From the NCBI GenBank assembly GCA_965203445.1, contig OZ241883.1, positions 928,001-992,000 of the forward strand: DNA of 64,000 nucleotides, given 5' to 3'. Positions 1 to 64,000 of the stretch are shown here, piece after piece (position 1 is the first letter of the stretch; the number at the start of each line of letters is the position of its first letter). The notes under the pieces were generated by a model. That model ran no database searches, was not told the origin of the DNA, and saw nothing but the letters and a program-made list of their open reading frames with translations. A program made the translations under genes and the position numbers. Source of the DNA: Candidatus Oxydemutator sp. (GTDB lineage: Bacteria > Pseudomonadota > Gammaproteobacteria > Poriferisulfidales > Oxydemutatoraceae).

Positions 1-1408
1 CCTGGCGCAACTCGACGCTCTCGAGCAGCACCCAGTAAAGCGCGATGAACACCGGTATCTGCACGACGATAGGCAGGCAGCCGCCCAGCGGGTTGATCTT
101 CTCCTTCTTGTAGAAGTCCATCATCTCCTTGTGCTGGCGCTCCTTGTCGTCCTTGAAACGTTCGCGCAGGGCGGTCAGGCTCGGCTGCAACTTGCGCATG
201 CGCGCCATGGACTTGTAGCTGGTCTCGGACAGTTTGTAGAAGACCAGCTTGATCAGGATCGTCAGCACGACTATCGCCCACCCCCAGTTGCCGATCAGGT
301 CGTTGATCTTGTCGAGCAGCCAGAACAGCGGCTTCGACAGGAACGTGAAGATGCCGTAGTCGGTCGCAAGCTCCAGCCCCTCGGCGGTTTCCTCCAGGTG
401 GTTTTGCAGCTTCGGCCCGGCGTACAGACGCGCGGTGAAGCGCCCGCTGGCGCCCGGCTCGACGACCAGCGGCTCGGAGCGGATGCCGATGATGTATTCC
501 GCCCGCTGCTGGCCGCGCGCAACCCGCGTGTAGAAGTCGTTGTCGCCGTCGCCGAGCAGGGCGCCTACGAAGTAATGCTGCAACGTCGCGACCCAGCCGT
601 CGCGCACGCGCCGCACGAAGGGCTTCTCCTCCAGCTCGTCGAACGGCAGTTTGTTGTACTTGCCGTCGTACCACGCGGCCCCGGTGAAGGTATAGAGCAG
701 GCGCATGCCCTCCTCGGGGATCGCGCCGTGGCGCAGCTGGCGGTACTGGCGTCCGACCCAGGCCCGGGCGCCACGGTTGTGCACGACGTGCTCGACGTCT
801 ATCAGGTAGCTATCGCGATGAAACGTGTAGATCTTGTCGACCGCGACGCCGCCGTCATTTTGCCAGCGCAGCACGACGCGCAGCTCGTCCTCGTCGTCGC
901 CCAGCGTATATTCGGTGGCCTCGGGGCGGTAATCGTCGTGGTGCGACGGCGCCCGCCCCCGGCCCTCGGCCGCGGACATGCCGTTTATGCGGTCGTGCAA
1001 CAGACCGGACTGGACGACGTGCAGGTCGCCGCCCTCGCTGAACAACGTGAACGGTTTGTCGGGGGTGTCGAGCGACACCGGTATCTTGCGCAACTTCAGA
1101 CTGCGCACGTCGCCGCCGCGGGCGTCTATCTCGAGGTCGAGCGCGTCGGTGCGCACGCGCACGCGCCGGCCGGCGGCGCGCCGGGGAACGGCGGCGGGCG
1201 CGTCACCGGCGCGCGGCGACGCCGCCACCGCCTCGGGCAGGTCGTCTTCGGCGGCCGCTGGCGGCGCGGGCGCGGACTGCTCCGCCGGGGCCGCGGCTTC
1301 GGGCGGGGCCGGAGACGGCGCCGGCGTCTGCCATTGCTGCCAGCGCTCCCACAACAGGAATGCCACCAGCGCGAGCGACAGGTAGAGTATCAGGCGAACG
1401 TTCTCCAT
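1..1408 (-). CDS. yidC: Membrane protein insertase YidC (3' end outside window)
   Basis: Minus strand reads MENVRLILYLSLALVAFLLWERW... and later GNWGWAIVVLTILIKLVFY, KINPLGGCLPIVVQIPVFIALYWVL; syntenic with rnpA-rpmH. Confidence 0.95.
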   Translation of the reverse strand, partial: MENVRLILYLSLALVAFLLWERWQQWQTPAPSPAPPEAAAPAEQSAPAPPAAAEDDLPEAVAASPRAGDAPAAVPRRAAGRRVRVRTDALDLEIDARGGDVRSLKLRKIPVSLDTPDKPFTLFSEGGDLHVVQSGLLHDRINGMSAAEGRGRAPSHHDDYRPEATEYTLGDDEDELRVVLRWQNDGGVAVDKIYTFHRDSYLIDVEHVVHNRGARAWVGRQYRQLRHGAIPEEGMRLLYTFTGAAWYDGKYNKLPFDELEEKPFVRRVRDGWVATLQHYFVGALLGDGDNDFYTRVARGQQRAEYIIGIRSEPLVVEPGASGRFTARLYAGPKLQNHLEETAEGLELATDYGIFTFLSKPLFWLLDKINDLIGNWGWAIVVLTILIKLVFYKLSETSYKSMARMRKLQPSLTALRERFKDDKERQHKEMMDFYKKEKINPLGGCLPIVVQIPVFIALYWVLLESVELRQ

Positions 1409-1424
1409 GGCGGGAGTCGGGGGT

Positions 1425-1820
1425 TCAGCCGTCGTTCGATCTTTTGCGCCGGGCAGCCGCTTCTTTTTCCCAGAAGAGGGCCAGGTCGGCCATCGCCCGG
1501 GCACGCTCCGCAGCGCTGCTTCCGGGCTTGCAGGCGACGACGTAATCGTGCGCCGGAAGATGCAGGCGGTGGCGGCGGAAGCTTTCGCGCACAAGGCGCT
1601 TGAGGCGGTTGCGCGCGACCGCGTTGCCTGCGGCCTTCACCGACACCGCAAGCCCCAGGCGCGGGCCGTCGCATGCGTTGGCGCGGCTGCGAATAGAGAA
1701 GATACCCGCATGGCTCCTGGTTGCGTTCGAGAAAACCGCTTTGAACTGCGACGGTTTGGAGAGGCGCCGGTTTTTGCCCAGGCTTTGTGCGTGCGTCCTC
1801 GTCGGGGTGGTCGCGGCCAA
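1425..1820 (-). CDS. rnpA: Ribonuclease P protein component
   Basis: PRLGLAVSVKAAGNAVARNRLKRLVRESFR motif; directly downstream of rpmH. Confidence 0.93.
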   Translation of the reverse strand: MAATTPTRTHAQSLGKNRRLSKPSQFKAVFSNATRSHAGIFSIRSRANACDGPRLGLAVSVKAAGNAVARNRLKRLVRESFRRHRLHLPAHDYVVACKPGSSAAERARAMADLALFWEKEAAARRKRSNDG

Positions 1821-1825
1821 ACCGC

Positions 1826-1960
1826 TCAGGGGGCCAGACGGGTGCGGCCGCGACGGCGGCGGGCGTTGATGATCGCGCGCCCGGCGCGGGTCCTCATGCG
1901 CGCCCGAAATCCGTGTTTGCGCTTGCGCTTGATATTGCTCGGCTGGAAGGTTCGTTTCAT
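1826..1960 (-). CDS. rpmH: 50S ribosomal protein L34
   Basis: [24 protein letters not shown]..., 44 aa. Confidence 0.98.
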
Positions 1961-2045
1961 GGCGCCGCCATTGTATCCCAAATGGCCGGGAAAGGGAAAG
2001 GCAAATCGGCGCCGCGGCGCGCTTTCAAAAGAAGATTCATTTTTT

Positions 2046-2084
2046 GGTGGATAACTTTCCCGGTTCGGGGTATGCTTATCCCCT
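2046..2084. promoter_or_regulatory. Degenerate DnaA boxes in the rpmH-dnaA intergenic region
   Basis: GGTGGATAA (2046-2054; reverse complement TTATCCACC, 1 mismatch to TTATCCACA) and TTATCCCCT (2076-2084). Confidence 0.55.
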
Positions 2085-2130
2085 GAACCGTCCACCCTGG
2101 AAGGTTTAACAACACCACCTGATTTTTGTC

Positions 2131-3438
2131 ATGAGTTTATGGGAACAATGCGTCAGGGAATTGGAGTCTCTGCTTCCTGAAGAGGAAGTCAATACATGGA
2201 TACGGTCTTTGCGTGCGGTGGAGACCGACAGCAGTCTGCTGCTGGTCGCGCCGAACACTTCGACTTGCGAATGGGTACGCAGAAACTGCCTCGATCACAT
2301 CAGCCGGCTGCTGTCGCGGGAGCCGCGGCCACGCGCGGTGGAGCTGGAAACCAGGCAACAAGAAAGCACGCCGGAACAACAGCATAGGAACGGGACGGGG
2401 CGCCCCCGCTACGAGTCTTTCCTGGACCCCAGACAGACTTTCGAGACCTTTATCGAAGGAAAATCCAATCGCTTCGCGTGCGCCGCCGCGCAGCAGGTCG
2501 CCGAAAACCCCGGTGTCTCGTACAACCCGCTGCTGCTTTACAGCGGAGTCGGTCTCGGCAAGACGCACCTGGTGCATGCGATCGGCAACCACATCAAACG
2601 CACCCGGCGCGACGCGCGCGTGATGTACCTGACGTCGGAGCGCTTCGTCAACGACATGGTGCGCGCGCTGGGCAAAAAGCAGATGGAGCAGTTCACGCGC
2701 TTTTACCGCTCGCTCGACGTGTTTTTGCTGGACGACATCCAGTTTTTCGCCAACAAGAAACAGAGCCAGGAAGAATTGTTTCATACGTTCAACCGCCTGT
2801 TGCAGGGCAACAGTCAGATTGTGATCACCTGCGACTGTTATCCGACCGAAGTCGGCGGCCTCGAGGAGCGCCTGAAGTCCCGCTTCAGCTGGGGGCTGAC
2901 GCAGGCGATAGAACCGCCCGAGCTCGAGACGCGCGTCGCGATCCTGCAGAGCAAGGCCGAGCGCAGCCGGGTAGCGCTGCCGAACGAGGTGGCGCTGTAC
3001 ATCGCCGAAAACGTCCGCTCGAACATCCGCGAACTGGAAGGGGCGCTGCGGCGCGTCATCGCAAACGCGGAGTTCACCGGTAAGGAAATAACCATCGAGT
3101 TCGCCAGGGACGCACTGAGGGACCTGGTGGCGACGCACAACCGGACGCTGACGATAGAGAAAATCCAGAAAACCGTCGCTGAGTATTACAATATACGACA
3201 CAGCGAGATGCTGTCGCAAAGGCGCAGTCGCTCGATTGTGCGCCCGAGACAGATGGCGATGGCCCTGATCAAAGAGCTGACCAACCACAGCCTGCCGGAA
3301 ATCGGCGAATCGTTCGGTGGGCGCGACCACACGACGGTGCTGCACGCCTGCAGGAAGATCGAGGAATTGCAACAAAACGACGGCAACGTCGCACAGGCGC
3401 AGACCGATCTGATGCGGATACTGAACGTGAACGGCTGA
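2131..3438 (+). CDS. dnaA: Chromosomal replication initiator DnaA
   Basis: YNPLLLYSGVGLGKTHL Walker A, LLDDIQF, GGRDHTTVLHA. Confidence 0.99.
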   Translation: MSLWEQCVRELESLLPEEEVNTWIRSLRAVETDSSLLLVAPNTSTCEWVRRNCLDHISRLLSREPRPRAVELETRQQESTPEQQHRNGTGRPRYESFLDPRQTFETFIEGKSNRFACAAAQQVAENPGVSYNPLLLYSGVGLGKTHLVHAIGNHIKRTRRDARVMYLTSERFVNDMVRALGKKQMEQFTRFYRSLDVFLLDDIQFFANKKQSQEELFHTFNRLLQGNSQIVITCDCYPTEVGGLEERLKSRFSWGLTQAIEPPELETRVAILQSKAERSRVALPNEVALYIAENVRSNIRELEGALRRVIANAEFTGKEITIEFARDALRDLVATHNRTLTIEKIQKTVAEYYNIRHSEMLSQRRSRSIVRPRQMAMALIKELTNHSLPEIGESFGGRDHTTVLHACRKIEELQQNDGNVAQAQTDLMRILNVNG

Positions 3439-3636
3439 GAGAAGCTGTAAAAAACCATGTAAAAAGGCGAGAGAACCAGGGAGAAAAACAAATAGAGAGA
3501 AAAGACAAACCAGGCAAAGCGAAGATATGAACAAGATATCCGGCGGGGCGAACGTGTCGCCGTGCGACCGGGAACGACAATCAACAGAAAACCAGAGAAT
3601 CTACAACAATGATAAAGAAACAAAGAGAAAACCGTT

Positions 3637-4740
3637 ATGGAAATCAAAATCAAGAATGAGCACCTGCTGAGGGTACTCGAGGTGGCCCGTAGCGTCGTCG
3701 AATCGAGAAACACACTACCAGCTTCGGCCATGGCTTTGTTCTCGCCGAGTGCCGAAGGCTGCTCCGTAACCGTCATGAATCCGGAAATGGAGATGCGTAT
3801 TCTCATGGACGATCTGGAAATCAGCGAACCCGCGCCATCGCTGGTTTCTGTTGCGAAGCTCTACGAAATATCGAGAAATGACAGCAGAGAGAGCCTAATT
3901 TCCGTGAAATTCTCCGATAATCACGTTCTGGTCCGTTCTGGCAACAGCCGGTTCAAGCTGCTCACGATGTCGGCGGATGACTTTCCGCTATCCCAGGATG
4001 AACGTCCTGAAGGGATGCTCTCCGTGCTCCAACAAGACCTGAAAAGTATCATTGATATGACCGAGTTTTCGATGGCCAATAACGATGCACGTTACTATCT
4101 CAACGGGGTGCTCATCGAGATAGAGGAAAACGGCGTGACCTCGGTCGCGACCGACGGCCACCGTCTGGCAAAGAGTTTTCTACAGGTAGAGAAGGCGGCG
4201 AGCGAAAAGAACCAGGCGATCATGCCGCGCAAAGCGGTGTCCGTGCTTCAACAGACTCTCGGGAGAAACGAGAATATAGTGGAATTTGGCGTCAGTTCGT
4301 CCAATTTATTTGCAGAGTTCGACAATATCTCGCTCTCAGCCAAAGCGATCAACGGCCAGTTTCCCGATTACCGTCGCGTCATTCCGACAAGCTTCGAGCA
4401 GGAAATCCGGCTGAACCGGGAGGAGACCTTGACGTCGCTCAGAAGAGCCGCGGCCATCACCGACGGCAAGCCTGGAGGGGCGACCCTCGACTTTTCCGAT
4501 GGGCTATTGAAATTGCTCGTAACCAATACCGAAGAGGAAGAAGCCAGGATTGAACAAAAAGTAGAATACTCGGGTGCTCCTTTCAAGATAGGCTTTAACG
4601 TGGCCTATCTATCCGATGTGTTTCAGCACCTGTACAGTGAGACGGCACTCCTGCAAATCCGCGACAACAGCAGCGGAGTGCGGATAGTCGGCGAAGATTC
4701 CGACTCCGAGGAATACGTGGTAATGCCGCTGCGCCTTTGA
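3637..4740 (+). CDS. dnaN: DNA polymerase III beta sliding clamp
   Basis: ARYYLNG, VATDGHRLA, FPDYRRVIP, C-terminal VVMPLRL. Confidence 0.97.
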   Translation: MEIKIKNEHLLRVLEVARSVVESRNTLPASAMALFSPSAEGCSVTVMNPEMEMRILMDDLEISEPAPSLVSVAKLYEISRNDSRESLISVKFSDNHVLVRSGNSRFKLLTMSADDFPLSQDERPEGMLSVLQQDLKSIIDMTEFSMANNDARYYLNGVLIEIEENGVTSVATDGHRLAKSFLQVEKAASEKNQAIMPRKAVSVLQQTLGRNENIVEFGVSSSNLFAEFDNISLSAKAINGQFPDYRRVIPTSFEQEIRLNREETLTSLRRAAAITDGKPGGATLDFSDGLLKLLVTNTEEEEARIEQKVEYSGAPFKIGFNVAYLSDVFQHLYSETALLQIRDNSSGVRIVGEDSDSEEYVVMPLRL

Positions 4741-4741
4741 C

Positions 4742-5866
4742 GTGTCCGTAAAATCCATTTTTATCAAAAATCTGCGGAATATCTCGCAGATGCGGATAGA
4801 TCTCTGTCCTGGGGTCAACTTTTTCGTTGGCGATAACGGCAGCGGCAAGACTTCGATCCTTGAAAGTTTTGACATATTGTCAAGAGGTTATAGCTTCCGC
4901 ACCAACCGCAAGGCCGACCTGATAAAGTCCCAGCAGCAAAGCCTGTTGATAGGGGCGACCCTCGATCAGGATGGCACCGACCAAAAGTTGTCTATTCAGA
5001 AAGGAGTGGACGACAGGACGGTCGTAACCGTCAACGGCGAGACTGCCAGCAGCCTTGCCGAGGCCGCGAAGCTTCTCCCGGTTCGCGCTTTCCACCCGGA
5101 CAGCCATCTGCTGGTGCAGGGTGGGTCGTCCGAGCGCAGACGCTTCCTGGATTGGGGCGTGTTTCACGTGAAACCGGAATTTCTTGCCTGTTGGAACCGC
5201 TTTCAGCGTTGCCTGAAGCAAAGAAATGCGCTGCTGAAGCAGAGGAAACGGAACTCCCACCCGGAGCAGTGGGACAACCAGATTATCGAGTGCGCCGCCG
5301 AGATTGACACTTGCCGAAGCGAGTATTTCCACTCCTGGCGCACAGTGGTGCGTGATTTCCTGGCCGAGCTGAAGCCTGGCAAGGAGTTGCTCGTCGAATA
5401 CGACCGTGGCTGGCCCGCCGACCGCGAGCTGGCCAGTTTGTTAGAGGAAAATTACGCGACCGATCTGGAGAGAGGCACGACGCAGTTCGGTCCGCACCGG
5501 GCCGAACTCAACCTTCTGTGGGATGGCCAGCCAGCCAGATGCACCGCCTCGCGCGGACAACAGAAGGTAATCGCGCTGATTATGGTTTTGGCGCAAATTC
5601 GGCACTTCGTCCGCACCCATGGGCGCGAAGGACTGGTGCTGATTGACGATCTGGCTTCCGAACTGGATCAGAAGCACCGCGCCTGGGCATTGGGGGAGAT
5701 TCGCGGGCTTGAGCAGCAGACCATCGTCGCCCAGACCGAGAACGGCCTCGACTTGTCAGCCTGGCCAGAGATGAAGACGTTTCACGTGAAACAAGGCTCT
5801 ATTACCGAAGTTCGCAGTGTCAGTCCTCCGGTCGCAAACACGCTTCCGCCGCCGCTGCCCGAGTGA
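4742..5866 (+). CDS. recF: DNA replication/repair protein RecF
   Basis: GDNGSGKTS, RRRFLDWG, SRGQQK, LIDDLASELD. Confidence 0.96.
   Translation: MSVKSIFIKNLRNISQMRIDLCPGVNFFVGDNGSGKTSILESFDILSRGYSFRTNRKADLIKSQQQSLLIGATLDQDGTDQKLSIQKGVDDRTVVTVNGETASSLAEAAKLLPVRAFHPDSHLLVQGGSSERRRFLDWGVFHVKPEFLACWNRFQRCLKQRNALLKQRKRNSHPEQWDNQIIECAAEIDTCRSEYFHSWRTVVRDFLAELKPGKELLVEYDRGWPADRELASLLEENYATDLERGTTQFGPHRAELNLLWDGQPARCTASRGQQKVIALIMVLAQIRHFVRTHGREGLVLIDDLASELDQKHRAWALGEIRGLEQQTIVAQTENGLDLSAWPEMKTFHVKQGSITEVRSVSPPVANTLPPPLPE
5160..5175. promoter_or_regulatory. parS centromere-like site inside recF
   Basis: TGTTTCACGTGAAACC, 15/16 match to consensus TGTTTCACGTGAAACA. Confidence 0.85.
5778..5793. promoter_or_regulatory. 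parS centromere-like site inside recF
   Basis: CGTTTCACGTGAAACA, 15/16 match to consensus. Confidence 0.85.
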
Positions 5867-5947
5867 CTCCATCCTCTTCCGTCGTCCGCGCCTCTCTCTC
5901 CGTCGAAGAAGCGCATGGATGCAGGTTTCTTGTCGTCGCGCCTGGTG

Positions 5948-5973
5948 TGTAAAAGGCCAGAAACATTCTGGAC
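5948..5973 (+). mobile_element. Orphan left end of the IS481-like element
   Basis: TGTAAAAGGCCAGAAACATTCTGGAC vs IS left end TGTATAGGGCCAGAAACATTCTGGAC at 31787 (24/26). Confidence 0.75.
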
Positions 5974-6069
5974 TCCATCCTGCCCTGCCCGCAGGGGTTG
6001 CCAAAATGCCGTATTGCGTCCGATCAGGACATTTGTGCTTTGGGCTGACAGTCCCATCCATGGTATTGA

Positions 6070-8523
<2,454 letters not shown>

Positions 8524-8580
8524 GCTTTCGCACTTCCCTGCCGGCGGGCGTCGCGCCGGCGGGCAAGGCCGTCGCCCGCG

Positions 8581-9378
8581 ATGAAAATCGCCTCGTGGAA
8601 CGTCAACGGGCTGCGCGCGCGCTTGGCGCACGTGCTCGAATGGCTGAAGGTCTGCCCGGTGGACCTGCTCGCGGTGCAGGAAACCAAGGTGCAAGACCAG
8701 GACTTTCCGCGGGCCGAGATCGAGGCCGCCGGTTATCGCGCGGTGTTTTCGGGCCAGAAGTCCTATAACGGCGTCGCTTTTCTGTATCGTAGCGAGGGCG
8801 GCGAGGGCGGCGAGAGTGGCAGCGGGGCCGCCGAACCGCCGTTGCCGGCGCCGCCGTCGGGCGCGGAGCAGAAACGCGCGCTGGTGATGACCATGGGCGG
8901 CGTGCGCGTGGTGAACCTTTACGTCGTCAACGGCAAGGAAGTCGGTTGCGAGGCGTACGCCTACAAGCTGCAATGGCTTGACGCGGTGCGCACTTTTCTC
9001 GAAAGCGAGCTGGCGCGATTTCCCGATACCGTCGTGCTTGGCGATTTCAACGTCGCCCCCCGCGACTGCGACGTCCACGACCCGGAGCAATGGCGCGGGC
9101 GCATCCTTTGCAGCGACGCCGAACGCGCGGCCTTGGAGACCCTGCTCGCTCTTGGCCTGGTGGACGTCTTCCGCCTGTTTGAACAGCCGCTGGACACGTC
9201 GTTCAGCTGGTGGGACTACCGGCGCGGCGACTTCGAGCACAATCGCGGCCTGCGGATAGACTTGCTGCTGGCGACCACGCCCCTGGCCGAGCGCTGCCTG
9301 ACGTGCGCGGTGGATACGACGCCGCGCGCCTGGGATCGCCCGTCCGACCACGCGCCGGTTGTGGCCGAGTTTGCCTGA
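8581..9378 (+). CDS. xth: Exodeoxyribonuclease III
   Basis: MKIASWNVNG, QETK, GDFN, FSWWDYR, GLRID, SDHAPV. Confidence 0.93.
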   Translation: MKIASWNVNGLRARLAHVLEWLKVCPVDLLAVQETKVQDQDFPRAEIEAAGYRAVFSGQKSYNGVAFLYRSEGGEGGESGSGAAEPPLPAPPSGAEQKRALVMTMGGVRVVNLYVVNGKEVGCEAYAYKLQWLDAVRTFLESELARFPDTVVLGDFNVAPRDCDVHDPEQWRGRILCSDAERAALETLLALGLVDVFRLFEQPLDTSFSWWDYRRGDFEHNRGLRIDLLLATTPLAERCLTCAVDTTPRAWDRPSDHAPVVAEFA

Positions 9379-9392
9379 GCGCGAGGCGCGAA

Positions 9393-9450
9393 GTCGTCCC
9401 GCTGACGTGGGGGAACAGCCCGGCTGGATTCCCGATTTCGTGGAAATGAC
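9393..9450. repeat. Degenerate REP-like palindrome (GTCATTCCCGCGAAAGCGGGAATCCAG family)
   Basis: GTCGTCCCGC...CTGGATTCCCGATTTCGTGGAAATGAC; partial relatives near 30957 and 48497. Confidence 0.5.
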
Positions 9451-9531
9451 GAACCGGCGCGGAAGGGATGCGTCAGTGTATATAATTCCCATATAATTCT
9501 CACGCTATCTTTGCGAATCAGGAGGAAAGAC

Positions 9532-10170
9532 ATGAGAGAAATAATGGTGGTCAATGCCAAGGGTGGTTCCGGCAAAACGACCATTGCCACCAACCTTGCG
9601 AGCTACTACGCCAACCGCCAGATGAAAGTTGTTCTGTGCGACTTCGACCCGCAGGGCAGCAGTCTGCAATGGCTGCGCCGTCGTTCGCCGGCGAGACCGC
9701 CCATCGGCGGTTACGACGGCGTCAAGAAACGCGGCGCGGCGCGCGCCAAGGCCGACGTCTGCATCATAGACACGCCGGCGGCGCTGCACGGACGCGCACT
9801 GGCCCAGGTGGTGCGCCGCGCGCAGACGTTGATCGTGCCGGTGCTGCCGTCGCCGCTGGACATGACGGCCGCGACCGATTTCCTGAGGGAACTGCGCGCG
9901 ACGCCGACGGTCTCGGGCAAGCGTGCGAAGGTGGCGTTGATCGGCAACCGCGTGCGCGACTATACCAACATCGCGTGGCACCTTGACGACTTTCTGCGTG
10001 CGCAACGCATCGCCTCGCCGACTTTGTTGCGCGACAGCATGAACTACATCCGTGCGGCGGAGAAGGGGCTGGGCATCTTCGACATGTCGCCGTACCTGAC
10101 CCAGACCGACCGCGAGCAATGGAAACCGCTGTTGCGGTGGCTCGGCAACCGGCGTAGCAGCCAGCCGTAG
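9532..10170 (+). CDS. ParA/MinD-family ATPase (short, orphan)
   Basis: NAKGGSGKTT deviant Walker A, DFDPQGS, IIDTPA; RBS GGAGG upstream. Confidence 0.85.
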   Translation: MREIMVVNAKGGSGKTTIATNLASYYANRQMKVVLCDFDPQGSSLQWLRRRSPARPPIGGYDGVKKRGAARAKADVCIIDTPAALHGRALAQVVRRAQTLIVPVLPSPLDMTAATDFLRELRATPTVSGKRAKVALIGNRVRDYTNIAWHLDDFLRAQRIASPTLLRDSMNYIRAAEKGLGIFDMSPYLTQTDREQWKPLLRWLGNRRSSQP

Positions 10171-10214
10171 AGCACGCCCCCGACGGGCGCGAGCGAGGCG
10201 CAGTGCCAGGCGCG

Positions 10215-11258
10215 ATGTCTTTCGCCCGCCGCCTGCTCGCCTGGTACGATCGCAACGGGCGCCACGACCTCCCGTGGCAGCGCGACGCCACCGCGTATCG
10301 CGTGTGGGTGTCCGAGATCATGCTGCAACAAACGCGCGTGCAGACCGTGATTCCCTATTATCGGCGCTTCCTGCGCCGTTTCCCGAGCGTGCGCAAACTG
10401 GCCGAGGCGTCGCCGGACGACGTGATGGCGCACTGGTCAGGGTTGGGCTACTACTCGCGCGCGCGCAATCTGCACCGCGCCGCTCGCGTCGTCCGCGAGC
10501 GCCACGGCGGGCGCGTCCCGCGCAAGCGCCAGGATCTGGAACGCCTGCCCGGCATCGGGCGCTCGACCGCCGCCGCAATCCTGGCGCTCGCGCACGGCGA
10601 GCGCCACGCGATCCTGGACGCCAACGTCAAGCGTGTTCTCGCAAGGCACGCCGACGTCGCCGGCTGGCCCGGCAACGGCGACGTGAACCGTCGCCTGTGG
10701 CGGGTGGCCGAGCGGCATCTGCCGCAAACGCGCGTCGCCGATTACACCCAGGCGCTGATGGATCTGGGCGCCCTCGTCTGCACCGGCAACGACCCCGAGT
10801 GCGCGGCCTGCCCGGTCGCGCGCGACTGCCGCGCCCGAATAGCAGACCGCGTGCATCTGCGCCCGGCGCCCGCGCCGAAACGCGAGCGCCCCGGCCGCCG
10901 GATTATCCTGCTGATGGCGCTGCACAAAAACCGCATGCTGCTCGAACGCCGCCCGCCGTCGGGTATCTGGGGACGCCTGCTGAGCTTCCCCGAAGCCGCC
11001 GACCGGCGCGCTGCCGAGACGTGGTACACCACCCACTTGGGCGAACCCGACACGGCCCGCTACTGGCCCGAGATACGCCACGACCTGACGCACGTGCGCC
11101 TGCTGCTGGTGCCGCTCAAACTCGAATACAGTACGGTCAGGTGGGGCGTGTGCGAGGACAACCGCTTCATCTGGCGCGCGCTATCGCCCGCCACCGCCGT
11201 CCCCGCCCCGATCAAACGCCTGATCGGGGAGCTCAAGAAGGAGGTGGTTGCCTCTTGA
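10215..11258 (+). CDS. mutY: A/G-specific adenine glycosylase
   Basis: VWVSEIMLQQTRV, WSGLGYYSRARNL, LPGIGRSTA, 4Fe-4S cysteine cluster. Confidence 0.96.
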   Translation: MSFARRLLAWYDRNGRHDLPWQRDATAYRVWVSEIMLQQTRVQTVIPYYRRFLRRFPSVRKLAEASPDDVMAHWSGLGYYSRARNLHRAARVVRERHGGRVPRKRQDLERLPGIGRSTAAAILALAHGERHAILDANVKRVLARHADVAGWPGNGDVNRRLWRVAERHLPQTRVADYTQALMDLGALVCTGNDPECAACPVARDCRARIADRVHLRPAPAPKRERPGRRIILLMALHKNRMLLERRPPSGIWGRLLSFPEAADRRAAETWYTTHLGEPDTARYWPEIRHDLTHVRLLLVPLKLEYSTVRWGVCEDNRFIWRALSPATAVPAPIKRLIGELKKEVVAS

Positions 11259-12143
11259 ACAAATCTCCGAGTCCGAGTCTGGGCAAAGGCCTGAAATCGT
11301 GTGCATCGGGCGCCAGCGCCTGCACCAAAGCATCAAATTCTTTCGCGGGTCTTGTCGTGTATTGATGCGCAAGCAGAACCGCATCGGCTCGGGAGTCCCA
11401 GAAATTTGCAAGCCGATGATTGTACTGGTAAATCCGAACTAATAGATGCAGCAGGAAGAACAGGGCGATTCCTGCAAAGATTCGTGCTTGAGAAATCGGT
11501 CCCCCCCATATTTGTGTGGCGTCTGTCTTTCCTGAGTGTTCGGCCAGCCGGGTCTCCCGTTCTTTTTGAAAGGCGCGAAGCTCCTTTGCAAAATTGCTAT
11601 CTTTGAGAATATGGTCTTCTTTCAGTATTTCGTCGGAGTACTCCAGGCCGGGATATTTTCTTAGGATATGTACCTCTTCGCCTGCGACCAAATAGGGATA
11701 TTGGTTTTCGGGTGCTGCGAGTATCCAATCATACAAAGTGCTTCGCCAATCTTTTCCCGTAACAGCCCATGTTTCCCCGCCGTCTTGTGTTACGAATACT
11801 GCTCCCTTATCTCCCGCCAAGACGCCGTTCCCGCCTAATGCCGTCTCGTCCCCGATTTTGCTGATTTCCTGGCTGAAAGTGGCCACAGTAATGCTTTCAT
11901 CTTTCTTCATCCGCAGGTCAGGATGTTTGAGCCAGAAGCGACCCGCACGAAGGAGTGTAAGCCTATCTCCGAATTGTTTATCTCTCTCCTCATCAGCCTT
12001 CTCCTTTAGTTCTTCAAGCTTCCTCAATTTTATATCCAGGTCGCTTTCCCCAATTAGTGGGATGATGAAAGATTGAAATAAATTCCCGCAAACAATAACG
12101 CGAAAATAATGCCGAGTATTATGTCTGCCCGCGTGCGGAGCAT
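11233..12143 (-). pseudogene. Low-GC, probably fragmented membrane protein with a BNR/Asp-box repeat, inserted between mutY and yggX
   Basis: GAVFVTQDGGETW Asp-box and a TM segment in ORF 11233-12027; separate upstream TM fragment ending at 12054. Confidence 0.45.
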
Positions 12144-12314
12144 GAACCCACGTTGTCGAAGCTCCCGTACGCTTCTCCAGGAAAGAGAGGTCGGGAAGAG
12201 GAGGTGGGAAGCTTCTCCATAGTTTGGCTTATCCCACCCCAAGCAAGGAGAAGGCGACAAAATGGTGTACACTTCTGCCCGAACGCCCGACCGGGCGGCT
12301 TAAGGGAGAAACCA

Positions 12315-12587
12315 ATGGCGCGCATGGTGCATTGCGCAAAGTCGGGGCAAGAAGCCGAGGGGTTGGACTATGTTCCGTATCCCGGCGAACTCGGCCAGCG
12401 GATTTACGACCATATCAGCAAGCAGTCGTGGCAGGAGTGGGTCGGCCACCAGACGATGTTGATCAACGAATATCGCTTAACGCCAGTGGACCCGAAGGCG
12501 CGCAAGTTTCTCGAGGAAGAGATGGAAAAGTTTCTGTTCGGCGAGGGTTCGGACAAACCCGCGGACTACGTCGAACCCGGACAATAA
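12315..12587 (+). CDS. yggX: Fe(II)-trafficking / oxidative damage protection protein
   Basis: MARMVHCAK...[21 protein letters not shown]...[10 protein letters not shown]. Confidence 0.93.
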
Positions 12588-12600
12588 CCGCACGTTGCTT

Positions 12601-12676
<76 letters not shown>

Positions 12677-12776
12677 TATCGCCTCATCATCGTGCCGTAT
12701 TGTTGACTGAGTTGGTATGAACAAATATGCTTGTCCATGCCGTTCAAACTTGTTCTTTGAACAGCCCTAACGTTTT

Positions 12777-13103
12777 ATGAAACAGGGTGTGAAACAGAGA
12801 TACTGGCTCTTGATCGTGGCCTTTGCCACGCCATTTCTCGGCGCATGTGCAGGGGCGAATCTTGTCGAGATGAACACTGACTATGTGGTTGTCGAACAAA
12901 GCATGTTAGAGTTCTATGACCAGCATGCCTTCGACGAGGCCGCGAATCGGGGTTGTGCGGTTTACGGGAAGTCTCCGGTTTTTGAATCTTCCCAGTGCGC
13001 TTTCGTTGACAAAGATGGGGGGTTGCGGGGCCAGTGCATAACTTGGTACCACAAATTCTCTTGTGTCTCTCCCGAACCGAATAGCAAGCCAGCGGGCCTC
13101 TGA
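12777..13103 (+). CDS. Small Cys-rich lipoprotein of unknown function
   Basis: Signal peptide with lipobox LGAC; truncated paralog at 57252-57383. Confidence 0.6.
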   Translation: MKQGVKQRYWLLIVAFATPFLGACAGANLVEMNTDYVVVEQSMLEFYDQHAFDEAANRGCAVYGKSPVFESSQCAFVDKDGGLRGQCITWYHKFSCVSPEPNSKPAGL

Positions 13104-13132
13104 TATAATCTCGTTTCTCCACAAAGACTGCC

Positions 13133-13300
13133 TCAAAAGAACGGGTCGCGCACAATGCCGTTCTTGTTGCTGCTTGCTTTGATTATCCTTTCGAGCAGGG
13201 TAAGGGGCTTCTGCGTGAGGTGTCCGGTTCGTTCCTTCCAGAAGATTTGTCCCCTGCCTAGAATGTTCGCCCACCAGTCCTCAGCCATTTTCCCTGTTAG
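13133..13300 (-). pseudogene. Remnant of an N6/N4 DNA methyltransferase
   Basis: EDWW...ERTGHLTQKPLTLLERIIKASSNKNGIVRDPF resembles the YPTQKP..LLERII..SS..GD.VLDPF segment of beta-class MTases; no start codon or DPPY. Confidence 0.7.
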
Positions 13301-13408
13301 ACAGTAGCCACCATTGTATATAATTTTGTATAATCGCCTTTCCGAACTATGCCTTAGATGGTGCCGAATGGTGCCGACGATTGCAATTTTCAAAGGAATC
13401 CAGTCCCA

Positions 13409-14365
13409 ATGAAACGAACACTGAAACTTCTGATCGGCGCGTTTGTATTGTCGGCGTCGGCACCGGGCGGCGCGCAGGCGGCCTCCGATTTCTATTTGAG
13501 CAGCGAAATCGGCGTCCATTTCGCCAAAGGCCCGAAGCTGAAAGTGTATCCGAACGACCGCGCCAGCATCTGCGACGAGTTCATCAATCCCCTCTACTCG
13601 ACGGTCACCACCGTCGCGGGGTTCGAGAACACCAACTGCACCGGGCCGAATCGCGGCGCCGGCAGCGATTTGTCCAACGACTTCGATTCCGAAACCGGCA
13701 TCCTGGCCGGCGTCGCGTTGGGCTATCGGTTGCGGCCCAACGTCCGGCTCGAGCTCGAATACTTCTACCGCGAGGCACGCTTTGATGAAACCCGCGACGT
13801 GCCCCGCAACGTGCCGGCGGGCACCGGCAATCTCAACGTCGACAAACTCAGGGACGAGATCAGAAGCGCGACCGACCGCATCGGCACCCTCGACGCGCAC
13901 AACCTGTTCGCCAACGTGTATTACGACTTTGCCGGCACCGCTCGCATCACGCCGTACTTGGGCTTGGGCATCGGTCTCGGTTTCACCGACCTCGACTACA
14001 CCAGCCATTGGGTGAGAAACCGCGACCCCGCCAACATCAGAACCGGCGAAGGGCTGCCGAACGCGGCACAGATCCAGCAGAACCTCGCCGGCACCTACAG
14101 CCTGGCGAGGAAAAAACTGTCCGACACGCTGTTCGGCGTCCAGATGTTGCTCGGCGTGGATTACGCGGTCAGCGAAACGCTGGCCGTGGGCCTCAAAGGC
14201 CGCTACGTCAGATACGACGATTTGCGCGACGATATAGTCTGGGATCCGCTGCGCAGCCACGTGCCCAACATACGCCGCGACGGCAGCGAACCGGTGTCGG
14301 CTAAAGTCAAGGCCAGCGACCTCGAGGCGTTCGGGGTGAGCCTGAACCTCAAGTATTACTTCTGA
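13409..14365 (+). CDS. Outer-membrane beta-barrel (opacity/OmpA-like porin family)
   Basis: Signal peptide, VRLELEY, NVYYDF, ITPYLGLGIG, C-terminal LKYYF. Confidence 0.85.
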   Translation: MKRTLKLLIGAFVLSASAPGGAQAASDFYLSSEIGVHFAKGPKLKVYPNDRASICDEFINPLYSTVTTVAGFENTNCTGPNRGAGSDLSNDFDSETGILAGVALGYRLRPNVRLELEYFYREARFDETRDVPRNVPAGTGNLNVDKLRDEIRSATDRIGTLDAHNLFANVYYDFAGTARITPYLGLGIGLGFTDLDYTSHWVRNRDPANIRTGEGLPNAAQIQQNLAGTYSLARKKLSDTLFGVQMLLGVDYAVSETLAVGLKGRYVRYDDLRDDIVWDPLRSHVPNIRRDGSEPVSAKVKASDLEAFGVSLNLKYYF

Positions 14366-14386
14366 GCGCCGCCCGCGGCCGGCGCG

Positions 14387-15196
14387 CTACAGGTCTTTCG
14401 TGAAGCGTCGCCAGTCCGGCGAGGCCGGCGTGTGGACGACGAACGACGGGTTGATCAGCGACTTCCTGGCGTTGTAGCGTAGCGCCTGATCGGAGCAGTC
14501 GGTCAGACGGCCGCCGGCTTCCTCGACGATGCACTGGCTCGCGCCGGTGTCCCACTCGCAGGTCGGGCCGACGCGCAGGCAGAGGTCGGCGCTGCCGTCG
14601 GCCACCAGGCAACACTTCAGCGAGCTGTCGGCGCGGATCAGCCGGTGCCTGCCCAGTTGCGCGAGCAACTGAGTCGTCGGTTTGTTGACGTGCATGCGGC
14701 TGACCGCTATCACCGGCTCGTCGCGCGTGCTCTCGCGCACGTGGATCGGCTGCGCCGGCGCGCCGGCGTCCTGACGGAACGCGCCTTCGCCCCGCGCCGC
14801 GTAATAGAGCTGGTCCATCGCCGGCGCGAACACGACGCCCAACACCGGGCGGTGGTTTTCGATCAGCGCGACGTTGACCGTGAAGAAGTCGTTTTTGCGC
14901 AGGAAGCCCCGGGTGCCGTCGAGCGGGTCCACCAGCCAGTAGGTCGTCCAGTCCATGCGTTCTTCGGCCGGATGGTTGGCCGCGTCCTCCTCGGACAGCA
15001 CCGGCACGCCGGGGGCCAGCTCGGCCAGTTCAGCCGCGATCAGGCGGTCGGCATTCAGATCGGCGATCGTGACCGGCGATTTGTCCTGCTTGTATTCGAC
15101 CTCGACGTCCTGGCGGTAGATCTCCAGGATGCCCTCGCCTGCGGCACGCGCGATGCCGCAGACGCTCTCCAGCCAGTCGTTGTGCGCGCCGTTCAT
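14387..15196 (-). CDS. cysQ: 3'(2'),5'-bisphosphate nucleotidase
   Basis: SPVTIAD, WLVDPLDGT, SSLKCCLVADG, EWDTGASQ. Confidence 0.93.
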   Translation of the reverse strand: MNGAHNDWLESVCGIARAAGEGILEIYRQDVEVEYKQDKSPVTIADLNADRLIAAELAELAPGVPVLSEEDAANHPAEERMDWTTYWLVDPLDGTRGFLRKNDFFTVNVALIENHRPVLGVVFAPAMDQLYYAARGEGAFRQDAGAPAQPIHVRESTRDEPVIAVSRMHVNKPTTQLLAQLGRHRLIRADSSLKCCLVADGSADLCLRVGPTCEWDTGASQCIVEEAGGRLTDCSDQALRYNARKSLINPSFVVHTPASPDWRRFTKDL

Positions 15197-15606
15197 CAGC
15201 CGCGCGCCCAGCGCCGGAAGCGCTTTTTGCAGTATTTCAGCAGCGATTCGTAGCCGTCGAAGTAGAGATCGAAGCCGTCTTCCGCCGGCGCGTCGTACTC
15301 GCAGTAGTCGTTGGAATGATCGCGGCAGATCTGCGGGCGCACTTCGTAAATGCCGCACTTGCCGTTGGGCAGCAGATGGCGGCAGGTGGTCTCGAACAGC
15401 AGGCACCAGCCGTCGGAATCCTTGTATGCCTTGACGTTCTCGTGCGACACCTGCCACAGCAGATGCTCGAAATCGTGCTTGCTGCGCGGCGCGTCTATGC
15501 CCTGCGTTACGTAGGTGCAGCACTTGCTGTTGGTGCAGTAGCCGCATTTGTTCTCCGGCGTCAGCAGTCCGGGGTCCACGCGAATCGGAATGTCGAGTTT
15601 TTTCAC
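15196..15606 (-). CDS. YkgJ-family cysteine-cluster protein
   Basis: CGYCTNSKCC ... C..L.....CGIYEVRPQICRDH. Confidence 0.8.
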   Translation of the reverse strand: MKKLDIPIRVDPGLLTPENKCGYCTNSKCCTYVTQGIDAPRSKHDFEHLLWQVSHENVKAYKDSDGWCLLFETTCRHLLPNGKCGIYEVRPQICRDHSNDYCEYDAPAEDGFDLYFDGYESLLKYCKKRFRRWARG

Positions 15607-15902
15607 TGGTTCTCCGGTTTTTGCGGGGGCTTTGCGGCGCGCTTCAGCGGCACGACCTCTCGCGTCCGCGGTTCGTCGGCGTAGCGCGGGCGCAGCGCCG
15701 ACGCGTCGTCCGCGCCGCCCTGTGCCAGTTCGCGCTCGCGCGCCGAAATCAGCGAAAAACAATCGCGTATGCGCTCTATCGTGCTTTCTTGCAGGGGGTG
15801 CCGGCGCCCCGGCAGCGGTGTCGTGTCCTTGACGACGTCGGCGAGCGTCTTGCGTAGCGCGATCAAAATGCGTCGTTCCTTGCTCAAGGTGCGGGGTTCC
15901 AT
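15603..15902 (-). CDS. Hypothetical protein
   Basis: 99-aa ORF translationally coupled to the YkgJ gene. Confidence 0.65.
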   Translation of the reverse strand: MEPRTLSKERRILIALRKTLADVVKDTTPLPGRRHPLQESTIERIRDCFSLISARERELAQGGADDASALRPRYADEPRTREVVPLKRAAKPPQKPENQ

Positions 15903-15957
15903 CGTTTGCGCCGCGCGACCACGTGCCTTTGCGGGGCTTGCCCATTATAATGGACTT

Positions 15958-16227
15958 ATGCGCGACCCCGAAACCATCAGCCGGTTCATCAAAGATCTCG
16001 TCGCCGGCCTGCCGCCGCTGGCCACGGAATTGCGCGACGAGTTCGAGCGCAACGCACGCGCCAGTCTTGAATCCCTGTTGCAGAAAATGAATCTCGTAAG
16101 CCGCGAGGAGTACGACATACAGGTCGCATTGCTGGAACGTCTGCGCCTGCGCGTAACCGAGCTGGAGCGGCGCCTGCAAGCCGGGCAGGAAAAGCGCGAC
16201 ACCGGCGACACTGGCGACGACGCCTGA
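15958..16227 (+). CDS. ubiK: Accessory factor UbiK/YqiC family
   Basis: LQKMNLVSREEYDIQVALL..LRLRVTELERRL; typical position upstream of comM. Confidence 0.85.
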   Translation: MRDPETISRFIKDLVAGLPPLATELRDEFERNARASLESLLQKMNLVSREEYDIQVALLERLRLRVTELERRLQAGQEKRDTGDTGDDA

Positions 16228-16407
16228 CGGACGCGCGTCTGTCGCGCCCTGCCCTCGCGTTGCCCGGGCCGCTTCCGGAGGGTAGGGGGCATGGCACGGC
16301 CCCGGCCCCGCGGCAGGCGGTGCGCCAATTCGGCCGTTCATCGGCCAAAACCGACCGCTTATCCGGCAAACCGCGCTTTTCCCCGCGATTCGCCTGAACA
16401 TGGCCCC

Positions 16408-17919
16408 ATGCGTTTGGCTACCGTCCACAGCAGGGCGTGCCGGGGGCTGGAGGCGATACCGGTCAAAGTCGAGGTTCATATCGCCTCGGGGCTTCCGCAC
16501 ATGCACATCGTCGGTCTGCCCGAGACCGCCGTGCGCGAGAGCCAGCACCGGGTGCGCGCGGCGCTGTCGCAGAATCAGTTCGAATTTCCGTGCCGGCGCA
16601 TCACGGTCAACCTGGCGCCCGCCGATCTGCGCAAGGGGGGCGGGCGTTTCGATCTGCCTATCGCGCTCGGCATCCTCGCGGCCAGCGGCCAACTGCCGCG
16701 CGACGCGCTCGACGACTGCGAGTTCATCGCGGAATTGAGCCTGAGCGGTTCGCTGTTGCCGGTCAAGGGGGTGATCCCGGCGGTGCTCGCGGCCGGCCGC
16801 CTGCGCCGCCGCCTGCTGATCGCGGACGACAACGCCGGCGAGGCCGGGCTTACCGGCCAGCCGCACGTCTATAGCGCGTCGCACTTGCTCGAAGTGTACG
16901 GCGGGCTGCTCGGCGAGACCGAACTGAAGCCGGTGGCGGCCGTCGCGCCGCCGGCCGATACCGGCGCCGCGCCCGACGTCCGCGACGTGCGCGGCCAGCG
17001 CGAGGCGGTGCGCGCGCTCGAGATCGCCGCCGCCGGGCGCCACCACTGTCTGATGCTCGGTTCTCCCGGCAGCGGCAAGACGATGCTCGCAAACCGCATG
17101 CCCGGCATCCTGCCGCCGCTGGGCACCGCCGAGGCGGTCGAGACCGCGTCGGTGACGTCGCTAGGCCCGGAAGCGCCGTGCGCCGCGAACTTCTACCGCC
17201 GCCCGTTCCGCTCGCCGCATCACAGCTGCTCGGCGGTCGCGCTGGTCGGCGGCGGCAGCAACGAGCCGAAGCCGGGGGAGATCTCAATGGCGCACAACGG
17301 CGTTTTGTTTCTCGACGAACTGCTGGAGTTCAGCCGCACCGCGCTCGACGCGCTGCGCGAACCGATAGAGAGCGGCGTGATACATATCGCGCGCGCCGGC
17401 TATAGCGTCGAGTATCCGGCCCGCTTTCAGCTGATCGCGGCGATGAACCCGTGCCCGGACGGCGCCGACACCGACGAGAACGGGCGCTGCCCGTGCAGCG
17501 AGCAGAAATTGAGGCACTACTATCGGCGTCTGTCGGCGCCGATGCTGGATCGCATAGACCTTCACGTCCGCGTGCCGCGCATACGCTGGAGCGGTATCGA
17601 GCGCGACGACGCGCGTGGCGAGGCGAGCGAGGTTATCCGTGCGCGCGTGGCGCGCTCGTGGAAACGGCAGCTCGAACGCCAGGGTTGCGCCAACGCGCGC
17701 CTGCAAAACGCCCGGATAGAGAAGTTGTGCGCACTGTCGGGCGACGACCGCAGACTGCTGAACCGCTCCGCCGACCGCCTGCAACTGTCCGCGCGCGCCT
17801 GCTACCGCGTGCTGAAAGTGGCGCGCACCATCGCCGACGTGGCCTGCGCCGACGTCGTCGAGCGCCCGCACCTGCTGGAGGCGATTCATTACCGCTCGTT
17901 GGATCAGCTGATGAAATAA
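16408..17919 (+). CDS. comM: YifB/ComM Mg-chelatase-like AAA ATPase
   Basis: IVGLPETAVRES, VNLAPADLRKGGGRFDLPIA, GSPGSGKT, FRSPHHS, GVLFLDE. Confidence 0.93.
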   Translation: MRLATVHSRACRGLEAIPVKVEVHIASGLPHMHIVGLPETAVRESQHRVRAALSQNQFEFPCRRITVNLAPADLRKGGGRFDLPIALGILAASGQLPRDALDDCEFIAELSLSGSLLPVKGVIPAVLAAGRLRRRLLIADDNAGEAGLTGQPHVYSASHLLEVYGGLLGETELKPVAAVAPPADTGAAPDVRDVRGQREAVRALEIAAAGRHHCLMLGSPGSGKTMLANRMPGILPPLGTAEAVETASVTSLGPEAPCAANFYRRPFRSPHHSCSAVALVGGGSNEPKPGEISMAHNGVLFLDELLEFSRTALDALREPIESGVIHIARAGYSVEYPARFQLIAAMNPCPDGADTDENGRCPCSEQKLRHYYRRLSAPMLDRIDLHVRVPRIRWSGIERDDARGEASEVIRARVARSWKRQLERQGCANARLQNARIEKLCALSGDDRRLLNRSADRLQLSARACYRVLKVARTIADVACADVVERPHLLEAIHYRSLDQLMK

Positions 17920-17921
17920 GG

Positions 17922-18004
17922 CTCGCTGAGAATCTCGAACGAACGCGAGCGGAACTCGCGGCGATAGAGCACCGACGCCACCCGCGTCGTGCCCGGCATG
18001 AACA
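17922..18004 (-). repeat. Diverged copy of the last ~83 bp of the DUF599 gene (21618-21700)
   Basis: Encodes SVLYRREFRSRSFEILSE vs SVLYRREFRSRSFKILSE. Confidence 0.85.
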
Positions 18005-18029
18005 ATCGGTAATTCGCTGACGGAACGAA

Positions 18030-18140
18030 GGCGGGGCGCCCGCACCGGGGGCCGGGGAGCGGCACCCCGTGCCAGGCCGTCGAGAAGCAACTCCCCCATT
18101 TGTCCGGTACGTGGTGGCCCCATGCAGGTGGCCCCATACA
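18030..18140 (+). mobile_element. Degenerate right-end remnant of the IS481-like element
   Basis: Aligns with ~32787-32882; ends CATTTGTCC...GGTGGCCCCATACA with the last 14 bp tandemly repeated. Confidence 0.8.
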
Positions 18141-18347
18141 GTGAGTTGACAATATCCGGTGGTGTGATAGTTTGATTGCCAGTCACTTGTAACGCGGGCT
18201 GTCCCATGTCGGGATACTCGCTGAATAGAACACTCAGTTGAACGGCGGGGGTCGCTCCCTTGCCTTGAGGAATAAGCGGGATTGCATCTATCCGTGTTGC
18301 AAGTGACCCGTCCCGGCGCTTTGCCGGTGCGGTCACAGGAGGAAGAT

Positions 18348-20081
18348 ATGTTGTCGTTCTTGAGGCAAAATCCGTCCGGATTTTGTTCGTCGTTTTTTTG
18401 TTCTTTGATTCTTTATAGCGGCGGCTTTTTGACACCATTCGTTGCCACGGCCCAAGCCGATGCTTTGACCGTGCCTGGCGAGGCGCCGATAGAAACGGTC
18501 CCCGGCGAACGTCGGGAAACACAGGCCAACGCCCGCTACCTGGCGCCGACGTATCCCCCGTCCTCGAGGTTTGACCTGCCCCCATTCAGCCGCGACGAGG
18601 AGAAGAAAATCAGGGCGCTTGTCGCAAACAAAAGACGCTATTACACGGGGTTTGGGAGAGATCTGTCGCTGGCCGCGCAAAACTGGTTTCTGGTCGAGCG
18701 GCGCGACGGCTTCGACGTCTGGCAGGCCCACGTATATTCGCCGTCCGCCTTACACGTGACCGCGCATTTGTCCGGCTTCGGTCTTGGCGAGGGAGCGTTT
18801 GTCAACGTGTATTCCCTCGACTCGCGGGATGAGTACATGGGAACCTACAGCGGCCGCGGGCCGGAGGGAAACGGGCGCTTCATATCGAATATCGTGCTTG
18901 GGGATACGATAGTCTTCGAGTTCTGGTCGCCGACGGAAAGCGATCTGACCCCCGCCGGGTTTCCGTTTTCCATTGATTCCATCACCCACACTTTTCGAGA
19001 TAAAGACGGCCGATTGCATGGTTTGTCTTCGGACGGGGAGAGAAGACCCGTTCAACACGTTGCCGATAACAGTTCGTGCCCGGTAAACGTGTCGCGTTGC
19101 GCCGACTACGGCATGACAGTCGGGAGTGCGGTGGCGAGATATATCGTTACCGCCCCAGGCGGAGAGCAGGTTCTATGCACCGGCGCCTTGCTGTCGTCGG
19201 CCGCCGCCAATTCCAGGCGTCTTTTCATGACCGCGTGGCATTGCGTGGAGGATACGGTGGTGGACTCGGAAGCCGGAAGCATCCCTGTAAACGCCATGTT
19301 CACTTTTGGCGACGACACGTGCGATTTGCAGACCGCCACCGCCCGAGGCACCCGTTTTGTCGCGGGCAACAGACGGGGGGACTGGGCCTTGTTGCGGTTG
19401 GATCAGACGCCGTCCGGGGATTTTGCGCCGGGCACTTTGGGGTTTCTCAGCAATCGCGTGGCTACTGGGAGCAGCATATGGGGTATTCACCACGCGACCG
19501 GCCAGGATCAGCAGCGTTATTACGAAGGTCTCGTTGCTTCTTATAGTTTCCTGGAGAATCCTTCGGTGACTTGCAGCGATGGGAGCCCTGATTGCGCAGA
19601 GTTCAATACCTTCTGTGAAGGGACGGGATGCTCGCATTATGAAGTGGATATTACAGAGGGAGGGTTGACGGGCGGGGCCTCAGGCTCTCCCGCATTCGTG
19701 GACGTCCAGGGCGCAATGCCCGGATTTACAGGCCTCACGACCCATGCTGATCCCGATCCCGGAACGTGCCACCCGAGTATCTCCATATTCGAGAAGATGT
19801 ATGAGGACGGGCGGGTCGAAGGCGCGCTGACGTACGGCGACGACTATTTCACCAGCACCGGCACGGCGGCCAATTTCGATGACCGTGCAAGGCCCGTATA
19901 CGCCTATAGCGATGGTGGCAGTGACAGCAGTGGCGGCGGCAGCAGCAGCGGCAGCAGTGGCGGTGGCGGCAGTGCCACTGGCTACACGACGTTGCTCATT
20001 CTGGCGGGGCTGCTGTTGCTGGCGTCCTTCAAGTGCGGCAAGCCGCCGAGATTTCCGCGTATGCGCAGCGACGTGAAGTAG
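18348..20081 (+). CDS. Secreted trypsin-like (lysyl-endopeptidase-like) serine protease with GlyGly-CTERM-type anchor
   Basis: Triad motifs TAWHC, DWALLRL, GASGSP; Ser/Gly linker, GGGGS, TM helix and basic tail. Confidence 0.8.
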   Translation: MLSFLRQNPSGFCSSFFCSLILYSGGFLTPFVATAQADALTVPGEAPIETVPGERRETQANARYLAPTYPPSSRFDLPPFSRDEEKKIRALVANKRRYYTGFGRDLSLAAQNWFLVERRDGFDVWQAHVYSPSALHVTAHLSGFGLGEGAFVNVYSLDSRDEYMGTYSGRGPEGNGRFISNIVLGDTIVFEFWSPTESDLTPAGFPFSIDSITHTFRDKDGRLHGLSSDGERRPVQHVADNSSCPVNVSRCADYGMTVGSAVARYIVTAPGGEQVLCTGALLSSAAANSRRLFMTAWHCVEDTVVDSEAGSIPVNAMFTFGDDTCDLQTATARGTRFVAGNRRGDWALLRLDQTPSGDFAPGTLGFLSNRVATGSSIWGIHHATGQDQQRYYEGLVASYSFLENPSVTCSDGSPDCAEFNTFCEGTGCSHYEVDITEGGLTGGASGSPAFVDVQGAMPGFTGLTTHADPDPGTCHPSISIFEKMYEDGRVEGALTYGDDYFTSTGTAANFDDRARPVYAYSDGGSDSSGGGSSSGSSGGGGSATGYTTLLILAGLLLLASFKCGKPPRFPRMRSDVK

Positions 20082-20416
20082 TCGCCAAGCCCGGAGGATT
20101 ACAAGAGGGAAGACCGCCTTAATCCGGCCATGCCGCCATCAGCGCTTTTGTGCATTATGTCGGGCGCTTGGCGGCGGCGGGACGGCCGCCGATTTGAAAC
20201 AACACTGAGCCGGTGTCGGTAGTTTGGGTGAGAGCAGGGACGACCTTGTCGCCCGCCAGGGGTTGCGCCTGACCTGCTCTCCTCTTTTGTATAAAGGAAG
20301 CGGCGAGAAGATGTGCACAACGGATTTTGTGTCTATTCTGTTACGCACAAAACGGATTGTGCAAAGTATATTCAAGAAAGCTTTGTATAAATCGCCGATA
20401 GTGCTACTATTTCACC

Positions 20417-21556
20417 ATGAGGCCTTTCATCCCGCCCGAGCTGCCAATAGAAAGCATTGATTACCTGGCACTTTTGCCTCATATCGGCAGGGCCAACCGG
20501 GCACTGGCACAATACGACGGGCTGGTTCAGAACTCCCCCAATCCCGATATTTTTCTAATCCCCCTCGCCCGGCGCGAAGCGCTGGACTCGTCGCGGATCG
20601 AGGGTTTGCGCTCCACTTTGGGCGAGGTATTTCGCTTTTCCGAGGAGCAACGCGACGCTATTGCCGAGGAAAGAGGCGAAGACTTGAAAGAAATAGCGAA
20701 TTATGCCGCCACCTTGCGCTTGGCGAGGCGCCTGGTGGAGGGGGAACTCGAGGATGGCTCTTTCACTCTCGATCTGCTGCGGAAACTGCACGCATGTCTG
20801 CTCGACAGCGTGCGCGGGCAGAGAAAATCTCCCGGAGAATTCCGCGACGTCCAAAACTGGATAGCGCGGCCAGGCGCGCCGATGGAGCGGGCATTGTTTG
20901 TGCCCCCGGCGCCGGATAGGGTGCCGGAGTTCCTCGAAAAGTGGCGGGGTTTTTATCATTCCGAGCAGCCCGACGTGCTCGTGCATGCGGCTGTTTTGCA
21001 CGCTCAGTTCGAGTTGATCCACCCGTTTCGAGACGGCAACGGCCGTCTCGGGCGCATCCTGATTCCTATTTTTATGTACGGCAAGGGAGTGCTATCCAGG
21101 CCGAACTTCTATCTTTCCACCTATCTGGAAAGGCACCGCGGCGCATATATGGGCGCGTTGCGCGGCCTGAACACGTGGCCCGGCGACTGGAATCGCTGGA
21201 TAGCTTTCTTTCTGCAGGCGCTGTCGGTGCAGGCGTCGGAGGACTGCGACAAGATAAGAGAGATGACAAAGCTGCACGGCGTCCTTACAAGGCGCTCCAT
21301 AAGCCTGACCCGTTCGCCGTTCGCAACCTTGGTGGTGGATGCGATTTTCGAGCGGCCCGTTTTCAGCGCGCCGCAAATCAGCAAGGCCCTTGCCGCCCAT
21401 GGCAAGCCGCCGTCCGCTCAGGCGCTGCGCATTATCCTCAAAAAATTGGTGGACGGTAAGGTTCTACGCATCGTGGAACCGGGCAGGGGGCGGCGCCCGG
21501 CGACGTATGACCTGCCTGAACTGATGGACTTGCTGGAGGCGCGGGCGGCGGTGTAG
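20417..21556 (+). CDS. Fic-domain protein (class with N-terminal SSxIEG inhibitory motif and C-terminal wHTH)
   Basis: HPFRDGNGRLGR catalytic motif; EALDSSRIEG. Confidence 0.92.
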   Translation: MRPFIPPELPIESIDYLALLPHIGRANRALAQYDGLVQNSPNPDIFLIPLARREALDSSRIEGLRSTLGEVFRFSEEQRDAIAEERGEDLKEIANYAATLRLARRLVEGELEDGSFTLDLLRKLHACLLDSVRGQRKSPGEFRDVQNWIARPGAPMERALFVPPAPDRVPEFLEKWRGFYHSEQPDVLVHAAVLHAQFELIHPFRDGNGRLGRILIPIFMYGKGVLSRPNFYLSTYLERHRGAYMGALRGLNTWPGDWNRWIAFFLQALSVQASEDCDKIREMTKLHGVLTRRSISLTRSPFATLVVDAIFERPVFSAPQISKALAAHGKPPSAQALRIILKKLVDGKVLRIVEPGRGRRPATYDLPELMDLLEARAAV

Positions 21557-21614
21557 CGCTAGCGCGTCGGCGTCGTCAGCCGAGCAATGCGACGGCTTGC
21601 GCCGCCGTCGCTTT

Positions 21615-22301
21615 CTACTCGCTGAGAATCTTGAACGAGCGCGAGCGGAACTCGCGGCGGTAGAGCACCGACACCACCCACATCGTAACTAACATGAACA
21701 GCCCCGGGTGCAGAAACCAGCCGAGCGCGGCGAGCGCGAAGAAGTAGGCGCGCAGACCGTTGTTGAACTGGCGTCCGGCCAAGCTGTACAGCTGGCCGAT
21801 GCGGTCGGCCTCGCCGGCGGACGGCTGCTCTTCGTCGGTGGGCGGCATCGCGCCGATCAGGATCGCGCAGTAGTTGTACAGGCGGTAGCACCACGCGAAC
21901 TTGAAGAAGGCATAGACGAAGATGACCACCATCATCAATACCTTGCCCTGCCACAGCGTGCGCGACACCTGGGTGCCGAACGGCAGTTGCGCCATGACCG
22001 CGATGGCCTCGTCGGCGGCGCCGAGTATCGCCAGCAGGCCGCCGACCAGCAGCAGCGAAGTCGAGGCGAAAAACGCGACGCCGCTGACCAGCGAACTGTG
22101 TATCAGCGCGTCCATCATGCGCGTTTCGCGGCGCTGCATCATGTTGCGCATCCACTGGCAGCGGCGCACGTCTATCAGCGCGCTGGCGCTGCGCCGCCGC
22201 CAGCGGCTGTAATCGGCGAACCACACGTAGCCGAACCAGCACGCCAGAAACCACGCGAACGCGACACCGTCGAAAAGACTCAGATCGGGGGCGGGGGACA
22301 T
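21615..22301 (-). CDS. DUF599-family membrane protein
   Basis: FFASTSLLLVGG, YAFFKFAW, FNNGLRAYFF, LYRREFRS. Confidence 0.8.
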   Translation of the reverse strand: MSPAPDLSLFDGVAFAWFLACWFGYVWFADYSRWRRRSASALIDVRRCQWMRNMMQRRETRMMDALIHSSLVSGVAFFASTSLLLVGGLLAILGAADEAIAVMAQLPFGTQVSRTLWQGKVLMMVVIFVYAFFKFAWCYRLYNYCAILIGAMPPTDEEQPSAGEADRIGQLYSLAGRQFNNGLRAYFFALAALGWFLHPGLFMLVTMWVVSVLYRREFRSRSFKILSE

Positions 22302-22419
22302 GGCGGTCGGGCGGGACGATGGCGGGATGGTGTGCGGCTCTCGTGACGGTTCTCGCCGCGGATGATAACAGTATTGGTTTGTCATTCCCGTACATGTTCA
22401 CTAATTCGTTGCCGGACCG

Positions 22420-22518
22420 GGGGCGGAGCGCCCGCGCCAGGGTCTGAGGAGCAGTGCCCCGTACCATGCCATCGAAAAACAACGCCCCCATTTGTCCAGA
22501 ATGTGGCGGCCCCGTACA
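22420..22518 (+). mobile_element. Degenerate right-end remnant of the IS481-like element
   Basis: ...CATTTGTCCAGAATGTGGCGGCCCCGTACA vs IS end CATTTGTCCAGAATGTGGTGGCCTCATACA. Confidence 0.8.
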
Positions 22519-22965
22519 TTGCCTTGATTAAAGAGAACAACGGAAACATACTATTGCCGATGGCCTTCTGTGAAGGTTCGCCGATGCATCCTTCCTATGG
22601 TGCGGGACATGCAACCGTCGCCGGTGCATGTGTCACAATTCTCAAGGCATTTTTCGATCACAGTCATCCAATCCAAATAGCAGGCGAGGGGCATGGCATT
22701 TGTGCCGGATGGTGCGACAAAGGGCACTACCCTCAAAGCAGTGTCGTCTGAGCCTTTAACCGTGGAAGGCGAGTTGAATAAGCTTGCGTCGAATATCTCT
22801 ATCGGCCGTAATTGGGCCGGGGTGCACTATTTCTCAGATTATATTGAATCCCTGAGAATGGGGGAACAAATCGCAATAGGAATCCTTGAGGAACAAAAGC
22901 TGACGTATCATGAAAATTTCTCCATGACTGTCCCGCTTTTCGATGGAGGGTCCATAAGAGTATAG
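22519..22965 (+). pseudogene. C-terminal relic of a vanadium-dependent haloperoxidase (frameshifted)
   Basis: LLPMAFCEGSPMHPSYGAGHATVAGACVTILKAFF, then in another frame LTVEGELNKLASNISIGRNWAGVHYFSD. Confidence 0.85.
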
Positions 22966-23043
22966 GGAATTGCCCAGTCTTGTGCTTTTCGGCAACGAGC
23001 CCCTCATGGTATGCGCCGAACCGTCTCCCGACTTAGGGAGCAT

Positions 23044-23393
23044 GACGTTGTTCATTTTGGCGGGGTTGCTACTGCTGGCGTCGCTCAGTCGCGGGCAGCT
23101 CCGGAGCGACGTGAAGTAATTGCTGGATCGGAAGATAGCGAGAGGGAAGACCGCCCGTTGCCATGAGTCCATAATTGGTTTTCCCTTTACGCCACTGTTT
23201 TGCGCTTGGCAGAAACGGCTGCCCCGGTTGCGTGGCTTGCATGCGCAGCCCGGCGACTGGAATCACTAGATAGCTTTCTTTCTGGAGCGCCGTCGGTGCA
23301 GGCGTCGGAGGGTCGCGACAAAATAAGAAAGACGACGGAGCCACACGGCGTCCTCAAAAGGTGCTCCATAAATCTGACTCGTTCGCCGTTCGC
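23044..23393 (+). repeat. Diverged copies of the protease 3' tail (19988-20118) and an internal Fic segment (21179-21324)
   Basis: ACGTTG(T/C)TCATT(T/C)TGGCGGGG...AGCGACGTGAAGTA...GAGGGAAGACCGCC and CGGCGACTGGAATC...GTTCGCCGTTCGC are shared. Confidence 0.85.
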
Positions 23394-23417
23394 GGGGCAG
23401 TTCGACGGCTTGCGCCG

Positions 23418-24296
23418 TTACCGCAGGCACTCTGCCAGTGCTTCCTGGAGCTTCGGGAACGCAAACTCCATTCCCGGCGTTCCGCCGTCCACGATCCGTT
23501 GCCCGCCGAGCAGCAGCACCGACATTTCTCCCAACGTCGCCCTCAGTGCCCAGTTCGGCGCGTGGCCGAGGCGCGGGCGTTTGAGGGCGGCGGCCAGCGT
23601 GCGGGAGAAATCCTTTTGCCGCACCGGGTGCGGGGCTACCGCGTTATAGACGCCGGCGCACGAATCGTTCGACAGGGTGCTGCGGATCATCGTTACGACG
23701 TCGGCCAGGTGTATCCAGGGCACCCATTGCTCGCCGCTGCCCAGCGTGCCGCCCAACCCCATCTTGTAGAACGGCAGCAGTTTCGCCAGCGCGCCGCCGC
23801 GCCCGAGGACGACGCCCAAGCGCAAAATACAAGTCCTGCCGTGAAAGTCCTCCGGCTGCGCGGCGGCCTCCCAGTCACGGCACAGTTCATGTGCGAAGTC
23901 CGCCACCGGCGTCGTCGTGAGCGTAACTTGCGCGTTTTTCTGATCGCCGTAGTAGCCGACCGCCGAGGCGCTCACCAACACCGCCGGTTTGTGTCCGGCC
24001 CGTTTCAGCCATTGCATCAGGCGGCGGGTCAGTTCCACGCGGCTTTGCCGCAGCACTTGCTTGCGCGCGTTGCTCCAGCGCGCGGCGGCTATCGGCGCAC
24101 CGGCCAGGTTCACGACGGCGTCGAGCGGCGATGCCTCGATCTTGTCGAGCGCGTCCACGATCTTCGCCCCCGGAACCTTGGCCGCGGTCTTTGCCGGGGT
24201 GCGCGACCAGACGTGCAGGCGGTGGCCGTCTGCGAGCAGCGCACGGCTTAAGGCGGTGCCGATGAAGCCGCTGCCGCCAGTGATAAGGATTTGCAC
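23418..24296 (-). CDS. TIGR01777-family NAD-dependent epimerase/oxidoreductase
   Basis: ITGGSGFIG, VVNLAGAPI, SASAVGYYG, GSGEQWVPWIH. Confidence 0.88.
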   Translation of the reverse strand: MQILITGGSGFIGTALSRALLADGHRLHVWSRTPAKTAAKVPGAKIVDALDKIEASPLDAVVNLAGAPIAAARWSNARKQVLRQSRVELTRRLMQWLKRAGHKPAVLVSASAVGYYGDQKNAQVTLTTTPVADFAHELCRDWEAAAQPEDFHGRTCILRLGVVLGRGGALAKLLPFYKMGLGGTLGSGEQWVPWIHLADVVTMIRSTLSNDSCAGVYNAVAPHPVRQKDFSRTLAAALKRPRLGHAPNWALRATLGEMSVLLLGGQRIVDGGTPGMEFAFPKLQEALAECLR

Positions 24297-24378
24297 GTTG
24301 CGGTTTCCCGCCGGCTGTATCCCGAGGATCGAGAGTGGGAGGGAAGGAAGAAAAGTCGCCCTTGCTTGGGCGGTTGTC

Positions 24379-24858
24379 TCACTCCACCGAAAACCCCGCC
24401 GCCTTCAGCATGTAATCCACCGTCATCCGTATTGTCTCGTCCGACAGATCGGTGCGTCCGGCCTTGGGCGGCATGTTGCCCTTGCCGTTGATGACCGATT
24501 GGTAGAGTACTTCCAGGCCCTGCGCAAAGCGCGGCTCCCAGGCGGCGTTGTCGCCGAACAGCGGCGATTCGACGAGGCCGGTGGCGTGACAGGATTGGCA
24601 GGCGGACTGATAGATTTCCTCAGGCGTCGCCGTGGCCGGGGCGACGCCCGCCGGCGGCGTCATTATCGCGACGGAGGCCGTGCCTACGTGCACCCGGCTG
24701 ATCGGCGCGATGCGCTCCTTCGTGCGTTTCTCCATCGCCATGTCGAAGGTTTCCTCCTCCGAGGACAGTCCGATGGAGAGGATGAGGATAAAAATCACGA
24801 TCGCGACGAGCGCCGCGAGCACCGTCGCAAAGTTGTTGATAAATTCCTGGTCTTGCAT
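24379..24858 (-). CDS. Cytochrome c5-family protein
   Basis: N-terminal TM helix, CQSCH heme motif, GKGNMPPK. Confidence 0.88.
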   Translation of the reverse strand: MQDQEFINNFATVLAALVAIVIFILILSIGLSSEEETFDMAMEKRTKERIAPISRVHVGTASVAIMTPPAGVAPATATPEEIYQSACQSCHATGLVESPLFGDNAAWEPRFAQGLEVLYQSVINGKGNMPPKAGRTDLSDETIRMTVDYMLKAAGFSVE

Positions 24859-24992
24859 TGGTCTCTCTTGGTCGCGCGCGGCTCCATATAGCGAACGCCA
24901 CGATAGCGCGCCGGCGAGTGCCGGAGCGGCCGAGGGAGCATTTTACAACAGTTCGCGCCGGCAGTTTGCGCCAGCGCCGCTATTGCCGCCCG

Positions 24993-26144
24993 TCACAGAT
25001 CCGTGAGCAGGCGGTGGGCCGATACCGCGCGTATCCCGTCGGCCAGGGGGTAGGATGCGTCGCCCGCGTGCACCACGATCAGTTCCGTGAGTTCGAGGTC
25101 TTTTATCGCGTGGCGCATGGACGGCGTGACGGTCGGCGCCGTGGATAGTTTCACTTCTACGCCCAGGCGCTTCCTGCCCGATGGAACAAACACGTCGAGT
25201 TCCGCGCCCGTGTGCGTTCGCCAGTAGTAGAAATCCCGGCCCGGCCCCCGCATCTGCTCCATGATCAGCTCCACCATCAGGCCTTCCCACGAGGCGCCCC
25301 TTGCCGGATGTGCGTCGAGGGTGCCGGCGTCGCCGATGCCGAGCAGCGAATGCACGAGCCCGGCGTCCCGAATGTATATTTTCGGCGCCTTGACCTGGCG
25401 CTTGTTCAGGTTCGCAAGCCACGGCGGCAGTTGTCTGATCACCAGCGCGTCGGTGAGGACGTCCAGGTAGCGACGCACGGTGGTATCGGCGACGCCGAAC
25501 GAACGCGCGAACTCCGAGGAGTTCCAGGTCTGGCCGTGGCGGTGCGCCAGCATCGCCCAGAAGCGCCGCAGGGTCGTCCCCGGCGTGCGCACGCCGAGTT
25601 GGGCCAGATCGCGTTCGATGAACGTGCGCTTGAAACTTTCCAGCCACTCGAAGCAATCCCGGTTCGAGCGCGCGAGATAGGCGTTGGGGAAACCGCCCCG
25701 CAGCCACCGCCGTCGCAGCCGGTCGTTGCCCACTTCATCCAGCCCCAGGCCGTTCAGCTCATAGTAATGGACGCGCCCGGCCAGGGACTCGGAGGATTGC
25801 CGCGATAGATCGGGCGACGCGCTGCCCAGCACCAGAAAGCGGGCCGGTCGCGGCCTGCGGTCGGACAATACCCGCAGCAATGGGAAAAGCTCCGGCAGTC
25901 GCTGCACCTCGTCAATGATGATCAGCCCCTTGAGGTTGCGCAGCGCGAGGCTTGCGTCTTTTTTGAGGCGCGAAAAATCGGCGGGATCTTCCAGGTCGAA
26001 ATGATGGAATTGCCGGCCATAGCCGTCGGCCACCTGCCTGGCCAGCGTGGTCTTGCCGATCTGCCGCGGCCCCAGAATGGCGACGACGGCAAAGCGCTTC
26101 AGGCGCCCGATTATCTCGGCGACGTGTCTTGATCGTGTGACCAT
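24993..26144 (-). CDS. AAA_14 ATPase with DUF4143 / C-terminal nuclease-like domain
   Basis: GPRQIGKTT, IIDEVQ, SESLAGR, RGGFP, KAPKIYIRD, ELD...GVEVK. Confidence 0.9.
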   Translation of the reverse strand: MVTRSRHVAEIIGRLKRFAVVAILGPRQIGKTTLARQVADGYGRQFHHFDLEDPADFSRLKKDASLALRNLKGLIIIDEVQRLPELFPLLRVLSDRRPRPARFLVLGSASPDLSRQSSESLAGRVHYYELNGLGLDEVGNDRLRRRWLRGGFPNAYLARSNRDCFEWLESFKRTFIERDLAQLGVRTPGTTLRRFWAMLAHRHGQTWNSSEFARSFGVADTTVRRYLDVLTDALVIRQLPPWLANLNKRQVKAPKIYIRDAGLVHSLLGIGDAGTLDAHPARGASWEGLMVELIMEQMRGPGRDFYYWRTHTGAELDVFVPSGRKRLGVEVKLSTAPTVTPSMRHAIKDLELTELIVVHAGDASYPLADGIRAVSAHRLLTDL

Positions 26145-26156
26145 GGGTGCGACTAT

Positions 26157-26273
26157 ACCATGAAATCTCTGCGATAGGCGCCGAGATTTCATGGTGGGGA
26201 GAGAGCGGACGCAGGCCTGAAAAGCTTCCGGAGAACCATGAAATCTCTGCGACAGACGCCGAGATTTCATGGT
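26157..26273. repeat. Two 39-bp palindromic direct repeats 39 bp apart
   Basis: ACCATGAAATCTC-N13-GAGATTTCATGGT at 26157-26195 and 26235-26273. Confidence 0.9.
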
Positions 26274-26349
26274 AAGGGGAGGTCGGCCACGCTGCGCCCT
26301 TGCTGAATCCGCCCCGAATCCGCCCATGGTATATAATTCCAGGGCGACG

Positions 26350-26871
26350 ATGAACGCCAAGCCGACCATGAACGCCGCGCCCGTATTCCGCCCCGCCCCG
26401 TCGAGCGCGAGCACCGCGCCGCGCGTGGCGCAATTCGTAATCCGTCCCAATCGTTCGCTGTCGCGACGTGGCAACCAGTTCTTTTTCTTGACGCTTTTTT
26501 GCGTTTCCTTCATCATCGCGGGGGTGTTCACGGCGATGGGAATGTGGGTGATCCTGCCGTTTGCCGGCTTCGAGATGCTTGGTCTCGGCGCCGCGTTGTA
26601 TTGCTGCGTGCACCGACTGTCGCGGCGCGAGACCGTGGTGGTGGATGGGGACGAGGTGCGCGTCAGCAGCGGCCACGAAAAACCGGAGCACAGTTGCACG
26701 TTCCAGCGCGCCTGGGCGAGGGTGGTACTGTCTTCGCCGTGCAACCGAGGCGCGCCGTCGCGCTTGTGGATACGCTCGCACGGACGCCAGGTCGAGATCG
26801 GCTCTTTCCTGAGCGATGCCGACAAGGGGAATCTGGCGAGGGCGCTCGACCGCGCCATCGCCCGCGCCTAA
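26350..26871 (+). CDS. DUF2244-family membrane protein
   Basis: IRPNRSLS, WVILPFAGFE, VEIGSFL; typical position before coxB. Confidence 0.8.
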   Translation: MNAKPTMNAAPVFRPAPSSASTAPRVAQFVIRPNRSLSRRGNQFFFLTLFCVSFIIAGVFTAMGMWVILPFAGFEMLGLGAALYCCVHRLSRRETVVVDGDEVRVSSGHEKPEHSCTFQRAWARVVLSSPCNRGAPSRLWIRSHGRQVEIGSFLSDADKGNLARALDRAIARA

Positions 26872-26889
26872 GGGAGCGAAGGAACGACG

Positions 26890-27768
26890 ATGCGAATAAC
26901 GGGAATTCTGCGGCGGTTTGCGGGCGCCTTGCCGGCTGCGGCCCCGAGCGCGGCGCTCGCCGACTTGCAGCCGTACAACATGCCGGTCGGCGTGACCGAC
27001 ATCAGCCGCGAGGTGTACGACCTGCATATGCTGATCTTCTGGATCTGCGTGGCCATCGGCGTGGTCGTGTTCGGCGTGATGATGGTGTCGCTGGTGCGCC
27101 ACCGCAAGGCGCGCGGCTACGAGGCGCGCCAGTTCCACGAGAGCACCACCGCCGAGGTGGTATGGACGGTCATTCCGCTGATCATCCTGATTGCGATGGC
27201 GGTGCCGGCGACCAAAGTCCTTATCAAGATGGAGGACACCGCGCGCGCCGACCTGACCGTGAAGATCACCGGCTACCAGTGGCTTTGGCACTACGAATAT
27301 CTCGATGAGGGCGTCGAGTTTTACAGCGCGCTGGCGACGCCGCGCGAGCAGATCTACAACGTGCAGCAGAAGGGCGAGAACTACCTGCTCGAAGTGGACA
27401 ACGAACTGGTGCTGCCGGTGGGGCGCAAGGTGCGCTTTCTGATCACGTCGAACGACGTGCTGCACGCGTGGTGGGTGCCCGATCTCGCGGTCAAGAAGGA
27501 CGCGATTCCGGGCTTCATCAACGAATCCTGGACGCAGATCGAGGAACCGGGCGTGTACCGCGGCCAGTGCGCCGAACTGTGCGGGCGCGACCACGGCTTC
27601 ATGCCGATAGTCGTGCGCGCCCTCGAGGAGGCCGAATACAACCAATGGGTTGCCGGTATGCGCACGACGCAACCGGTCGCCGCGGCCGACGGCCGCGTGC
27701 GGCTGACGGCGAGTGATACGGCACGGATCGGGACAACTCAGGACAACAACGGGGGAGTAACGCGATGA
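26890..27768 (+). CDS. coxB: Cytochrome c oxidase subunit II
   Basis: GYQWLWHYEY, DVLHAWW, CuA motif CAELCGRDHGFM. Confidence 0.96.
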   Translation: MRITGILRRFAGALPAAAPSAALADLQPYNMPVGVTDISREVYDLHMLIFWICVAIGVVVFGVMMVSLVRHRKARGYEARQFHESTTAEVVWTVIPLIILIAMAVPATKVLIKMEDTARADLTVKITGYQWLWHYEYLDEGVEFYSALATPREQIYNVQQKGENYLLEVDNELVLPVGRKVRFLITSNDVLHAWWVPDLAVKKDAIPGFINESWTQIEEPGVYRGQCAELCGRDHGFMPIVVRALEEAEYNQWVAGMRTTQPVAAADGRVRLTASDTARIGTTQDNNGGVTR

Positions 27769-29339
27769 GCGCAACGGCGGTTGACGACCACCACCACGAA
27801 GGCCCCGCCAGCGGCGTCATGCGCTGGATCTGCACGACCAACCACAAGGACATCGGCACGCTGTACCTGTTCTTTGCGCTGATCATGTTCTTCCTGGGCG
27901 GCCTGATGGCGCTGGTGATACGCGCCGAGCTGTTCCAGCCGGGCCTGCAGATGGTGGACCCGCAGTTCTTCAACTCGATGACGACGATGCACGCGCTGCT
28001 GATGATCTTCGGCGTCGTGATGCCGGCCTTCACGGGGCTGGCCAACTGGCTGATACCGATGATGGTCGGCGGCACCGACATGGCGCTGCCGCGCTTGAAC
28101 AACTGGAGCTTCTGGATCCTGCCGTTCGCGTTTGCGATGCTCCTGGCGACGCTGTTCGTGCCGGGCGGCGCGCCCGCCGGCGGCTGGACGCTGTATCCGC
28201 CGCTGACGCTGCAAACCGGCGCGGCGCTGCCGTTGTTGATCTTCTCGATCCACCTGATGGGCATGTCTTCCATCATGGGCGCGATCAACGTCATCGCGAC
28301 GATACTCAACATGCGCGCGCCGGGCATGACCCTGATGAAAATGCCGCTGTTCGTCTGGACCTGGCTGATCACCGCCTACCTGCTGATCGCGGTGATGCCG
28401 GTGCTGGCCGGCGGCGTGACGATGCTGCTGACCGACAAGTTTTTCGGCACCAGTTTCTTCAACGCGGCCGGCGGCGGCGACCCGGTGATGTTTCAGCACA
28501 TCTTCTGGTTCTTCGGCCATCCCGAGGTGTATATCCTGATCCTGCCGTCGTTCGGCGTCATCTCGAGCATCCTGCCGACGTTTGCGCGCAAGCCGCTGTT
28601 CGGCTACAACTCGATGGTCTATGCCACCGCGTCCATCGCCTTTCTGTCGTTCGTCGTCTGGGCGCACCACATGTTCACGGTCGGCATGCCGCTGGCCGGG
28701 CAGCTGTTCTTCATGCTCTCGACGATGCTGATCGCGGTGCCGACCGGCGTCAAGGTGTTCAACTGGGTGGCGACGATGTGGCGCGGTTCGATGACCTTCG
28801 AGACGCCGATGCTGTTCGCGATCGCGTTCATCGTGCTGTTCACCATCGGCGGTTTTTCGGGGCTGATGCTCGCCATCGTGCCCGCCGACTACCAGTACCA
28901 CGACACCTATTTCGTCGTCGCCCACTTCCACTACGTGCTGGTGCCGGGTTCGATCTTTGCGATCATGGCGGCGGTCTACTACTGGTTGCCGAAGTGGAGC
29001 GGTCACATGTACAACGAGACGCTCGGCAAGTGGCACTTCTGGCTGTCGACGATATTCGTCAACCTGACGTTCTTCCCGATGCACTTCGTCGGCCTCGCCG
29101 GTATGCCGCGCCGCATTCCCGACTACGCGCTGCAATTCACCGACTACAACGTGATGGCGAGCGTCGGCGCGTTCGGTTTCGGTCTGGCGCAGCTGCTGTT
29201 CCTGTATATCGTCGTGGCCACGGTGCGCGGCGGCCAGAAAGCGACCGACCGCGTGTGGGAGGGCGCCGACGGCCTCGAATGGACGCTGCCGTCGCCGCCG
29301 CCGTACCATAGCTTCACGACGCCGCCGCAGGTTCGTTGA
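27765..29339 (+). CDS. coxA: Cytochrome c oxidase subunit I
   Basis: TTNHKDIG, WFFGHPEVY, WAHHMF, HFHYV. Confidence 0.98.
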   Translation: MSATAVDDHHHEGPASGVMRWICTTNHKDIGTLYLFFALIMFFLGGLMALVIRAELFQPGLQMVDPQFFNSMTTMHALLMIFGVVMPAFTGLANWLIPMMVGGTDMALPRLNNWSFWILPFAFAMLLATLFVPGGAPAGGWTLYPPLTLQTGAALPLLIFSIHLMGMSSIMGAINVIATILNMRAPGMTLMKMPLFVWTWLITAYLLIAVMPVLAGGVTMLLTDKFFGTSFFNAAGGGDPVMFQHIFWFFGHPEVYILILPSFGVISSILPTFARKPLFGYNSMVYATASIAFLSFVVWAHHMFTVGMPLAGQLFFMLSTMLIAVPTGVKVFNWVATMWRGSMTFETPMLFAIAFIVLFTIGGFSGLMLAIVPADYQYHDTYFVVAHFHYVLVPGSIFAIMAAVYYWLPKWSGHMYNETLGKWHFWLSTIFVNLTFFPMHFVGLAGMPRRIPDYALQFTDYNVMASVGAFGFGLAQLLFLYIVVATVRGGQKATDRVWEGADGLEWTLPSPPPYHSFTTPPQVR

Positions 29340-29359
29340 GCAGCGCCGCCCGTGCGTGG

Positions 29360-29482
29360 ATGAATGAAGCCCCCGACCAAGGCCGCGACCAATCCGGCAG
29401 CGTGCGCGTCACGGCTCTCGCTTTGGCGCTCGCCGCGTTGTCGGTGTACGCGGCCTTCTACCTGATCGTCGCGACGCGATGA
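29360..29482 (+). CDS. 40-aa single-TM oxidase-associated small protein (absent from ORF track)
   Basis: MNEAPDQGRDQSGSVRVTALALALAALSVYAAFYLIVATR; ATGA overlap with ctaG. Confidence 0.6.
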   Translation: MNEAPDQGRDQSGSVRVTALALALAALSVYAAFYLIVATR

Positions 29483-30033
29483 ACCGCAACGGCAGACTGG
29501 CGTTGAAATTGGGCGCGCTTACCGTGGCCATGTTCGGTTTCGGTTTTGCGATGGTGCCGATCTACGACGTGTTCTGCGAGCTCACCGGCTTGAACGGCAA
29601 GACCGGGCGCGCCGAGATTGCCGAGGCCGCCGCGTTGCGCGCCGACGAGTCGCGCACCATCACCGTCGAGTTGCTGGCCAACCTGAACCAATCCATGGAC
29701 TGGGAGTTCGCGCCCGCGCTCTCGCGCGTGAGCGTGCATCCGGGCGAGATGAAAACGGTGCACTACCGTGTAAGAAACCGTCGCGACCAGGCCGTCGCCG
29801 GACAGGCCGTGCCCAGCGTGACGCCGGGAGCGGCCGCCGCGCATTTCAAGAAGGTCGAGTGTTTCTGCTTTTTGCGCCAGGAATTGGCGCCCCACGAGGA
29901 GCGCGATATGCCGGTGCGTTTTTACGTCGCCCCCGACCTGCCCGCGCACGTGCACACGATTTCCCTGTCCTACACGTTTTTTGACGTGACCGAAACGGCC
30001 ACCGGCGGCGCCGCGCGCGACGAGACCGGCTGA
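29479..30033 (+). CDS. ctaG: Cytochrome c oxidase assembly protein CtaG/Cox11
   Basis: VPIYDVFCELTG, KVECFCF. Confidence 0.93.
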   Translation: MNRNGRLALKLGALTVAMFGFGFAMVPIYDVFCELTGLNGKTGRAEIAEAAALRADESRTITVELLANLNQSMDWEFAPALSRVSVHPGEMKTVHYRVRNRRDQAVAGQAVPSVTPGAAAAHFKKVECFCFLRQELAPHEERDMPVRFYVAPDLPAHVHTISLSYTFFDVTETATGGAARDETG

Positions 30034-30043
30034 GGAATACCCG

Positions 30044-30922
30044 ATGTCCGCACAATCCGCATCAACCCAATACTACATTCCGCACGGCAGCCACTGGCCG
30101 ATACTCGGTTCGATTGCGCTGTTCACGCTGTTCGTCGGCGTCTCGGCGTTTTTGAACGAACTTCCGATAGGCGTGCCGTTGATGGGCGTCGGTCTTGCGA
30201 TACTGATCGTGATGATGTTTGGCTGGTTCGGCACCGTGGTGCGCGAGAGCGAGGCCGCCACCTACAACGACCAAGTGGACGTCTCGTTTCGCTGGGGCAT
30301 GTTCTGGTTCATATTTTCCGAGGTCATGTTCTTTGCCGCGTTCTTCGGCGCGTTGTTCTACGCGCGTACTTTTTCGCTGCCGTGGCTCGGCGGCGAAGGC
30401 AGCGGCGCCGCGACCAATCTGTATCTGTGGCCGAATTTCGAGGCGCTTTGGCCCGGCAACGCCGACGGTCCGGCGCGCATCGGGGGCGGTTTTGCACACA
30501 TGCCGGCGTGGGGCATTCCGGCGCTCAACACGCTGATCCTGCTGACCAGCGGCGTCACCGTGACGTGGGCGCACCACGGACTCAGGGCGAACCGGCGCGG
30601 CGTGCTGATCTTCGGCCTGTTTCTGACGGTTGCGCTCGGCGCGCTGTTCGTCGGCTTGCAGGCCTACGAGTACATCCACGCCTATAGAGATCTGAACCTG
30701 ACACTGGGTTCCGGCGTGTACGGTTCGACCTTCTTCATGCTGACCGGTTTCCACGGCCTGCACGTGACCATAGGCGCGATCATGCTGCTGGTGGTGTTGG
30801 CCAGGAGCATCGCCGGCCACTTCACCCCCGAGCGCCATTTCGCGTTCGAGGCCGCGGCTTGGTACTGGCACTTCGTGGACGTCGTCTGGCTCGGCCTGTT
30901 CTTCTTCGTCTATTGGCTTTGA
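30044..30922 (+). CDS. coxC: Cytochrome c oxidase subunit III
   Basis: FIFSEVMFF, TGFHGLHV, AWYWHFVDVVW. Confidence 0.96.
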   Translation: MSAQSASTQYYIPHGSHWPILGSIALFTLFVGVSAFLNELPIGVPLMGVGLAILIVMMFGWFGTVVRESEAATYNDQVDVSFRWGMFWFIFSEVMFFAAFFGALFYARTFSLPWLGGEGSGAATNLYLWPNFEALWPGNADGPARIGGGFAHMPAWGIPALNTLILLTSGVTVTWAHHGLRANRRGVLIFGLFLTVALGALFVGLQAYEYIHAYRDLNLTLGSGVYGSTFFMLTGFHGLHVTIGAIMLLVVLARSIAGHFTPERHFAFEAAAWYWHFVDVVWLGLFFFVYWL

Positions 30923-30977
30923 TCGGGAGCGGGGCGCTTCGCCCGCATCCCTCTCCATCATTCCCGCGGGGGCTGGA

Positions 30978-31620
30978 TTATTTTTGCCCGGGAAGGCTAT
31001 TCGGGCAAACTTGATCGTAGGTCAGTGGTGAAGGATTTTTTGTGGTTCTGGCCCTGTTGATTGCCGCTCCCCATTGCGTACATCTGGCAAGGTGCGCTGC
31101 TCGGGATTTGGCTCTGGTAGTATAATCTGCATAGTTACCGATCAGCATAAGCGGAACAAGGCCAACGATGAACCAGATCACGAGACCGCCCAAAAACTTG
31201 GCTTCGTCTTCATCAATTTTTCCTTCCCTCTGAATGGGGTATATAGCGCTATACCTATACCTGCCAAGATCGTTGGCAGCACTGCCGAGGCAACGACCGC
31301 GCCCGAACCACTGCTGACGCCTACTATGTAACCAACGGTGGCTCCGGTAAGCAGAATGGCTATAGTGATAACGCTGCTTGCCCTCACATTGTAAGGCTGC
31401 CAAACGCCGCCCACCAATTTGTACGTGTGGAACGCAACAGCTCTTCCTCTAAATTTGTTATGTCTTCCGTGCTTTCGGATGGCAGGTTTGCAGTACCCGT
31501 GGTCGAGGTTGCATGGGCTTCCGCTATCAGATAGTTGTATTCGGGGGCTGCCGGGGCATCAGCCGGATCACCGAACGCGACAGCAGGCGCAAAGAAGAAA
31601 ATCCACAATGTCTTTTTCAA
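30978..31620 (-). pseudogene. Low-GC membrane protein gene probably broken by frameshifts
   Basis: Signal-peptide ORF 31384-31620, TM ORF 31178-31417 and TM ORF ending 30978 overlap in successive frames. Confidence 0.45.
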
Positions 31621-31786
31621 TGGTGTTGTCCCCTCTCTTCCGCTAATTCAAGGAAAGTCATTACGACCTCGAAACGATTTTAGCATGATTTATCCTTCGT
31701 AATCCGGTTCGCCCCATGTGGGGAAAGTCAACTGGGGCACCGCTTTTGCAGAAGCAACAAAAAGAATAGGAGAATGACGACGCGAA

Positions 31787-32882
31787 TGTATAGGGCCAGA
31801 AACATTCTGGACAATATCTTAGCCGCAGAAAGGTAGCCGACATGCAAATAAAGCACGTCGGCTACCGCGTCCCAGGGTTGCGTAAAATAGCTTCCTATGC
31901 AAACCGAATGGAGGCTATTATGGCAACGAGTGCCGAACGCAAATACGACGCCCTCATATTCTGGGATAATCATGGCTTGCCTGCAACCCAAGACGCCTTC
32001 GGGGTTTCGCGCAGCACCCTGTATGCGTGGCGCAAGCGCCACCGCGAAGGCGGTCTCAGTGGGTTGCACGACGTCAGCAAGGCGCCCAAGAACAGGCGGG
32101 TGCGGCGGTGGCCGGTGGCGGTGGTCCAAGAGATCAGACGCTTGCGTGAGCGCCACCCGAATTTAGGCAAGGAGAAGGTTCACGTGCTGCTGGTTGCGTG
32201 GTGCGCCAAGCGCGGGGTGAGATGTCCCGGGGAGCGCACGATAGGCCGCCTGATAGCGGATGCCCCGGACAAGATGCGCAAGGTGGCGGTTCGCCTGGAC
32301 AGTCGCGGTCGGCGCAAGGAGTTCAAGCGCCGACCGCGCCAGCGCTTGGGCAAAGACTTCCATGCCGGGCATGCAGGCCATTGCGTGGCGGTTGATACGA
32401 TAGTGCGCTTCGTGAGAAACAGTCGCCGCCATATCTTCACGGCGACGGATCACAGCAGTCGCTTTGCGTTGGCGTTGGCCAGTCGCCGCGCCAGCAGTCG
32501 CGACGCGGCGTGTTTCATGCGCCTGGTGTGCGAAGTGTTTCCGGGGCGCATCGAGAAAGTGCTGACGGACAACGGCAGCGAGTATCAGGGAGAGTTCGAC
32601 GAATACCTGAAGCGTGCGGGTATAGAACACTGTTACACTTACCCGCGTTGTCCGAAGATGAACGCATTATGCGAGCGCTTCAACAGAACCGTGCAGGAGG
32701 AGTTCGTGGACTACCGGGAAGACAGATTATTTGATGATCTGTATGCTTTCAACGATGCGTTGTTCAGGTATCTGGAACGCTACAACGGCGAGCGCCCGCA
32801 CCGGAGCCTGGGGAATATCACCCCGTGCCAAGCCATCCAAAAACAACTACCTCATTTGTCCAGAATGTGGTGGCCTCATACA
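31787..32882 (+). mobile_element. IS481-like insertion sequence, 1096 bp, 5-bp TSD GCGAA
   Basis: TGT...ACA ends, ~27-bp imperfect IR; GCGAA at 31782-31786 and 32883-32887. Confidence 0.9.
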
Positions 32883-33047
32883 GCGAATTTATCGCGAACT
32901 ATATATAATGCTCGACACCATTTTGAGTTATTGGTGTGTGGCCGGGGGCGCTTGTTGTTGCGGTGTCGCGGGCGGCGGGACTATGCCGTGCGGTTGTATC
33001 CATCCGGCCAGGTAGCCGGCTATCAGCAGCGCGAAAGCGGCGATTGA
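31842..33047 (+). CDS. IS481/rve-type DDE transposase (reads through the right IR)
   Basis: HTH GVSRSTLYAW, VAVDT, LTDNGSEY, CERFNRTVQEE, YNGERPHRSLG. Confidence 0.88.
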   Translation: MQIKHVGYRVPGLRKIASYANRMEAIMATSAERKYDALIFWDNHGLPATQDAFGVSRSTLYAWRKRHREGGLSGLHDVSKAPKNRRVRRWPVAVVQEIRRLRERHPNLGKEKVHVLLVAWCAKRGVRCPGERTIGRLIADAPDKMRKVAVRLDSRGRRKEFKRRPRQRLGKDFHAGHAGHCVAVDTIVRFVRNSRRHIFTATDHSSRFALALASRRASSRDAACFMRLVCEVFPGRIEKVLTDNGSEYQGEFDEYLKRAGIEHCYTYPRCPKMNALCERFNRTVQEEFVDYREDRLFDDLYAFNDALFRYLERYNGERPHRSLGNITPCQAIQKQLPHLSRMWWPHTANLSRTIYNARHHFELLVCGRGRLLLRCRGRRDYAVRLYPSGQVAGYQQRESGD

Positions 33048-33197
33048 CGCCGCGATCCGCAGCTTCAGTGCCTTCAGCGTGCGCCCGGTTCGGCCCCTGT
33101 CCCTGAGCAGCGAAACCAGGGCCGAGGCGAGGCTTGCAATCATCACCAGAAACAGCGACCCGACGATAATTTTGAACCAGAGCATCCCGACAAGCAT
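32928..33197 (-). CDS. Twin transmembrane helix small protein (DUF2909-like)
   Basis: IASLASALVSL...KALKLRIAAS...GWIQPHG; divergent from SURF1. Confidence 0.75.
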   Translation of the reverse strand: MLVGMLWFKIIVGSLFLVMIASLASALVSLLRDRGRTGRTLKALKLRIAASIAAFALLIAGYLAGWIQPHGIVPPPATPQQQAPPATHQ

Positions 33198-33263
33198 AGC
33201 ACGACGCCGGCAACGACCCCGTGGGCATGGGCCGGACGGCCTGCGGTACGACGTTTCCCGCCG

Positions 33264-33998
33264 ATGAAATTCTGGCGTCTCGAGTTTTCCGTTCTGGGGT
33301 TGCTGCTGACCGTGCTGCTGGCGAGTCTGTTCAGCGGCCTCGGCCGATGGCAGCTGGAGCGTATGCACGAGAAGCGCGTGATGGACCGCGAGCTGGCCGA
33401 GCGCACGCGGCTGCCGGCGGCGGACCTGCCGCGCGATTTCAGTGGTTCCGGCGGCCTCGAGGCGTGGCGCTATCGCGCGGTGCGCATCGAGGGCACGCCG
33501 CTTGCGGCGCGTCAGTTTCTGCTCGACAACGAGGTGCGCAACGGTCTCGTCGGCTTCTCGGTGCTGACGCCGTTCGCGCTGGACGACGGTCGCGTGGTGT
33601 TGGTCGACCGCGGCTGGGTTCCGATAGGCGCGTCGCGCAGCGAGTTGCCGCGGGTGCCGCTCGGCGGGCACCGTCGCCGCGTCGAGGGCCGCGTCTATGT
33701 TCCGTTCGGCGAGCCCTTCACGTTGGGCGACGACGACGCCCAAGCCGATGCCTGGCCGCGCGTTATCGCCCACCTCGATTTCGGCGCGATTGCGGGGCAC
33801 CTGGGTGCCGAAGTGTTGCCGCTCGTGATTCGGATGGACGCGGCCGCGGAAGACGGCTACCTGAGGAATTGGCCCAAGATTCCGATCTCGGCGGACAAGC
33901 ACCTTGCGTACGCGGTGCAGTGGTTCGCGCTGGCGCTGGCGGTCGTCGTCATTTTCACGTTGCTGAACTTCAACCGCAAAGCCGCCCGATGGTGGTGA
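33264..33998 (+). CDS. SURF1-family protein
   Basis: LGRWQLER, VLVDRGWVP, HLAYAVQWF. Confidence 0.92.
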   Translation: MKFWRLEFSVLGLLLTVLLASLFSGLGRWQLERMHEKRVMDRELAERTRLPAADLPRDFSGSGGLEAWRYRAVRIEGTPLAARQFLLDNEVRNGLVGFSVLTPFALDDGRVVLVDRGWVPIGASRSELPRVPLGGHRRRVEGRVYVPFGEPFTLGDDDAQADAWPRVIAHLDFGAIAGHLGAEVLPLVIRMDAAAEDGYLRNWPKIPISADKHLAYAVQWFALALAVVVIFTLLNFNRKAARWW

Positions 33999-34588
33999 TG
34001 CCGCGGTCGCGCCTGAAGCTGCTGGGCTTGATGGCCGCGTTCGCCGGGCCCTTGCTGCTGGCGGTCGTCGTGTATTTCTACCCCGGCCATCTCGCGCCGC
34101 CGCCGTCGAGCCACGGTGAACTGATCGAGCCGGTCGTGGTGCTGGACGATCTGCGCGCGCGCGACCTGATCGGCGCGCGCGGTGCCGAACCCGCGCCGTC
34201 GGACAACCTTCTGCGCGGACGCTGGACTTTGCTGTTTTGGGACGGCGCCGCCTGCGACCTGCACTGCGAGGCCGGTCTGTTCAAGATGCGTCAGGCGCGG
34301 CTGGCGTTGGGCCGATACGCGGCGCGCGTGCGCACCGCCTATCTGCTGCCGCCGGATGCACCGCCCGCGATCTCGCCGCCGGAATTGTCCCAGCGCCACC
34401 CGAAACTCGTCATCGCGCGCGTGGATTCGGCCACGCGCGCGGCGGCCGCGCTGGCGCGATTGCCGCGCGGGCGCGTGTACATCGTGGATCCGCTCGGCAA
34501 TCTGATGTTGGGCTACGCGCAAGACGCGACGCCCCACGGCATAGTGCGCGATCTGAAAAAACTGCTGCGCGCGTCGCGGATCGGTTGA
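33989..34588 (+). CDS. Membrane-anchored thioredoxin/SCO-like oxidase assembly protein
   Basis: TM helix, GRWTLL, CxxxC, YIVDPLGNLML, DLKKLL. Confidence 0.75.
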   Translation: MVVMPRSRLKLLGLMAAFAGPLLLAVVVYFYPGHLAPPPSSHGELIEPVVVLDDLRARDLIGARGAEPAPSDNLLRGRWTLLFWDGAACDLHCEAGLFKMRQARLALGRYAARVRTAYLLPPDAPPAISPPELSQRHPKLVIARVDSATRAAAALARLPRGRVYIVDPLGNLMLGYAQDATPHGIVRDLKKLLRASRIG

Positions 34589-34633
34589 TCGGGACGCCGC
34601 TCCGCGACCCGCCGGCCGGGCCTGTATAGGGCC

Positions 34634-35653
34634 TTGACTTACTTTCAGAAACTGGCCAGTTGCACGGCGGTTGTGACGCTCGCGGTCATCGTGCTCGGCG
34701 CCTATGTCCGCCTGACCGACGCCGGTCTCGGCTGTCCCGACTGGCCGGGCTGCTACGGCCAGTTGCTAGGCGTCCCCGAACAAATCCCCGAATGGGCGCA
34801 GTCGACGTATTCCGCGCGGCCCCTCGACGCCGGCAAGGCGTGGCGCGAGGTCGCGCACCGCTATCTCGCGGGTTTTCTCGGCCTGTTGATCTTCGCGTTG
34901 GCGGCGTTCGCCGTGGCGCGCCGCCGCGAACCCGGACAACGCCTGTGGTTGCCGCTGGCGCTGGCGTTGGTCGTCGTCGCCCAGGCGCTGCTCGGCATGT
35001 GGACGGTGACGCTGCTGTTGCAACCGCTGGTGGTCGTCGCGCATCTGCTCGGCGGTTTCACGGTGCTGGCGTTGCTGTGGTGGTTGTGTCTCGACCACTG
35101 GTTCGTGCCGCGCGCGCGACCGGCGAGGCCGTCTGCCCTGACCGTTGCGGTGTTGCTCGGGTCGGTGTTGCTCGTCGTGCAGATCGCGCTCGGCGGCTGG
35201 ACCAGCGCGAACTATGCGGCGCTGGCGTGCGCCGATTTTCCGCTGTGCAACGGACAATGGTGGCCCGCGACGCGCGCCGACTTTGCCGAGGGCTTCCGGC
35301 TGCCGCTGGCGTCCGGCGTGGATTACGAACACGGCACGCTCGCAAGTCCGGCGCGGGTGGCGGTGCATTTCGGTCACCGGCTGGGGGCGCTGGCGGTCAC
35401 CGTCTATCTGACGTGTCTGTTGGTGGCGGTGTTTGTGGCTGCCCCGGCCCCTAGCCGCGGCCTCGTCCGCGGCACTGCCGTGGGTGTGGCACTGCTGCTC
35501 GGTGCGCAGGTGGCGCTGGGGGTGTCGAACGTCGTCTATCAGTTGCCGTTGGCGGTCGCGGTCGCGCACAACGCGACCGCGGCATTGCTGTTTCTCGCGC
35601 TGCTGACGTTGGTGCGCGTGCTACAATCGCCGGGTACTCCCGGGAAACCGTAG
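34634..35653 (+). CDS. ctaA: Heme A synthase (COX15/CtaA)
   Basis: GLGCPDWPGCYG, EVAHRY, HLLGG, HRLGA. Confidence 0.92.
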   Translation: MTYFQKLASCTAVVTLAVIVLGAYVRLTDAGLGCPDWPGCYGQLLGVPEQIPEWAQSTYSARPLDAGKAWREVAHRYLAGFLGLLIFALAAFAVARRREPGQRLWLPLALALVVVAQALLGMWTVTLLLQPLVVVAHLLGGFTVLALLWWLCLDHWFVPRARPARPSALTVAVLLGSVLLVVQIALGGWTSANYAALACADFPLCNGQWWPATRADFAEGFRLPLASGVDYEHGTLASPARVAVHFGHRLGALAVTVYLTCLLVAVFVAAPAPSRGLVRGTAVGVALLLGAQVALGVSNVVYQLPLAVAVAHNATAALLFLALLTLVRVLQSPGTPGKP

Positions 35654-35710
35654 GCGCGGTCTTTTGGCGATGGGGCAAGGGCGCGTTCCGACGGTTTGGG
35701 CAAAGCTCCA

Positions 35711-36634
35711 ATGACACCGTCTTCCTCCAAAATCGGCATCGCCGCGACGTCGCGCCGGGCGTTGCCCGACGTGATCAAAGACTATCTGGAAGTGTGCAAG
35801 CCGAAAGTGGTCGCGGTCATGCTGTTCACGGTGCTGGTCGGCATGTTGCTGGCGGCACCGCTGACGTTGTCGCCGGCGACGTTGCTGGCGACGCTGGCCG
35901 GTGTCGCGCTGGTCGCGGGTTCGGCCGCGGCGATCAACCAGGTCGCCGATCATCGGATTGACGCGGTGATGCGGCGCACGCGCGGGCGCCCGCTGCCCGC
36001 CGGCAACCTGTCGCCGCGCCGGGTCCTGGCGTTCGCGGCGATTATCGGCGTTGCCGGCACCGTGATTCTGGCTTTGTGGGTCAACTTGCTGACCGCGCTG
36101 CTGACGGTTTTGTCGCTGGTCGGATACGCCTTCGTCTATACCCGTTTTCTGAAGTATGCGACGCCGCAGAACATCGTCATCGGCGGCGCCGCCGGGGCGA
36201 CGCCGCCGCTGCTTGGCTGGACCGCGGTTACCGGGCAGGTGGACTTCCCGGCGTTGTTGCTGTTCCTGATTATCTTTGCATGGACGCCGCCGCACTTCTG
36301 GGCGCTTGCGCTCTATCGCAAGGACGACTACGCCGCCGCCGCGGTGCCGATGCTGCCGGTGACCCACGGCGAGGACTACACCCGGCTGCACGTTTTGTTG
36401 TACACGCTGCTGCTGGCGCTGATCACGATGCTGCCGTTCGCAACCGGCATGTCCGGCGCGATCTATTTGTTCGCGGCGCTGCTGCTGAACGCGGTTTTTC
36501 TCTACTATGCCGTGTCGCTGAAAATTACGCGCCGCCGCGACAAGGCAATCGAGACTTTCGTGTTTTCGATTATCTACCTGCTGTTGCTGTTCGCGGCGTT
36601 GCTGGTCGACCGTTATCTGTCGTTTGTCACCTGA
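35711..36634 (+). CDS. cyoE: Protoheme IX farnesyltransferase (heme O synthase)
   Basis: IDAVMRRTRGRPLP, QNIVIGG, WTPPHFWAL. Confidence 0.95.
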   Translation: MTPSSSKIGIAATSRRALPDVIKDYLEVCKPKVVAVMLFTVLVGMLLAAPLTLSPATLLATLAGVALVAGSAAAINQVADHRIDAVMRRTRGRPLPAGNLSPRRVLAFAAIIGVAGTVILALWVNLLTALLTVLSLVGYAFVYTRFLKYATPQNIVIGGAAGATPPLLGWTAVTGQVDFPALLLFLIIFAWTPPHFWALALYRKDDYAAAAVPMLPVTHGEDYTRLHVLLYTLLLALITMLPFATGMSGAIYLFAALLLNAVFLYYAVSLKITRRRDKAIETFVFSIIYLLLLFAALLVDRYLSFVT

Positions 36635-36638
36635 TTCG

Positions 36639-36983
36639 ATGACGGTTTTACACTACGCTGCCCTGATTTTTTGCGTTCTCGGCATTGCCGGTGCCCAGGT
36701 GTTTCTAAAGTTGTGCGGTTTGCAGGTAAAAGAGAACGGGCTGCTATCGTTGCTGTTTTTTGGGCCCTTCTACATTTCCGCGACGATGTACGTGTTCCTG
36801 ACGTTCTTGTGGATATGGGCGCTACAGGACGTTCCGCTGTCGCGTGCGTATCCACTGATGGCGATTACGTTTATCGCGGTGCCCATCCTCTCCAAGGTTT
36901 TTTTCGGGGACTCGTTGTCTCTGGCATATTGGGCGGGGACCTCGCTGATCGTGGCCGGCATGCTTCTGGCAGTGCGGGCGTGA
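36639..36983 (+). CDS. Small EamA/ArnE-like transporter
   Basis: 4 TM helices; WIWALQDVPLSRAYP. Confidence 0.7.
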   Translation: MTVLHYAALIFCVLGIAGAQVFLKLCGLQVKENGLLSLLFFGPFYISATMYVFLTFLWIWALQDVPLSRAYPLMAITFIAVPILSKVFFGDSLSLAYWAGTSLIVAGMLLAVRA

Positions 36984-37002
36984 CCGGCGCGCGCCGGGCG
37001 CG

Positions 37003-37863
37003 TTATGGCGCAGCGACGGTCTCGCGCAGTTGGGCGATGGCCTGGCTTTCGATCTGGCGGATGCGCTCCGGCGATACCTTGTAGCGTTTCGCCAGTTGGC
37101 GCAGCGTTGTTTTGTCGTCCGACAGCCGCCGCGCCTTGAGGATTTCGAGACTGCGCGGGTCGAGCCGCTTCATCGCCTCGAACAATTTTTCGCGCTGGTA
37201 ATCGCTCCACTGTTCCTGCTCCAGCGCGTGCGCCGGGTCCGCGGCCGGTTCGCTTTGCAGGTAGTTGGCGGGGGCGACGCGGTTCTCGTCGTCGTCGCCG
37301 TGGGGGTCGAAACTGATCTCGCGCCCGCTCAGACGGCTTTCCATTTCGAGCACTTCCTCGGGTTTGACGCCCAGGTCTTTCGCCACTTGCTCGACCTCGT
37401 CGCGGTTCATCCAGCCGAGGCGCTTTTTCTCGCCGCGAAGATTGAAGAACAGCTTGCGCTGCGCCTTCGTCGTCGCGATCTTGACGATGCGCCAGTTGCG
37501 GATGATGAACTCGTGTATCTCGGCCCGTATCCAGTGCACCGCGAACGATACCAGGCGCACGCCGATGGCCGGATCGAATTTCTTGATCGCCTTGAGCAGG
37601 CCGATGTTGCCTTCCTGGATCAGGTCGGCCAGCGTCAGGCCGTAGCCCAGATAACCGCGCGCCACCTGCACGACGAAACGCAGGTTGTGCAGCGCCAGTT
37701 TGCGCGCCGCCTCGACGTCGTCGTCCTCGTGGTAGCACAGCGCCAGCCGCCGTTCCTCCTCGGCCGCCAGCACCGGCACGCTGTAGGCGGCCGCGATGTA
37801 GGCGTCGAGACTGCCTACCGGCGCCAATGCGGTGGGGTTTCTCTCTATCAGATTTTTAGCCAT
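37003..37863 (-). CDS. rpoH: RNA polymerase sigma-32 factor
   Basis: DLIQEGNIGL, RpoH box KIATTKAQRKLFFNLR. Confidence 0.96.
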   Translation of the reverse strand: MAKNLIERNPTALAPVGSLDAYIAAAYSVPVLAAEEERRLALCYHEDDDVEAARKLALHNLRFVVQVARGYLGYGLTLADLIQEGNIGLLKAIKKFDPAIGVRLVSFAVHWIRAEIHEFIIRNWRIVKIATTKAQRKLFFNLRGEKKRLGWMNRDEVEQVAKDLGVKPEEVLEMESRLSGREISFDPHGDDDENRVAPANYLQSEPAADPAHALEQEQWSDYQREKLFEAMKRLDPRSLEILKARRLSDDKTTLRQLAKRYKVSPERIRQIESQAIAQLRETVAAP

Positions 37864-38022
37864 CGGTATCGTTATGGTACCATAATCCGTTCAATAACGG
37901 CGCGGGAGCACGTGCGGTCTCGACCGTCGACACTTTCCGTAACAGTGTTTGCGAGTGTCCCGTGATGCGTACTGATAGCCTGATGACCATGTCGGTTCTC
38001 CCGTCGTAAGACGCCGCAAAAT

Positions 38023-39540
38023 ATGACGACTCCTGCAAAGACTGAAAAGGCAAAACTTTCCGCCAGGAGCGTTCTTTGCGTCGGCGCCGGTCCCGCCGGC
38101 CTGACCGCCGCTTACCTGCTAAGTAAAAAGAAAATCCCGGTGACGGTTACCGAAGCCGATCCGATGTATCTTGGCGGTATTTCCAAAACGGTTTCTTACA
38201 AAGGTTTCTGCTGTGACATCGGCGGCCACCGCTTTTACACAAAATCCGCGGAAGTGAGAGAGCTCTGGGACGAGTTTCTGGGAGAGGACTTTCTGCGTCG
38301 TCCGCGCAAATCGCGCATCCACTACCGGGGAAAATTGTTCGACTATCCGTTGCGGATCGGCAACATATTGCGCAATCTCAGCCTGATTCAGCTCACTTGG
38401 TGCATGCTTTCCTATTTGAAGGTATCGCTGTTCCCGATCAAAAATCCCCGAAATTTTGAGGAATTCGTCACCAACTACTTTGGCCGCCGCATATTCCAGA
38501 TCTTCTTCAAGACGTACACCGAGAAGGTATGGGGAATGAAGTGCTCGGAAATCTCGGCCGATTGGGCGGCCCAACGCATCAAGGGTCTGACGCTGGGATC
38601 GGCGATCAGGAGCATGCTGTCCTTCGGCGGCAAAAGCCGTCCGGTAATCAAGACCCTGATTGATTCTTTCCACTATCCGCGCAAAGGCCCCGGGATGATG
38701 TGGCAGAGCGTCGGTCGCAAAATCGAAGGCTGGGGCGGCAGCATCGAGATGGGTTGCCGCGCCGTGCGCCTGCGTCGTCTCGACGGCGGCGGCTGGGAGG
38801 TCGTCTCGCGCACGGGGCAGGAAGTCGAGACGCGCCACGAGGCGGACATCATCGTATCCTCCGTTTCCCTGCGTGAATTGGTCAGCTGCCTCGAACCGGC
38901 CCCGCCGCCCGAAGTCGTGGCCGCCGCCGATGGGTTGCGCTACCGCGACCACCTGACGGTCGGCCTGATCGTCAAGGATCGGAATGTATTCGACGACCAG
39001 TGGATCTACATCCACGACCCGGATGTAAAAGTCGGTCGCATTCAGAATTTCAAGTCATGGTCGCCCGAAATGGTTCCGACTCCGGACAAAAGCTGCTACG
39101 GCATGGAATACTTTTGTTTCGAGGGCGACGGTTTGTGGGCCGGCGAAGACGCTGATCTGGTGAAGCGCGCGACGAGGGAGCTCGTCCAGCTTGGGCTGGC
39201 GCGTTTGGACGACGTGACCGACGGTTTTGTCGTGCGCCAGGAGAAGGCGTATCCGATCTATGACGACGGCTACGTCGAAAAGGTCAAGACCATTCGTCGT
39301 TTTCTGGAGTCTGAATGTCCGCGTTTGTACCCCGTAGGTCGTAACGGTCTGCACAATTACAACAGCCAGGATCACTCGATGATGACCGCGATGCTCACCG
39401 TCGAAAACATCGTCTGCGGCGAAGTGCGTTATGACGTCTGGAAAGTCAACCAGGACGCCGAATACGCCGAAGAGTATCGTGAATCGGACGACGGCGGCCG
39501 GCTGATACCGCGAGGCGTGGGGGGTAAGGCAGCAGGCTAA
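38023..39540 (+). CDS. FAD-dependent oxidoreductase (HemY/Glf-like, glycan-associated)
   Basis: GAGPAGL, DIGGHRFYTK, GRNGLHNYNSQDHSM. Confidence 0.8.
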   Translation: MTTPAKTEKAKLSARSVLCVGAGPAGLTAAYLLSKKKIPVTVTEADPMYLGGISKTVSYKGFCCDIGGHRFYTKSAEVRELWDEFLGEDFLRRPRKSRIHYRGKLFDYPLRIGNILRNLSLIQLTWCMLSYLKVSLFPIKNPRNFEEFVTNYFGRRIFQIFFKTYTEKVWGMKCSEISADWAAQRIKGLTLGSAIRSMLSFGGKSRPVIKTLIDSFHYPRKGPGMMWQSVGRKIEGWGGSIEMGCRAVRLRRLDGGGWEVVSRTGQEVETRHEADIIVSSVSLRELVSCLEPAPPPEVVAAADGLRYRDHLTVGLIVKDRNVFDDQWIYIHDPDVKVGRIQNFKSWSPEMVPTPDKSCYGMEYFCFEGDGLWAGEDADLVKRATRELVQLGLARLDDVTDGFVVRQEKAYPIYDDGYVEKVKTIRRFLESECPRLYPVGRNGLHNYNSQDHSMMTAMLTVENIVCGEVRYDVWKVNQDAEYAEEYRESDDGGRLIPRGVGGKAAG

Positions 39541-41225
39541 CTGCGAGACTGCCCTGCGTTCGCAGACGTCTCGTAAAGATACAGGTGATACTCGGAATCG
39601 GATATGATGGCGTCTCCCCGGAAGGACGCGAGCGCTCGAATCGTGCGCCCTGCGACGGGTTTTGTTGACAGAGGGCGATTTAATATCATCAGCACCCTGC
39701 CGCCGGCGCGAGTGGCAAGCGCTTGTGTTTGCGCCAGCAGGGTCGCATCGTCAATCTTGAGTCGCTCGGTGTCCCAGCGCACGAAAGAACCCTCCCGGTT
39801 CCCCTTGGCATAGTGGATTTTTCGTTTTCGTTGCAGGTGCCCGACCACGGTGCTGGCGATATAGTCTCGTTCGCCGATCATCGGAAGGGAGTCCAGGCCT
39901 TCGGCTTCGATGTATGCGGCCGTTTGTTTACCAAAAGAAAAGGGACGCTCGACGTCGTCGGCGACGGCTTTCAATCCGCTGAACGCGTGGACTGCCAGGA
40001 AGACCGTCAGCAGAGTCCCGATGACGGGGCTTGCGGCAGGCGGCGATGTATTCCCCTCTTCCCGTTCCTGGTTGCGAAACCGAAAAGTGAAATATCTTCC
40101 ACTCCAGACCAGCAGCAGGATGGCAATCAGGAGAAAGCCGTAATGGCGCACAAAGTGCAGGGACACCATGTAGGAAAAGGTCAACAACCCCGTTATGCAG
40201 CAAAGATATATAGCCAAGGCAGCGGGTTTTTTCCAATAGCAGGCGATGGGTGTGGCCAGCGCACCGGCGACTGCCATTGGCAGTATGATTTTCAACGGAG
40301 TGGCCAAGCCCGGCGAGAAATCTGGGCCCGCCAGGTCCAGCCCCATGGTCTCGGTAAAATAGGACCTTGCCAATTGAGTTTGTGCGGAGTCCAAGCCCAG
40401 TCCCGCGCTGAACGCGCCCAGCGCATTCATCGCAATCTCCCAGCCCCGCCAATGATCTAATGCCAGGAACCAACCGCCGCGCGGTGCGTCAGCCGCCGGG
40501 TTCATCTGCAACATGGAGAGCAGAATCCCGGCGGCGGCGAGGGCAAATCCGGCATAGTTCCTTCGCAGGTTCACGGTTCTGTCCTCCGCCAGGGTTTGGC
40601 GGTTGAGAAAATACTCCAGCGCCAAGCCCGCCATGACACTGATGGCGACGATGCAGGCGAGAACATGGGTATAACTCATCAGGAACAACGCCAACGCCAG
40701 CCGCAGCGGCTTCTGGTGGCGCTGCTTCAGCAGTACGCACGTCACGACGACGAGCAGCAGGGCGAGCGCATAATGGCGCGAAATCAGCCCGTATTCGTAC
40801 AGAGGGAAATAACCGAAGACGAGCAGTATCTTGTGCAACGGCTTGAACGGCGCGTACTTTGCAATGACAAAAACGGTGGTGGAGGCGATTGCCAGATGGA
40901 GAATCTGCATTGCGAACGGCGAGGAAGTCAGCCGCGTTATCGGCATCAGCAGCAGATGCCACAACGGCGGATGGCCCTCATATTTCATGTTGCGCAACAA
41001 ATCCAGCACTCCCGCGCTGTCGCGCGCGAGCAGCCAGGGCTGGATTTCGTCGCGCCACATCTCATGGTGCAACATGGCGTAGAACAGGACCAGGGCATAG
41101 ACTGCGGTCAGCGCCGGGGCGAACCAGGAGGCGTCGCCGATGGACGAGACGGGGTAACCAGGTCGATGCTTCTCTTGCAAAGAGCCTGCGGTGTCTGATA
41201 AGGGCTTATGGTTCTGATCGTCCAT
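39537..41225 (-). CDS. Multi-pass membrane protein, GT-C glycosyltransferase-like
   Basis: HEMWRDEIQPW, YEGHPPLWH, more than 10 hydrophobic segments. Confidence 0.65.
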   Translation of the reverse strand: MDDQNHKPLSDTAGSLQEKHRPGYPVSSIGDASWFAPALTAVYALVLFYAMLHHEMWRDEIQPWLLARDSAGVLDLLRNMKYEGHPPLWHLLLMPITRLTSSPFAMQILHLAIASTTVFVIAKYAPFKPLHKILLVFGYFPLYEYGLISRHYALALLLVVVTCVLLKQRHQKPLRLALALFLMSYTHVLACIVAISVMAGLALEYFLNRQTLAEDRTVNLRRNYAGFALAAAGILLSMLQMNPAADAPRGGWFLALDHWRGWEIAMNALGAFSAGLGLDSAQTQLARSYFTETMGLDLAGPDFSPGLATPLKIILPMAVAGALATPIACYWKKPAALAIYLCCITGLLTFSYMVSLHFVRHYGFLLIAILLLVWSGRYFTFRFRNQEREEGNTSPPAASPVIGTLLTVFLAVHAFSGLKAVADDVERPFSFGKQTAAYIEAEGLDSLPMIGERDYIASTVVGHLQRKRKIHYAKGNREGSFVRWDTERLKIDDATLLAQTQALATRAGGRVLMILNRPLSTKPVAGRTIRALASFRGDAIISDSEYHLYLYETSANAGQSRS

Positions 41226-41294
41226 GGTTCCGCTATTGATTTGTTCCTCGGTAAATTTTTGTGTTTTGCCTTGACGGGCTTGCGTGAGTTCCGC

Positions 41295-42191
41295 TCATAG
41301 ACTCGAGTGTGCTTCGGGGCGATCTGCTCCGGCCCCCCTTCGGGTGCCTTCCATCCAGTCGAGATTGCGCCCGACAACCAATTCGGTCATTTTCGCGTGG
41401 TGGGTGTTTCTCATCGGAATCGGCTTTGCCGCCAACCCGTGCCGGGACGCCATATCTTTCACTTCGTCGGCGTTGTCGTACGTCATGATGAAATCGCCCT
41501 TCAATTTGCAGCAGTGGTCAAAAAGCAATTCGTGATCCAGATCGCAGTATTTGTACAGCCGCTTGCCGGCTTTTTTGCCGCCCGCGGTGTAGGGAGGGTC
41601 AATGAAAAAGACGGCGTCGGTCTTCCGGTATTTTTTCAGCACCTCGAAAGCGTCCGTGTTCCGGAATTGCAGGCGTTCGCGTATATGGCCAATATCGCGC
41701 AATCTTCGGGCCAGCGTGGTCGGATACCAGCGCGACGATATTCCCTTCCCCGCTTCTCCGTTTTTCAGGAGGCCGGAACCCGCCGCCAGTATCCCTCCGT
41801 GGAACGTCCTGTTTTTGATGATGGTTCTGAACGCGCGCTCTTTGTTTGTTTGCGTTTTTTTATGCAATTCCCTGAGTGCATTTTCCCTGGTCATGACAAA
41901 GTTCGCAATGCGTTTTGCAAGCCACTCGGAGTCCCCGCCGACAACGGATTTCCAGACGGCGGCGATGTCTTCGTCCAACTCGACCATCAGGGCGGCTTCG
42001 ACGAGATTCTCGAAAACGGCGGTCAGCGACACAATCCCGCCGCCGGCAAACGGTTCCACGAGCAGCCGGGGCTTGTCCGGTTGACTGCGGATCCACCGAC
42101 GCAATTCGGGCACGAACCAAGTCTTTCCGCCAGGGTACCGAAAGGGGCTGCGCTGCGGCACCGAGGCGACGTTCACGGTTTTCTGCGACAA
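41295..42191 (-). CDS. Dam/D12-class DNA adenine methyltransferase (start uncertain; lies just outside TnpB element A)
   Basis: SPFRYPGGKTW, EPFAGGG, FIDPPY. Confidence 0.85.
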   Translation of the reverse strand: MSQKTVNVASVPQRSPFRYPGGKTWFVPELRRWIRSQPDKPRLLVEPFAGGGIVSLTAVFENLVEAALMVELDEDIAAVWKSVVGGDSEWLAKRIANFVMTRENALRELHKKTQTNKERAFRTIIKNRTFHGGILAAGSGLLKNGEAGKGISSRWYPTTLARRLRDIGHIRERLQFRNTDAFEVLKKYRKTDAVFFIDPPYTAGGKKAGKRLYKYCDLDHELLFDHCCKLKGDFIMTYDNADEVKDMASRHGLAAKPIPMRNTHHAKMTELVVGRNLDWMEGTRRGAGADRPEAHSSL

Positions 42192-42248
42192 GGGGATTAG
42201 ACAGGGGATTAGACGCTGTGGAACGGCGGCTGAGGCAGTGGGATATTT

Positions 42249-43503
42249 GGGAATTATATAGAATGTTGTGCAAGGCACCGCATCCCATCCATTTGACGTT
42301 TCACAGGCCGAGTAACCTCACCACCTCCACGTCCAGCAGCCCTATTCCCGAAGGCCAGTATATTCAATGCGGCATTCACATCCGCATTGTCCCGATGACC
42401 GCAGGCGCTACACTCGAAGACCGCCTGGGTCTTTCTGTTTTCTTTATCTACGTTCCCACATTTACTGCATGTCTGACTTGTGTATGCGGGGTTCACGTAG
42501 TTCGTATCCGTCTTGTAATCCAGACACTGATGAAACTTTCCCCAACAAGACGCCAGGATCACGCGGTTCAGTCCGGTCTTTGCACGGACATTCGTTCCAG
42601 GGTTATCCTTCGTTCCCTTGGCGCTTCTTGTTAGCCCCTGGTTGTTCAATTTCTCCAGGTGCACAAGAGAGTAGTTATCGGCCACTTGCCTCGATGTGCC
42701 ATGGCACCAGTTCCGTCTGATATGACGCAACTTGGCCTGCGCTTTCTGGTGTAACGATTGCGCACGCCTCCACCGGTTCGACGCCTTGATCCCCTTCTTG
42801 CGGTTCGGCCCCTGACGCCTTGCCATCATCCTCTGAGAACGCCTGACGCGCCGCTCATGCCCTGCCATATCCGGCATACGAAATACCTTTCCATCAGAAC
42901 AGGTTACCTGACTGACGTTACGGTCTATTCCTACAGAGTACCCTACTTTCGATACTTCGGCCTGTTCCACTTCGTATGTGATATACGCGTACCACTTGCC
43001 GCATTCCCGCTTGACCGTGCCGGATTTGGGCACGCCGTCCGGATACGGATTGTGGCCAAGCAGCAGCACCTCGCCTATCCTGGCGATGTAGAGATAACGT
43101 CCGTTCAAGCGGAACGCTCCGGTGCATAACGGAAAACTATCAGGGCGGACATACTTGGCGTGAAACCTCGGCAGGCCTCCCTCTTTCTTGAGGAATTGCC
43201 TGTACGCGGTCTCTATCGGCTTCAACGCTTGGCGCACTATCGGCATGGAATACTCCTGCAACCACGTATCGTCATCCCTGCGCAATGCCGTGAACCGCTT
43301 GCCAAGAGAATAAAACCGGTAATCGCACTCGCCATCCTCGGCATACTCGTCACGCAACTTGCCCACAAAATGGTTCCACACGTAACGGCACGCACCAGCC
43401 GTGCCCGCCAACTTGCGGGCCTTGACTTGAGTTCCTGCATGAACTCTATATCGAATTGTTCGATACATTTTCATTTTCCCGCACAACATTCTATATAATT
43501 CCC
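42249..43503 (-). mobile_element. TIR-bounded TnpB-only element A (1255 bp)
   Basis: Perfect 23-bp TIR GGGAATTATATAGAATGTTGTGC at 42249-42271 and 43481-43503; no TSD visible. Confidence 0.85.
42254..43474 (-). CDS. tnpB: RNA-guided endonuclease TnpB
   Basis: CRYVWN HTH, RuvC motifs GIDRN / HLEKL / NADVNAALNI, Zn ribbon CSKC..CSAC. Confidence 0.93.
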   Translation of the reverse strand: MKMYRTIRYRVHAGTQVKARKLAGTAGACRYVWNHFVGKLRDEYAEDGECDYRFYSLGKRFTALRRDDDTWLQEYSMPIVRQALKPIETAYRQFLKKEGGLPRFHAKYVRPDSFPLCTGAFRLNGRYLYIARIGEVLLLGHNPYPDGVPKSGTVKRECGKWYAYITYEVEQAEVSKVGYSVGIDRNVSQVTCSDGKVFRMPDMAGHERRVRRSQRMMARRQGPNRKKGIKASNRWRRAQSLHQKAQAKLRHIRRNWCHGTSRQVADNYSLVHLEKLNNQGLTRSAKGTKDNPGTNVRAKTGLNRVILASCWGKFHQCLDYKTDTNYVNPAYTSQTCSKCGNVDKENRKTQAVFECSACGHRDNADVNAALNILAFGNRAAGRGGGEVTRPVKRQMDGMRCLAQHSI

Positions 43504-43580
43504 CATTATATCAGTTTGGGCGGGTTAGAAACATTGACCTGCCGAACGGCGAGTTTCAAGATGAACGGGAGAGTTGTCCC

Positions 43581-44270
43581 ATGCGTCTATCAGTAATCGT
43601 TTTGGCCTTCGCCTGCCTTGCGGGTTGTGGAGGGTCTTCGGAAAACGGCGTGCGGCACGCCAGGCCCGACTCGTTCGTGGTCGTCAACGAGACCATGCCC
43701 GCCGCCATATTCGACGTCAGGTATTATTCCGCCGACAACTTTCTCGGCACCAGGGTGCGCGGCTATGCGGCCCCTTTGTGCATCCTCGCCGAACCGGCCG
43801 CCGCGGCTTTGCGGCGGGTGCAGCAGGAGCTTGGCGCGCGCGGCTATACCGTCAAGATTTTCGATTGTTTCCGCCCGCAGCGGGCGGTGGATCACTTCGT
43901 CGCGTGGGCGCAAGATGCAAGCGATACCAAAATGAAATCAGAGTATTACCCGAACGAGGAAAAGTCCCGGCTGATAGAGAAAGGTTACATCGCCGACCGC
44001 TCGGGCCACAGCAGGGGCGGCACGGTGGATCTGACGCTGGCACGCAAGGCCGACTCGAAAGAACTGGACATGGGAACCCCTTTCGACTACTTCGACACGC
44101 TGTCCAACACGGCCGATCCGCGCATCACCGAAGACCAGAAGAACAACCGCCTGTTGCTGAAGACAACCATGGAGAAACACGGGTTCGTCAACTACGACAA
44201 AGAATGGTGGCACTACACGCTCAAGGACGAACCGTACCCGGATACGTACTTCGACTTTCCGGTCGAATGA
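43581..44270 (+). CDS. D-alanyl-D-alanine dipeptidase (M15D, VanX/DdpX-like) lipoprotein
   Basis: Lipobox LAGC, DCFRPQRA, SGHSRGGTVD, EWWHY. Confidence 0.9.
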   Translation: MRLSVIVLAFACLAGCGGSSENGVRHARPDSFVVVNETMPAAIFDVRYYSADNFLGTRVRGYAAPLCILAEPAAAALRRVQQELGARGYTVKIFDCFRPQRAVDHFVAWAQDASDTKMKSEYYPNEEKSRLIEKGYIADRSGHSRGGTVDLTLARKADSKELDMGTPFDYFDTLSNTADPRITEDQKNNRLLLKTTMEKHGFVNYDKEWWHYTLKDEPYPDTYFDFPVE

Positions 44271-44320
44271 TATTGAAGGTGGCTTGGCTGACGCGCCTAT
44301 GGCCACCTTACCCAGTTTGT

Positions 44321-44340
44321 TGTATGAGGCCAGAAACATT
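44321..44340 (+). mobile_element. Orphan IS481-like left end (20 bp)
   Basis: TGTATGAGGCCAGAAACATT. Confidence 0.6.
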
Positions 44341-44381
44341 ATTTTCTTGCATTTTGGGAGCCAAACTCCCGAAATGCAAGA

Positions 44382-45563
44382 ATGATACCGCGTCTGCTCG
44401 AAAATCAAATCCTTGACGCTCTTCGCGCGATGCCCGTGGTCGCCATCCTGGGGCCGCGCCAAGTCGGCAAAACTACGCTTGCGCTTGCGATCACCCACGA
44501 CAAAGTCGGCAAAGAAGTCCTCTATCTGGATTTGGAGCGAGATTCCGATCTGGCCAAGCTGAATGATGCCGAGGCCTATCTCAAACGGTTCGGCAACCGT
44601 CTGCTGATCATTGACGAGGTGCAGAGAAAGCCGGATTTGTTCAGGGTGTTGCGCAGCCTCATTGACGCCAGAAGGCGCGCCGGCGAGAAAGGGGGGCTTT
44701 TGTTGTTGGGTTCGGCTGCCCGCGGACTGCTCCAGCATTCCTCTGAGACACTGGCGGGTCGCATTCGTTATTTGGAGTTGAGCACTCTCTCTGCGCTGGA
44801 AATGTATCGGGCGAAGGTTCCGGGTTTTACGATGGAAAATCTGTGGCTCAGAGGCGGTTTCCCCGATGGTTGTCTGGTGGCAAACGACGATGAGAGTTGG
44901 AACTGGCGTTCTGACTTTATTGCCTCTTACGTGGAACGTGACATGGCGTTGCTGGGGCCGAAGGTCCCGGCCACGCGAATGAGGCGCTTTTGGAGCATGT
45001 TGGCTCATTGGCACGGGCAGCAGATCAATCTGTCGTCGTTGGGCAAAAGCCTTGAAGTGGATCACAAAACCATCCGATCCTACCTGGACACACTGACCGA
45101 TTTTTACATGGTCAGACAGTTGCCCCCATGGTCGGGTAACACGAGAAAACGGCTGGTCAAATCGGCCAAGGTCTATATCCGGGACAGCGGCATATTGCAC
45201 CGCCTTTTGAATATCCCGGACTATGAAACCCTGTTGGGGCATCCGGCATTGGGCGCGAGTTGGGAAGGCTTTGTGTTGGAAAACATCCTCGTCGGTTTGT
45301 CCGATAAATGGCAATCCAGCTACTACAGAACGGCGGATCGGCATGAGCTTGATCTGGTTCTGGAAGGGCCGAAACGGGAGACCTGGGCTATAGAGGTAAA
45401 ACGTTCGACGGCGCCCAAAGTAAGCAGCCTCTATCATTCTGCGTGCGCTGAGATCGGGGCAACGAGAAAGGTGGTGGTTTATCCAGGCGCGGACAGATTC
45501 CCGCTGGCTGATAACGCCGAGGCCGTCGGCCTCAACGCATTTTTGTCTGATCTGGCGCGGTAA
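44382..45563 (+). CDS. AAA_14/DUF4143 ATPase
   Basis: GPRQVGKTT, IDEVQ, SETLAGR, RGGFP, ELD...AIEVK. Confidence 0.9.
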   Translation: MIPRLLENQILDALRAMPVVAILGPRQVGKTTLALAITHDKVGKEVLYLDLERDSDLAKLNDAEAYLKRFGNRLLIIDEVQRKPDLFRVLRSLIDARRRAGEKGGLLLLGSAARGLLQHSSETLAGRIRYLELSTLSALEMYRAKVPGFTMENLWLRGGFPDGCLVANDDESWNWRSDFIASYVERDMALLGPKVPATRMRRFWSMLAHWHGQQINLSSLGKSLEVDHKTIRSYLDTLTDFYMVRQLPPWSGNTRKRLVKSAKVYIRDSGILHRLLNIPDYETLLGHPALGASWEGFVLENILVGLSDKWQSSYYRTADRHELDLVLEGPKRETWAIEVKRSTAPKVSSLYHSACAEIGATRKVVVYPGADRFPLADNAEAVGLNAFLSDLAR

Positions 45564-45569
45564 CGACCG

Positions 45570-47087
45570 TCAGGCCAGAAACAAATCGTAGCCCGGGTTG
45601 CCCGACTCGTCCTGATAGGCGTAGGGCGATTCGGCCAGCAGCGTCCTGAACCCCGCCAGTTCGCCGTCCGGCACCTGTATTCCCGCCAGCACGCGCCCGT
45701 AGGCGGCGCCGTGGTTGCGGTAGTGGAACAGGCTGATGTTCCAGCGTCGCCCGCCGATGTACTCCAGGAACTCGAGCAGCGCGCCCGGTCTTTCGGGAAA
45801 CTGAAAGCGGCACAGGCGTTCGTCGTTCAGACGCCCGGCGCGGCCGCCGATCATGTGACGCAGGTGCAGTTTCGCCATCTCGTTGTCCGACAGGTCGGCG
45901 ACCGGGTAGCCGTTGTCGTGCAACGCCGTCAGCACCGCGTCTTTGTCTTGCGCGTCGTCGAATTGCAGGCCGACGAAAATACGCGCCCGCGCCTCGTCGG
46001 CGTAGCGGTAGTTGAACTCGGTGATCGTGCGCCTGCCGATGGTGCGGCAGAAATCGAGGAAGCTGCCGGGACGTTCCGGTATCGTCACCGCGAGCAGCGA
46101 TTCGGCGCCCTCGCCGATCTCGTAGCGTTCGACGACGTGCTTCAGGCGGTCGAAGTTGATATTGGCGCCGGAGGCGATTGCGACCAGCCCGCACCCGCGC
46201 AGCCGCTCGGCACGCGCGTATTTCTTCAGGCCCGCGATGGACAGTGCGCCGGCGGGCTCGAGCAGCGCGCGCGTGTCGTCGAAGTGGTCCTTGACCGCGG
46301 CGCAGATCTCGTCGGTCGTAACCAGCACGACGTCGTCCACCGTACGCCGCGCGACGCGGAAAGTCTCGTCGCCGATGCGCCGCACCGCGGCGCCGTCGGC
46401 GAACAATCCGACTTTGTCGAGCGTCACCGGTTCGCCACGGCGCAGCGCCTCGGCCAGCGTCGGCGCGTCCTCGGGTTCGACGCCGATGACGCGCACCTCA
46501 GGGCGCGCGTGTTTCAGGTAGGACGCGACCCCGGCGATCAGGCCGCCGCCGCCGACCGGCACGAACACCGCGTGCAGGTCGTCGCCGCATTGCCGGTGAA
46601 TCTCCTTGCCGACCGAACCCTGCCCCGCGATCACGTCGGCGTCGTCGTACGGATGGACGAAGGTCAGCGCGCGTTCGGCGGCGAGTTGCAATGCGTGCTC
46701 GCAGGCCTGATCGTAGGTGTCGCCGTGTTGGACGATGTCCGCGCCCAACAAGCGCACGGCCTCGACCTTGATACGCGGCGTCGTGCGCGGCATCACGATC
46801 AGCGCGCGTATGCCGAGCTGGCGCGCCGCCAGCGCCACGCCCTGCGCGTGGTTGCCGGCGGAGGCGGCGATGACGCCGGCGTGCTGCTCGCGTTGCGACA
46901 GGTGCGCGATCTTGTTATAGGCGCCGCGCAGCTTGAACGAGAACACCGGCTGCAAGTCCTCGCGCTTCAGGCGCACGTCGCAGCCGAGGCGCGCGCTCAG
47001 CTTGGGCGCCGCCTCCAGCGGCGTTACCCGCGCGACGTCATAGACCTTGCAGGCGTCTATCGCCCGGATGTAGTCGTAGGGGGGCAT
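45570..47087 (-). CDS. ilvA: Biosynthetic threonine ammonia-lyase
   Basis: KREDLQPVFSFKLRGAYNK, SAGNHAQG, two ACT-like domains (PERPG). Confidence 0.96.
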   Translation of the reverse strand: MPPYDYIRAIDACKVYDVARVTPLEAAPKLSARLGCDVRLKREDLQPVFSFKLRGAYNKIAHLSQREQHAGVIAASAGNHAQGVALAARQLGIRALIVMPRTTPRIKVEAVRLLGADIVQHGDTYDQACEHALQLAAERALTFVHPYDDADVIAGQGSVGKEIHRQCGDDLHAVFVPVGGGGLIAGVASYLKHARPEVRVIGVEPEDAPTLAEALRRGEPVTLDKVGLFADGAAVRRIGDETFRVARRTVDDVVLVTTDEICAAVKDHFDDTRALLEPAGALSIAGLKKYARAERLRGCGLVAIASGANINFDRLKHVVERYEIGEGAESLLAVTIPERPGSFLDFCRTIGRRTITEFNYRYADEARARIFVGLQFDDAQDKDAVLTALHDNGYPVADLSDNEMAKLHLRHMIGGRAGRLNDERLCRFQFPERPGALLEFLEYIGGRRWNISLFHYRNHGAAYGRVLAGIQVPDGELAGFRTLLAESPYAYQDESGNPGYDLFLA

Positions 47088-47160
47088 CGGTTTTTCAGCG
47101 AGAGTCTGAGAAAACATAAGGGAATTATATATCTAAATCTACAGAATAGTGGTGAAGTAC

Positions 47161-47188
47161 TTGATTTTCTATAGGAATATGGTATGAT
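47161..47188 (+). promoter_or_regulatory. Sigma70-like promoter for tnpB in element B
   Basis: TTGATT-16 nt-TATGAT with extended -10 TG, 8 nt before the ATG. Confidence 0.55.
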
Positions 47189-47196
47189 GTTTTGTG

Positions 47197-48426
47197 ATGA
47201 AAGTCCATAGAACAATCCGGTATAGGTTGCATCCCGGTACGCAGGCCAAAGCCCGCAAGTTGGCGGGATTGGCGGGGGCGTGCAGGTTCGTATGGAATCA
47301 TTTCGTAGGGAAGTTAAGGGACGAGTATCTGGCATATGGATGCTGTAAGCCTTGGTATTTTACATTGGGCAAGCAGTTCACTCTGTTACGTCGCCACTGT
47401 GAACCCTGGTTGCAGGAATACTCGGCCAACATAGTAAAGGCATCTTTGAAACAGTTGGAAACGACGTACAAGCAGTTTTATAAGAAAGAGGGCGGATTGC
47501 CGAGGTTCCATGCAAAATATATGCATCCCGATAGTTTTCCCTTGGTGACGGGGACGTTCCATCTGAAAGGCCGTTACTTGCACATCGCCAAGATAGGCGA
47601 GGTGCTGTTGCTTGGCCACTATCCCTATCCGGGCGGCGTGCCGAAGTCCGGCACGGTCAAGCGGGAATGCGGCAGGTGGTATGCGTATATCACGTATGAA
47701 GTGGAACAATCCGAAGCATTGAAACCTGTAAGAGAAGTCGGCATAGACCGCAACGTCGGTCAGGTAACATTATCCGACGGGACGATGTATCGTATGCCGG
47801 ATACGGCAAAACATGAACGTCGCGTCAGGCGTTATCAGAAGAAGATGGCTAGGCGACAGGGGCCGAACCGCAAGAAAGGGATCAAGGCGTCGAACCGGTG
47901 GAAGCGCGCACAGTTGCTTTATCAGAAGGCACAGGCCACGTTGCGACACGTCAGACAGAATTGGTGCCATGGCGTATCGAGGGAAGTGGCCGATAAATAC
48001 TCCCTTGTGCACCTGGAGCAGTTGAACAATCAAGGGATGACAAGAAGCGCCAAGGGAACAAAGGAGGAACCCGGAACCAACGTTCGCGCGAAGAGCGGCT
48101 TGAACCGCGTGATCCTGGCGTCATGCTGGGGCAAGTTTCACCAGTGCCTGGACTACAAGACGAATACGAATTACATAAACCCCGCATACACAAGTCAGAC
48201 ATGCAATAAATGCGGGCACATTGACAAGAACAACAGAAAGACTCAGGCGGTATTTATCTGTACCGCTTGCGGTCATCGGGATAACGCGGATGTTAATGCC
48301 GCGTTGAATATACTGGCCTTCGGGAATGGGGCTACTGGACGTGGAGGTGATGACGTTAGTCGGCCTGTGAAGCGTCAAATGGATACCAGAAATCAACAAG
48401 AAAGTCTTGTAGATTTAGGTATATAA
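47197..48426 (+). CDS. tnpB: RNA-guided endonuclease TnpB
   Basis: GIDRN / HLEQL / NADVNAALNI, CNKC..CTAC; close paralog of 42254-43474. Confidence 0.93.
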   Translation: MKVHRTIRYRLHPGTQAKARKLAGLAGACRFVWNHFVGKLRDEYLAYGCCKPWYFTLGKQFTLLRRHCEPWLQEYSANIVKASLKQLETTYKQFYKKEGGLPRFHAKYMHPDSFPLVTGTFHLKGRYLHIAKIGEVLLLGHYPYPGGVPKSGTVKRECGRWYAYITYEVEQSEALKPVREVGIDRNVGQVTLSDGTMYRMPDTAKHERRVRRYQKKMARRQGPNRKKGIKASNRWKRAQLLYQKAQATLRHVRQNWCHGVSREVADKYSLVHLEQLNNQGMTRSAKGTKEEPGTNVRAKSGLNRVILASCWGKFHQCLDYKTNTNYINPAYTSQTCNKCGHIDKNNRKTQAVFICTACGHRDNADVNAALNILAFGNGATGRGGDDVSRPVKRQMDTRNQQESLVDLGI

Positions 48427-48675
48427 TTCCCAAACATAATACTGTAAAGGCCTTATATTTAAGTGCCGGGCTTTCCTCGGTTACTCTGGTATCCCCCGTC
48501 ATCCTCCGCGAAAGTGGGAACTTTAGTCTGGCCATTCTCGCCCCCGAACCTTCGCGGGCTATTTCCGATTGTTTTTAAGCCATTGATATAGAATTATTAT
48601 TTACGAATTTATTCAATAAGCAAAGTGAACTTCTCTTATATTGACTTTTCTTGGACTATCCACAGAATTGCTCCC

Positions 48676-50136
48676 GTGGAACTGATTCCCGCAGAGCAGT
48701 ACCGGGAGCGCATTTGCGCCGAAAATCCATGGTGGGATGAGGCGTCTCCTGGTACCGACAAAGCATTTCGGGATATGCGCCCGCGTGCCTATCTCGATTC
48801 CTTTGCCAAATTGGTGGAGGCAAGGGACGTGCGTCGCGCCGTCGTGCTGATGGGGCCGCGTCGCGTCGGCAAGACTGTTTTGCTGCAACACGTGATTCAG
48901 CGCTTGTTGGACGACGGTGTCCCGTCGCAAGCTATTGCCTACTTATCGTTGGACCAGCCCTTGTATGCCAACCGCTCCATTGAGGAACTCGTCGGCCATG
49001 CTCAAGGAGGTGGCACGCCGCCGAGCTCGCAACCGACTTTCCCGTCGTTGCGTGAAATCCAGTATCTGTTCCTGGATGAAATACAGTACCTGCGCGAATG
49101 GGAGCGTCATCTCAAGATATTCGTCGACGACCACCCGCGCATCAAATGCGTCGTTTCCGGGTCGGCGGCCGCGGCTCTGCGTTTGAAGAGCATCGAGTCC
49201 GGCACCGGACGCTTTACCGATTTTCTTCTGCCGCCACTGACGTTCTACGAGTTTATGGATTTACAGGGTATGGGCGACGTCGTCGTGCGCGAACGGCAGG
49301 GATGGTTTTGCGCGGACATTGACGCCCTCAACGAGCACTTCGTTCGCTACGTCAACATGGGCGGCTACCCTGAGGTGATTTTCTCCGAGAGTATTCGGAA
49401 AGACGTGAGACGCTACGTTCGCAGCGACATCATAGACAAGGTATTGCTGCGCGACTTGCCGAGCCTCTATGGCATCCGCGACATCCAGGATCTCAATTCG
49501 CTGTTTATGACCCTTGCCTGGCACACGGCGCAGGAAGTATCGTTGCAGGGGTTGTCGCAACATTCCGGTGTTTCCAGCCCGACGATCAAGAATTATCTGG
49601 AGTACCTGGAGGCCGCTTTCCTGATCAGGATAGTCCATCGTATTGATCGCAACGCCAAGCATTTCAAACGCGCCAATTACTTCAAGGTGCATTTGACCAC
49701 CCCGTCCATGCGCAGTGCTCTTTTCGGCCCGATAGAATCGAACGGCCGGGACATGGGCGCGCTGGTGGAAACGGCGATATTCTCGCAGTGGTTTCATGCG
49801 GACCTGGAGTTGCGTTACGCGCGTTGGCAGAGCGGCGAAGTTGACATCGTCTGTTTGGACGAGCGCTACAAGCCTCGCTGGTGCGTGGAAGTCAAATGGT
49901 CTGACTCCGTTGTTTCCCGGCCCCGCAAGACGACTCCTATCCGGTCTTTTCTCAAGACCCATCCCGGCGTCGAGGCCGCGTTCACGACGCGCTCGATGGA
50001 GGGAAAGTTGTCGCTTGCGCCGAACGTGACGGTGGATTGTCTGCCCGCGAGCGTTTATTGTTACTTGGCGGGTTTCCACGCCGTCGGCGACCGCTCGCGC
50101 GACCTGGTGTTGGGGGTGCGCGAAGGAACCCGCTGA
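48676..50136 (+). CDS. AAA_14/DUF4143-like ATPase (ENPWW subtype)
   Basis: GPRRVGKT, FLDEIQY, ESGTGRF, GGYPE, EVD...VEVKWSD. Confidence 0.85.
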   Translation: MELIPAEQYRERICAENPWWDEASPGTDKAFRDMRPRAYLDSFAKLVEARDVRRAVVLMGPRRVGKTVLLQHVIQRLLDDGVPSQAIAYLSLDQPLYANRSIEELVGHAQGGGTPPSSQPTFPSLREIQYLFLDEIQYLREWERHLKIFVDDHPRIKCVVSGSAAAALRLKSIESGTGRFTDFLLPPLTFYEFMDLQGMGDVVVRERQGWFCADIDALNEHFVRYVNMGGYPEVIFSESIRKDVRRYVRSDIIDKVLLRDLPSLYGIRDIQDLNSLFMTLAWHTAQEVSLQGLSQHSGVSSPTIKNYLEYLEAAFLIRIVHRIDRNAKHFKRANYFKVHLTTPSMRSALFGPIESNGRDMGALVETAIFSQWFHADLELRYARWQSGEVDIVCLDERYKPRWCVEVKWSDSVVSRPRKTTPIRSFLKTHPGVEAAFTTRSMEGKLSLAPNVTVDCLPASVYCYLAGFHAVGDRSRDLVLGVREGTR

Positions 50137-50805
50137 ATGACCTTGATGTCCGCAGCCGAACACAAGCAAGCCGCCGCGCGCGCCGCCGTCGAATACGTGT
50201 CGGCGGGGGACGTCGTCGGCGTCGGCACCGGTTCTACTGTCGCCTGTTTCATCGAGGCGCTGGGCGCGCTTCGGGGTCGCGTCGAGGGCGCCGTCGCCAG
50301 TTCCGAGGCGACGCGCGCACGGCTTGAAGCGCTCTCGATCCCGGTGCTCGACTTGAACGCGGTCGGCGGGATTCCGCTCTACGTGGACGGCGCCGACGAG
50401 GCCAATCCGCGCCTGGAGCTGATCAAGGGCGGCGGCGGCGCGCTGACGCGCGAGAAGATCATCGCCCAGGCCGCCGCGTCTTTCGTCTGCATAGTGGATG
50501 CGTCGAAGGAGGTCGAGGTGTTGGGTGCCTTCCCGTTGCCGCTCGAGGTGATCCCGATGGCGCGCGGCCTGGTGGCGCGCGAACTGGTCAGGCTCGGCGG
50601 CGTCCCCGAATGGCGCGACGGTTTCGTCACCGACAACGGCAACGCCATTCTCGACGTGCGCGGGCTGGACGCAACGCAACCCGCGGCGCTCGAGGCGCGC
50701 CTCAATCAGATCCCGGGCGTCGTCGCCGTCGGTCTGTTCGCGGCGCGCCCCGCCGACCGGCTGATCGTCGGCACCGATAGCGGCGTGCGCGTAAGGGAAA
50801 GGTAA
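50137..50805 (+). CDS. rpiA: Ribose-5-phosphate isomerase A
   Basis: [25 protein letters not shown]. Confidence 0.97.
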
Positions 50806-50814
50806 GGCCGCGGC

Positions 50815-51870
50815 TCAGGCGCCCCGTATAGGGCCCACGACGGCCAGCATGTCGTCGTGTATGCGCTTCCAGTGTCGGCCAAGATCAATGCCGCGCGCGC
50901 GTATCGGGAACCCCTCGAGGCACACGTCCACCTGGATCGGTTGGTGCACCACGGGGTAGAGCAGGATGCCCTCGTGTCTGGGGCCGGGTCTGGTCGCCTC
51001 GCGGTTGCGCAGATAGGCCAGCAGTTGATACAGGTGTCCCGAGCGCAGTTTTCTGGTCTCATGGTGACGGCTGAACGCCTCCTTGTAGTATTTGCAGTCG
51101 AGGATGATGCGCCGCTTCCGGTCCTTTGATTCCAGCAGCACGTCGCTTTTCATGTCGGGAATCATGCGGCGTTGCTCTTGCGTCGTGCCCTCGTCGTGCC
51201 ATTGGATTTTTTTGCCGTGCCCGACGCGAAACGTGCCCTGCTCGCGGCGATAAAACTCGGCGACGAAGTCCTCGAACAATTTCGACATCCGCGCTTCGTC
51301 TTTGCGGAAATCGAAAAATTGCACGCGCCCGGATTTTTCCTCGACGAATAATTGCTCGTGTATCAGCCGGCACACGAACATCAGGAAGCGGTAGAAACGG
51401 CGGTTGCGGTCGAGCTGCACCTGCCGGAACAGCCGCCGGTGCAGGCGCACGGGGCTTACGCCCTCGAGTTTCTGATACGCGATTTTGACGTCGGCCCGCA
51501 CGTCCTTGTCCACGTCCGGCAGTTGCAGCAGCGCGCCCAAGGTCGAGCGCAGGATGCGGTTGTGGAGCACATCGTGCGACAGCTGCTCGAATTCGCACAG
51601 CGTGCGGCTGCGCGCGCGCAACGCGCGTTTGGCGGTCTCGCTGATCAGCAACTTGCCGCGGATGCCGGGCAGTTCCTCGCGCACTTCGCGGTAGCCGCGA
51701 TCCAGGCCCTTGCGGATCAGGCGAAACGTCCCTTCGGCCAGCACCTTGCCGAGCAGGTGGTGGGTCTCGCTCAGCCCCTCAAGCTCGTGCAGGCGACGCT
51801 CGCCGGCTTCCTCGACGTGCTTCCATGCGTAGCACAACAGATAGTAGACGTTCGCAATCGGGATGGCCAC
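50815..51870 (-). CDS. mcrC: McrC-family restriction nuclease subunit
   Basis: IPIANVYYLLCYAW, LFEDFV, IILDCKYY, HLYQLLAYL. Confidence 0.9.
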   Translation of the reverse strand: MAIPIANVYYLLCYAWKHVEEAGERRLHELEGLSETHHLLGKVLAEGTFRLIRKGLDRGYREVREELPGIRGKLLISETAKRALRARSRTLCEFEQLSHDVLHNRILRSTLGALLQLPDVDKDVRADVKIAYQKLEGVSPVRLHRRLFRQVQLDRNRRFYRFLMFVCRLIHEQLFVEEKSGRVQFFDFRKDEARMSKLFEDFVAEFYRREQGTFRVGHGKKIQWHDEGTTQEQRRMIPDMKSDVLLESKDRKRRIILDCKYYKEAFSRHHETRKLRSGHLYQLLAYLRNREATRPGPRHEGILLYPVVHQPIQVDVCLEGFPIRARGIDLGRHWKRIHDDMLAVVGPIRGA

Positions 51871-51879
51871 CGGGCACGG

Positions 51880-53643
51880 TCATTGCCGCAGCAACGCCAG
51901 CAGGTCGTGAACCTTTTCGGGGTGGTCGAACCAGTACTCGCGCAGCAACGGTTCGATCTGGGTGGCGATGACGTTCTCAAGCCAGTCTTCGTACTCAGCC
52001 GGCTGCTCTTCCGCTTGCTCATCGGGCACAAAGAATTTTTTATCGGGCACGAAGAAACTGTGGCCGATCTCAAAGCCATGCCCGAGGTCTTTTTCGTCGC
52101 GGATGCGGCTATTGATCTCGGACATGCCGTTTGTAATCTTTTTCACAAGCGCCTTGTCCACTTCTTTGGCGCGCAGATATTCTTCGAACTTGTAGGTGCC
52201 GGAGTCGGTGTCGAACGCGGGACGCAATTCCGCGAACGCGAACCGCCGGCGCAGCGCGTAGTCCACCATTGCAAGAGAGCGGTCGGCGGTGTTCATCAGG
52301 CCGAGAATGTGCACGTTTTCCGGCACCGAGAAACGCTCGTCGGGGTTGCCGTAAAGCAACGGAATCGCATAGTCCCGGCCGCGTTTGTCGGCCTCGATCA
52401 GCATCAGCAACTCGCCGAATATGCGCGACAGATTGCCGCGGTTGATCTCGTCTATGATGAACGTGAACGGCACGTCCGGTTTTTGTTCGGCGCGTTTGCA
52501 GAACTCGAAGAACACGCCGTTTTTGCGGGTAAAGCCGCCTTGCTCGTTCGGCCGCCACCCCTGCACGAAGTCCTCGTAGGCGTACGACTGATGGAACTGC
52601 ACCATCTCGACCGGATCCGGGTCTTCGCGCCCGATCAGACACCACGCGATGCGCTTGGCGATGAAGGTTTTGCCGACGCCGGGCGGCCCTTGCAGAATCA
52701 GATTCTTGCGGTCTTTGATCGCTCGTAAAATACGCTCGAACTGCTCGTCACTGACAAAGATGTCGTCGAGGGCTGAATTGAGGTCGTAACGCTTCTTATC
52801 AGGTTTGGGATCGGGTTCAGGGTCGGGAGAGGGCTTGGGGAGCCACCAATCTTTATACGGTTGTTGGTAGAAGTCTATTTCCTTACCGGGATGCTCTCTC
52901 TCAAGCTGCTCCCGAACTTTGAGCACCGCCCGATCCACTTCGATCGTCGTGCATTTGCGGTAATCTACGTCCGCTTTGTGTCCCCATTTTTTGTGGAACT
53001 CCACGATGATATGGCGTTTGTGTTTTTTTGATACCGTCAGTTCAAACGAATCGGGAAACAGCAGGAACAGGAAAATATGTCTGAGCTGGCGCCTCTCGGA
53101 ACCTTTTCGGGCGTCGAGCCATGCGGCGAATTTCCATGGGTCGGACAGCAACTCTTCCCTCTGCTCGCGGGAGAGACGGGAGAACCAATCGCCCATGGTG
53201 TCGACGAAGAATGCAAATTCGAGCCATTTGTATGTGTTAAAGGCAGTGCCGGGATTTACCGTTCCTTTTGCCAGAAGATCGCCTAATGCCCAATTGCGGC
53301 CCGGGAGATCTTTCCCGGACCACTCCCAGGCTTGTTTGATGTGATCATGCTTGGTTTGCCGTCTGAGACTATCTCTGGATACAATCAGATACAGCACCCA
53401 TGTCATTTCCGCCCATAGGCATTTGGCCGCCGGAGAAGCAGGTTCCAGCTGACGCTCCAACTTGTCATGAAATTTTTCCGTGCCTGCGTCGGGGTTCTCA
53501 ACATAGTGCTCCCGCAGCTGTTCAAAATTCTCCGAAGTCCACAACTTTTCATCCGTGAACACCGACCCGCCTCCCAGCAGGCAGCGTTTTTTCCACTGTT
53601 CGGCGGCGGCAAGCACGGCCTCGGCGCGTTTCAATCGGCTCAT
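51880..53643 (-). CDS. mcrB: McrB-family GTPase
   Basis: GPPGVGKT, QFHQSYAYEDF, IDEINRGN, MNTADRS, ALRRRF. Confidence 0.92.
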   Translation of the reverse strand: MSRLKRAEAVLAAAEQWKKRCLLGGGSVFTDEKLWTSENFEQLREHYVENPDAGTEKFHDKLERQLEPASPAAKCLWAEMTWVLYLIVSRDSLRRQTKHDHIKQAWEWSGKDLPGRNWALGDLLAKGTVNPGTAFNTYKWLEFAFFVDTMGDWFSRLSREQREELLSDPWKFAAWLDARKGSERRQLRHIFLFLLFPDSFELTVSKKHKRHIIVEFHKKWGHKADVDYRKCTTIEVDRAVLKVREQLEREHPGKEIDFYQQPYKDWWLPKPSPDPEPDPKPDKKRYDLNSALDDIFVSDEQFERILRAIKDRKNLILQGPPGVGKTFIAKRIAWCLIGREDPDPVEMVQFHQSYAYEDFVQGWRPNEQGGFTRKNGVFFEFCKRAEQKPDVPFTFIIDEINRGNLSRIFGELLMLIEADKRGRDYAIPLLYGNPDERFSVPENVHILGLMNTADRSLAMVDYALRRRFAFAELRPAFDTDSGTYKFEEYLRAKEVDKALVKKITNGMSEINSRIRDEKDLGHGFEIGHSFFVPDKKFFVPDEQAEEQPAEYEDWLENVIATQIEPLLREYWFDHPEKVHDLLALLRQ

Positions 53644-53784
53644 CGGAGATTCTTGTGTCTGGTGTCGGAGGTGTGGGAGCGATTTTCGATTATAAGCCGC
53701 CCTTCCGCTGGTTGTCCATGAGAAAAACAAAAGCGCCGCCGCCATCCGTTGCAATTCTGCGTTTCAAATGCATAATTACAACAA

Positions 53785-55008
53785 ATGAAAGGCTATATCA
53801 AACGTTCGCTCGAACCGGTCCTGCGCAAGGCCGCCGCCGAGTTTCCCGCCGTGGTTCTGACCGGCCCGCGTCAGTCCGGCAAGACGACGCTGCTTCGACG
53901 CCTGTTCGACAAGCGTTGCCGGTATGTATCCCTGGAACCGCCGGACGTCCGTGCGGCCGCGTCGCAGGACCCGCGCGGCTTTCTCGCAATGCACGCGCCA
54001 CCGGTGATCTTCGACGAGATACAGCACGTCCCCGACCTGCTCCCATACATCAAGGAGAAAATTGACGCGCACCGCCACCGCCGCGGCCAGTACCTGCTGA
54101 CCGGCTCGCAAAACCTGGCGCTCGCCGAGCAAGTGACCGAATCGCTGGCGGGGCGCACTGCGCTGCTTCGCCTGCTGCCGCTGTCCAGGCGCGAGGCCGA
54201 GGGGCGGGCGCAGCTGTCTTTGCCGTGGGAACGCAAGCGCCGGGCGGCGCGAACGGCGACGCCGCATGCGTTCGCCAGGTTATGGAAAGGCTTTCTGCGC
54301 GGCGGCTATCCCGAACTGACGGCGCAGCCCAGGCGCGACGCATCCCTCTGGCACGCCGGCTACATCCAGACGTACCTGGAACGCGACGTGCGCACGCTTA
54401 GGCAGGTCGGCGACCTGACCCAATACCAGAGCTTTCTCCGGCTGCTCGCGGCCAGAAGCGCCCAGCTCCTGAACCTGACCGAAGTCGCAAGAGACCTCGG
54501 CGTTGCCGTCAACACCGTCAAGGCATGGCTTTCGGTGCTGGAGGCCACCTGCCAGGTGATCGTGCTGCGTCCGTACTTCGCCAACGTCGGCAGGCGTCTC
54601 GTCAAGACGCCGAAGGTATATTTCGCCGACACCGGCACGCTGTGCCATCTTGCCGGCCTCAAGAATATCGAGCACGCCGCCGCCGGCCCGATGGGGGGAG
54701 CGATTATCGAGACCGCGGTGCTTTCCGAGATCGTCAAGACGCTCGCGCACCGAGGGTCGGGGGAGCAGGTCTATTTCTGGAGGACCGCGGCCGGGGCGGA
54801 AGTGGATTTCGTCGTCGAAAGCGGCGGCGGACTCGTTCCCGTAGAGGTGAAACTTTCCGCCACGCCGTCTTTGCGTATGGCGGCGTCCATCGCCGCATTC
54901 CAAAAAAGTTTGGGCGCCGCCGCTCTGCCCGGATACGTCGTGCACCCGGGCGACATGCGCCTGCCCCTCGGAAACGACGCAACGGCCCTTCCGTTCAGCG
55001 ACCTGTAG
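53785..55008 (+). CDS. AAA_14/DUF4143 ATPase
   Basis: GPRQSGKTT, FDEIQ, ESLAGR, GGYPE, EVD...PVEVK. Confidence 0.9.
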   Translation: MKGYIKRSLEPVLRKAAAEFPAVVLTGPRQSGKTTLLRRLFDKRCRYVSLEPPDVRAAASQDPRGFLAMHAPPVIFDEIQHVPDLLPYIKEKIDAHRHRRGQYLLTGSQNLALAEQVTESLAGRTALLRLLPLSRREAEGRAQLSLPWERKRRAARTATPHAFARLWKGFLRGGYPELTAQPRRDASLWHAGYIQTYLERDVRTLRQVGDLTQYQSFLRLLAARSAQLLNLTEVARDLGVAVNTVKAWLSVLEATCQVIVLRPYFANVGRRLVKTPKVYFADTGTLCHLAGLKNIEHAAAGPMGGAIIETAVLSEIVKTLAHRGSGEQVYFWRTAAGAEVDFVVESGGGLVPVEVKLSATPSLRMAASIAAFQKSLGAAALPGYVVHPGDMRLPLGNDATALPFSDL

Positions 55009-55035
55009 CAAGGCTTGCCGTCGCGCTTCCCAACG

Positions 55036-55128
55036 CGCCCTATCCGGCCTCTTTCAACGCCCGCATAAAATCGTCGCGCCAACCCGCAAAGTCCGCGACA
55101 TAGTTATAACCGCGTTATAACCGCACAC
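55036..55128 (-). repeat. Copy of the 3' end of the rubredoxin-MBL gene (57925-58006)
   Basis: CGCCCTATCCGGCCTCTTTCAACGCCCGCA...AGTTATAACCGCACAC, with an extra internal GTTATAACCGC repeat. Confidence 0.9.
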
Positions 55129-55191
55129 AAATTGACATGAAATGCCGTGCGCGGTATTGTTCAGACGTCTGGACGTCTATGTTGCCGCCCC

Positions 55192-56373
55192 ATGAACTGG
55201 AAAACCGACCGCAATCCCCCCGGCCAAGTGCGCGACGCCATCTTACAAGTGCTCGCGCTGTCGTCAATGCCGTTGCCAATCAGAGAAATCGAGGATCGGA
55301 TACAAAAAATAGCCGGGCCGACGCCTTCTTCTTCGATAAGGTCTTACTTGAGATTGAACACGCCGGGTCTTTTCGTCAGGGAAGGGCGCGGTATCTACAG
55401 CCTGCGGGCACGAGGCGCCGAAGATGCCCAACGGAAGCTCGCGTACCCAAGACAATGGAAAGAGCATTTTCGTTACGGCAAATCCACGCTGGTACACGCC
55501 GACTCCTTCGACTGGATACAGCGCCGGGAAGCGAACAGCATTCATGCGGTGGTAACCGATCCTCCATACGGCCTGCACGAATATACGCCTGAGCAACAAC
55601 GAAAATTGCGCAATGGCAAGGGCGGCGTCTGGCGCATTCCGCCCTCCTTCGACGGTGGCAGGCGCTCTCCTCTGCCGCGGTTCACGACACTCACGCAAGA
55701 GCAACTGGAACGGCTGAGGTCGTTCTTTCTGGCCTGGGGAAAGTTGTTGCTTCCGAAGCTCGTCCCCGGCGCCCACGTCGTCGTCGCCTCCAATCCCCTG
55801 CTTTCCCATATCGTTTCCGTCGCTCTTGCCGATGCCGGTCTCGAAAGAAGAGGCGAGATCGTGCGCCTGACCATGACCATGCGCGGCGGAGATCGTCCCA
55901 AGGCGGCGCAAGAAGAATTCAGCGATGTCAGTGCAATGCCGCGCTCGATGTGGGAACCGTGGGTTGTATATCGGAAACCTCTCGAGGGCCGCGTACAAGA
56001 CAATCTGCGCAAATGGAAAACGGGAGGCTTTCGCCGACCTGAGTCGAACAAGCCTTTCGGAGACGTCGTTGCATCAGGCCCCACGAGAAAGAGCGAAAAG
56101 GCCTTCGCGCCCCATCCGAGCCTGAAACCCCAGTCGTTCATGAGGCAGATCGTCCACGCTGCATTGCCGTTGGGGAAGGGCGTGATTCTCGATCCATTCG
56201 CCGGTTCCGGCGCCACCCTGGCCGCGGCCGAAGCGGTCGGCTATGCCAGCATCGGCATAGAGAAAGATCCCGACTTTTTCTCGCTGGCCCGCGAAGCGCT
56301 GCCGAAACTCGCCGCACTCAAAACGAACGGTGTCGCTAAAGTATGTATATCCAGCTATCCCGAAGCTTTTTGA
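55192..56373 (+). CDS. Beta-class N6/N4 DNA methyltransferase with N-terminal wHTH-like extension
   Basis: VTDPPY before HPSLKP and ILDPFAGSG. Confidence 0.88.
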   Translation: MNWKTDRNPPGQVRDAILQVLALSSMPLPIREIEDRIQKIAGPTPSSSIRSYLRLNTPGLFVREGRGIYSLRARGAEDAQRKLAYPRQWKEHFRYGKSTLVHADSFDWIQRREANSIHAVVTDPPYGLHEYTPEQQRKLRNGKGGVWRIPPSFDGGRRSPLPRFTTLTQEQLERLRSFFLAWGKLLLPKLVPGAHVVVASNPLLSHIVSVALADAGLERRGEIVRLTMTMRGGDRPKAAQEEFSDVSAMPRSMWEPWVVYRKPLEGRVQDNLRKWKTGGFRRPESNKPFGDVVASGPTRKSEKAFAPHPSLKPQSFMRQIVHAALPLGKGVILDPFAGSGATLAAAEAVGYASIGIEKDPDFFSLAREALPKLAALKTNGVAKVCISSYPEAF

Positions 56374-56560
56374 TGCCGTCCTTGTGCAACGTCGCAGTGC
56401 GCGTTCCCAATTCCCCCCTGGGATTTTTGCGGAAATCATCCGTCGTGACTTTTGCCAGATAAACCTCAGTGAAAGACATCGGTTCCCTGTCCGTGGCCGG
56501 TTCGGAGGCGCTGTCCACCTTATAAACGAAAACACACATCCATTGTTCTCTGGCGCCATC
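56336..56560 (-). pseudogene. C-terminal fragment of a putative restriction endonuclease
   Basis: GAREQWMCVFVYKVD...DFRKNPRGELGTRTATL; convergent with the MTase; no N-terminus. Confidence 0.5.
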
Positions 56561-56707
56561 GCTACAACCACGTCAGGCCGCATAGCTCTTTGGGCTATGT
56601 TGCACCAGCGGCATTCCTGAAGAATACCGCCGCCTGATACAATGGAATTTCTCTCAATGACTGTGGCCCTAATTCAGGGGGAAGGTCAAACCGAGAGCGA
56701 CGAAGCG

Positions 56708-57061
56708 ATGAAGGAGAAAACAATGACCCAACCAAAAGAGACAGCAATGATGAAACTGACTTATGTGTTGTCGCTGGCGCTGCTGATGATTGTGTTTCTC
56801 ATCAATCTGGCCGCGTCGCTCACGGGGCTTGTTTATTTCCCCGTGTGGGTTATCAGCGCTGCTGTTTTCTCACCGGTGGCACACTCACAAGCAAAGAAGC
56901 GTGGACGACACCATCTGATATGGACAATGTGGACGGCGCTGGGAGCGCCCATTTTCACCAATATCCTGTTGCTGGTACTGGGCAACACCGACGAGCAAAA
57001 CGAAGCGAACTGGAAGCGCCAGGCCGACGCCATCGCAAAGGCCGCAAAGCAAAACCCCTGA
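56708..57061 (+). CDS. Small hypothetical membrane protein
   Basis: Three hydrophobic segments; RBS AAGGAG; hairpin downstream. Confidence 0.5.
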   Translation: MKEKTMTQPKETAMMKLTYVLSLALLMIVFLINLAASLTGLVYFPVWVISAAVFSPVAHSQAKKRGRHHLIWTMWTALGAPIFTNILLLVLGNTDEQNEANWKRQADAIAKAAKQNP

Positions 57062-57145
57062 ATTCCCCCCTACCCCTACCCTATCCGACCCTCTGATCGT
57101 GCGCCCTGGGCGATTTGAGGGCGTCTTTTCTCGACGACGGGCCAG

Positions 57146-57176
57146 AAAAAAGCCCCCAAGCCGAAACTTGGGGGCC
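57146..57176 (-). terminator. Rho-independent terminator-like hairpin
   Basis: AAAAAAA-GCCCCCAAG-CCGAAA-CTTGGGGGC. Confidence 0.65.
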
Positions 57177-57251
57177 TGGCGCCGGGTCGAAAGCCAGCGC
57201 CATTTATGGCTTCAGGAACCGTGTTTCAATACTGCTGAACCGATTTGACGA

Positions 57252-57383
57252 TTAGTAATAATCGGTGCCCAGCCTTCCCTGCTCAACAATCACGTAATCG
57301 GCGTTCATCTCGACAAGATTGGCTGATACAGCACAACCGGCGATCATCGAGACAGCCAACAAAATTAGCAGAATGTTCCACAT
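57252..57383 (-). pseudogene. Truncated lipoprotein paralog of 12777-13103
   Basis: MWNILLILLAVSMIAGCAVSANLVEMNADYVIVEQ... Confidence 0.65.
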
Positions 57384-57741
57384 ACAGTCCCCCCCGGCTC
57401 CAGGACATCTGTTGACGCAGATGCCCTTGGCGACTGTTCATTGGTGTTGGTTTGGGACAACGAACAGCGCAGATAAGCGTAGCACGCCTTCTGATGCTTT
57501 GTCATTACTCCCTTCCCCTTTGAAAGCCGATGTGCGGTCAAGGCGACCCGCGCGTGTGAAACATCACGCGTGATGGGGCGCAAACCAAAGTCGTCGCCAT
57601 GTGCGACGGGGCAATGCTTGGGTTCGGTGTTGGAGCATTGCAGGAGAGCCGATCAGGAACCGAAATCAGGGAGAGCGCCACTGCTCCTGAAACAATGGGT
57701 GCAATGTCGAAGTGAGGGCGTAGATGACAGAGGATTGATTG

Positions 57742-57911
57742 ATATCATCCATGCGTTGCAATCCTCTGGCGATGAGGTGGGAATTTACGTCGTAGAAAAA
57801 GTCATACACGTCCTGCATGGCCATTTGGAAATCCTGCCAACGCAGATCGTACGGCAACCCAGGTTTGGCGTTGAACTTGGAAATATCAACGGTGTTGCGT
57901 CGTATGGCCAT
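57742..57911 (-). pseudogene. N-terminal fragment of a putative restriction endonuclease
   Basis: MAIRRNTVD...DFQMAMQDVYDFFYDVN..L..RGLQRMDD; position and orientation fit the 56336-56560 fragment. Confidence 0.5.
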
Positions 57912-57928
57912 AGCAACGGGTGCTCGCC

Positions 57929-58636
57929 CTATCCGGCCTCTTTCAACGCCCGCACAAAATCGTCGCGCCAATCCGCAAAGTCCGCGACGTAGTTATAACC
58001 GCACACCGTCGCAAGCTCCCGCCCCTCGATAATCTCCAAAATCCGGGCGCCACCCTTGCGGGTGGCGTCGCCGTCCCCGTAGGGATTGAGCCGCATCGCG
58101 GCGCCGGGCGGAAACGCGTAGTCGCAGACGAACAGCACGTCGTCGTGGACGTAGATCGTAAAACCCGGCGTATGCCCGCCGATGTGCCACGCCGCAAGCG
58201 AACCGCGCCGGAAGTCGCCGTCGAATGCAACGTCGACGGGATGGGCGCGCGCCAGCGGATGCGCCGCGTCGAGCGCGTGCATATGCACTCGCGCGCCCCA
58301 CAGCGCTCGATACTGGTTCGACGCCCCCATAAAATGCGTGTGGGTGAACAAGATCGCGTCCACCGGATCGAGGTCGCGGTTGAAGGCCGACGGGCAGTCT
58401 ATCCAGACCGGCCCCTGATCGGTCTCGACGCGATAGGCCGCGTGTTCCAGCCCGAGGCGCGGTACCGACAGCAACTGCGTGACCCCGTCGGCGGCCGGCG
58501 TGGGCGTCACCCGATACATTTTCTCCGCCTGCGCCGCGCTCACGAACTGCTCGTGCCGCGCCCCGCAGAACGGGCACACGTCCGGGCGCTCGCCGATCAT
58601 GTTGTAGCCGCAGGCCTTGCAAACCCACTGTTCCAT
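57929..58636 (-). CDS. Rubredoxin-like domain fused to a metallo-beta-lactamase fold
   Basis: WVCKACG..CPFCG; FTHTHFMG, GGHTPG, FVCD. Confidence 0.8.
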   Translation of the reverse strand: MEQWVCKACGYNMIGERPDVCPFCGARHEQFVSAAQAEKMYRVTPTPAADGVTQLLSVPRLGLEHAAYRVETDQGPVWIDCPSAFNRDLDPVDAILFTHTHFMGASNQYRALWGARVHMHALDAAHPLARAHPVDVAFDGDFRRGSLAAWHIGGHTPGFTIYVHDDVLFVCDYAFPPGAAMRLNPYGDGDATRKGGARILEIIEGRELATVCGYNYVADFADWRDDFVRALKEAG

Positions 58637-58794
58637 GTTGAATTCCCTCCTCGCCATCTGTTCGTGCCGCATTTGTACCGCGTTCGTGCCGTTCGTCAGA
58701 CCAAATAGTGCCGTTCGTCCGGTCTTTGCCGACATTGTAGCGTCTCGCATTTTATACCAGCGCTTTTCCCATACTATAATCTAAGGAGTTCCCT

Positions 58795-59040
58795 ATGACC
58801 GACATGGTAGATAATGTCCACAATCTGGAGAAGACTGGCATGACGCGCAAGCAGGCCGAGGCGGTGGCGAAGGTCATCCGCAGTGAGATAGCCGCAGCGC
58901 TGGAACCCGTCGTACAAAACATGGCGACGAAGGCCGAGATAGCCGAGCTCAGAAGCGAGATAGCGGCGAGCGACAAACATACGACGCTCGCCGTCGCCTT
59001 CGGCTGCGCCGCGATAGTCGCGGCGATCATCTTTGGTTGA
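58795..59040 (+). CDS. Small DUF1640/CCDC90-like coiled-coil + TM protein
   Basis: LEKTGMTRKQAEAV, MATKAEIAELRSEI, C-terminal TM; RBS AAGGAG. Confidence 0.65.
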   Translation: MTDMVDNVHNLEKTGMTRKQAEAVAKVIRSEIAAALEPVVQNMATKAEIAELRSEIAASDKHTTLAVAFGCAAIVAAIIFG

Positions 59041-59168
59041 CAAAGAGTGGGCGAAGCGCGAACCACAGTCCGCCTCGACCTGCCCCACGAAAGGCACCCG
59101 CCCGCCGTCGTGCGACGTTGCGCAACTCCTTGTGCAGGCGCTTTGACGAACGCCGAGGTTCCCACTTG

Positions 59169-60539
59169 ATGCAGACCACCCTGGAATATGAGGCTGTTTC
59201 CCGCCCGGGCAAAATCAGCAGCGAAGGCATCTTCCGCGACCCTGCTTTCATGGCCAATCGCGCAACACCGGTCCATCGGTGGGTGCCGTGGATCGCCGGC
59301 TACTCGCAGCACTTTGTCCAGGATGCGCTTGGCCGACATGGCGGCGACTACGGCACGGTGCTGGATCCATTCGCCGGCGTCGGCACCACCTTAGTCGAGG
59401 CAGACCGCGCCGGCCACGAAGCCATCGGCTTTGAAATCAACCCCTACGCGGCCTTCGCATCCCGAACCAAGCTGAAAGCTCACCGGATCGAGCCGCCGGC
59501 GCTTAGTGACGCCATCCGCCGGTTCCAGGAATTTCTGGATGATGCTGAAATCAAGGGCGCCGCGCCGCGCGCGAGGCCGCCAGTGGGCTTCCGCACTCGG
59601 TCGCCTTTCTACAGCCCGAAGGTGTTGCGCAAGGTTCTGCTCACTCAGGATTTCATTGCCGGTCAGCGAACGCAAATGGTGGCCGACGTCTTCCGTTTGG
59701 CTTTCGCCGCCACGATGGTGGAGTACTCGAACTACTCCTACGAACCCAGTCTCGGACGCAAGTCGACAGTTGGCCGACCGGAGGTCGAAGATTTTCCCGT
59801 CATGGAGACCATCGCGGCCAAAACGGCCCTGATGATGGAAGACGCCGACTGGTACCGCAAGGTGCGCAACCGCCGCCGCAGGAAGGACGGCCGCGTCTTG
59901 GCCAGGTCGTTCTTTGAAGGGTACCGTGAACTGGAACGTGAGAGCGTCGATCTCGTAGTCACCTCCCCCCCTTACCTGAACAACTACCATTACAACCGGA
60001 ATACGAGGCCACACCTCTACTGGCTCGGCTTCTGCGATTCCCCGCGCGACATGAAACGCCTTGAGGAGTTGAATTTCGGCACCTATTGGCAAAACGCCAG
60101 AGACCAGGAGCGGGTCGAACCCGCCCCGGAAATTCAAGACCGGGAAATCCTCGACACGATCGAGGAAGTGCGCTCCAGGAATCCCGAAAGAGGCATCTAC
60201 GGCGGTTCGGGCTGGGCCAACTACGCCACGCTCTATTTCAATGATTGCGTGAGGTTTGTCGCCGGCATGAAGTGGTGCCTTAGGCCCGGGGCCACGGCGT
60301 TGGCGGTCGTCGGCAACAGCATTCTGCAAGGGGTGCAAGTGCCCACGGATTGTTTCCTGGCCAAAATTGCCGAATCCCAGGGGTTGCAGGTCGTCGGCAT
60401 TCACGTCCCCCGCGACACCCGAGTAGGAAACAGCATAATCGGTTCAACCGTGCGCGCCGGCAAGGCCGAAAACGGCGCCCGCCTGTACGAATCGGTGGTC
60501 GAGTTGCGCCGACCGACCCGTATGGAACCTGTGCATTGA
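59169..60539 (+). CDS. Amino-type (probably N4-cytosine) DNA methyltransferase
   Basis: HRWVPWIAGYS, VLDPFAGVGTT, VTSPPY. Confidence 0.85.
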   Translation: MQTTLEYEAVSRPGKISSEGIFRDPAFMANRATPVHRWVPWIAGYSQHFVQDALGRHGGDYGTVLDPFAGVGTTLVEADRAGHEAIGFEINPYAAFASRTKLKAHRIEPPALSDAIRRFQEFLDDAEIKGAAPRARPPVGFRTRSPFYSPKVLRKVLLTQDFIAGQRTQMVADVFRLAFAATMVEYSNYSYEPSLGRKSTVGRPEVEDFPVMETIAAKTALMMEDADWYRKVRNRRRRKDGRVLARSFFEGYRELERESVDLVVTSPPYLNNYHYNRNTRPHLYWLGFCDSPRDMKRLEELNFGTYWQNARDQERVEPAPEIQDREILDTIEEVRSRNPERGIYGGSGWANYATLYFNDCVRFVAGMKWCLRPGATALAVVGNSILQGVQVPTDCFLAKIAESQGLQVVGIHVPRDTRVGNSIIGSTVRAGKAENGARLYESVVELRRPTRMEPVH

Positions 60540-60644
60540 GGGTTTCGGAGACCACGATCCGGGCAGCGGCCGGTATCAGGTTCGGTTGCGCCGCGATAGT
60601 CGCGGCGATTATCTTTGGTTGATGAAGATGGGCGGTTGACAAGA

Positions 60645-62119
60645 ATGGGCGCAACGCAAGCCGCGCTCCGCTTAGGTTCACCCCACGAAAGGCATCCGCC
60701 CGCCGACGCCGGTCGCCAGGCGCGCGATGCCTTGCGCAGGCGCTTTGACGACCGCCTGGTCGTGCGCGGCGATCTGAACCGCCGCCTGGTTTCGTACCAG
60801 GCCAACAAAGACCGGCCCGGCCTGCGCTGGTTCAAGTACAAGGAAGGATTTTCGGCGCAGCTGGTGCACGACGCCTTGGACGCCGGCACCGGCCCGGTGC
60901 TCGACCCCTTCGCGGGAATTGGGACGACCGTTCTCATCGCGGGCGGCGCCCGGCGCCGCGCCACCGGCATCGAGATCATGCCGATCGGCGCGCGCGTTGC
61001 GCGGGCGATTTCCCACGTGGCCGAGTGTGCGGACTTGGGCGCGGTCGAGAAAACGGCCGCCCGCCTGCTGCGCGCCTTGTCCGGCGGGGAAGCGGACGCC
61101 GCTTTCCGCTTCCCCCACGTCCGCATCACCGCCCGGGCTTTCCCGCCGAAGACGGAGGACGCCATCGCCAAGGCCAGGGCTTTCCTGAGCCGAATCGAAG
61201 ACGAGGCATCCGGATGATCCTCGACGTCGCCTGCATGAGCATCCTGGAAGAGGTCAGCTACACGCGCAAGGACGGACAATACCTTCGGTGGGATTCCCGC
61301 TGTGGTCGCACGCTGCGCGGCGGCATGAACAAGGGCTTCATTCCCGGCTATGCCGAGGCGCTCAAACGGCGTATCGGCGAGATCATGCAGGATGCGCCCG
61401 CATTGGCCCGGTGCTACCGCGGCTGCGCCCCGCGCATCATCGAGGGTTCCGTCCTGCGGGAATTGCCGCGGCTTGCCGATCATTCCGTCGGTCTGACCAT
61501 AACGTCCCCGCCGTACGCAAACCGCTACGACTATACGCGCACCTATGCCCTCGAATTGGCGTGGCTCGGTTACGACCGCGCCGCCTTCGGCGAGTTGCGC
61601 CAAGCGCTCATCAGCGCGACCGTCGAGAATCACTCCAAGGAGCCACTGCTCGAACGCGAATACGCGCGTCCCGAGGTGCTCGCCCAGGCGCGCACCGCGC
61701 TCGCCCGGCAAGCGGCCTTGGCCGAGGTGCTGGACGCCCTGCGCGCCCGCCGCGCCAAACTCGGCAACCCGCACGTAATCCGCCTGGTCGCCAATTACTT
61801 TTCTGAGATGGCGATAGTCATCGCCGAATTGGCGCGCATCACGCGCCCCGGCGGCCGCGTGATCATGGTCAACGACAACGTCCAGTACCACGGCCAGGAA
61901 GTGCCCGTGGATTTGATCCTGTCGTCCGTCGCCGAGGCCTGCGGATTCGTCTGCGAGGAAATCGGCGTCCTGCCGCGCGGCAAAGGCAACGCCAGCCAGC
62001 AGATGGGCCGCTTCGGCCGCCGCGAACTGCGCAAATGCGTATATCGCTGGCGCCTCGCCGAGGGCTCGGGACGACTGATTCCGCGCGTACTTGGGACGCC
62101 TATCAAGAGATGCGCATAG
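60645..62119 (+). pseudogene. Amino-type DNA methyltransferase with a frameshift near 61210
   Basis: RWFKYKEGFS and LDPFAGIGTT in one frame (stop 61217); TSPPYANRYDY in another frame. Confidence 0.8.
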
Positions 62120-62145
62120 AGGCCGGCGGTCGGCGGTTTGTTGAA

Positions 62146-62222
62146 TGGTGGGTCGTACAGGGATCGAACCTGTGACCATCGGATTAAAAGTCCGGTGCTC
62201 TACCTAGCTGAGCTAACGACCC
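62146..62222 (-). tRNA. tRNA-Lys(TTT)
   Basis: Reverse complement GGGTCGTTAGCTCAGCTAGGTAGAGCACCGGACT-TTT-AATCCGATGGTCACAGGTTCGATCCCTGTACGACCCACCA. Confidence 0.96.
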
Positions 62223-62359
62223 GTCGCGCAAACGCGAATTGTACGCACTACGCCGACAAAATCAAAAACAATCCGGCTGATCAGGGCGGCGGTTTTGCGG
62301 GTTTGGTGTTGGCATAAATTATAATCTGCCGTTATCGGGCGCCGGTGCGCCGATCAGTG

Positions 62360-64000
62360 ATGCAGGATCAGATCAAACAATGGCTTACCCATAGCCTGGA
62401 GGCGTTGCGCGCGTCGGGCGTCGTCGTTGCGTCGGCGGAACCCGAAGTCGTGCGCGCCAAAAATCCGGCGCACGGCGATTACGCGAGCAACGTCGCGTTG
62501 GCGCTCGCGGCGGACGGCGGCATGGCGCCGCGCGAGTTGGCGCGGCGGATTGTCGAGGCGCTGCCGTCGGCGCCGATGCTTGCGAAAGCCGAGGTCGCGG
62601 GCCCCGGCTTCATCAACTTTTATCTGAAAGAGGGCGCGGTGGTCGCGGTCGTCGCCGACGTTCTGGCGCAAGGCGCGGCTTACGGGCGCGAACCCGCCGG
62701 CGGGCGCGGGCGCGCGCTGGTCGAGTTTGTGTCGGCCAATCCGACCGGCCCGCTGCACGTCGGCCACGGGCGCGGCGCGGCCTACGGCGCGACGCTTGCG
62801 AATCTGCTCGAGGCCGCCGGCTACGAGGTCGAGCGCGAATACTACGTCAACGACCAGGGGCGGCAGGCCGACGTTCTCGCGTTGTCGGTGTGGCTGCGCT
62901 ATCTCGAATTGTGCGACGGCGCGGGCGATGAAAGCGACGCGAACGGCGCGGACGAGTCCGGCGCCGAATACTACCCGGCCAACGCCTATCAGGGCGACTA
63001 CATCTGGGATCTCGCCGCGGCCGTGCATCGGGCCGCGGGCGAGCGCCTGCGGCGCGACCGCGCCGCGGCCTGCGGTGCCGCGCTTGCGAATCTGCCGGAC
63101 GACGCCGAGGCGCGCCTCGACGCGCTGATCGAAAACGCCAAGGCGCTGCTTGGCGACGATTACCAGACCGTGCTGCGCACCGCGATAGACGTGATGCTCG
63201 AGAGCATCGGCGACGAGTTGCGGCGCTTCGGCGTCACCTACGACCGCTGGTTCTCGGAGCGCGCGCTCGCCGACGCCGGCGGGATCGAGGGCGCCGTCGC
63301 CCGTCTCGACGAGGCCGGCCATCTCTACGACGACGCCGGCGCGCGCTGGTTTTGTTCGTCGTCGTTCGGCGACGACAAGGATCGCGTCGTCGTGCGCGCC
63401 AACGGCCAGACGACCTATTTCGCCGCCGACGTCGCCTACCACCTGAACAAGTTCGAGCGCGGCTACGATCTGATCGTCAACGTCTGGGGCGCCGACCACC
63501 ACGGCTACGTCGCGCGCATCGAGGCCGCGCTGAAGGCGTTGTCGCTCGACGCCGCCAGGCTGCGCACCGTGCTCGTGCAGTTCGTGAACCTGTATCGCGG
63601 CAAGCAGAAGACCGGTATGTCCACGCGCGGCGGCCGCTTCGTGCCGCTTGCGACGCTGCGCCGGGAGATCGGCGCCGACGCCGCGCGCCTGTTCTACGTG
63701 ATGCGCAAATACAACCGCCACGTGGACATAGACGTCGACCTCGCGCGTTCGCGCTCGAGCGACAATCCGGTGTATTACATCCAGTACGCGCACGCGCGCG
63801 TTTGCAGCCTGTTCGAGCAGGCGCGCGCGCGCGGCCTCGACGTCTCGCCGCAGTCGTTTTCGCCCGAGGCGCTGGCCCACGCCGACGAGAGCGAATTGCT
63901 GAAATTCCTGGCGCGCTATCCCGGCGTCGTGCGCGCGGCGGCCGCCGAGATGGAGCCGTACGCGCTGATGAATTACCTGAAACAACTGGCCGCGCACTTC
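62360..64000 (+). CDS. argS: Arginine--tRNA ligase (3' end outside window)
   Basis: HGDYASN, AGPGFINF, VEFVSANPTGPLHVGHGRG, WGADHHGY, MSTRGG, YIQYAHAR. Confidence 0.97.
   Translation, partial: MQDQIKQWLTHSLEALRASGVVVASAEPEVVRAKNPAHGDYASNVALALAADGGMAPRELARRIVEALPSAPMLAKAEVAGPGFINFYLKEGAVVAVVADVLAQGAAYGREPAGGRGRALVEFVSANPTGPLHVGHGRGAAYGATLANLLEAAGYEVEREYYVNDQGRQADVLALSVWLRYLELCDGAGDESDANGADESGAEYYPANAYQGDYIWDLAAAVHRAAGERLRRDRAAACGAALANLPDDAEARLDALIENAKALLGDDYQTVLRTAIDVMLESIGDELRRFGVTYDRWFSERALADAGGIEGAVARLDEAGHLYDDAGARWFCSSSFGDDKDRVVVRANGQTTYFAADVAYHLNKFERGYDLIVNVWGADHHGYVARIEAALKALSLDAARLRTVLVQFVNLYRGKQKTGMSTRGGRFVPLATLRREIGADAARLFYVMRKYNRHVDIDVDLARSRSSDNPVYYIQYAHARVCSLFEQARARGLDVSPQSFSPEALAHADESELLKFLARYPGVVRAAAAEMEPYALMNYLKQLAAHF

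What the first reader, a model, noticed from the sequence alone, without database searches (positions are those of the whole stretch)
42249..43503. Second TIR-TnpB element with the same 12-bp terminus but a different, self-matched inner TIR
Seen: a perfect 23-bp TIR GGGAATTATATAGAATGTTGTGC on both sides of a closely related, intact tnpB. Only the outer 12 bp match element B. The inner 11-12 bp differ between A and B yet match within each element. The ATG is only 29 bp from the end, leaving little room for an IS605 left-end hairpin. Flanks (GGATATTT / CATTATAT) do not form a TSD. Inference: this is a diversified family rather than one accident, with left and right ends kept concerted. The missing TSD suggests an adjacent deletion or recombination, possibly removing the partner of the neighbouring Dam-like MTase.
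Basis: partly seen in the sequence, partly recalled or inferred. Interest (0 to 1): 0.8.

Follow-up and report, generated by a model that had tools for sequence, protein, structure and literature searches.

The report
TnpB gene riding an IS1595-type transposon
This 1.25-kb element carries only an RNA-guided nuclease gene (tnpB), but it has the inverted ends of a cut-and-paste IS1595 transposon, so it most likely moves by borrowing a transposase encoded elsewhere, a rarely described partnership for TnpB in bacteria.

Summary
Window 42249-43503 is a 1255-bp unit with a perfect 23-bp terminal inverted repeat (TIR) around an intact tnpB. It has no target-site duplication (TSD).

It is not an IS200/IS605 element. 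The genome holds 16 such TIR pairs, 9 of them with perfect 8-bp TSDs, and has no Y1 TnpA. Its single IS1595-family DDE transposase sits in a 2616-bp IS with the same 12-bp tips and an 8-bp TSD. The same TIR-TnpB design recurs in other sponge-associated MAGs of several phyla. Autonomous IS1595 relatives there carry matching inner TIRs.

Contigs of related strains skip exactly 42249-43503 and hold 17 other bases instead. So A is a discrete insertion and no gene was lost beside the Dam-like methylase.

The last ~155 nt behave like an omega-RNA: synonymous sites are frozen, stems covary, and a terminal hairpin uses the inner TIR as its 3' arm. A purine lies just upstream of the TSD on the tnpB 5' side only (41 of 42 sites). 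This looks like a TAM.

DDE-associated and solo TnpBs with inverted ends are published (Altae-Tran 2023), but IS1595 is not named in the texts I could read. This scan noted the same kind earlier on other DNA.

The parts
42249..43503 (-). Element A: a 1255-bp transposase-less TIR element carrying tnpB. The tnpB 5' end (LE) is at 43503 and the 3' end (RE) at 42249.
   Evidence: TIR. Exact presence/absence boundaries come from contigs of runs X3 and X5.
43481..43503 (-). LE terminal inverted repeat, 23 bp. The outer 12 bp (43492-43503) are family-wide and the inner 11 bp are specific to A.
42249..42271 (-). RE terminal inverted repeat, 23 bp, with the outer 12 bp at 42249-42260. The tnpB stop codon TAA (42254-42256) lies inside it.
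42254..43474 (-). tnpB coding sequence, 406 aa from the ATG at 43474. The listed ORF starts at an in-frame ATG at 43489 inside the TIR. RuvC D189/E279/D370 and four zinc-finger Cys are present.
42249..42403 (-). Omega-RNA-like scaffold (inferred). It comprises the conserved 117 nt at 42287-42403, predicted stems from about 42355, a terminal hairpin and the 12-nt tip.
   Evidence: DNA-only conservation in relatives. Covarying stems. Synonymous-site constraint rising to 0.74-0.89. No Rfam match. No RNA data.
42261..42285 (-). RE terminal hairpin. Its 3' arm is the inner TIR.
   Evidence: A has dG -9.0 and z -1.4. Across the family 23 of 39 have z below -1.5, and the stem sequences differ between TIR types.
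42229..42248 (-). Predicted guide template: the 20 nt of flank next to the RE. It is unique in the genome.
   Evidence: Inference from TnpB biology. Uniqueness.
47120..48431 (+). Element B: a 1312-bp TIR-TnpB element of another TIR type, with the 8-bp TSD AAACATAA at 47112-47119 and 48432-48439.
41295..42200 (-). Context: D12-class (Dam-like) N6-adenine methyltransferase gene. The start codon is not settled.
43581..44270 (+). Context: D-Ala-D-Ala dipeptidase (Peptidase_M15, ddpX-like).

Best explanation
Element A is a non-autonomous member of an IS1595-family group of DDE, TIR-bearing transposons that make 8-bp TSDs. In it the transposase gene is absent and the only cargo is tnpB with its overlapping omega-RNA.

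Such elements are moved in trans by IS1595-family transposases. Those transposases are encoded by separate insertion sequences that carry the same 12-bp tips and a lineage-specific inner TIR. That explains why the two ends of each element match each other: both must fit the same transposase.

The inner TIR at the tnpB 3' end also forms the 3' arm of the last omega-RNA hairpin. The guide is then read from the flank, that is the TSD plus downstream DNA. Insertions that persist have a purine-ending, TAM-like motif just upstream of the TSD. TnpB could therefore cut the unoccupied allele and favour retention or homing.

Shown: anatomy, family, TSDs, the partner transposase, presence/absence polymorphism, intact catalytic residues, and RNA-level constraint. 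Inferred: trans-mobilisation, omega-RNA expression, where the guide begins, and the TAM.

A itself is an odd copy. It is the sole member of its TIR type, no cognate transposase is in this genome, and it inserted with loss of 17 bp of target instead of a duplication.
For: - TIR pairs in the genome: 16, of which 9 have perfect 8-bp TSDs, 2 have 7/8 and 1 has 6/8.
- All 13 full-length tnpB copies lie in such pairs. Twelve are; the thirteenth, at 1431141, has a composite left end.
- The genome has exactly one PF12762 hit. It is a 314-aa protein with DDE_Tnp_IS1595 (1.3e-43), Zn_ribbon_IS1595 and NF033547 (206 bits against a cut-off of 75). It sits in a 2616-bp IS with tips GGGAATTATATACTTAAATCTACAAA and TSD ATCAGAAA.
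- No Y1 TnpA in a genome rated 100% complete.
- Two copies at different sites are identical at 1370 of 1371 bases, which indicates recent transposition.
- Other genomes: 26 of 30 loci and 52 of 80 loci have the same TIR geometry. 32 of 62 unique sites have perfect TSDs.
- 5 of 5 other genomes tested hold IS1595 transposases.
- In one of those genomes, two autonomous ISs carry the inner TIRs of that genome's own TIR-TnpB elements.
- Related strains lack exactly 42249-43503.
- 61 of 65 elements keep an ORF of at least 370 aa.
- D, E, D and four Cys are invariant in 15 sequences.
- Omega-RNA: 5 of 15 predicted pairs have compensatory changes. Codon identity given the same residue rises from 0.32-0.49 in the gene body to 0.74-0.89 in the last ~20 codons. 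The terminal hairpin is preserved although its sequence is unrelated between TIR types.
- TAM-like signal: a purine at -1 of the LE-side TSD in 41 of 42 sites (binomial 2e-11). It is not mirrored at +1 on the other side (pyrimidine 18 of 42). It is absent from 10 autonomous IS sites (4 of 10; Fisher 7e-5).
Against: - A has no TSD (4 of 8), and its inner TIR has no cognate transposase or second copy in this genome or in the collections scanned.
- No element among the 65 examined carries both transposase and tnpB, so linkage to IS1595 rests on shared ends and TSDs.
- No RNA run was available, so omega-RNA expression, its 3' end and the guide are untested.
- No Rfam family matches.
- No sigma-70-like promoter was found for A's tnpB.
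- The autonomous-IS control for the flank asymmetry is small (10-11 sites) and comes mostly from one other genome.
- The hairpin of A itself is only marginally better than shuffles (z -1.4).
Confidence: 0.8

Rival explanations
1. A classical IS200/IS605 (IS1341-type) TnpB-only element moved as single-stranded DNA by a Y1 TnpA. On this view the terminal repeat is incidental.
For: TnpB is normally carried by IS200/IS605 or IS607 elements (passages read in PMC13565253). NCBIfam IS200_TnpB matches at 143 bits, below its cut-off of 425. There is a hairpin near the 3' end.
Against: No Y1 TnpA in a complete genome. Perfect TIRs and 8-bp TSDs, which that family does not make (passage). Only 29 bp lie upstream of the ATG.
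Confidence: 0.02
2. The elements are mobile, but through TnpB itself or an unrecognised enzyme. On this view the IS1595-like tips reflect convergence or a shared promoter-like TATATAAT motif rather than transposase recognition.
For: A has no cognate transposase in the genome. Solo TATATAATTCC motifs lie just upstream of ordinary genes at window 9479 and 26330. The flank asymmetry follows the orientation of tnpB.
Against: Identical tips and identical TSD length in the resident IS1595 element and in autonomous ISs of other genomes, with inner TIRs matching within a genome. An RNA-guided nuclease is not known to produce 8-bp duplications (established knowledge). 5 of 5 genomes with these elements hold IS1595 transposases.
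Confidence: 0.05
3. For copy A only: it did not arrive by transposition. It came by homologous recombination with DNA from a diverged strain, or by capture at a double-strand break. That would explain why 17 bp are replaced and no TSD exists, and A would now be immobile.
For: No TSD. 17 unrelated bases stand at the empty site in strains roughly 90-99% alike. A is the only copy of its TIR type.
Against: The boundaries coincide to the base with the TIR tips, as expected of a transposase-cut element. The TIRs are perfect over 23 bp. Aberrant DDE insertions with small target deletions are a simpler variant (inference).
Confidence: 0.15
4. The TnpBs are domesticated, for example as nuclease-dead RNA-guided regulators, and the repeats are regulatory palindromes.
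For: Both ends carry an outward-facing TATATAAT next to host genes.
Against: The RuvC D/E/D triad and zinc finger are invariant. There are multiple recent copies with different TSDs. The element is present or absent between strains.
Confidence: 0.03

Closest known systems
DDE-transposase-associated TnpB branches (DDE-1 to DDE-6) and solo TnpBs with the same ends (Altae-Tran et al. 2023, PNAS, PMC10691335; section 9 read in full, plus other passages)
   Same: TnpB sits inside transposons with inverted terminal repeats. The TnpB 3' end lies close to a transposon end. Solo TnpBs are flanked by ends like those of transposase-bearing elements and are proposed to be mobilised in trans.
   Different: The main text names IS630. 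A 2026 review (PMC13565253, passages read) lists ISL2, IS630 and IS1031. IS1595 occurs in neither main text. Here no copy carries a transposase. The guide would begin with a variable 8-bp TSD. The inner TIR doubles as an omega-RNA hairpin arm. There is a one-sided flank signal. The supplements that list the branches could not be opened.
IS1595-family insertion sequences with passenger genes and their transposase-less derivatives (Siguier et al. 2009; recalled, not read)
   Same: DDE_Tnp_IS1595 transposase with an N-terminal zinc ribbon, TIRs starting GG, 8-bp TSDs and passenger genes. The resident IS carries a methylase-HNH fusion.
   Different: Here the cargo is an RNA-guided nuclease with its own RNA that overlaps the transposon end. 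My recalled match of the tips to the ISNwi1-group consensus (ggnnatTAT) was not tested against any database.
IS200/IS605 family, IS1341 group (TnpB-only elements)
   Same: tnpB is the only gene. A structured RNA overlaps the 3' end of tnpB and runs to the element end.
   Different: That family has no TIRs and makes no TSDs, and it needs a Y1 TnpA (passage in PMC13565253). All three points fail here.
Fanzor1 and Fanzor2* in eukaryotic and viral cut-and-paste transposons (Yoon et al. 2023, NAR, PMC10711439; passages read)
   Same: Non-autonomous TIR/TSD elements that encode only the nuclease. [quoted passage not shown]
   Different: Those are eukaryotic or viral, with short fixed TSDs absorbed into the scaffold. 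Here the hosts are bacteria and the TSD is a variable 8 bp, which is more likely the first part of the guide.

Membership tests
TnpB (OMEGA RNA-guided nuclease) | Family profile match above the curated cut-off | tested here: met
   NF040570 guided_TnpB at 210 bits against a cut-off of 100. Three Pfam domains above their cut-offs.
TnpB (OMEGA RNA-guided nuclease) | RuvC D-E-D triad and CxxC...CxxC zinc finger | tested here: met
   D189, E279, D370, C341, C344, C360 and C363 are invariant in 15 sequences.
TnpB (OMEGA RNA-guided nuclease) | Omega-RNA overlapping the 3' end of the gene and reaching the element end, with the guide read from the flank | tested here: inconclusive
   Covarying stems, synonymous constraint and a terminal hairpin support it. 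There is no Rfam match and no RNA data.
TnpB (OMEGA RNA-guided nuclease) | TAM-dependent, RNA-guided DNA cleavage | not testable with these tools
   Only an indirect flank signal is available.
IS1595 family (as a non-autonomous derivative) | DDE_Tnp_IS1595 transposase with zinc ribbon encoded in the element | tested here: not met
   A encodes only tnpB. The transposase lies in a separate 2616-bp IS with the same tips.
IS1595 family (as a non-autonomous derivative) | Terminal inverted repeats shared with transposase-bearing members | tested here: met
   The outer 12 bp are identical to the resident IS. The same TIR type occurs on autonomous ISs in other genomes.
IS1595 family (as a non-autonomous derivative) | 8-bp target-site duplication | tested here: not met
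   For A itself 4 of 8 match, and 17 bp of target are replaced. For the family it is met: 9 of 16 pairs in this genome and 32 of 62 unique sites overall are perfect.
IS1595 family (as a non-autonomous derivative) | Mobilisation by an IS1595 transposase | not testable with these tools
   Inferred from shared ends, TSDs and near-identical copies at different sites.
IS200/IS605 family | Y1 (HUH) TnpA available in the genome | tested here: not met
   PF01797: no match in a genome rated 100% complete. The control search found it in 6 of 14 genomes.
IS200/IS605 family | No TIRs and no TSD; asymmetric ends with subterminal hairpins | tested here: not met
   23-bp perfect TIR. 8-bp TSDs across the family.
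DDE-associated TnpB branches of Altae-Tran 2023 | Inverted terminal repeats, with the TnpB 3' end within 250 bp of an end | tested here: met
   The stop codon lies 5 bp from the tip.
DDE-associated TnpB branches of Altae-Tran 2023 | Placement in one of the clades DDE-1 to DDE-6 | not testable with these tools

The most novel reading that the evidence does not exclude
TnpB and its omega-RNA are functionally integrated with a TSD-making DDE transposon. The transposase-binding inner TIR is at the same time the last hairpin arm of the guide RNA. The guide starts with the 8-bp TSD. Only insertions that land with a purine-ending TAM immediately upstream of the TSD persist, because TnpB can then cut the unoccupied allele and drive retention or homing. 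That would be natural evidence that OMEGA 'restorative homing' works with cut-and-paste DDE elements in bacteria. It would also show that nuclease cassettes are reshuffled among IS1595 end types within a genome.
Probability: 0.4. Interest if true: 0.7.

Novelty: new variant of a known kind. Interest (0 to 1): 0.55.

Why it matters
TnpB is the ancestor of Cas12. Its accepted role is to keep IS200/IS605 and IS607 elements from being lost after scarless excision. Reviews treat its link to DDE cut-and-paste transposons in prokaryotes as rare and unexplained (PMC13565253, passages read).

This family offers dozens of natural, recently active insertions. For each, the ends, duplications, empty sites and partner transposases can be read directly. 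Four things become testable:
- how a guide RNA is built across a TIR;
- whether a variable TSD can serve as the start of the guide;
- whether a TAM filters which DDE insertions survive;
- how one short sequence serves both a transposase and an RNA fold.

The family also gives a compact set of about 400-aa nucleases with intact catalytic residues for TAM and activity screens.

Tried and rejected
- Rfam scan of window 41800-48800 at E up to 1: no family.
- RNA evidence: no RNA holder listed. All runs laid were DNA-type contigs.
- Empty site in relatives by DNA search of 30 related genomes: too diverged. Only tnpB and dam pieces matched. The empty site came from sequencing-run contigs instead.
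- Partner flanks for A: no end flanked by the expected 8-mers. The one near-match, at window 9484, is a terminus-like tandem with a different inner sequence.
- Other A-type ends: an exact 19-mer scan gave 0 hits in genome contigs. It gave 3 hits in metagenome contigs, none with the GGGA tip and none with TnpB or transposase homology.
- Sigma-70 promoter scan of 42100-43700: 0 sites. The idea that the outward TATATAAT tips act as promoters therefore stays unsupported.
- ISNwi1 subgroup: public names say only 'IS1595 family transposase'. A paper search for ISNwi1 gave 2 unrelated papers.
- Paper search for IS1595 plus TnpB: 9 papers. None is on this topic by title and abstract start; the one I opened merely lists both names.
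- Paper search for TnpB, sponge, symbiont and transposase: 4 papers hold all the terms (3 listed), none relevant.
- Single-linkage TIR typing chained 36 of 61 elements into one group. I therefore read the tree by the printed inner TIRs and did not use the label-change count as evidence.

Full report
**1. The observation**

The window at 42249-43503 holds a perfect 23-bp terminal inverted repeat, GGGAATTATATAGAATGTTGTGC and its reverse complement. The repeat does not extend past base 23 on the inner side or beyond the tips on the outer side. The 12-base tip occurs 6 times in the window at up to one mismatch, against 0.03 expected.

A second element, B (47120-48431), shares only these 12 bases. 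Its own inner arms match each other at all but one position.

The enclosed minus-strand ORF is an intact TnpB (Pfam and NCBIfam above their cut-offs). Alignment with 14 relatives puts its start at the ATG at 43474, 29 bp from the tip. The stop codon TAA lies inside the other repeat.

A's flanks match at 4 of 8 positions, so it has no duplication.

**2. The family in this genome**

The window lies in a single 2.38-Mb contig of 63.6% G+C. The tip occurs 25 times exactly.

Pairing tips that face each other gave 16 elements:
- 9 have perfect 8-bp duplications, 2 have 7/8 and 1 has 6/8.
- 12 carry a full-length tnpB.
- 3 are short derivatives of 163, 180 and 786 bp.
- 1 is 2616 bp long.

A thirteenth full-length tnpB, at 1431141, has a composite left end.

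The 2616-bp element has the same tips and the duplication ATCAGAAA. It encodes a 314-aa IS1595-family transposase (PF12762 1.3e-43, zinc ribbon, NF033547 at 206 bits) and a methylase-HNH fusion as passenger. It is the only PF12762 hit in the genome. No Y1 TnpA was found in a genome rated 100% complete.

Two tnpB elements at different sites are identical at 1370 of 1371 bases, so the family moved recently.

**3. The family elsewhere**

Relatives of the TnpB (36-59% identity) come from sponge-associated and other MAGs. These are labelled Ca. Porisulfidus, other Gammaproteobacteria, Thermodesulfobacteriota, Opitutales, Arenicellales and Latescibacteria.

The same tip and geometry flank 26 of 30 loci and 52 of 80 loci (the two sets overlap). 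Of 62 unique insertion sites, 32 have perfect 8-bp duplications and 42 have at least 7/8.

All 5 other genomes tested hold IS1595-family transposases. Where ends could be found, these autonomous ISs of 1.28-1.32 kb have the same tip type and 8-bp duplications. In one genome, two of them carry the inner repeats of that genome's own TnpB elements: CTATTCTGCACA and GTTAACTTGACAA. No element with both genes was seen among the 65 examined.

**4. Why the ends are self-matched**

Over 61 elements the inner repeat (bases 13-24) is 87% identical within an element. Between elements with 50-70% identical TnpBs it is 47%. The outer 12 bases stay 84-90% identical throughout. The simplest reading is that the outer part is family-wide and the inner part fits a particular transposase lineage, so both ends must carry it.

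The ends do not simply co-diverge with TnpB. All 13 TnpBs of this genome form one clade (support 99). Yet they sit on at least eight end types. Two end types (CTTTAATCCGTGAG and the ..AAATCTACA.. type) occur in both of its subclades, whose TnpBs are only about 60% identical. Similar mixing is seen in other genomes.

Either tnpB bodies are homogenised within a genome by gene conversion, or cassettes are moved between end types. The copy at 1431141 has two tandem left tips of different types, the outer one matching its right end. That looks like a snapshot of such a replacement. This paragraph is inference from the tree and the sequences.

**5. The RNA**

Rfam finds nothing. Three lines of evidence nonetheless point to a functional RNA in the last ~155 nt:
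- **Conservation limited to this stretch.** In related genomes, many DNA matches cover only window 42287-42403, at 78-88% identity. The rest of the gene is not detectable at DNA level in those rows.
- **Covarying stems.** A consensus fold of 27 sequences gives three stems. 5 of 15 pairs keep pairing through changes on both sides.
- **Frozen synonymous sites.** Among 1592 pairs of TnpBs under 70% identical, the chance of an identical codon given an identical residue is 0.32-0.49 along the body. It rises to 0.57, 0.74 and 0.89 in the last three 20-column alignment blocks (A residues 376-405).

Between this conserved part and the 12-base tip lies a hairpin. Its 3' arm is the inner repeat and its 5' arm is a nearby copy of it. 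The stem sequence differs completely between end types, often with G.U pairs that work only in the sense transcript. 23 of 39 are more stable than shuffles at z below -1.5; A itself has z -1.4.

By analogy with known TnpB RNAs, the guide would be read from the flank. No RNA run holds this DNA, so expression is untested.

**6. A one-sided flank signal**

I oriented elements by tnpB. The base just upstream of the duplicated 8-mer on the 5' side is a purine in 41 of 42 unique sites (binomial 2e-11). T is commonest at -2 (20 of 42) and A at -3 (25 of 42).

The mirror position on the other side is not constrained (pyrimidine 18 of 42). The first set of 27 sites gave 27 of 27.

Ten autonomous ISs with perfect duplications show 4 of 10 purines (Fisher 7e-5). 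A looser set shows 4 of 11. This control is small and comes mostly from one genome.

In an unoccupied site, this position directly precedes the sequence that the flank-derived guide would match. That is where a TAM must lie. In the empty allele of A, the bases before the guide match are ..GTG. I read this as a TAM-like filter on which insertions persist. It is inference.

**7. Copy A and its neighbours**

Contigs from two other studies (runs X3 and X5, pieces 90-99% alike) join 42248 to 43504. They skip exactly the 1255 bases and hold 17 other letters, CACGCTGTACTCTGTTA. X3 also holds a second, slightly different version.

So A is a discrete insertion bounded by its tips. It replaced 17 bp of target instead of duplicating 8. 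The Dam-like methylase and the D-Ala-D-Ala dipeptidase genes are neighbours without it, and no gene was lost.

No reciprocal flank exists in the genome. No other A-type end was found by exact 19-mer scans. The resident transposase's inner repeat differs from A's, so A may be stranded here.

**8. What is known**

The PNAS 2023 survey (PMC10691335) reports six DDE-associated TnpB branches, all with inverted terminal repeats. It also reports solo TnpBs with the same ends, probably mobilised in trans. It names IS630.

A 2026 review (PMC13565253, passages read) lists ISL2, IS630 and IS1031 and calls the association rare.

A search for IS1595 plus TnpB gave 9 papers, none on this topic by title and abstract start.

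For eukaryotic Fanzors, TIRs are predicted to be part of the guide-RNA scaffold (PMC10711439, passages read).

This scan has noted TnpB on IS1595-type ends on other genomes before, one note with a one-sided G. Those are unchecked AI notes. I reached my reading before seeing them.

**9. Verdict**

The element is a transposase-less IS1595-type transposon whose cargo is TnpB with its RNA. The kind is known, but the IS1595 chassis is, as far as I could check, undescribed. So are the dual use of the inner repeat, the reshuffling of end types and the TAM-like asymmetry.

Noticed in passing
window 47084-47131: Element B sits 2 bp upstream of the listed start of a threonine dehydratase ORF (45570-47117, minus strand). 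Its TSD AAACATAA includes that ATG, and the outward-facing TATATAAT of the tip lies just upstream. The insertion may have replaced the gene's native upstream region. A second in-frame ATG lies about 30 nt downstream.
   Followed up: partly
window 9479-9500 and 26330-26341: Solo tip-like motifs (TATATAATTCCC and TATATAATTCCA) lie directly upstream of ordinary genes; the one at 9479 precedes a ParA/MinD-like ORF. At 9479 the motif is followed by a near tandem copy, ATATAATTCTC. These are either solo-end remnants or promoter-like sequences.
   Followed up: no
L012 516-1826 (own genome 1978565-1979875): The only IS1595 transposase-bearing element in the genome carries a 436-aa passenger protein that fuses an N6/N4 DNA methylase to a C-terminal HNH nuclease domain.
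   Followed up: partly
own genome 1431141-1432433: This TnpB element has two tandem left tips of different TIR types. The outer one matches its right end. It may be a snapshot of end replacement.
   Followed up: partly
own genome 113341-113503, 757576-757755, 247602-248387: Short derivatives of 163, 180 and 786 bp carry the same tips. The 180-bp and 786-bp ones keep tnpB fragments. None has a clean TSD.
   Followed up: no
window 26156-26286: Two copies, 78 bp apart, of a 40-nt palindromic unit (ACCATGAAATCTCTGCGA...GAGATTTCATGGT) that looks like a REP element.
   Followed up: no
window 44382-45563 and 25675-25932: An AAA_14/DUF4143 ATPase gene between elements A and B shows 60-nt (73% complementary) and 33-nt (76%) inverted-repeat matches to window 25675-25932, which suggests a diverged paralogue there.
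   Followed up: no

Follow-up and report, generated by a model that had tools for sequence, protein, structure and literature searches.

The window analysed here, a stretch of 64,000 nucleotides from contig OZ241883.1 of a Candidatus Oxydemutator genome (GCA_965203445.1), carries next to ilvA a compact unit of 1312 bp (47120-48431, repeat to repeat) whose sole long open reading frame is tnpB (47194/47197-48426, + strand, 409-410 aa). The gene, recognized by Pfam and NCBIfam matches, encodes 409 residues when read from the ATG at 47197, a start at the GTG at 47194 being also possible. The unit is bounded by terminal inverted repeats of 24 nt with 23 of 24 positions complementary (96%): the left arm, GGGAATTATATATCTAAATCTACA, occupies 47120-47143 (+ strand) and the right arm, which reads GGGAATTATATACCTAAATCTACA inward and was identified by its pairing with the left one, 48408-48431 (- strand). 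An exact 8-nt direct repeat, AAACATAA, flanks the unit at 47112-47119 and 48432-48439, and the TAA stop codon of tnpB (48424-48426) falls within the right inverted repeat, 5 nt short of the element end. Repeat search and open reading frame list agree here with the initial annotation, which had described a tnpB-only unit of this size with 24-nt repeats, an exact 8-bp duplication and a stop codon inside the right repeat. The motif GGGAATTATATA, allowing at most one mismatch, occurs six times in the window against 0.03 expected, a count reached by none of 100 shuffled sequences.

The ISNwi1 group of the IS1595 family is characterized by the end motif GGnnATTAT, 8-bp duplications and passenger-carrying variants (ISfinder/TnPedia), and the ends of the unit are, as we take them, ISNwi1-like. 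Since no IS1595 transposase is encoded in 47120-48431, which holds tnpB only, the unit can be classified only as a non-autonomous IS1595 derivative, and its IS1595-type ends and 8-bp duplication make a transposase encoded at another place in the same genome the most likely agent of its movement.

Just 5' of tnpB there is a promoter-like site (TTGATT, 16-nt spacer, TG-TATGAT; 47161-47188, + strand), which is a consensus match only, the two such sites found near tnpB being at chance level (2.1 expected). The ilvA open reading frame as listed starts within the left duplication (ATG 47117-47115); its similarity to relatives stops near 47077, so that the true start is probably the second methionine (MPPYDY, ~47087).

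TnpB and the structured region at its 3' end

The protein matches the Pfam families HTH_OrfB_IS605, OrfB_IS605 and Cas12f1-like_TNB, scores 214.6 bits against the NCBIfam model guided_TnpB (NF040570, cut-off 100), and falls below the cut-offs of both exception models, IS200_TnpB and IS607_TnpB. In an alignment of nine genomic copies the RuvC acidic residues D184, E274 and D362 (numbered from the ATG at 47197) and the zinc-finger residues C336, C339 and C358 are invariant, and in solved TnpB and Cas12 chains the catalytic motifs fall at the same aligned positions. The intact RuvC triad and zinc ribbon reported initially are thus seen in the alignment as well, with the fourth cysteine ("FICTACGH") replaced in one copy (L008). 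The median dN/dS among genomic tnpB copies is 0.13 (49 usable of 78 pairs), the subfamilies being old, with dS values of ~1 or higher from one to another, and TnpB is under purifying selection with its catalytic residues intact.

An omegaRNA-like conserved structured region (48285-48431, + strand) overlaps the 3' end of tnpB and comprises three helices (~48285-48365, approximate coordinates mapped from alignment columns), an invariant block, GAAGCGTCAA, and a terminal hairpin for which the inner part of the right repeat supplies the 3' arm. Synonymous-codon identity climbs from ~0.40-0.45 to 0.72-0.84 in the final ~40 codons of tnpB, and compensatory changes are present in the 3' helices. In a covariation test of a structure derived from the very alignment used for the test, 93.8% of cells were paired, against 83.9% in shuffles and 35-54% in slid controls, and 63 double-change cells were counted against 17.5 expected, with none of 500 shuffles as high. 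This predicted structured RNA over the tnpB 3' end is new here; an Rfam search of 46900-48700 with E values up to 5 gave no match.

Of 45 elements, 34 possess the terminal hairpin. We considered but did not accept it as proof that an omegaRNA is made, since an end-repeat hairpin is seen as well in some autonomous elements, at the end next to the transposase, and on the left side of 17 of 45 tnpB elements and is therefore not omegaRNA-specific. By analogy with the IS200/IS605 TnpBs, and because no terminator-like site was found at the right end, we infer that a putative omegaRNA would be read through that end with the duplication and its flank as guide. The putative guide template (48432-48451, + strand) would consist of the duplication and ~12 nt of flank, a length assumed from known TnpBs.

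Copies in the same genome and the partner transposase

A genome-wide search for end pairs of this kind, as suggested in the initial annotation, was productive: the 2.38-Mb genome (G000) contains 13 full-length tnpB copies, all bounded by 24-26-nt end repeats of the GGGAA[T/C]TA type, with duplications that are perfect 8-bp repeats in eight copies, match at 7/8 positions in two, at 6/8 in two and at 4/8 in one. Besides these 13 copies, the GGGAATTAT...ATAATTCCC pairs of the genome enclose deletion derivatives and one element of 2616 bp. A 163-bp repeat-only derivative lies at 113341-113503.

This 2616-bp element (1978350-1980965 of G000) has end repeats pairing at 26/26 positions and a duplication of its own, ATCAGAAA. 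It encodes a 307-aa protein with Zn_ribbon_IS1595 and DDE_Tnp_IS1595 domains (NF033547 at 206 bits; open reading frame intact), which gives the only PF12762 match above cut-off in the genome (149-151 bits) and is the genome's only intact IS1595-family DDE transposase. Its ends are identical to those of the tnpB unit at 22 of 24 positions on the left and 23 of 24 on the right, so that the search for an IS1595 transposase with the same ends yielded one intact candidate. The earlier proposal that tnpB is the sole cargo of a non-autonomous IS1595-like element mobilized in trans is supported by these shared ends, by the duplications and by the separate transposase.

Seven end variants occur in this genome, six of them without a cognate transposase here. 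Given this, and the 1-2 differences per 24 positions between the ends of the transposase element and those of the tnpB unit, most tnpB copies of this genome may now be immobile. The two closest copies, located at different sites, are 97% rather than 100% identical, and a very recent jump is accordingly undocumented.

Unoccupied sites and related elements

The empty site expected in relatives was found in genomes of the same genus. The ilvA-rpiA spacer of G001 and G003 contains a single 8-mer, AAGCATGA, homologous to the duplication at 6/8 positions and followed by TACTGTAAA as in window positions 48440-48448. At the site of the copy at 1720176 of G000, exactly one CTATTCTG is present in G001, G002 and G003, identical to the duplicated 8-mer, and at the site of the copy at 174463 there is one AATAGTGG (7/8) in G001. 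The unit inserts with an 8-bp target duplication. The evidence for the mode of movement consists of DDE-type ends and duplications, and cut-and-paste excision chemistry is assumed. Contigs of three public runs from two studies, which cover the locus in fragments, contained no joint from 47119 to 48432 across the element; one contig (side 26) joins 47147 to 48407, and thereby both repeats, and probably reflects an assembly path or a derivative made of repeats only. Neither observation is given weight in either direction.

The same architecture is found in homologues (36-62% identity) of sponge-associated gammaproteobacterial genomes. In named genome records, the best 80 homologous loci are 46-62% identical; a GGGA-type repeat pair combined with a duplication matching at 7/8 positions or better is present in at least 33 of them, the duplication being perfect in 25. 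Loci that the end-finding heuristic missed show GGGACTTAT-type repeats on inspection; in Arenicellales loci, copy-to-copy alignment places ends of this type ~580 nt upstream of tnpB. Homologues of 36-43% identity retain the repeat and duplication architecture, and a scan of metagenome contigs gave only TnpBs of 25-32% identity, which added no insertion sites.

A homologue of the transposase is present in 25 of 41 genomes of relatives, where the transposase-bearing elements measure 1246-1410 bp or 2.4-2.9 kb and have the same end type and perfect 8-bp duplications, and passenger-carrying variants of IS1595-type elements also occur. We collected 23 transposase-bearing elements with duplications of at least 7/8; their duplications are 8 bp long and AT-rich, and their ends begin GGGAATTAT. 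None of the 47 transposase loci had a tnpB match. Of 49 left ends of tnpB-only elements, 21 are identical at 21 or more of 24 positions to some collected transposase-element end, an example being the transposase element L107 of G001 (outside the transposase control set owing to window limits) and the tnpB copy at 430970 of G000. The end variants co-vary with the tnpB lineages.

Bases flanking the insertions

Spurious low-scoring end pairs (15 of 22 repeat positions identical) were left out by demanding 16 or more of 22 identical repeat positions and a duplication matching at 7/8 or better, and removal of orthologous or duplicated sites then reduced 69 sites to 49 tnpB-only insertions. In these, the base adjoining the duplication on the left (L-1) was a purine in 44 of 49 cases and C in none, and the mirrored position on the right was a pyrimidine in 23 of 49 (p = 8e-6 versus L-1). 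The corresponding counts for the transposase-bearing elements were 14/23 and 9/23, eight of these 23 control sites belonging to one insertion sequence in one genome. Over L-3 to L-1, C occurred at 7 of 147 positions in tnpB-only insertions versus 36 of 138 in transposase-bearing ones (p = 3e-7, with the sites from related genomes partly dependent). A C-free, purine-rich triplet just 5' of the duplication distinguishes tnpB-bearing from transposase-bearing insertions, which is new here. The signal is degenerate (roughly R-D-R) and far weaker than known TAMs of 4-5 nt, and one tnpB subfamily has T at L-1 in 4/4 sites. At the studied locus the inferred TAM position of the unoccupied site would be AGA (47109-47111, + strand), the three bases directly 5' of the duplication on the tnpB-sense strand; at the equivalent triplet position the element's own end reads CCC.

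Proposed mechanism and alternative explanations

Taken as a whole, the explanation that we consider very probable is that of a non-autonomous IS1595-family element with tnpB and its 3' RNA as cargo, mobilized in trans and retained with the aid of TnpB. In this scheme the DDE transposase would bind the shared ends and move the tnpB element in trans, and an omegaRNA with the duplication and right flank as guide would arise from transcripts that run through the structured 3' region and across the right repeat. TnpB would then cut the unoccupied allele, which consists of left flank, single 8-mer and right flank and has the C-free, purine-rich triplet at the TAM position, and would spare the occupied site, that position being taken there by the ...TTCCC end of the element itself; recombinational repair from the occupied copy would keep or spread the element. 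Such homing or retention would explain why the flank enrichment is found solely among tnpB-bearing insertions.

The alternative that survives best concerns present activity only and not the identity of the elements, namely that they are immobile relics of anciently inherited or acquired tnpB-bearing IS1595 derivatives. The age of the subfamilies, a cognate transposase for one end variant only, imperfect duplications in 5 of 13 copies and the lack of a polymorphic empty allele in the three runs with their fragmentary cover all speak for it, whereas the eight duplications that persist as perfect repeats, the 97% identical copies at different sites, the insertions missing in same-genus relatives and the intact transposase frame speak against it, and we regard it as unlikely, if not to be neglected.

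It is less plausible still that TnpB is a cargo unrelated to transposon retention, serving for instance in host or element defence or in regulation with a fixed or flank-derived guide, in which case the left-flank bias would reflect not a TAM but selection on neighbouring gene expression or, on tnpB elements, a target choice by the transposition complex that depends on orientation. The degeneracy of the signal and the deviating subfamily would fit this, as would the argument of a 2026 review, in its discussion of TnpB-DDE associations, that OMEGA-type homing offers a DDE element little advantage, a break being left by excision in any case (PMC13565253). Nevertheless, the bias is located precisely at the triplet next to the duplication on the tnpB-sense side and is seen neither at the mirrored position nor on either side of same-ended transposase-bearing elements, the catalytic residues are conserved with dN/dS of ~0.13, and a conserved structured RNA adjoins the right end in the manner of guide-producing omegaRNAs, so that we think this reading has little to commend it.

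No IS605-type ends nested inside the repeats were found in the 13 genomic copies and homologous loci, nor any match to Y1 TnpA (PF01797) in the complete genome, control genomes having given matches; the outcome named at the outset as contrary to trans-mobilization was thus not seen. The chance landing of an IS200/IS605 (IS1341-type) tnpB element with its own hairpin ends in an IS1595-derived miniature, with repeats and duplication as an outer shell, for which one may cite the 163-bp repeat-only derivative and the classical lack of TIRs and TSDs in tnpB-only elements (as described in PMC3627910), can be dismissed as extremely improbable, given that tnpB fills the space between the repeats in 13/13 copies and in dozens of homologues down to 36% identity, that the stop codon lies within the right repeat in 8 of 13 genomic copies (otherwise 14-19 nt off the right end) and the start mostly 22-75 nt from the left end, that end variants follow the tnpB lineages, that the whole unit is missing from unoccupied sites and that the genome has no Y1 TnpA.

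Beyond the trans-mobilized, TnpB-retained element, one may tentatively suppose, as a possibility that we would not call likely, that this TnpB clade has long been an obligate hitchhiker of IS1595 elements, with partner-matched ends, a guide derived from the duplication and its flank and a short, C-free and purine-rich TAM that the terminal CCC of the element masks where a site is occupied, and that it stands near the origin of type V-N. If true, RNA-guided homing or retention would have come to serve a DDE transposon that makes target duplications, and, with Cas12n and its A-rich PAM as nearest solved relative, such elements would lie near the origin of the type V-N effectors. The selfish role of TnpB is understood in the case of IS200/IS605 and IS607, both of which excise scarlessly, and the use that a duplication-making DDE element may have for an RNA-guided nuclease is the question that this lineage addresses. 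In the same genomes, tnpB-only and transposase-only elements with shared ends occur by the dozen and form a natural test set, and the difference in their insertion flanks leads to a concrete, assayable prediction on TAM, guide and self-avoidance. IS1595 is added to the DDE families found with TnpB, in an arrangement strictly in trans, and compact nucleases with a possibly purine-rich TAM are indicated.

Comparison with known systems

The kind of element described here is already known, since Altae-Tran et al. (2023, PNAS; PMC10691335) described six DDE-associated TnpB branches with inverted terminal repeats (DDE-1 to DDE-6) as well as solo TnpBs that share the ends of transposase-bearing elements and were inferred to be mobilized in trans. 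The premise that TnpB is known from IS200/IS605 and IS607 elements only was outdated by that publication. As in DDE-1 to DDE-6, TnpB lies within inverted repeats and the tnpB 3' end is near the transposon end; in those branches, however, TnpB is encoded together with a DDE transposase (PMC10691335), whereas here the two were never found in one element (0/47 transposase loci). The main text of PMC10691335 names IS630 as the only DDE family, and a text search did not find 'IS1595' in it; the present clade may nonetheless correspond to one of DDE-1 to DDE-5. A 2026 review that discusses the rarity of TnpB-DDE associations gives ISL2, IS630 and IS1031 as TnpB-associated DDE families (PMC13565253). 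Our literature search found no paper combining TnpB and ISNwi1, and papers on TnpB and IS1595 together were, by their titles and the opening of their abstracts, unrelated surveys.

The likeness to the IS1595/ISNwi1 group lies in the partner, a transposase with DDE_Tnp_IS1595 and zinc-ribbon domains, and in the AT-rich 8-bp duplications, and the unit differs from that group in lacking a transposase and in carrying as cargo an RNA-guided nuclease with a predicted RNA. With the IS1341 group of IS200/IS605 it shares a single tnpB gene of ~400 aa and, as predicted here, an RNA overlapping its 3' end. IS200/IS605 elements are described as lacking terminal inverted repeats and target duplications and as depending on Y1 TnpA (PMC3627910, PMC13565253), unlike the elements studied here, which have repeats and 8-bp duplications in a genome without Y1 TnpA. 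A further mark of that family is insertion on the 3' side of a short specific target motif. Distant soil homologues (26-30% identity), taken as outgroup from the scan of metagenome contigs, have Y1 TnpA upstream in the 4/4 loci examined.

The best-scoring solved relative of the protein is RdCas12n (9J09; E = 1e-24 with the single sequence and 8e-30 with a profile), ahead of the ISDra2 TnpB (E = 5e-19 and 1e-22), and Cas12n and this TnpB have in common an insertion, SAKGT..PG.NV..KSGLNR, in the RuvC half. The match to 9J09 spans only residues ~147-374, so that the PAM-reading WED/REC part is unaligned, and the resemblance of the A-rich 5'-AAN PAM described for Cas12n (type V-N; PMC12216341) to the purine-rich flank is a lead only. 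Cas12n works with a CRISPR array and a tracrRNA, according to the same source, and its likeness to the present protein is one of sequence similarity alone.

A parallel in eukaryotes is Fanzor1, a TnpB homologue carried as cargo of DDE elements in TIR transposons (Bao & Jurka 2013, PMC3627910), whose carriers are described as including non-autonomous copies that share ends with transposase-bearing relatives and, in an Ectocarpus virus, IS4-type elements with 8-bp duplications. The elements of this study differ from the Fanzor1 carriers in being prokaryotic, in encoding a compact protein of 409 aa and in the DDE family with which they are associated.

Anatomy and genomic copies of the tnpB element

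The element adjoining ilvA (window 47120-48431, 1312 bp) is bounded by 24-nt inverted repeats mismatched at one position (arms at 47120-47143 and 48408-48431) and flanked on both sides by an 8-bp target duplication, AAACATAA (47112-47119 and 48432-48439). Its single long ORF, tnpB, lies on the + strand (47194/47197-48426), the TAA stop forming part of the terminal ...TATAATTCCC, all of which confirms what the initial annotation had observed. The product matches HTH_OrfB_IS605, OrfB_IS605 and Cas12f1-like_TNB, scores 214.6 bits against NCBIfam guided_TnpB (cut-off 100), and has RuvC and zinc-finger residues that all line up with solved TnpB and Cas12 chains. The catalytic sites had been described as intact; this holds for the RuvC D-E-D residues, invariant among nine aligned genomic copies, and for three of the four zinc-finger cysteines, the fourth being replaced in one copy. 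The G+C content is about 50%, against 65-70% in the neighbourhood, and the 12-nt end motif occurs six times in the window (0.03 expected). Solitary motifs at 9479-9490 and 26330-26341 (one exact, one with one mismatch), for which a partner was not found, may be what is left of other elements. The window also contains another tnpB element of this family (42249-43503, 1255 bp, tnpB on the - strand, repeats GGGAATTATATAGAATGTTGTGC), which shows about 78% identity to the first; since its flanks, ATATAATG and AAATATCC, agree at only 4/8 positions, either the duplication was lost or the element recombined.

The complete genome (2.38 Mb, 63.6% G+C) contains, by tblastn, 13 full-length copies of tnpB plus a few fragments, and 24-26-nt inverted repeats starting GGGAA[T/C]TA bound 13 of 13 full-length copies. 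Eight copies have perfect 8-bp duplications, two 7/8, two 6/8 and one 4/8, and the stop codon lies 5 nt from the element's end in 8/13. The end repeats fall into seven variants with common outer 12 nt and variable positions 13-24. Median dN/dS over codons 1-340 is 0.13 (range 0.07-0.21; 49 of 78 copy pairs with usable dS). The search for end pairs recovered, besides these copies and the transposase element described below, two deletion derivatives with the same ends and no clear duplication, namely a 163-bp repeat-only form (113341-113503) and a tnpB element reduced to 786 bp by internal deletion (247602-248387).

Unoccupied sites in the genus

Looking for an unoccupied ilvA site with a single 8-mer in relatives had been proposed as a check, and such a site was found in two same-genus genomes, G001 and G003, which past ilvA read ...GGCAT tgttg... 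AAGCATGA TACTGTAAAATCCCGCGAATG (rpiA in G003). The single 8-mer is 6/8 identical to AAACATAA and is followed by the same bases as those 3' of the window's right duplication. For the copy at 1720176, whose duplication is CTATTCTG, exactly one CTATTCTG is present at the orthologous site in G001, G002 and G003, and for the copy at 174463 the G001 site has a single AATAGTGG, 7/8 identical. Therefore, the mobile unit extends from repeat to repeat and its insertion duplicates 8 bp.

Some 25-30 nt separate the element from the probable start of ilvA (MPPYDY; window 47087-47117), upstream of which it sits. A longer ilvA ORF has its ATG inside the left duplication, and ilvA transcription now has to start within, or cross, the element's left end. 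Between the element and rpiA (50137), a lower-G+C stretch (48450-50136) encodes an AAA_14/DUF4143 ATPase, with a paralogous gene on the other side of ilvA (44382-45563). This stretch is absent from G003, where the ilvA-rpiA gap is about 45 bp, and looks like a second, independent insertion into the same spacer.

A single intact IS1595 transposase with near-identical ends

Exactly one DDE_Tnp_IS1595 match over cut-off was detected in the genome, a 307-aa transposase with the IS1595 zinc ribbon (NF033547, 206 bits), inside a 2616-bp element (1978350-1980965) with perfect 26-nt repeats and the target duplication ATCAGAAA. These repeats share 22/24 positions with the left end and 23/24 with the right end of the tnpB element at 47120-48431, and no Y1 TnpA was found in the complete genome. 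The shared ends, the 8-bp duplications and the absence of Y1 TnpA support the reading put forward initially, that tnpB is the sole cargo of a non-autonomous IS1595-like element mobilised in trans. A second, divergent IS1595-type transposase fragment (43% identity, residues 9-151) is present at 512999-513433.

The second gene of the partner element encodes an N6_N4 DNA methyltransferase fused to an HNH nuclease. Such a methyltransferase occurs in all passenger-bearing IS1595 transposase elements (this one and loci L107, L112, L240 and L244), fused to HNH in this genome and G001 and to a T5orf172 domain in L112, and followed in L240 and L244 by further ORFs without assignment. Methyltransferase passengers with nuclease domains thus constitute a second kind of nuclease-linked cargo on the same end-repeat framework.

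Of 41 related genomes, 25 have a transposase homologue; the elements concerned measure 1246-1410 bp, or 2.4-2.9 kb with the methyltransferase passenger, and have the same end type and mostly perfect 8-bp duplications. A scan with one genome per species identified 322 relatives of TnpB, and the best 80 of the 322 loci all come from metagenome-assembled Gammaproteobacteria (Candidatus Porisulfidus, Arenicellales, Oxydemutatoraceae and similar in record titles). In at least 33 of these best 80, a GGGA-type repeat pair comes with a duplication of >=7/8 (perfect in 25); where the end-finding heuristic failed, the repeats are of GGGACTTAT type and the 5' region is longer. One subfamily (L040, L044, L047, L058 and L062, Arenicellales records) is characterised by GGGACTTATATACTTAACTACAC ends and by about 580 nt from the left end to tnpB, a stretch that contains an incomplete second copy of the 5' portion of tnpB. 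A further 58 loci, taken from 40 genomes related to that of the window and in many cases repeating named records, include 27 with a duplication of >=7/8, homologues at only 36-43% identity among them. Left ends of tnpB-only elements are at least 21/24 identical to some collected transposase-element end in 21 of 49 cases, the inner end parts of transposase elements agree with those of tnpB-only lineages, and the ends of the transposase-bearing L107 in G001 match the variant at 430970 in the window's own genome. No tnpB was found within the 47 transposase loci examined, and all transposase matches near tnpB loci lie outside the tnpB-element boundaries. Soil homologues at a greater distance (26-30% identity) belong to the ordinary IS605 type, with Y1 TnpA upstream in 4/4 loci examined.

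A putative structured RNA at the 3' end and a flank signature

Sequence conservation and pairing point to a structured RNA over the tnpB 3' end. Synonymous-codon identity is about 0.40-0.45 along tnpB and 0.72-0.84 in the last ~40 codons (43 sequences), reaching well past the 8 repeat-covered codons. Across 34 elements, RNAalifold predicted 19 pairs in the final 220 nt; with the structure derived from the same alignment, 93.8% of cells were paired, against 83.9% in shuffles and 35-54% in slid controls, and 63 cells had both sides changed, against 17.5 expected (0/500 shuffles as high). A terminal hairpin whose 3' arm is the inner right repeat occurs in 34 of 45 elements, though the repeat sequences differ; because comparable hairpins exist at some transposase-proximal ends, it counts as no more than a hint. 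Beyond the element's right end there is no terminator-like site.

If this RNA, like that of IS605 elements, continues past the right end, its guide would consist of the duplication plus right flank, and the TAM position would correspond to the bases on the left side of the duplication at an unoccupied site. Of the 49 tnpB-only insertions left after de-duplication, 44 have a purine and none has C directly left of the duplication, and 43 have a purine at position -3, whereas only 23 have a pyrimidine at the mirrored position on the right (p = 8e-6). Next to the duplication, 14 of 23 transposase-bearing elements have a purine on the transposase side and nine on the mirrored side, and C at the three flank positions amounts to 7/147 for tnpB elements versus 36/138 for transposase elements (p = 3e-7). 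In the occupied site the element's own CCC fills these positions, which fits self-avoidance via a short C-free TAM, although the motif is degenerate. All four scored insertions of the GGGACTTATATACTTAACTACAC-end subfamily have [A/G][A/G]T followed by a TTA-starting duplication. The TAM, the guide and a role of TnpB in retention are inferred.

Comparison with known systems

The closest solved relative is RdCas12n (9J09; E = 1e-24 with the single sequence, 8e-30 with a profile), ahead of ISDra2 TnpB. It is reported to read an unusual, A-rich 5'-AAN PAM (PMC12216341), a likeness that is only a lead because the match omits the PAM-reading domains.

That the usual TnpB carriers lack inverted repeats and target duplications, as stated initially, agrees with the classical view of tnpB-only elements (PMC3627910, PMC13565253), from which the present element differs in having both; it does not extend to the DDE-associated branches reported in 2023. 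According to the main text of Altae-Tran et al. 2023 (PMC10691335), six such branches have inverted terminal repeats, tnpB 3' ends lie <=250 bp from the transposon end, and solo TnpBs with the same ends are proposed to be mobilised in trans, so the principle of TnpB on DDE-type ends is already known. The DDE family named there is IS630, and a 2026 review lists, in its main text, ISL2, IS630 and IS1031 (PMC13565253); IS1595 is mentioned in neither main text. A literature search returned no link of TnpB with ISNwi1, nor with IS1595 as judged by titles and the start of abstracts. As far as could be checked, the IS1595 partner is new with respect to these main texts, as are the strict split of tnpB and transposase between different elements, the way their ends have diversified in matching fashion and the flank signature of tnpB insertions.
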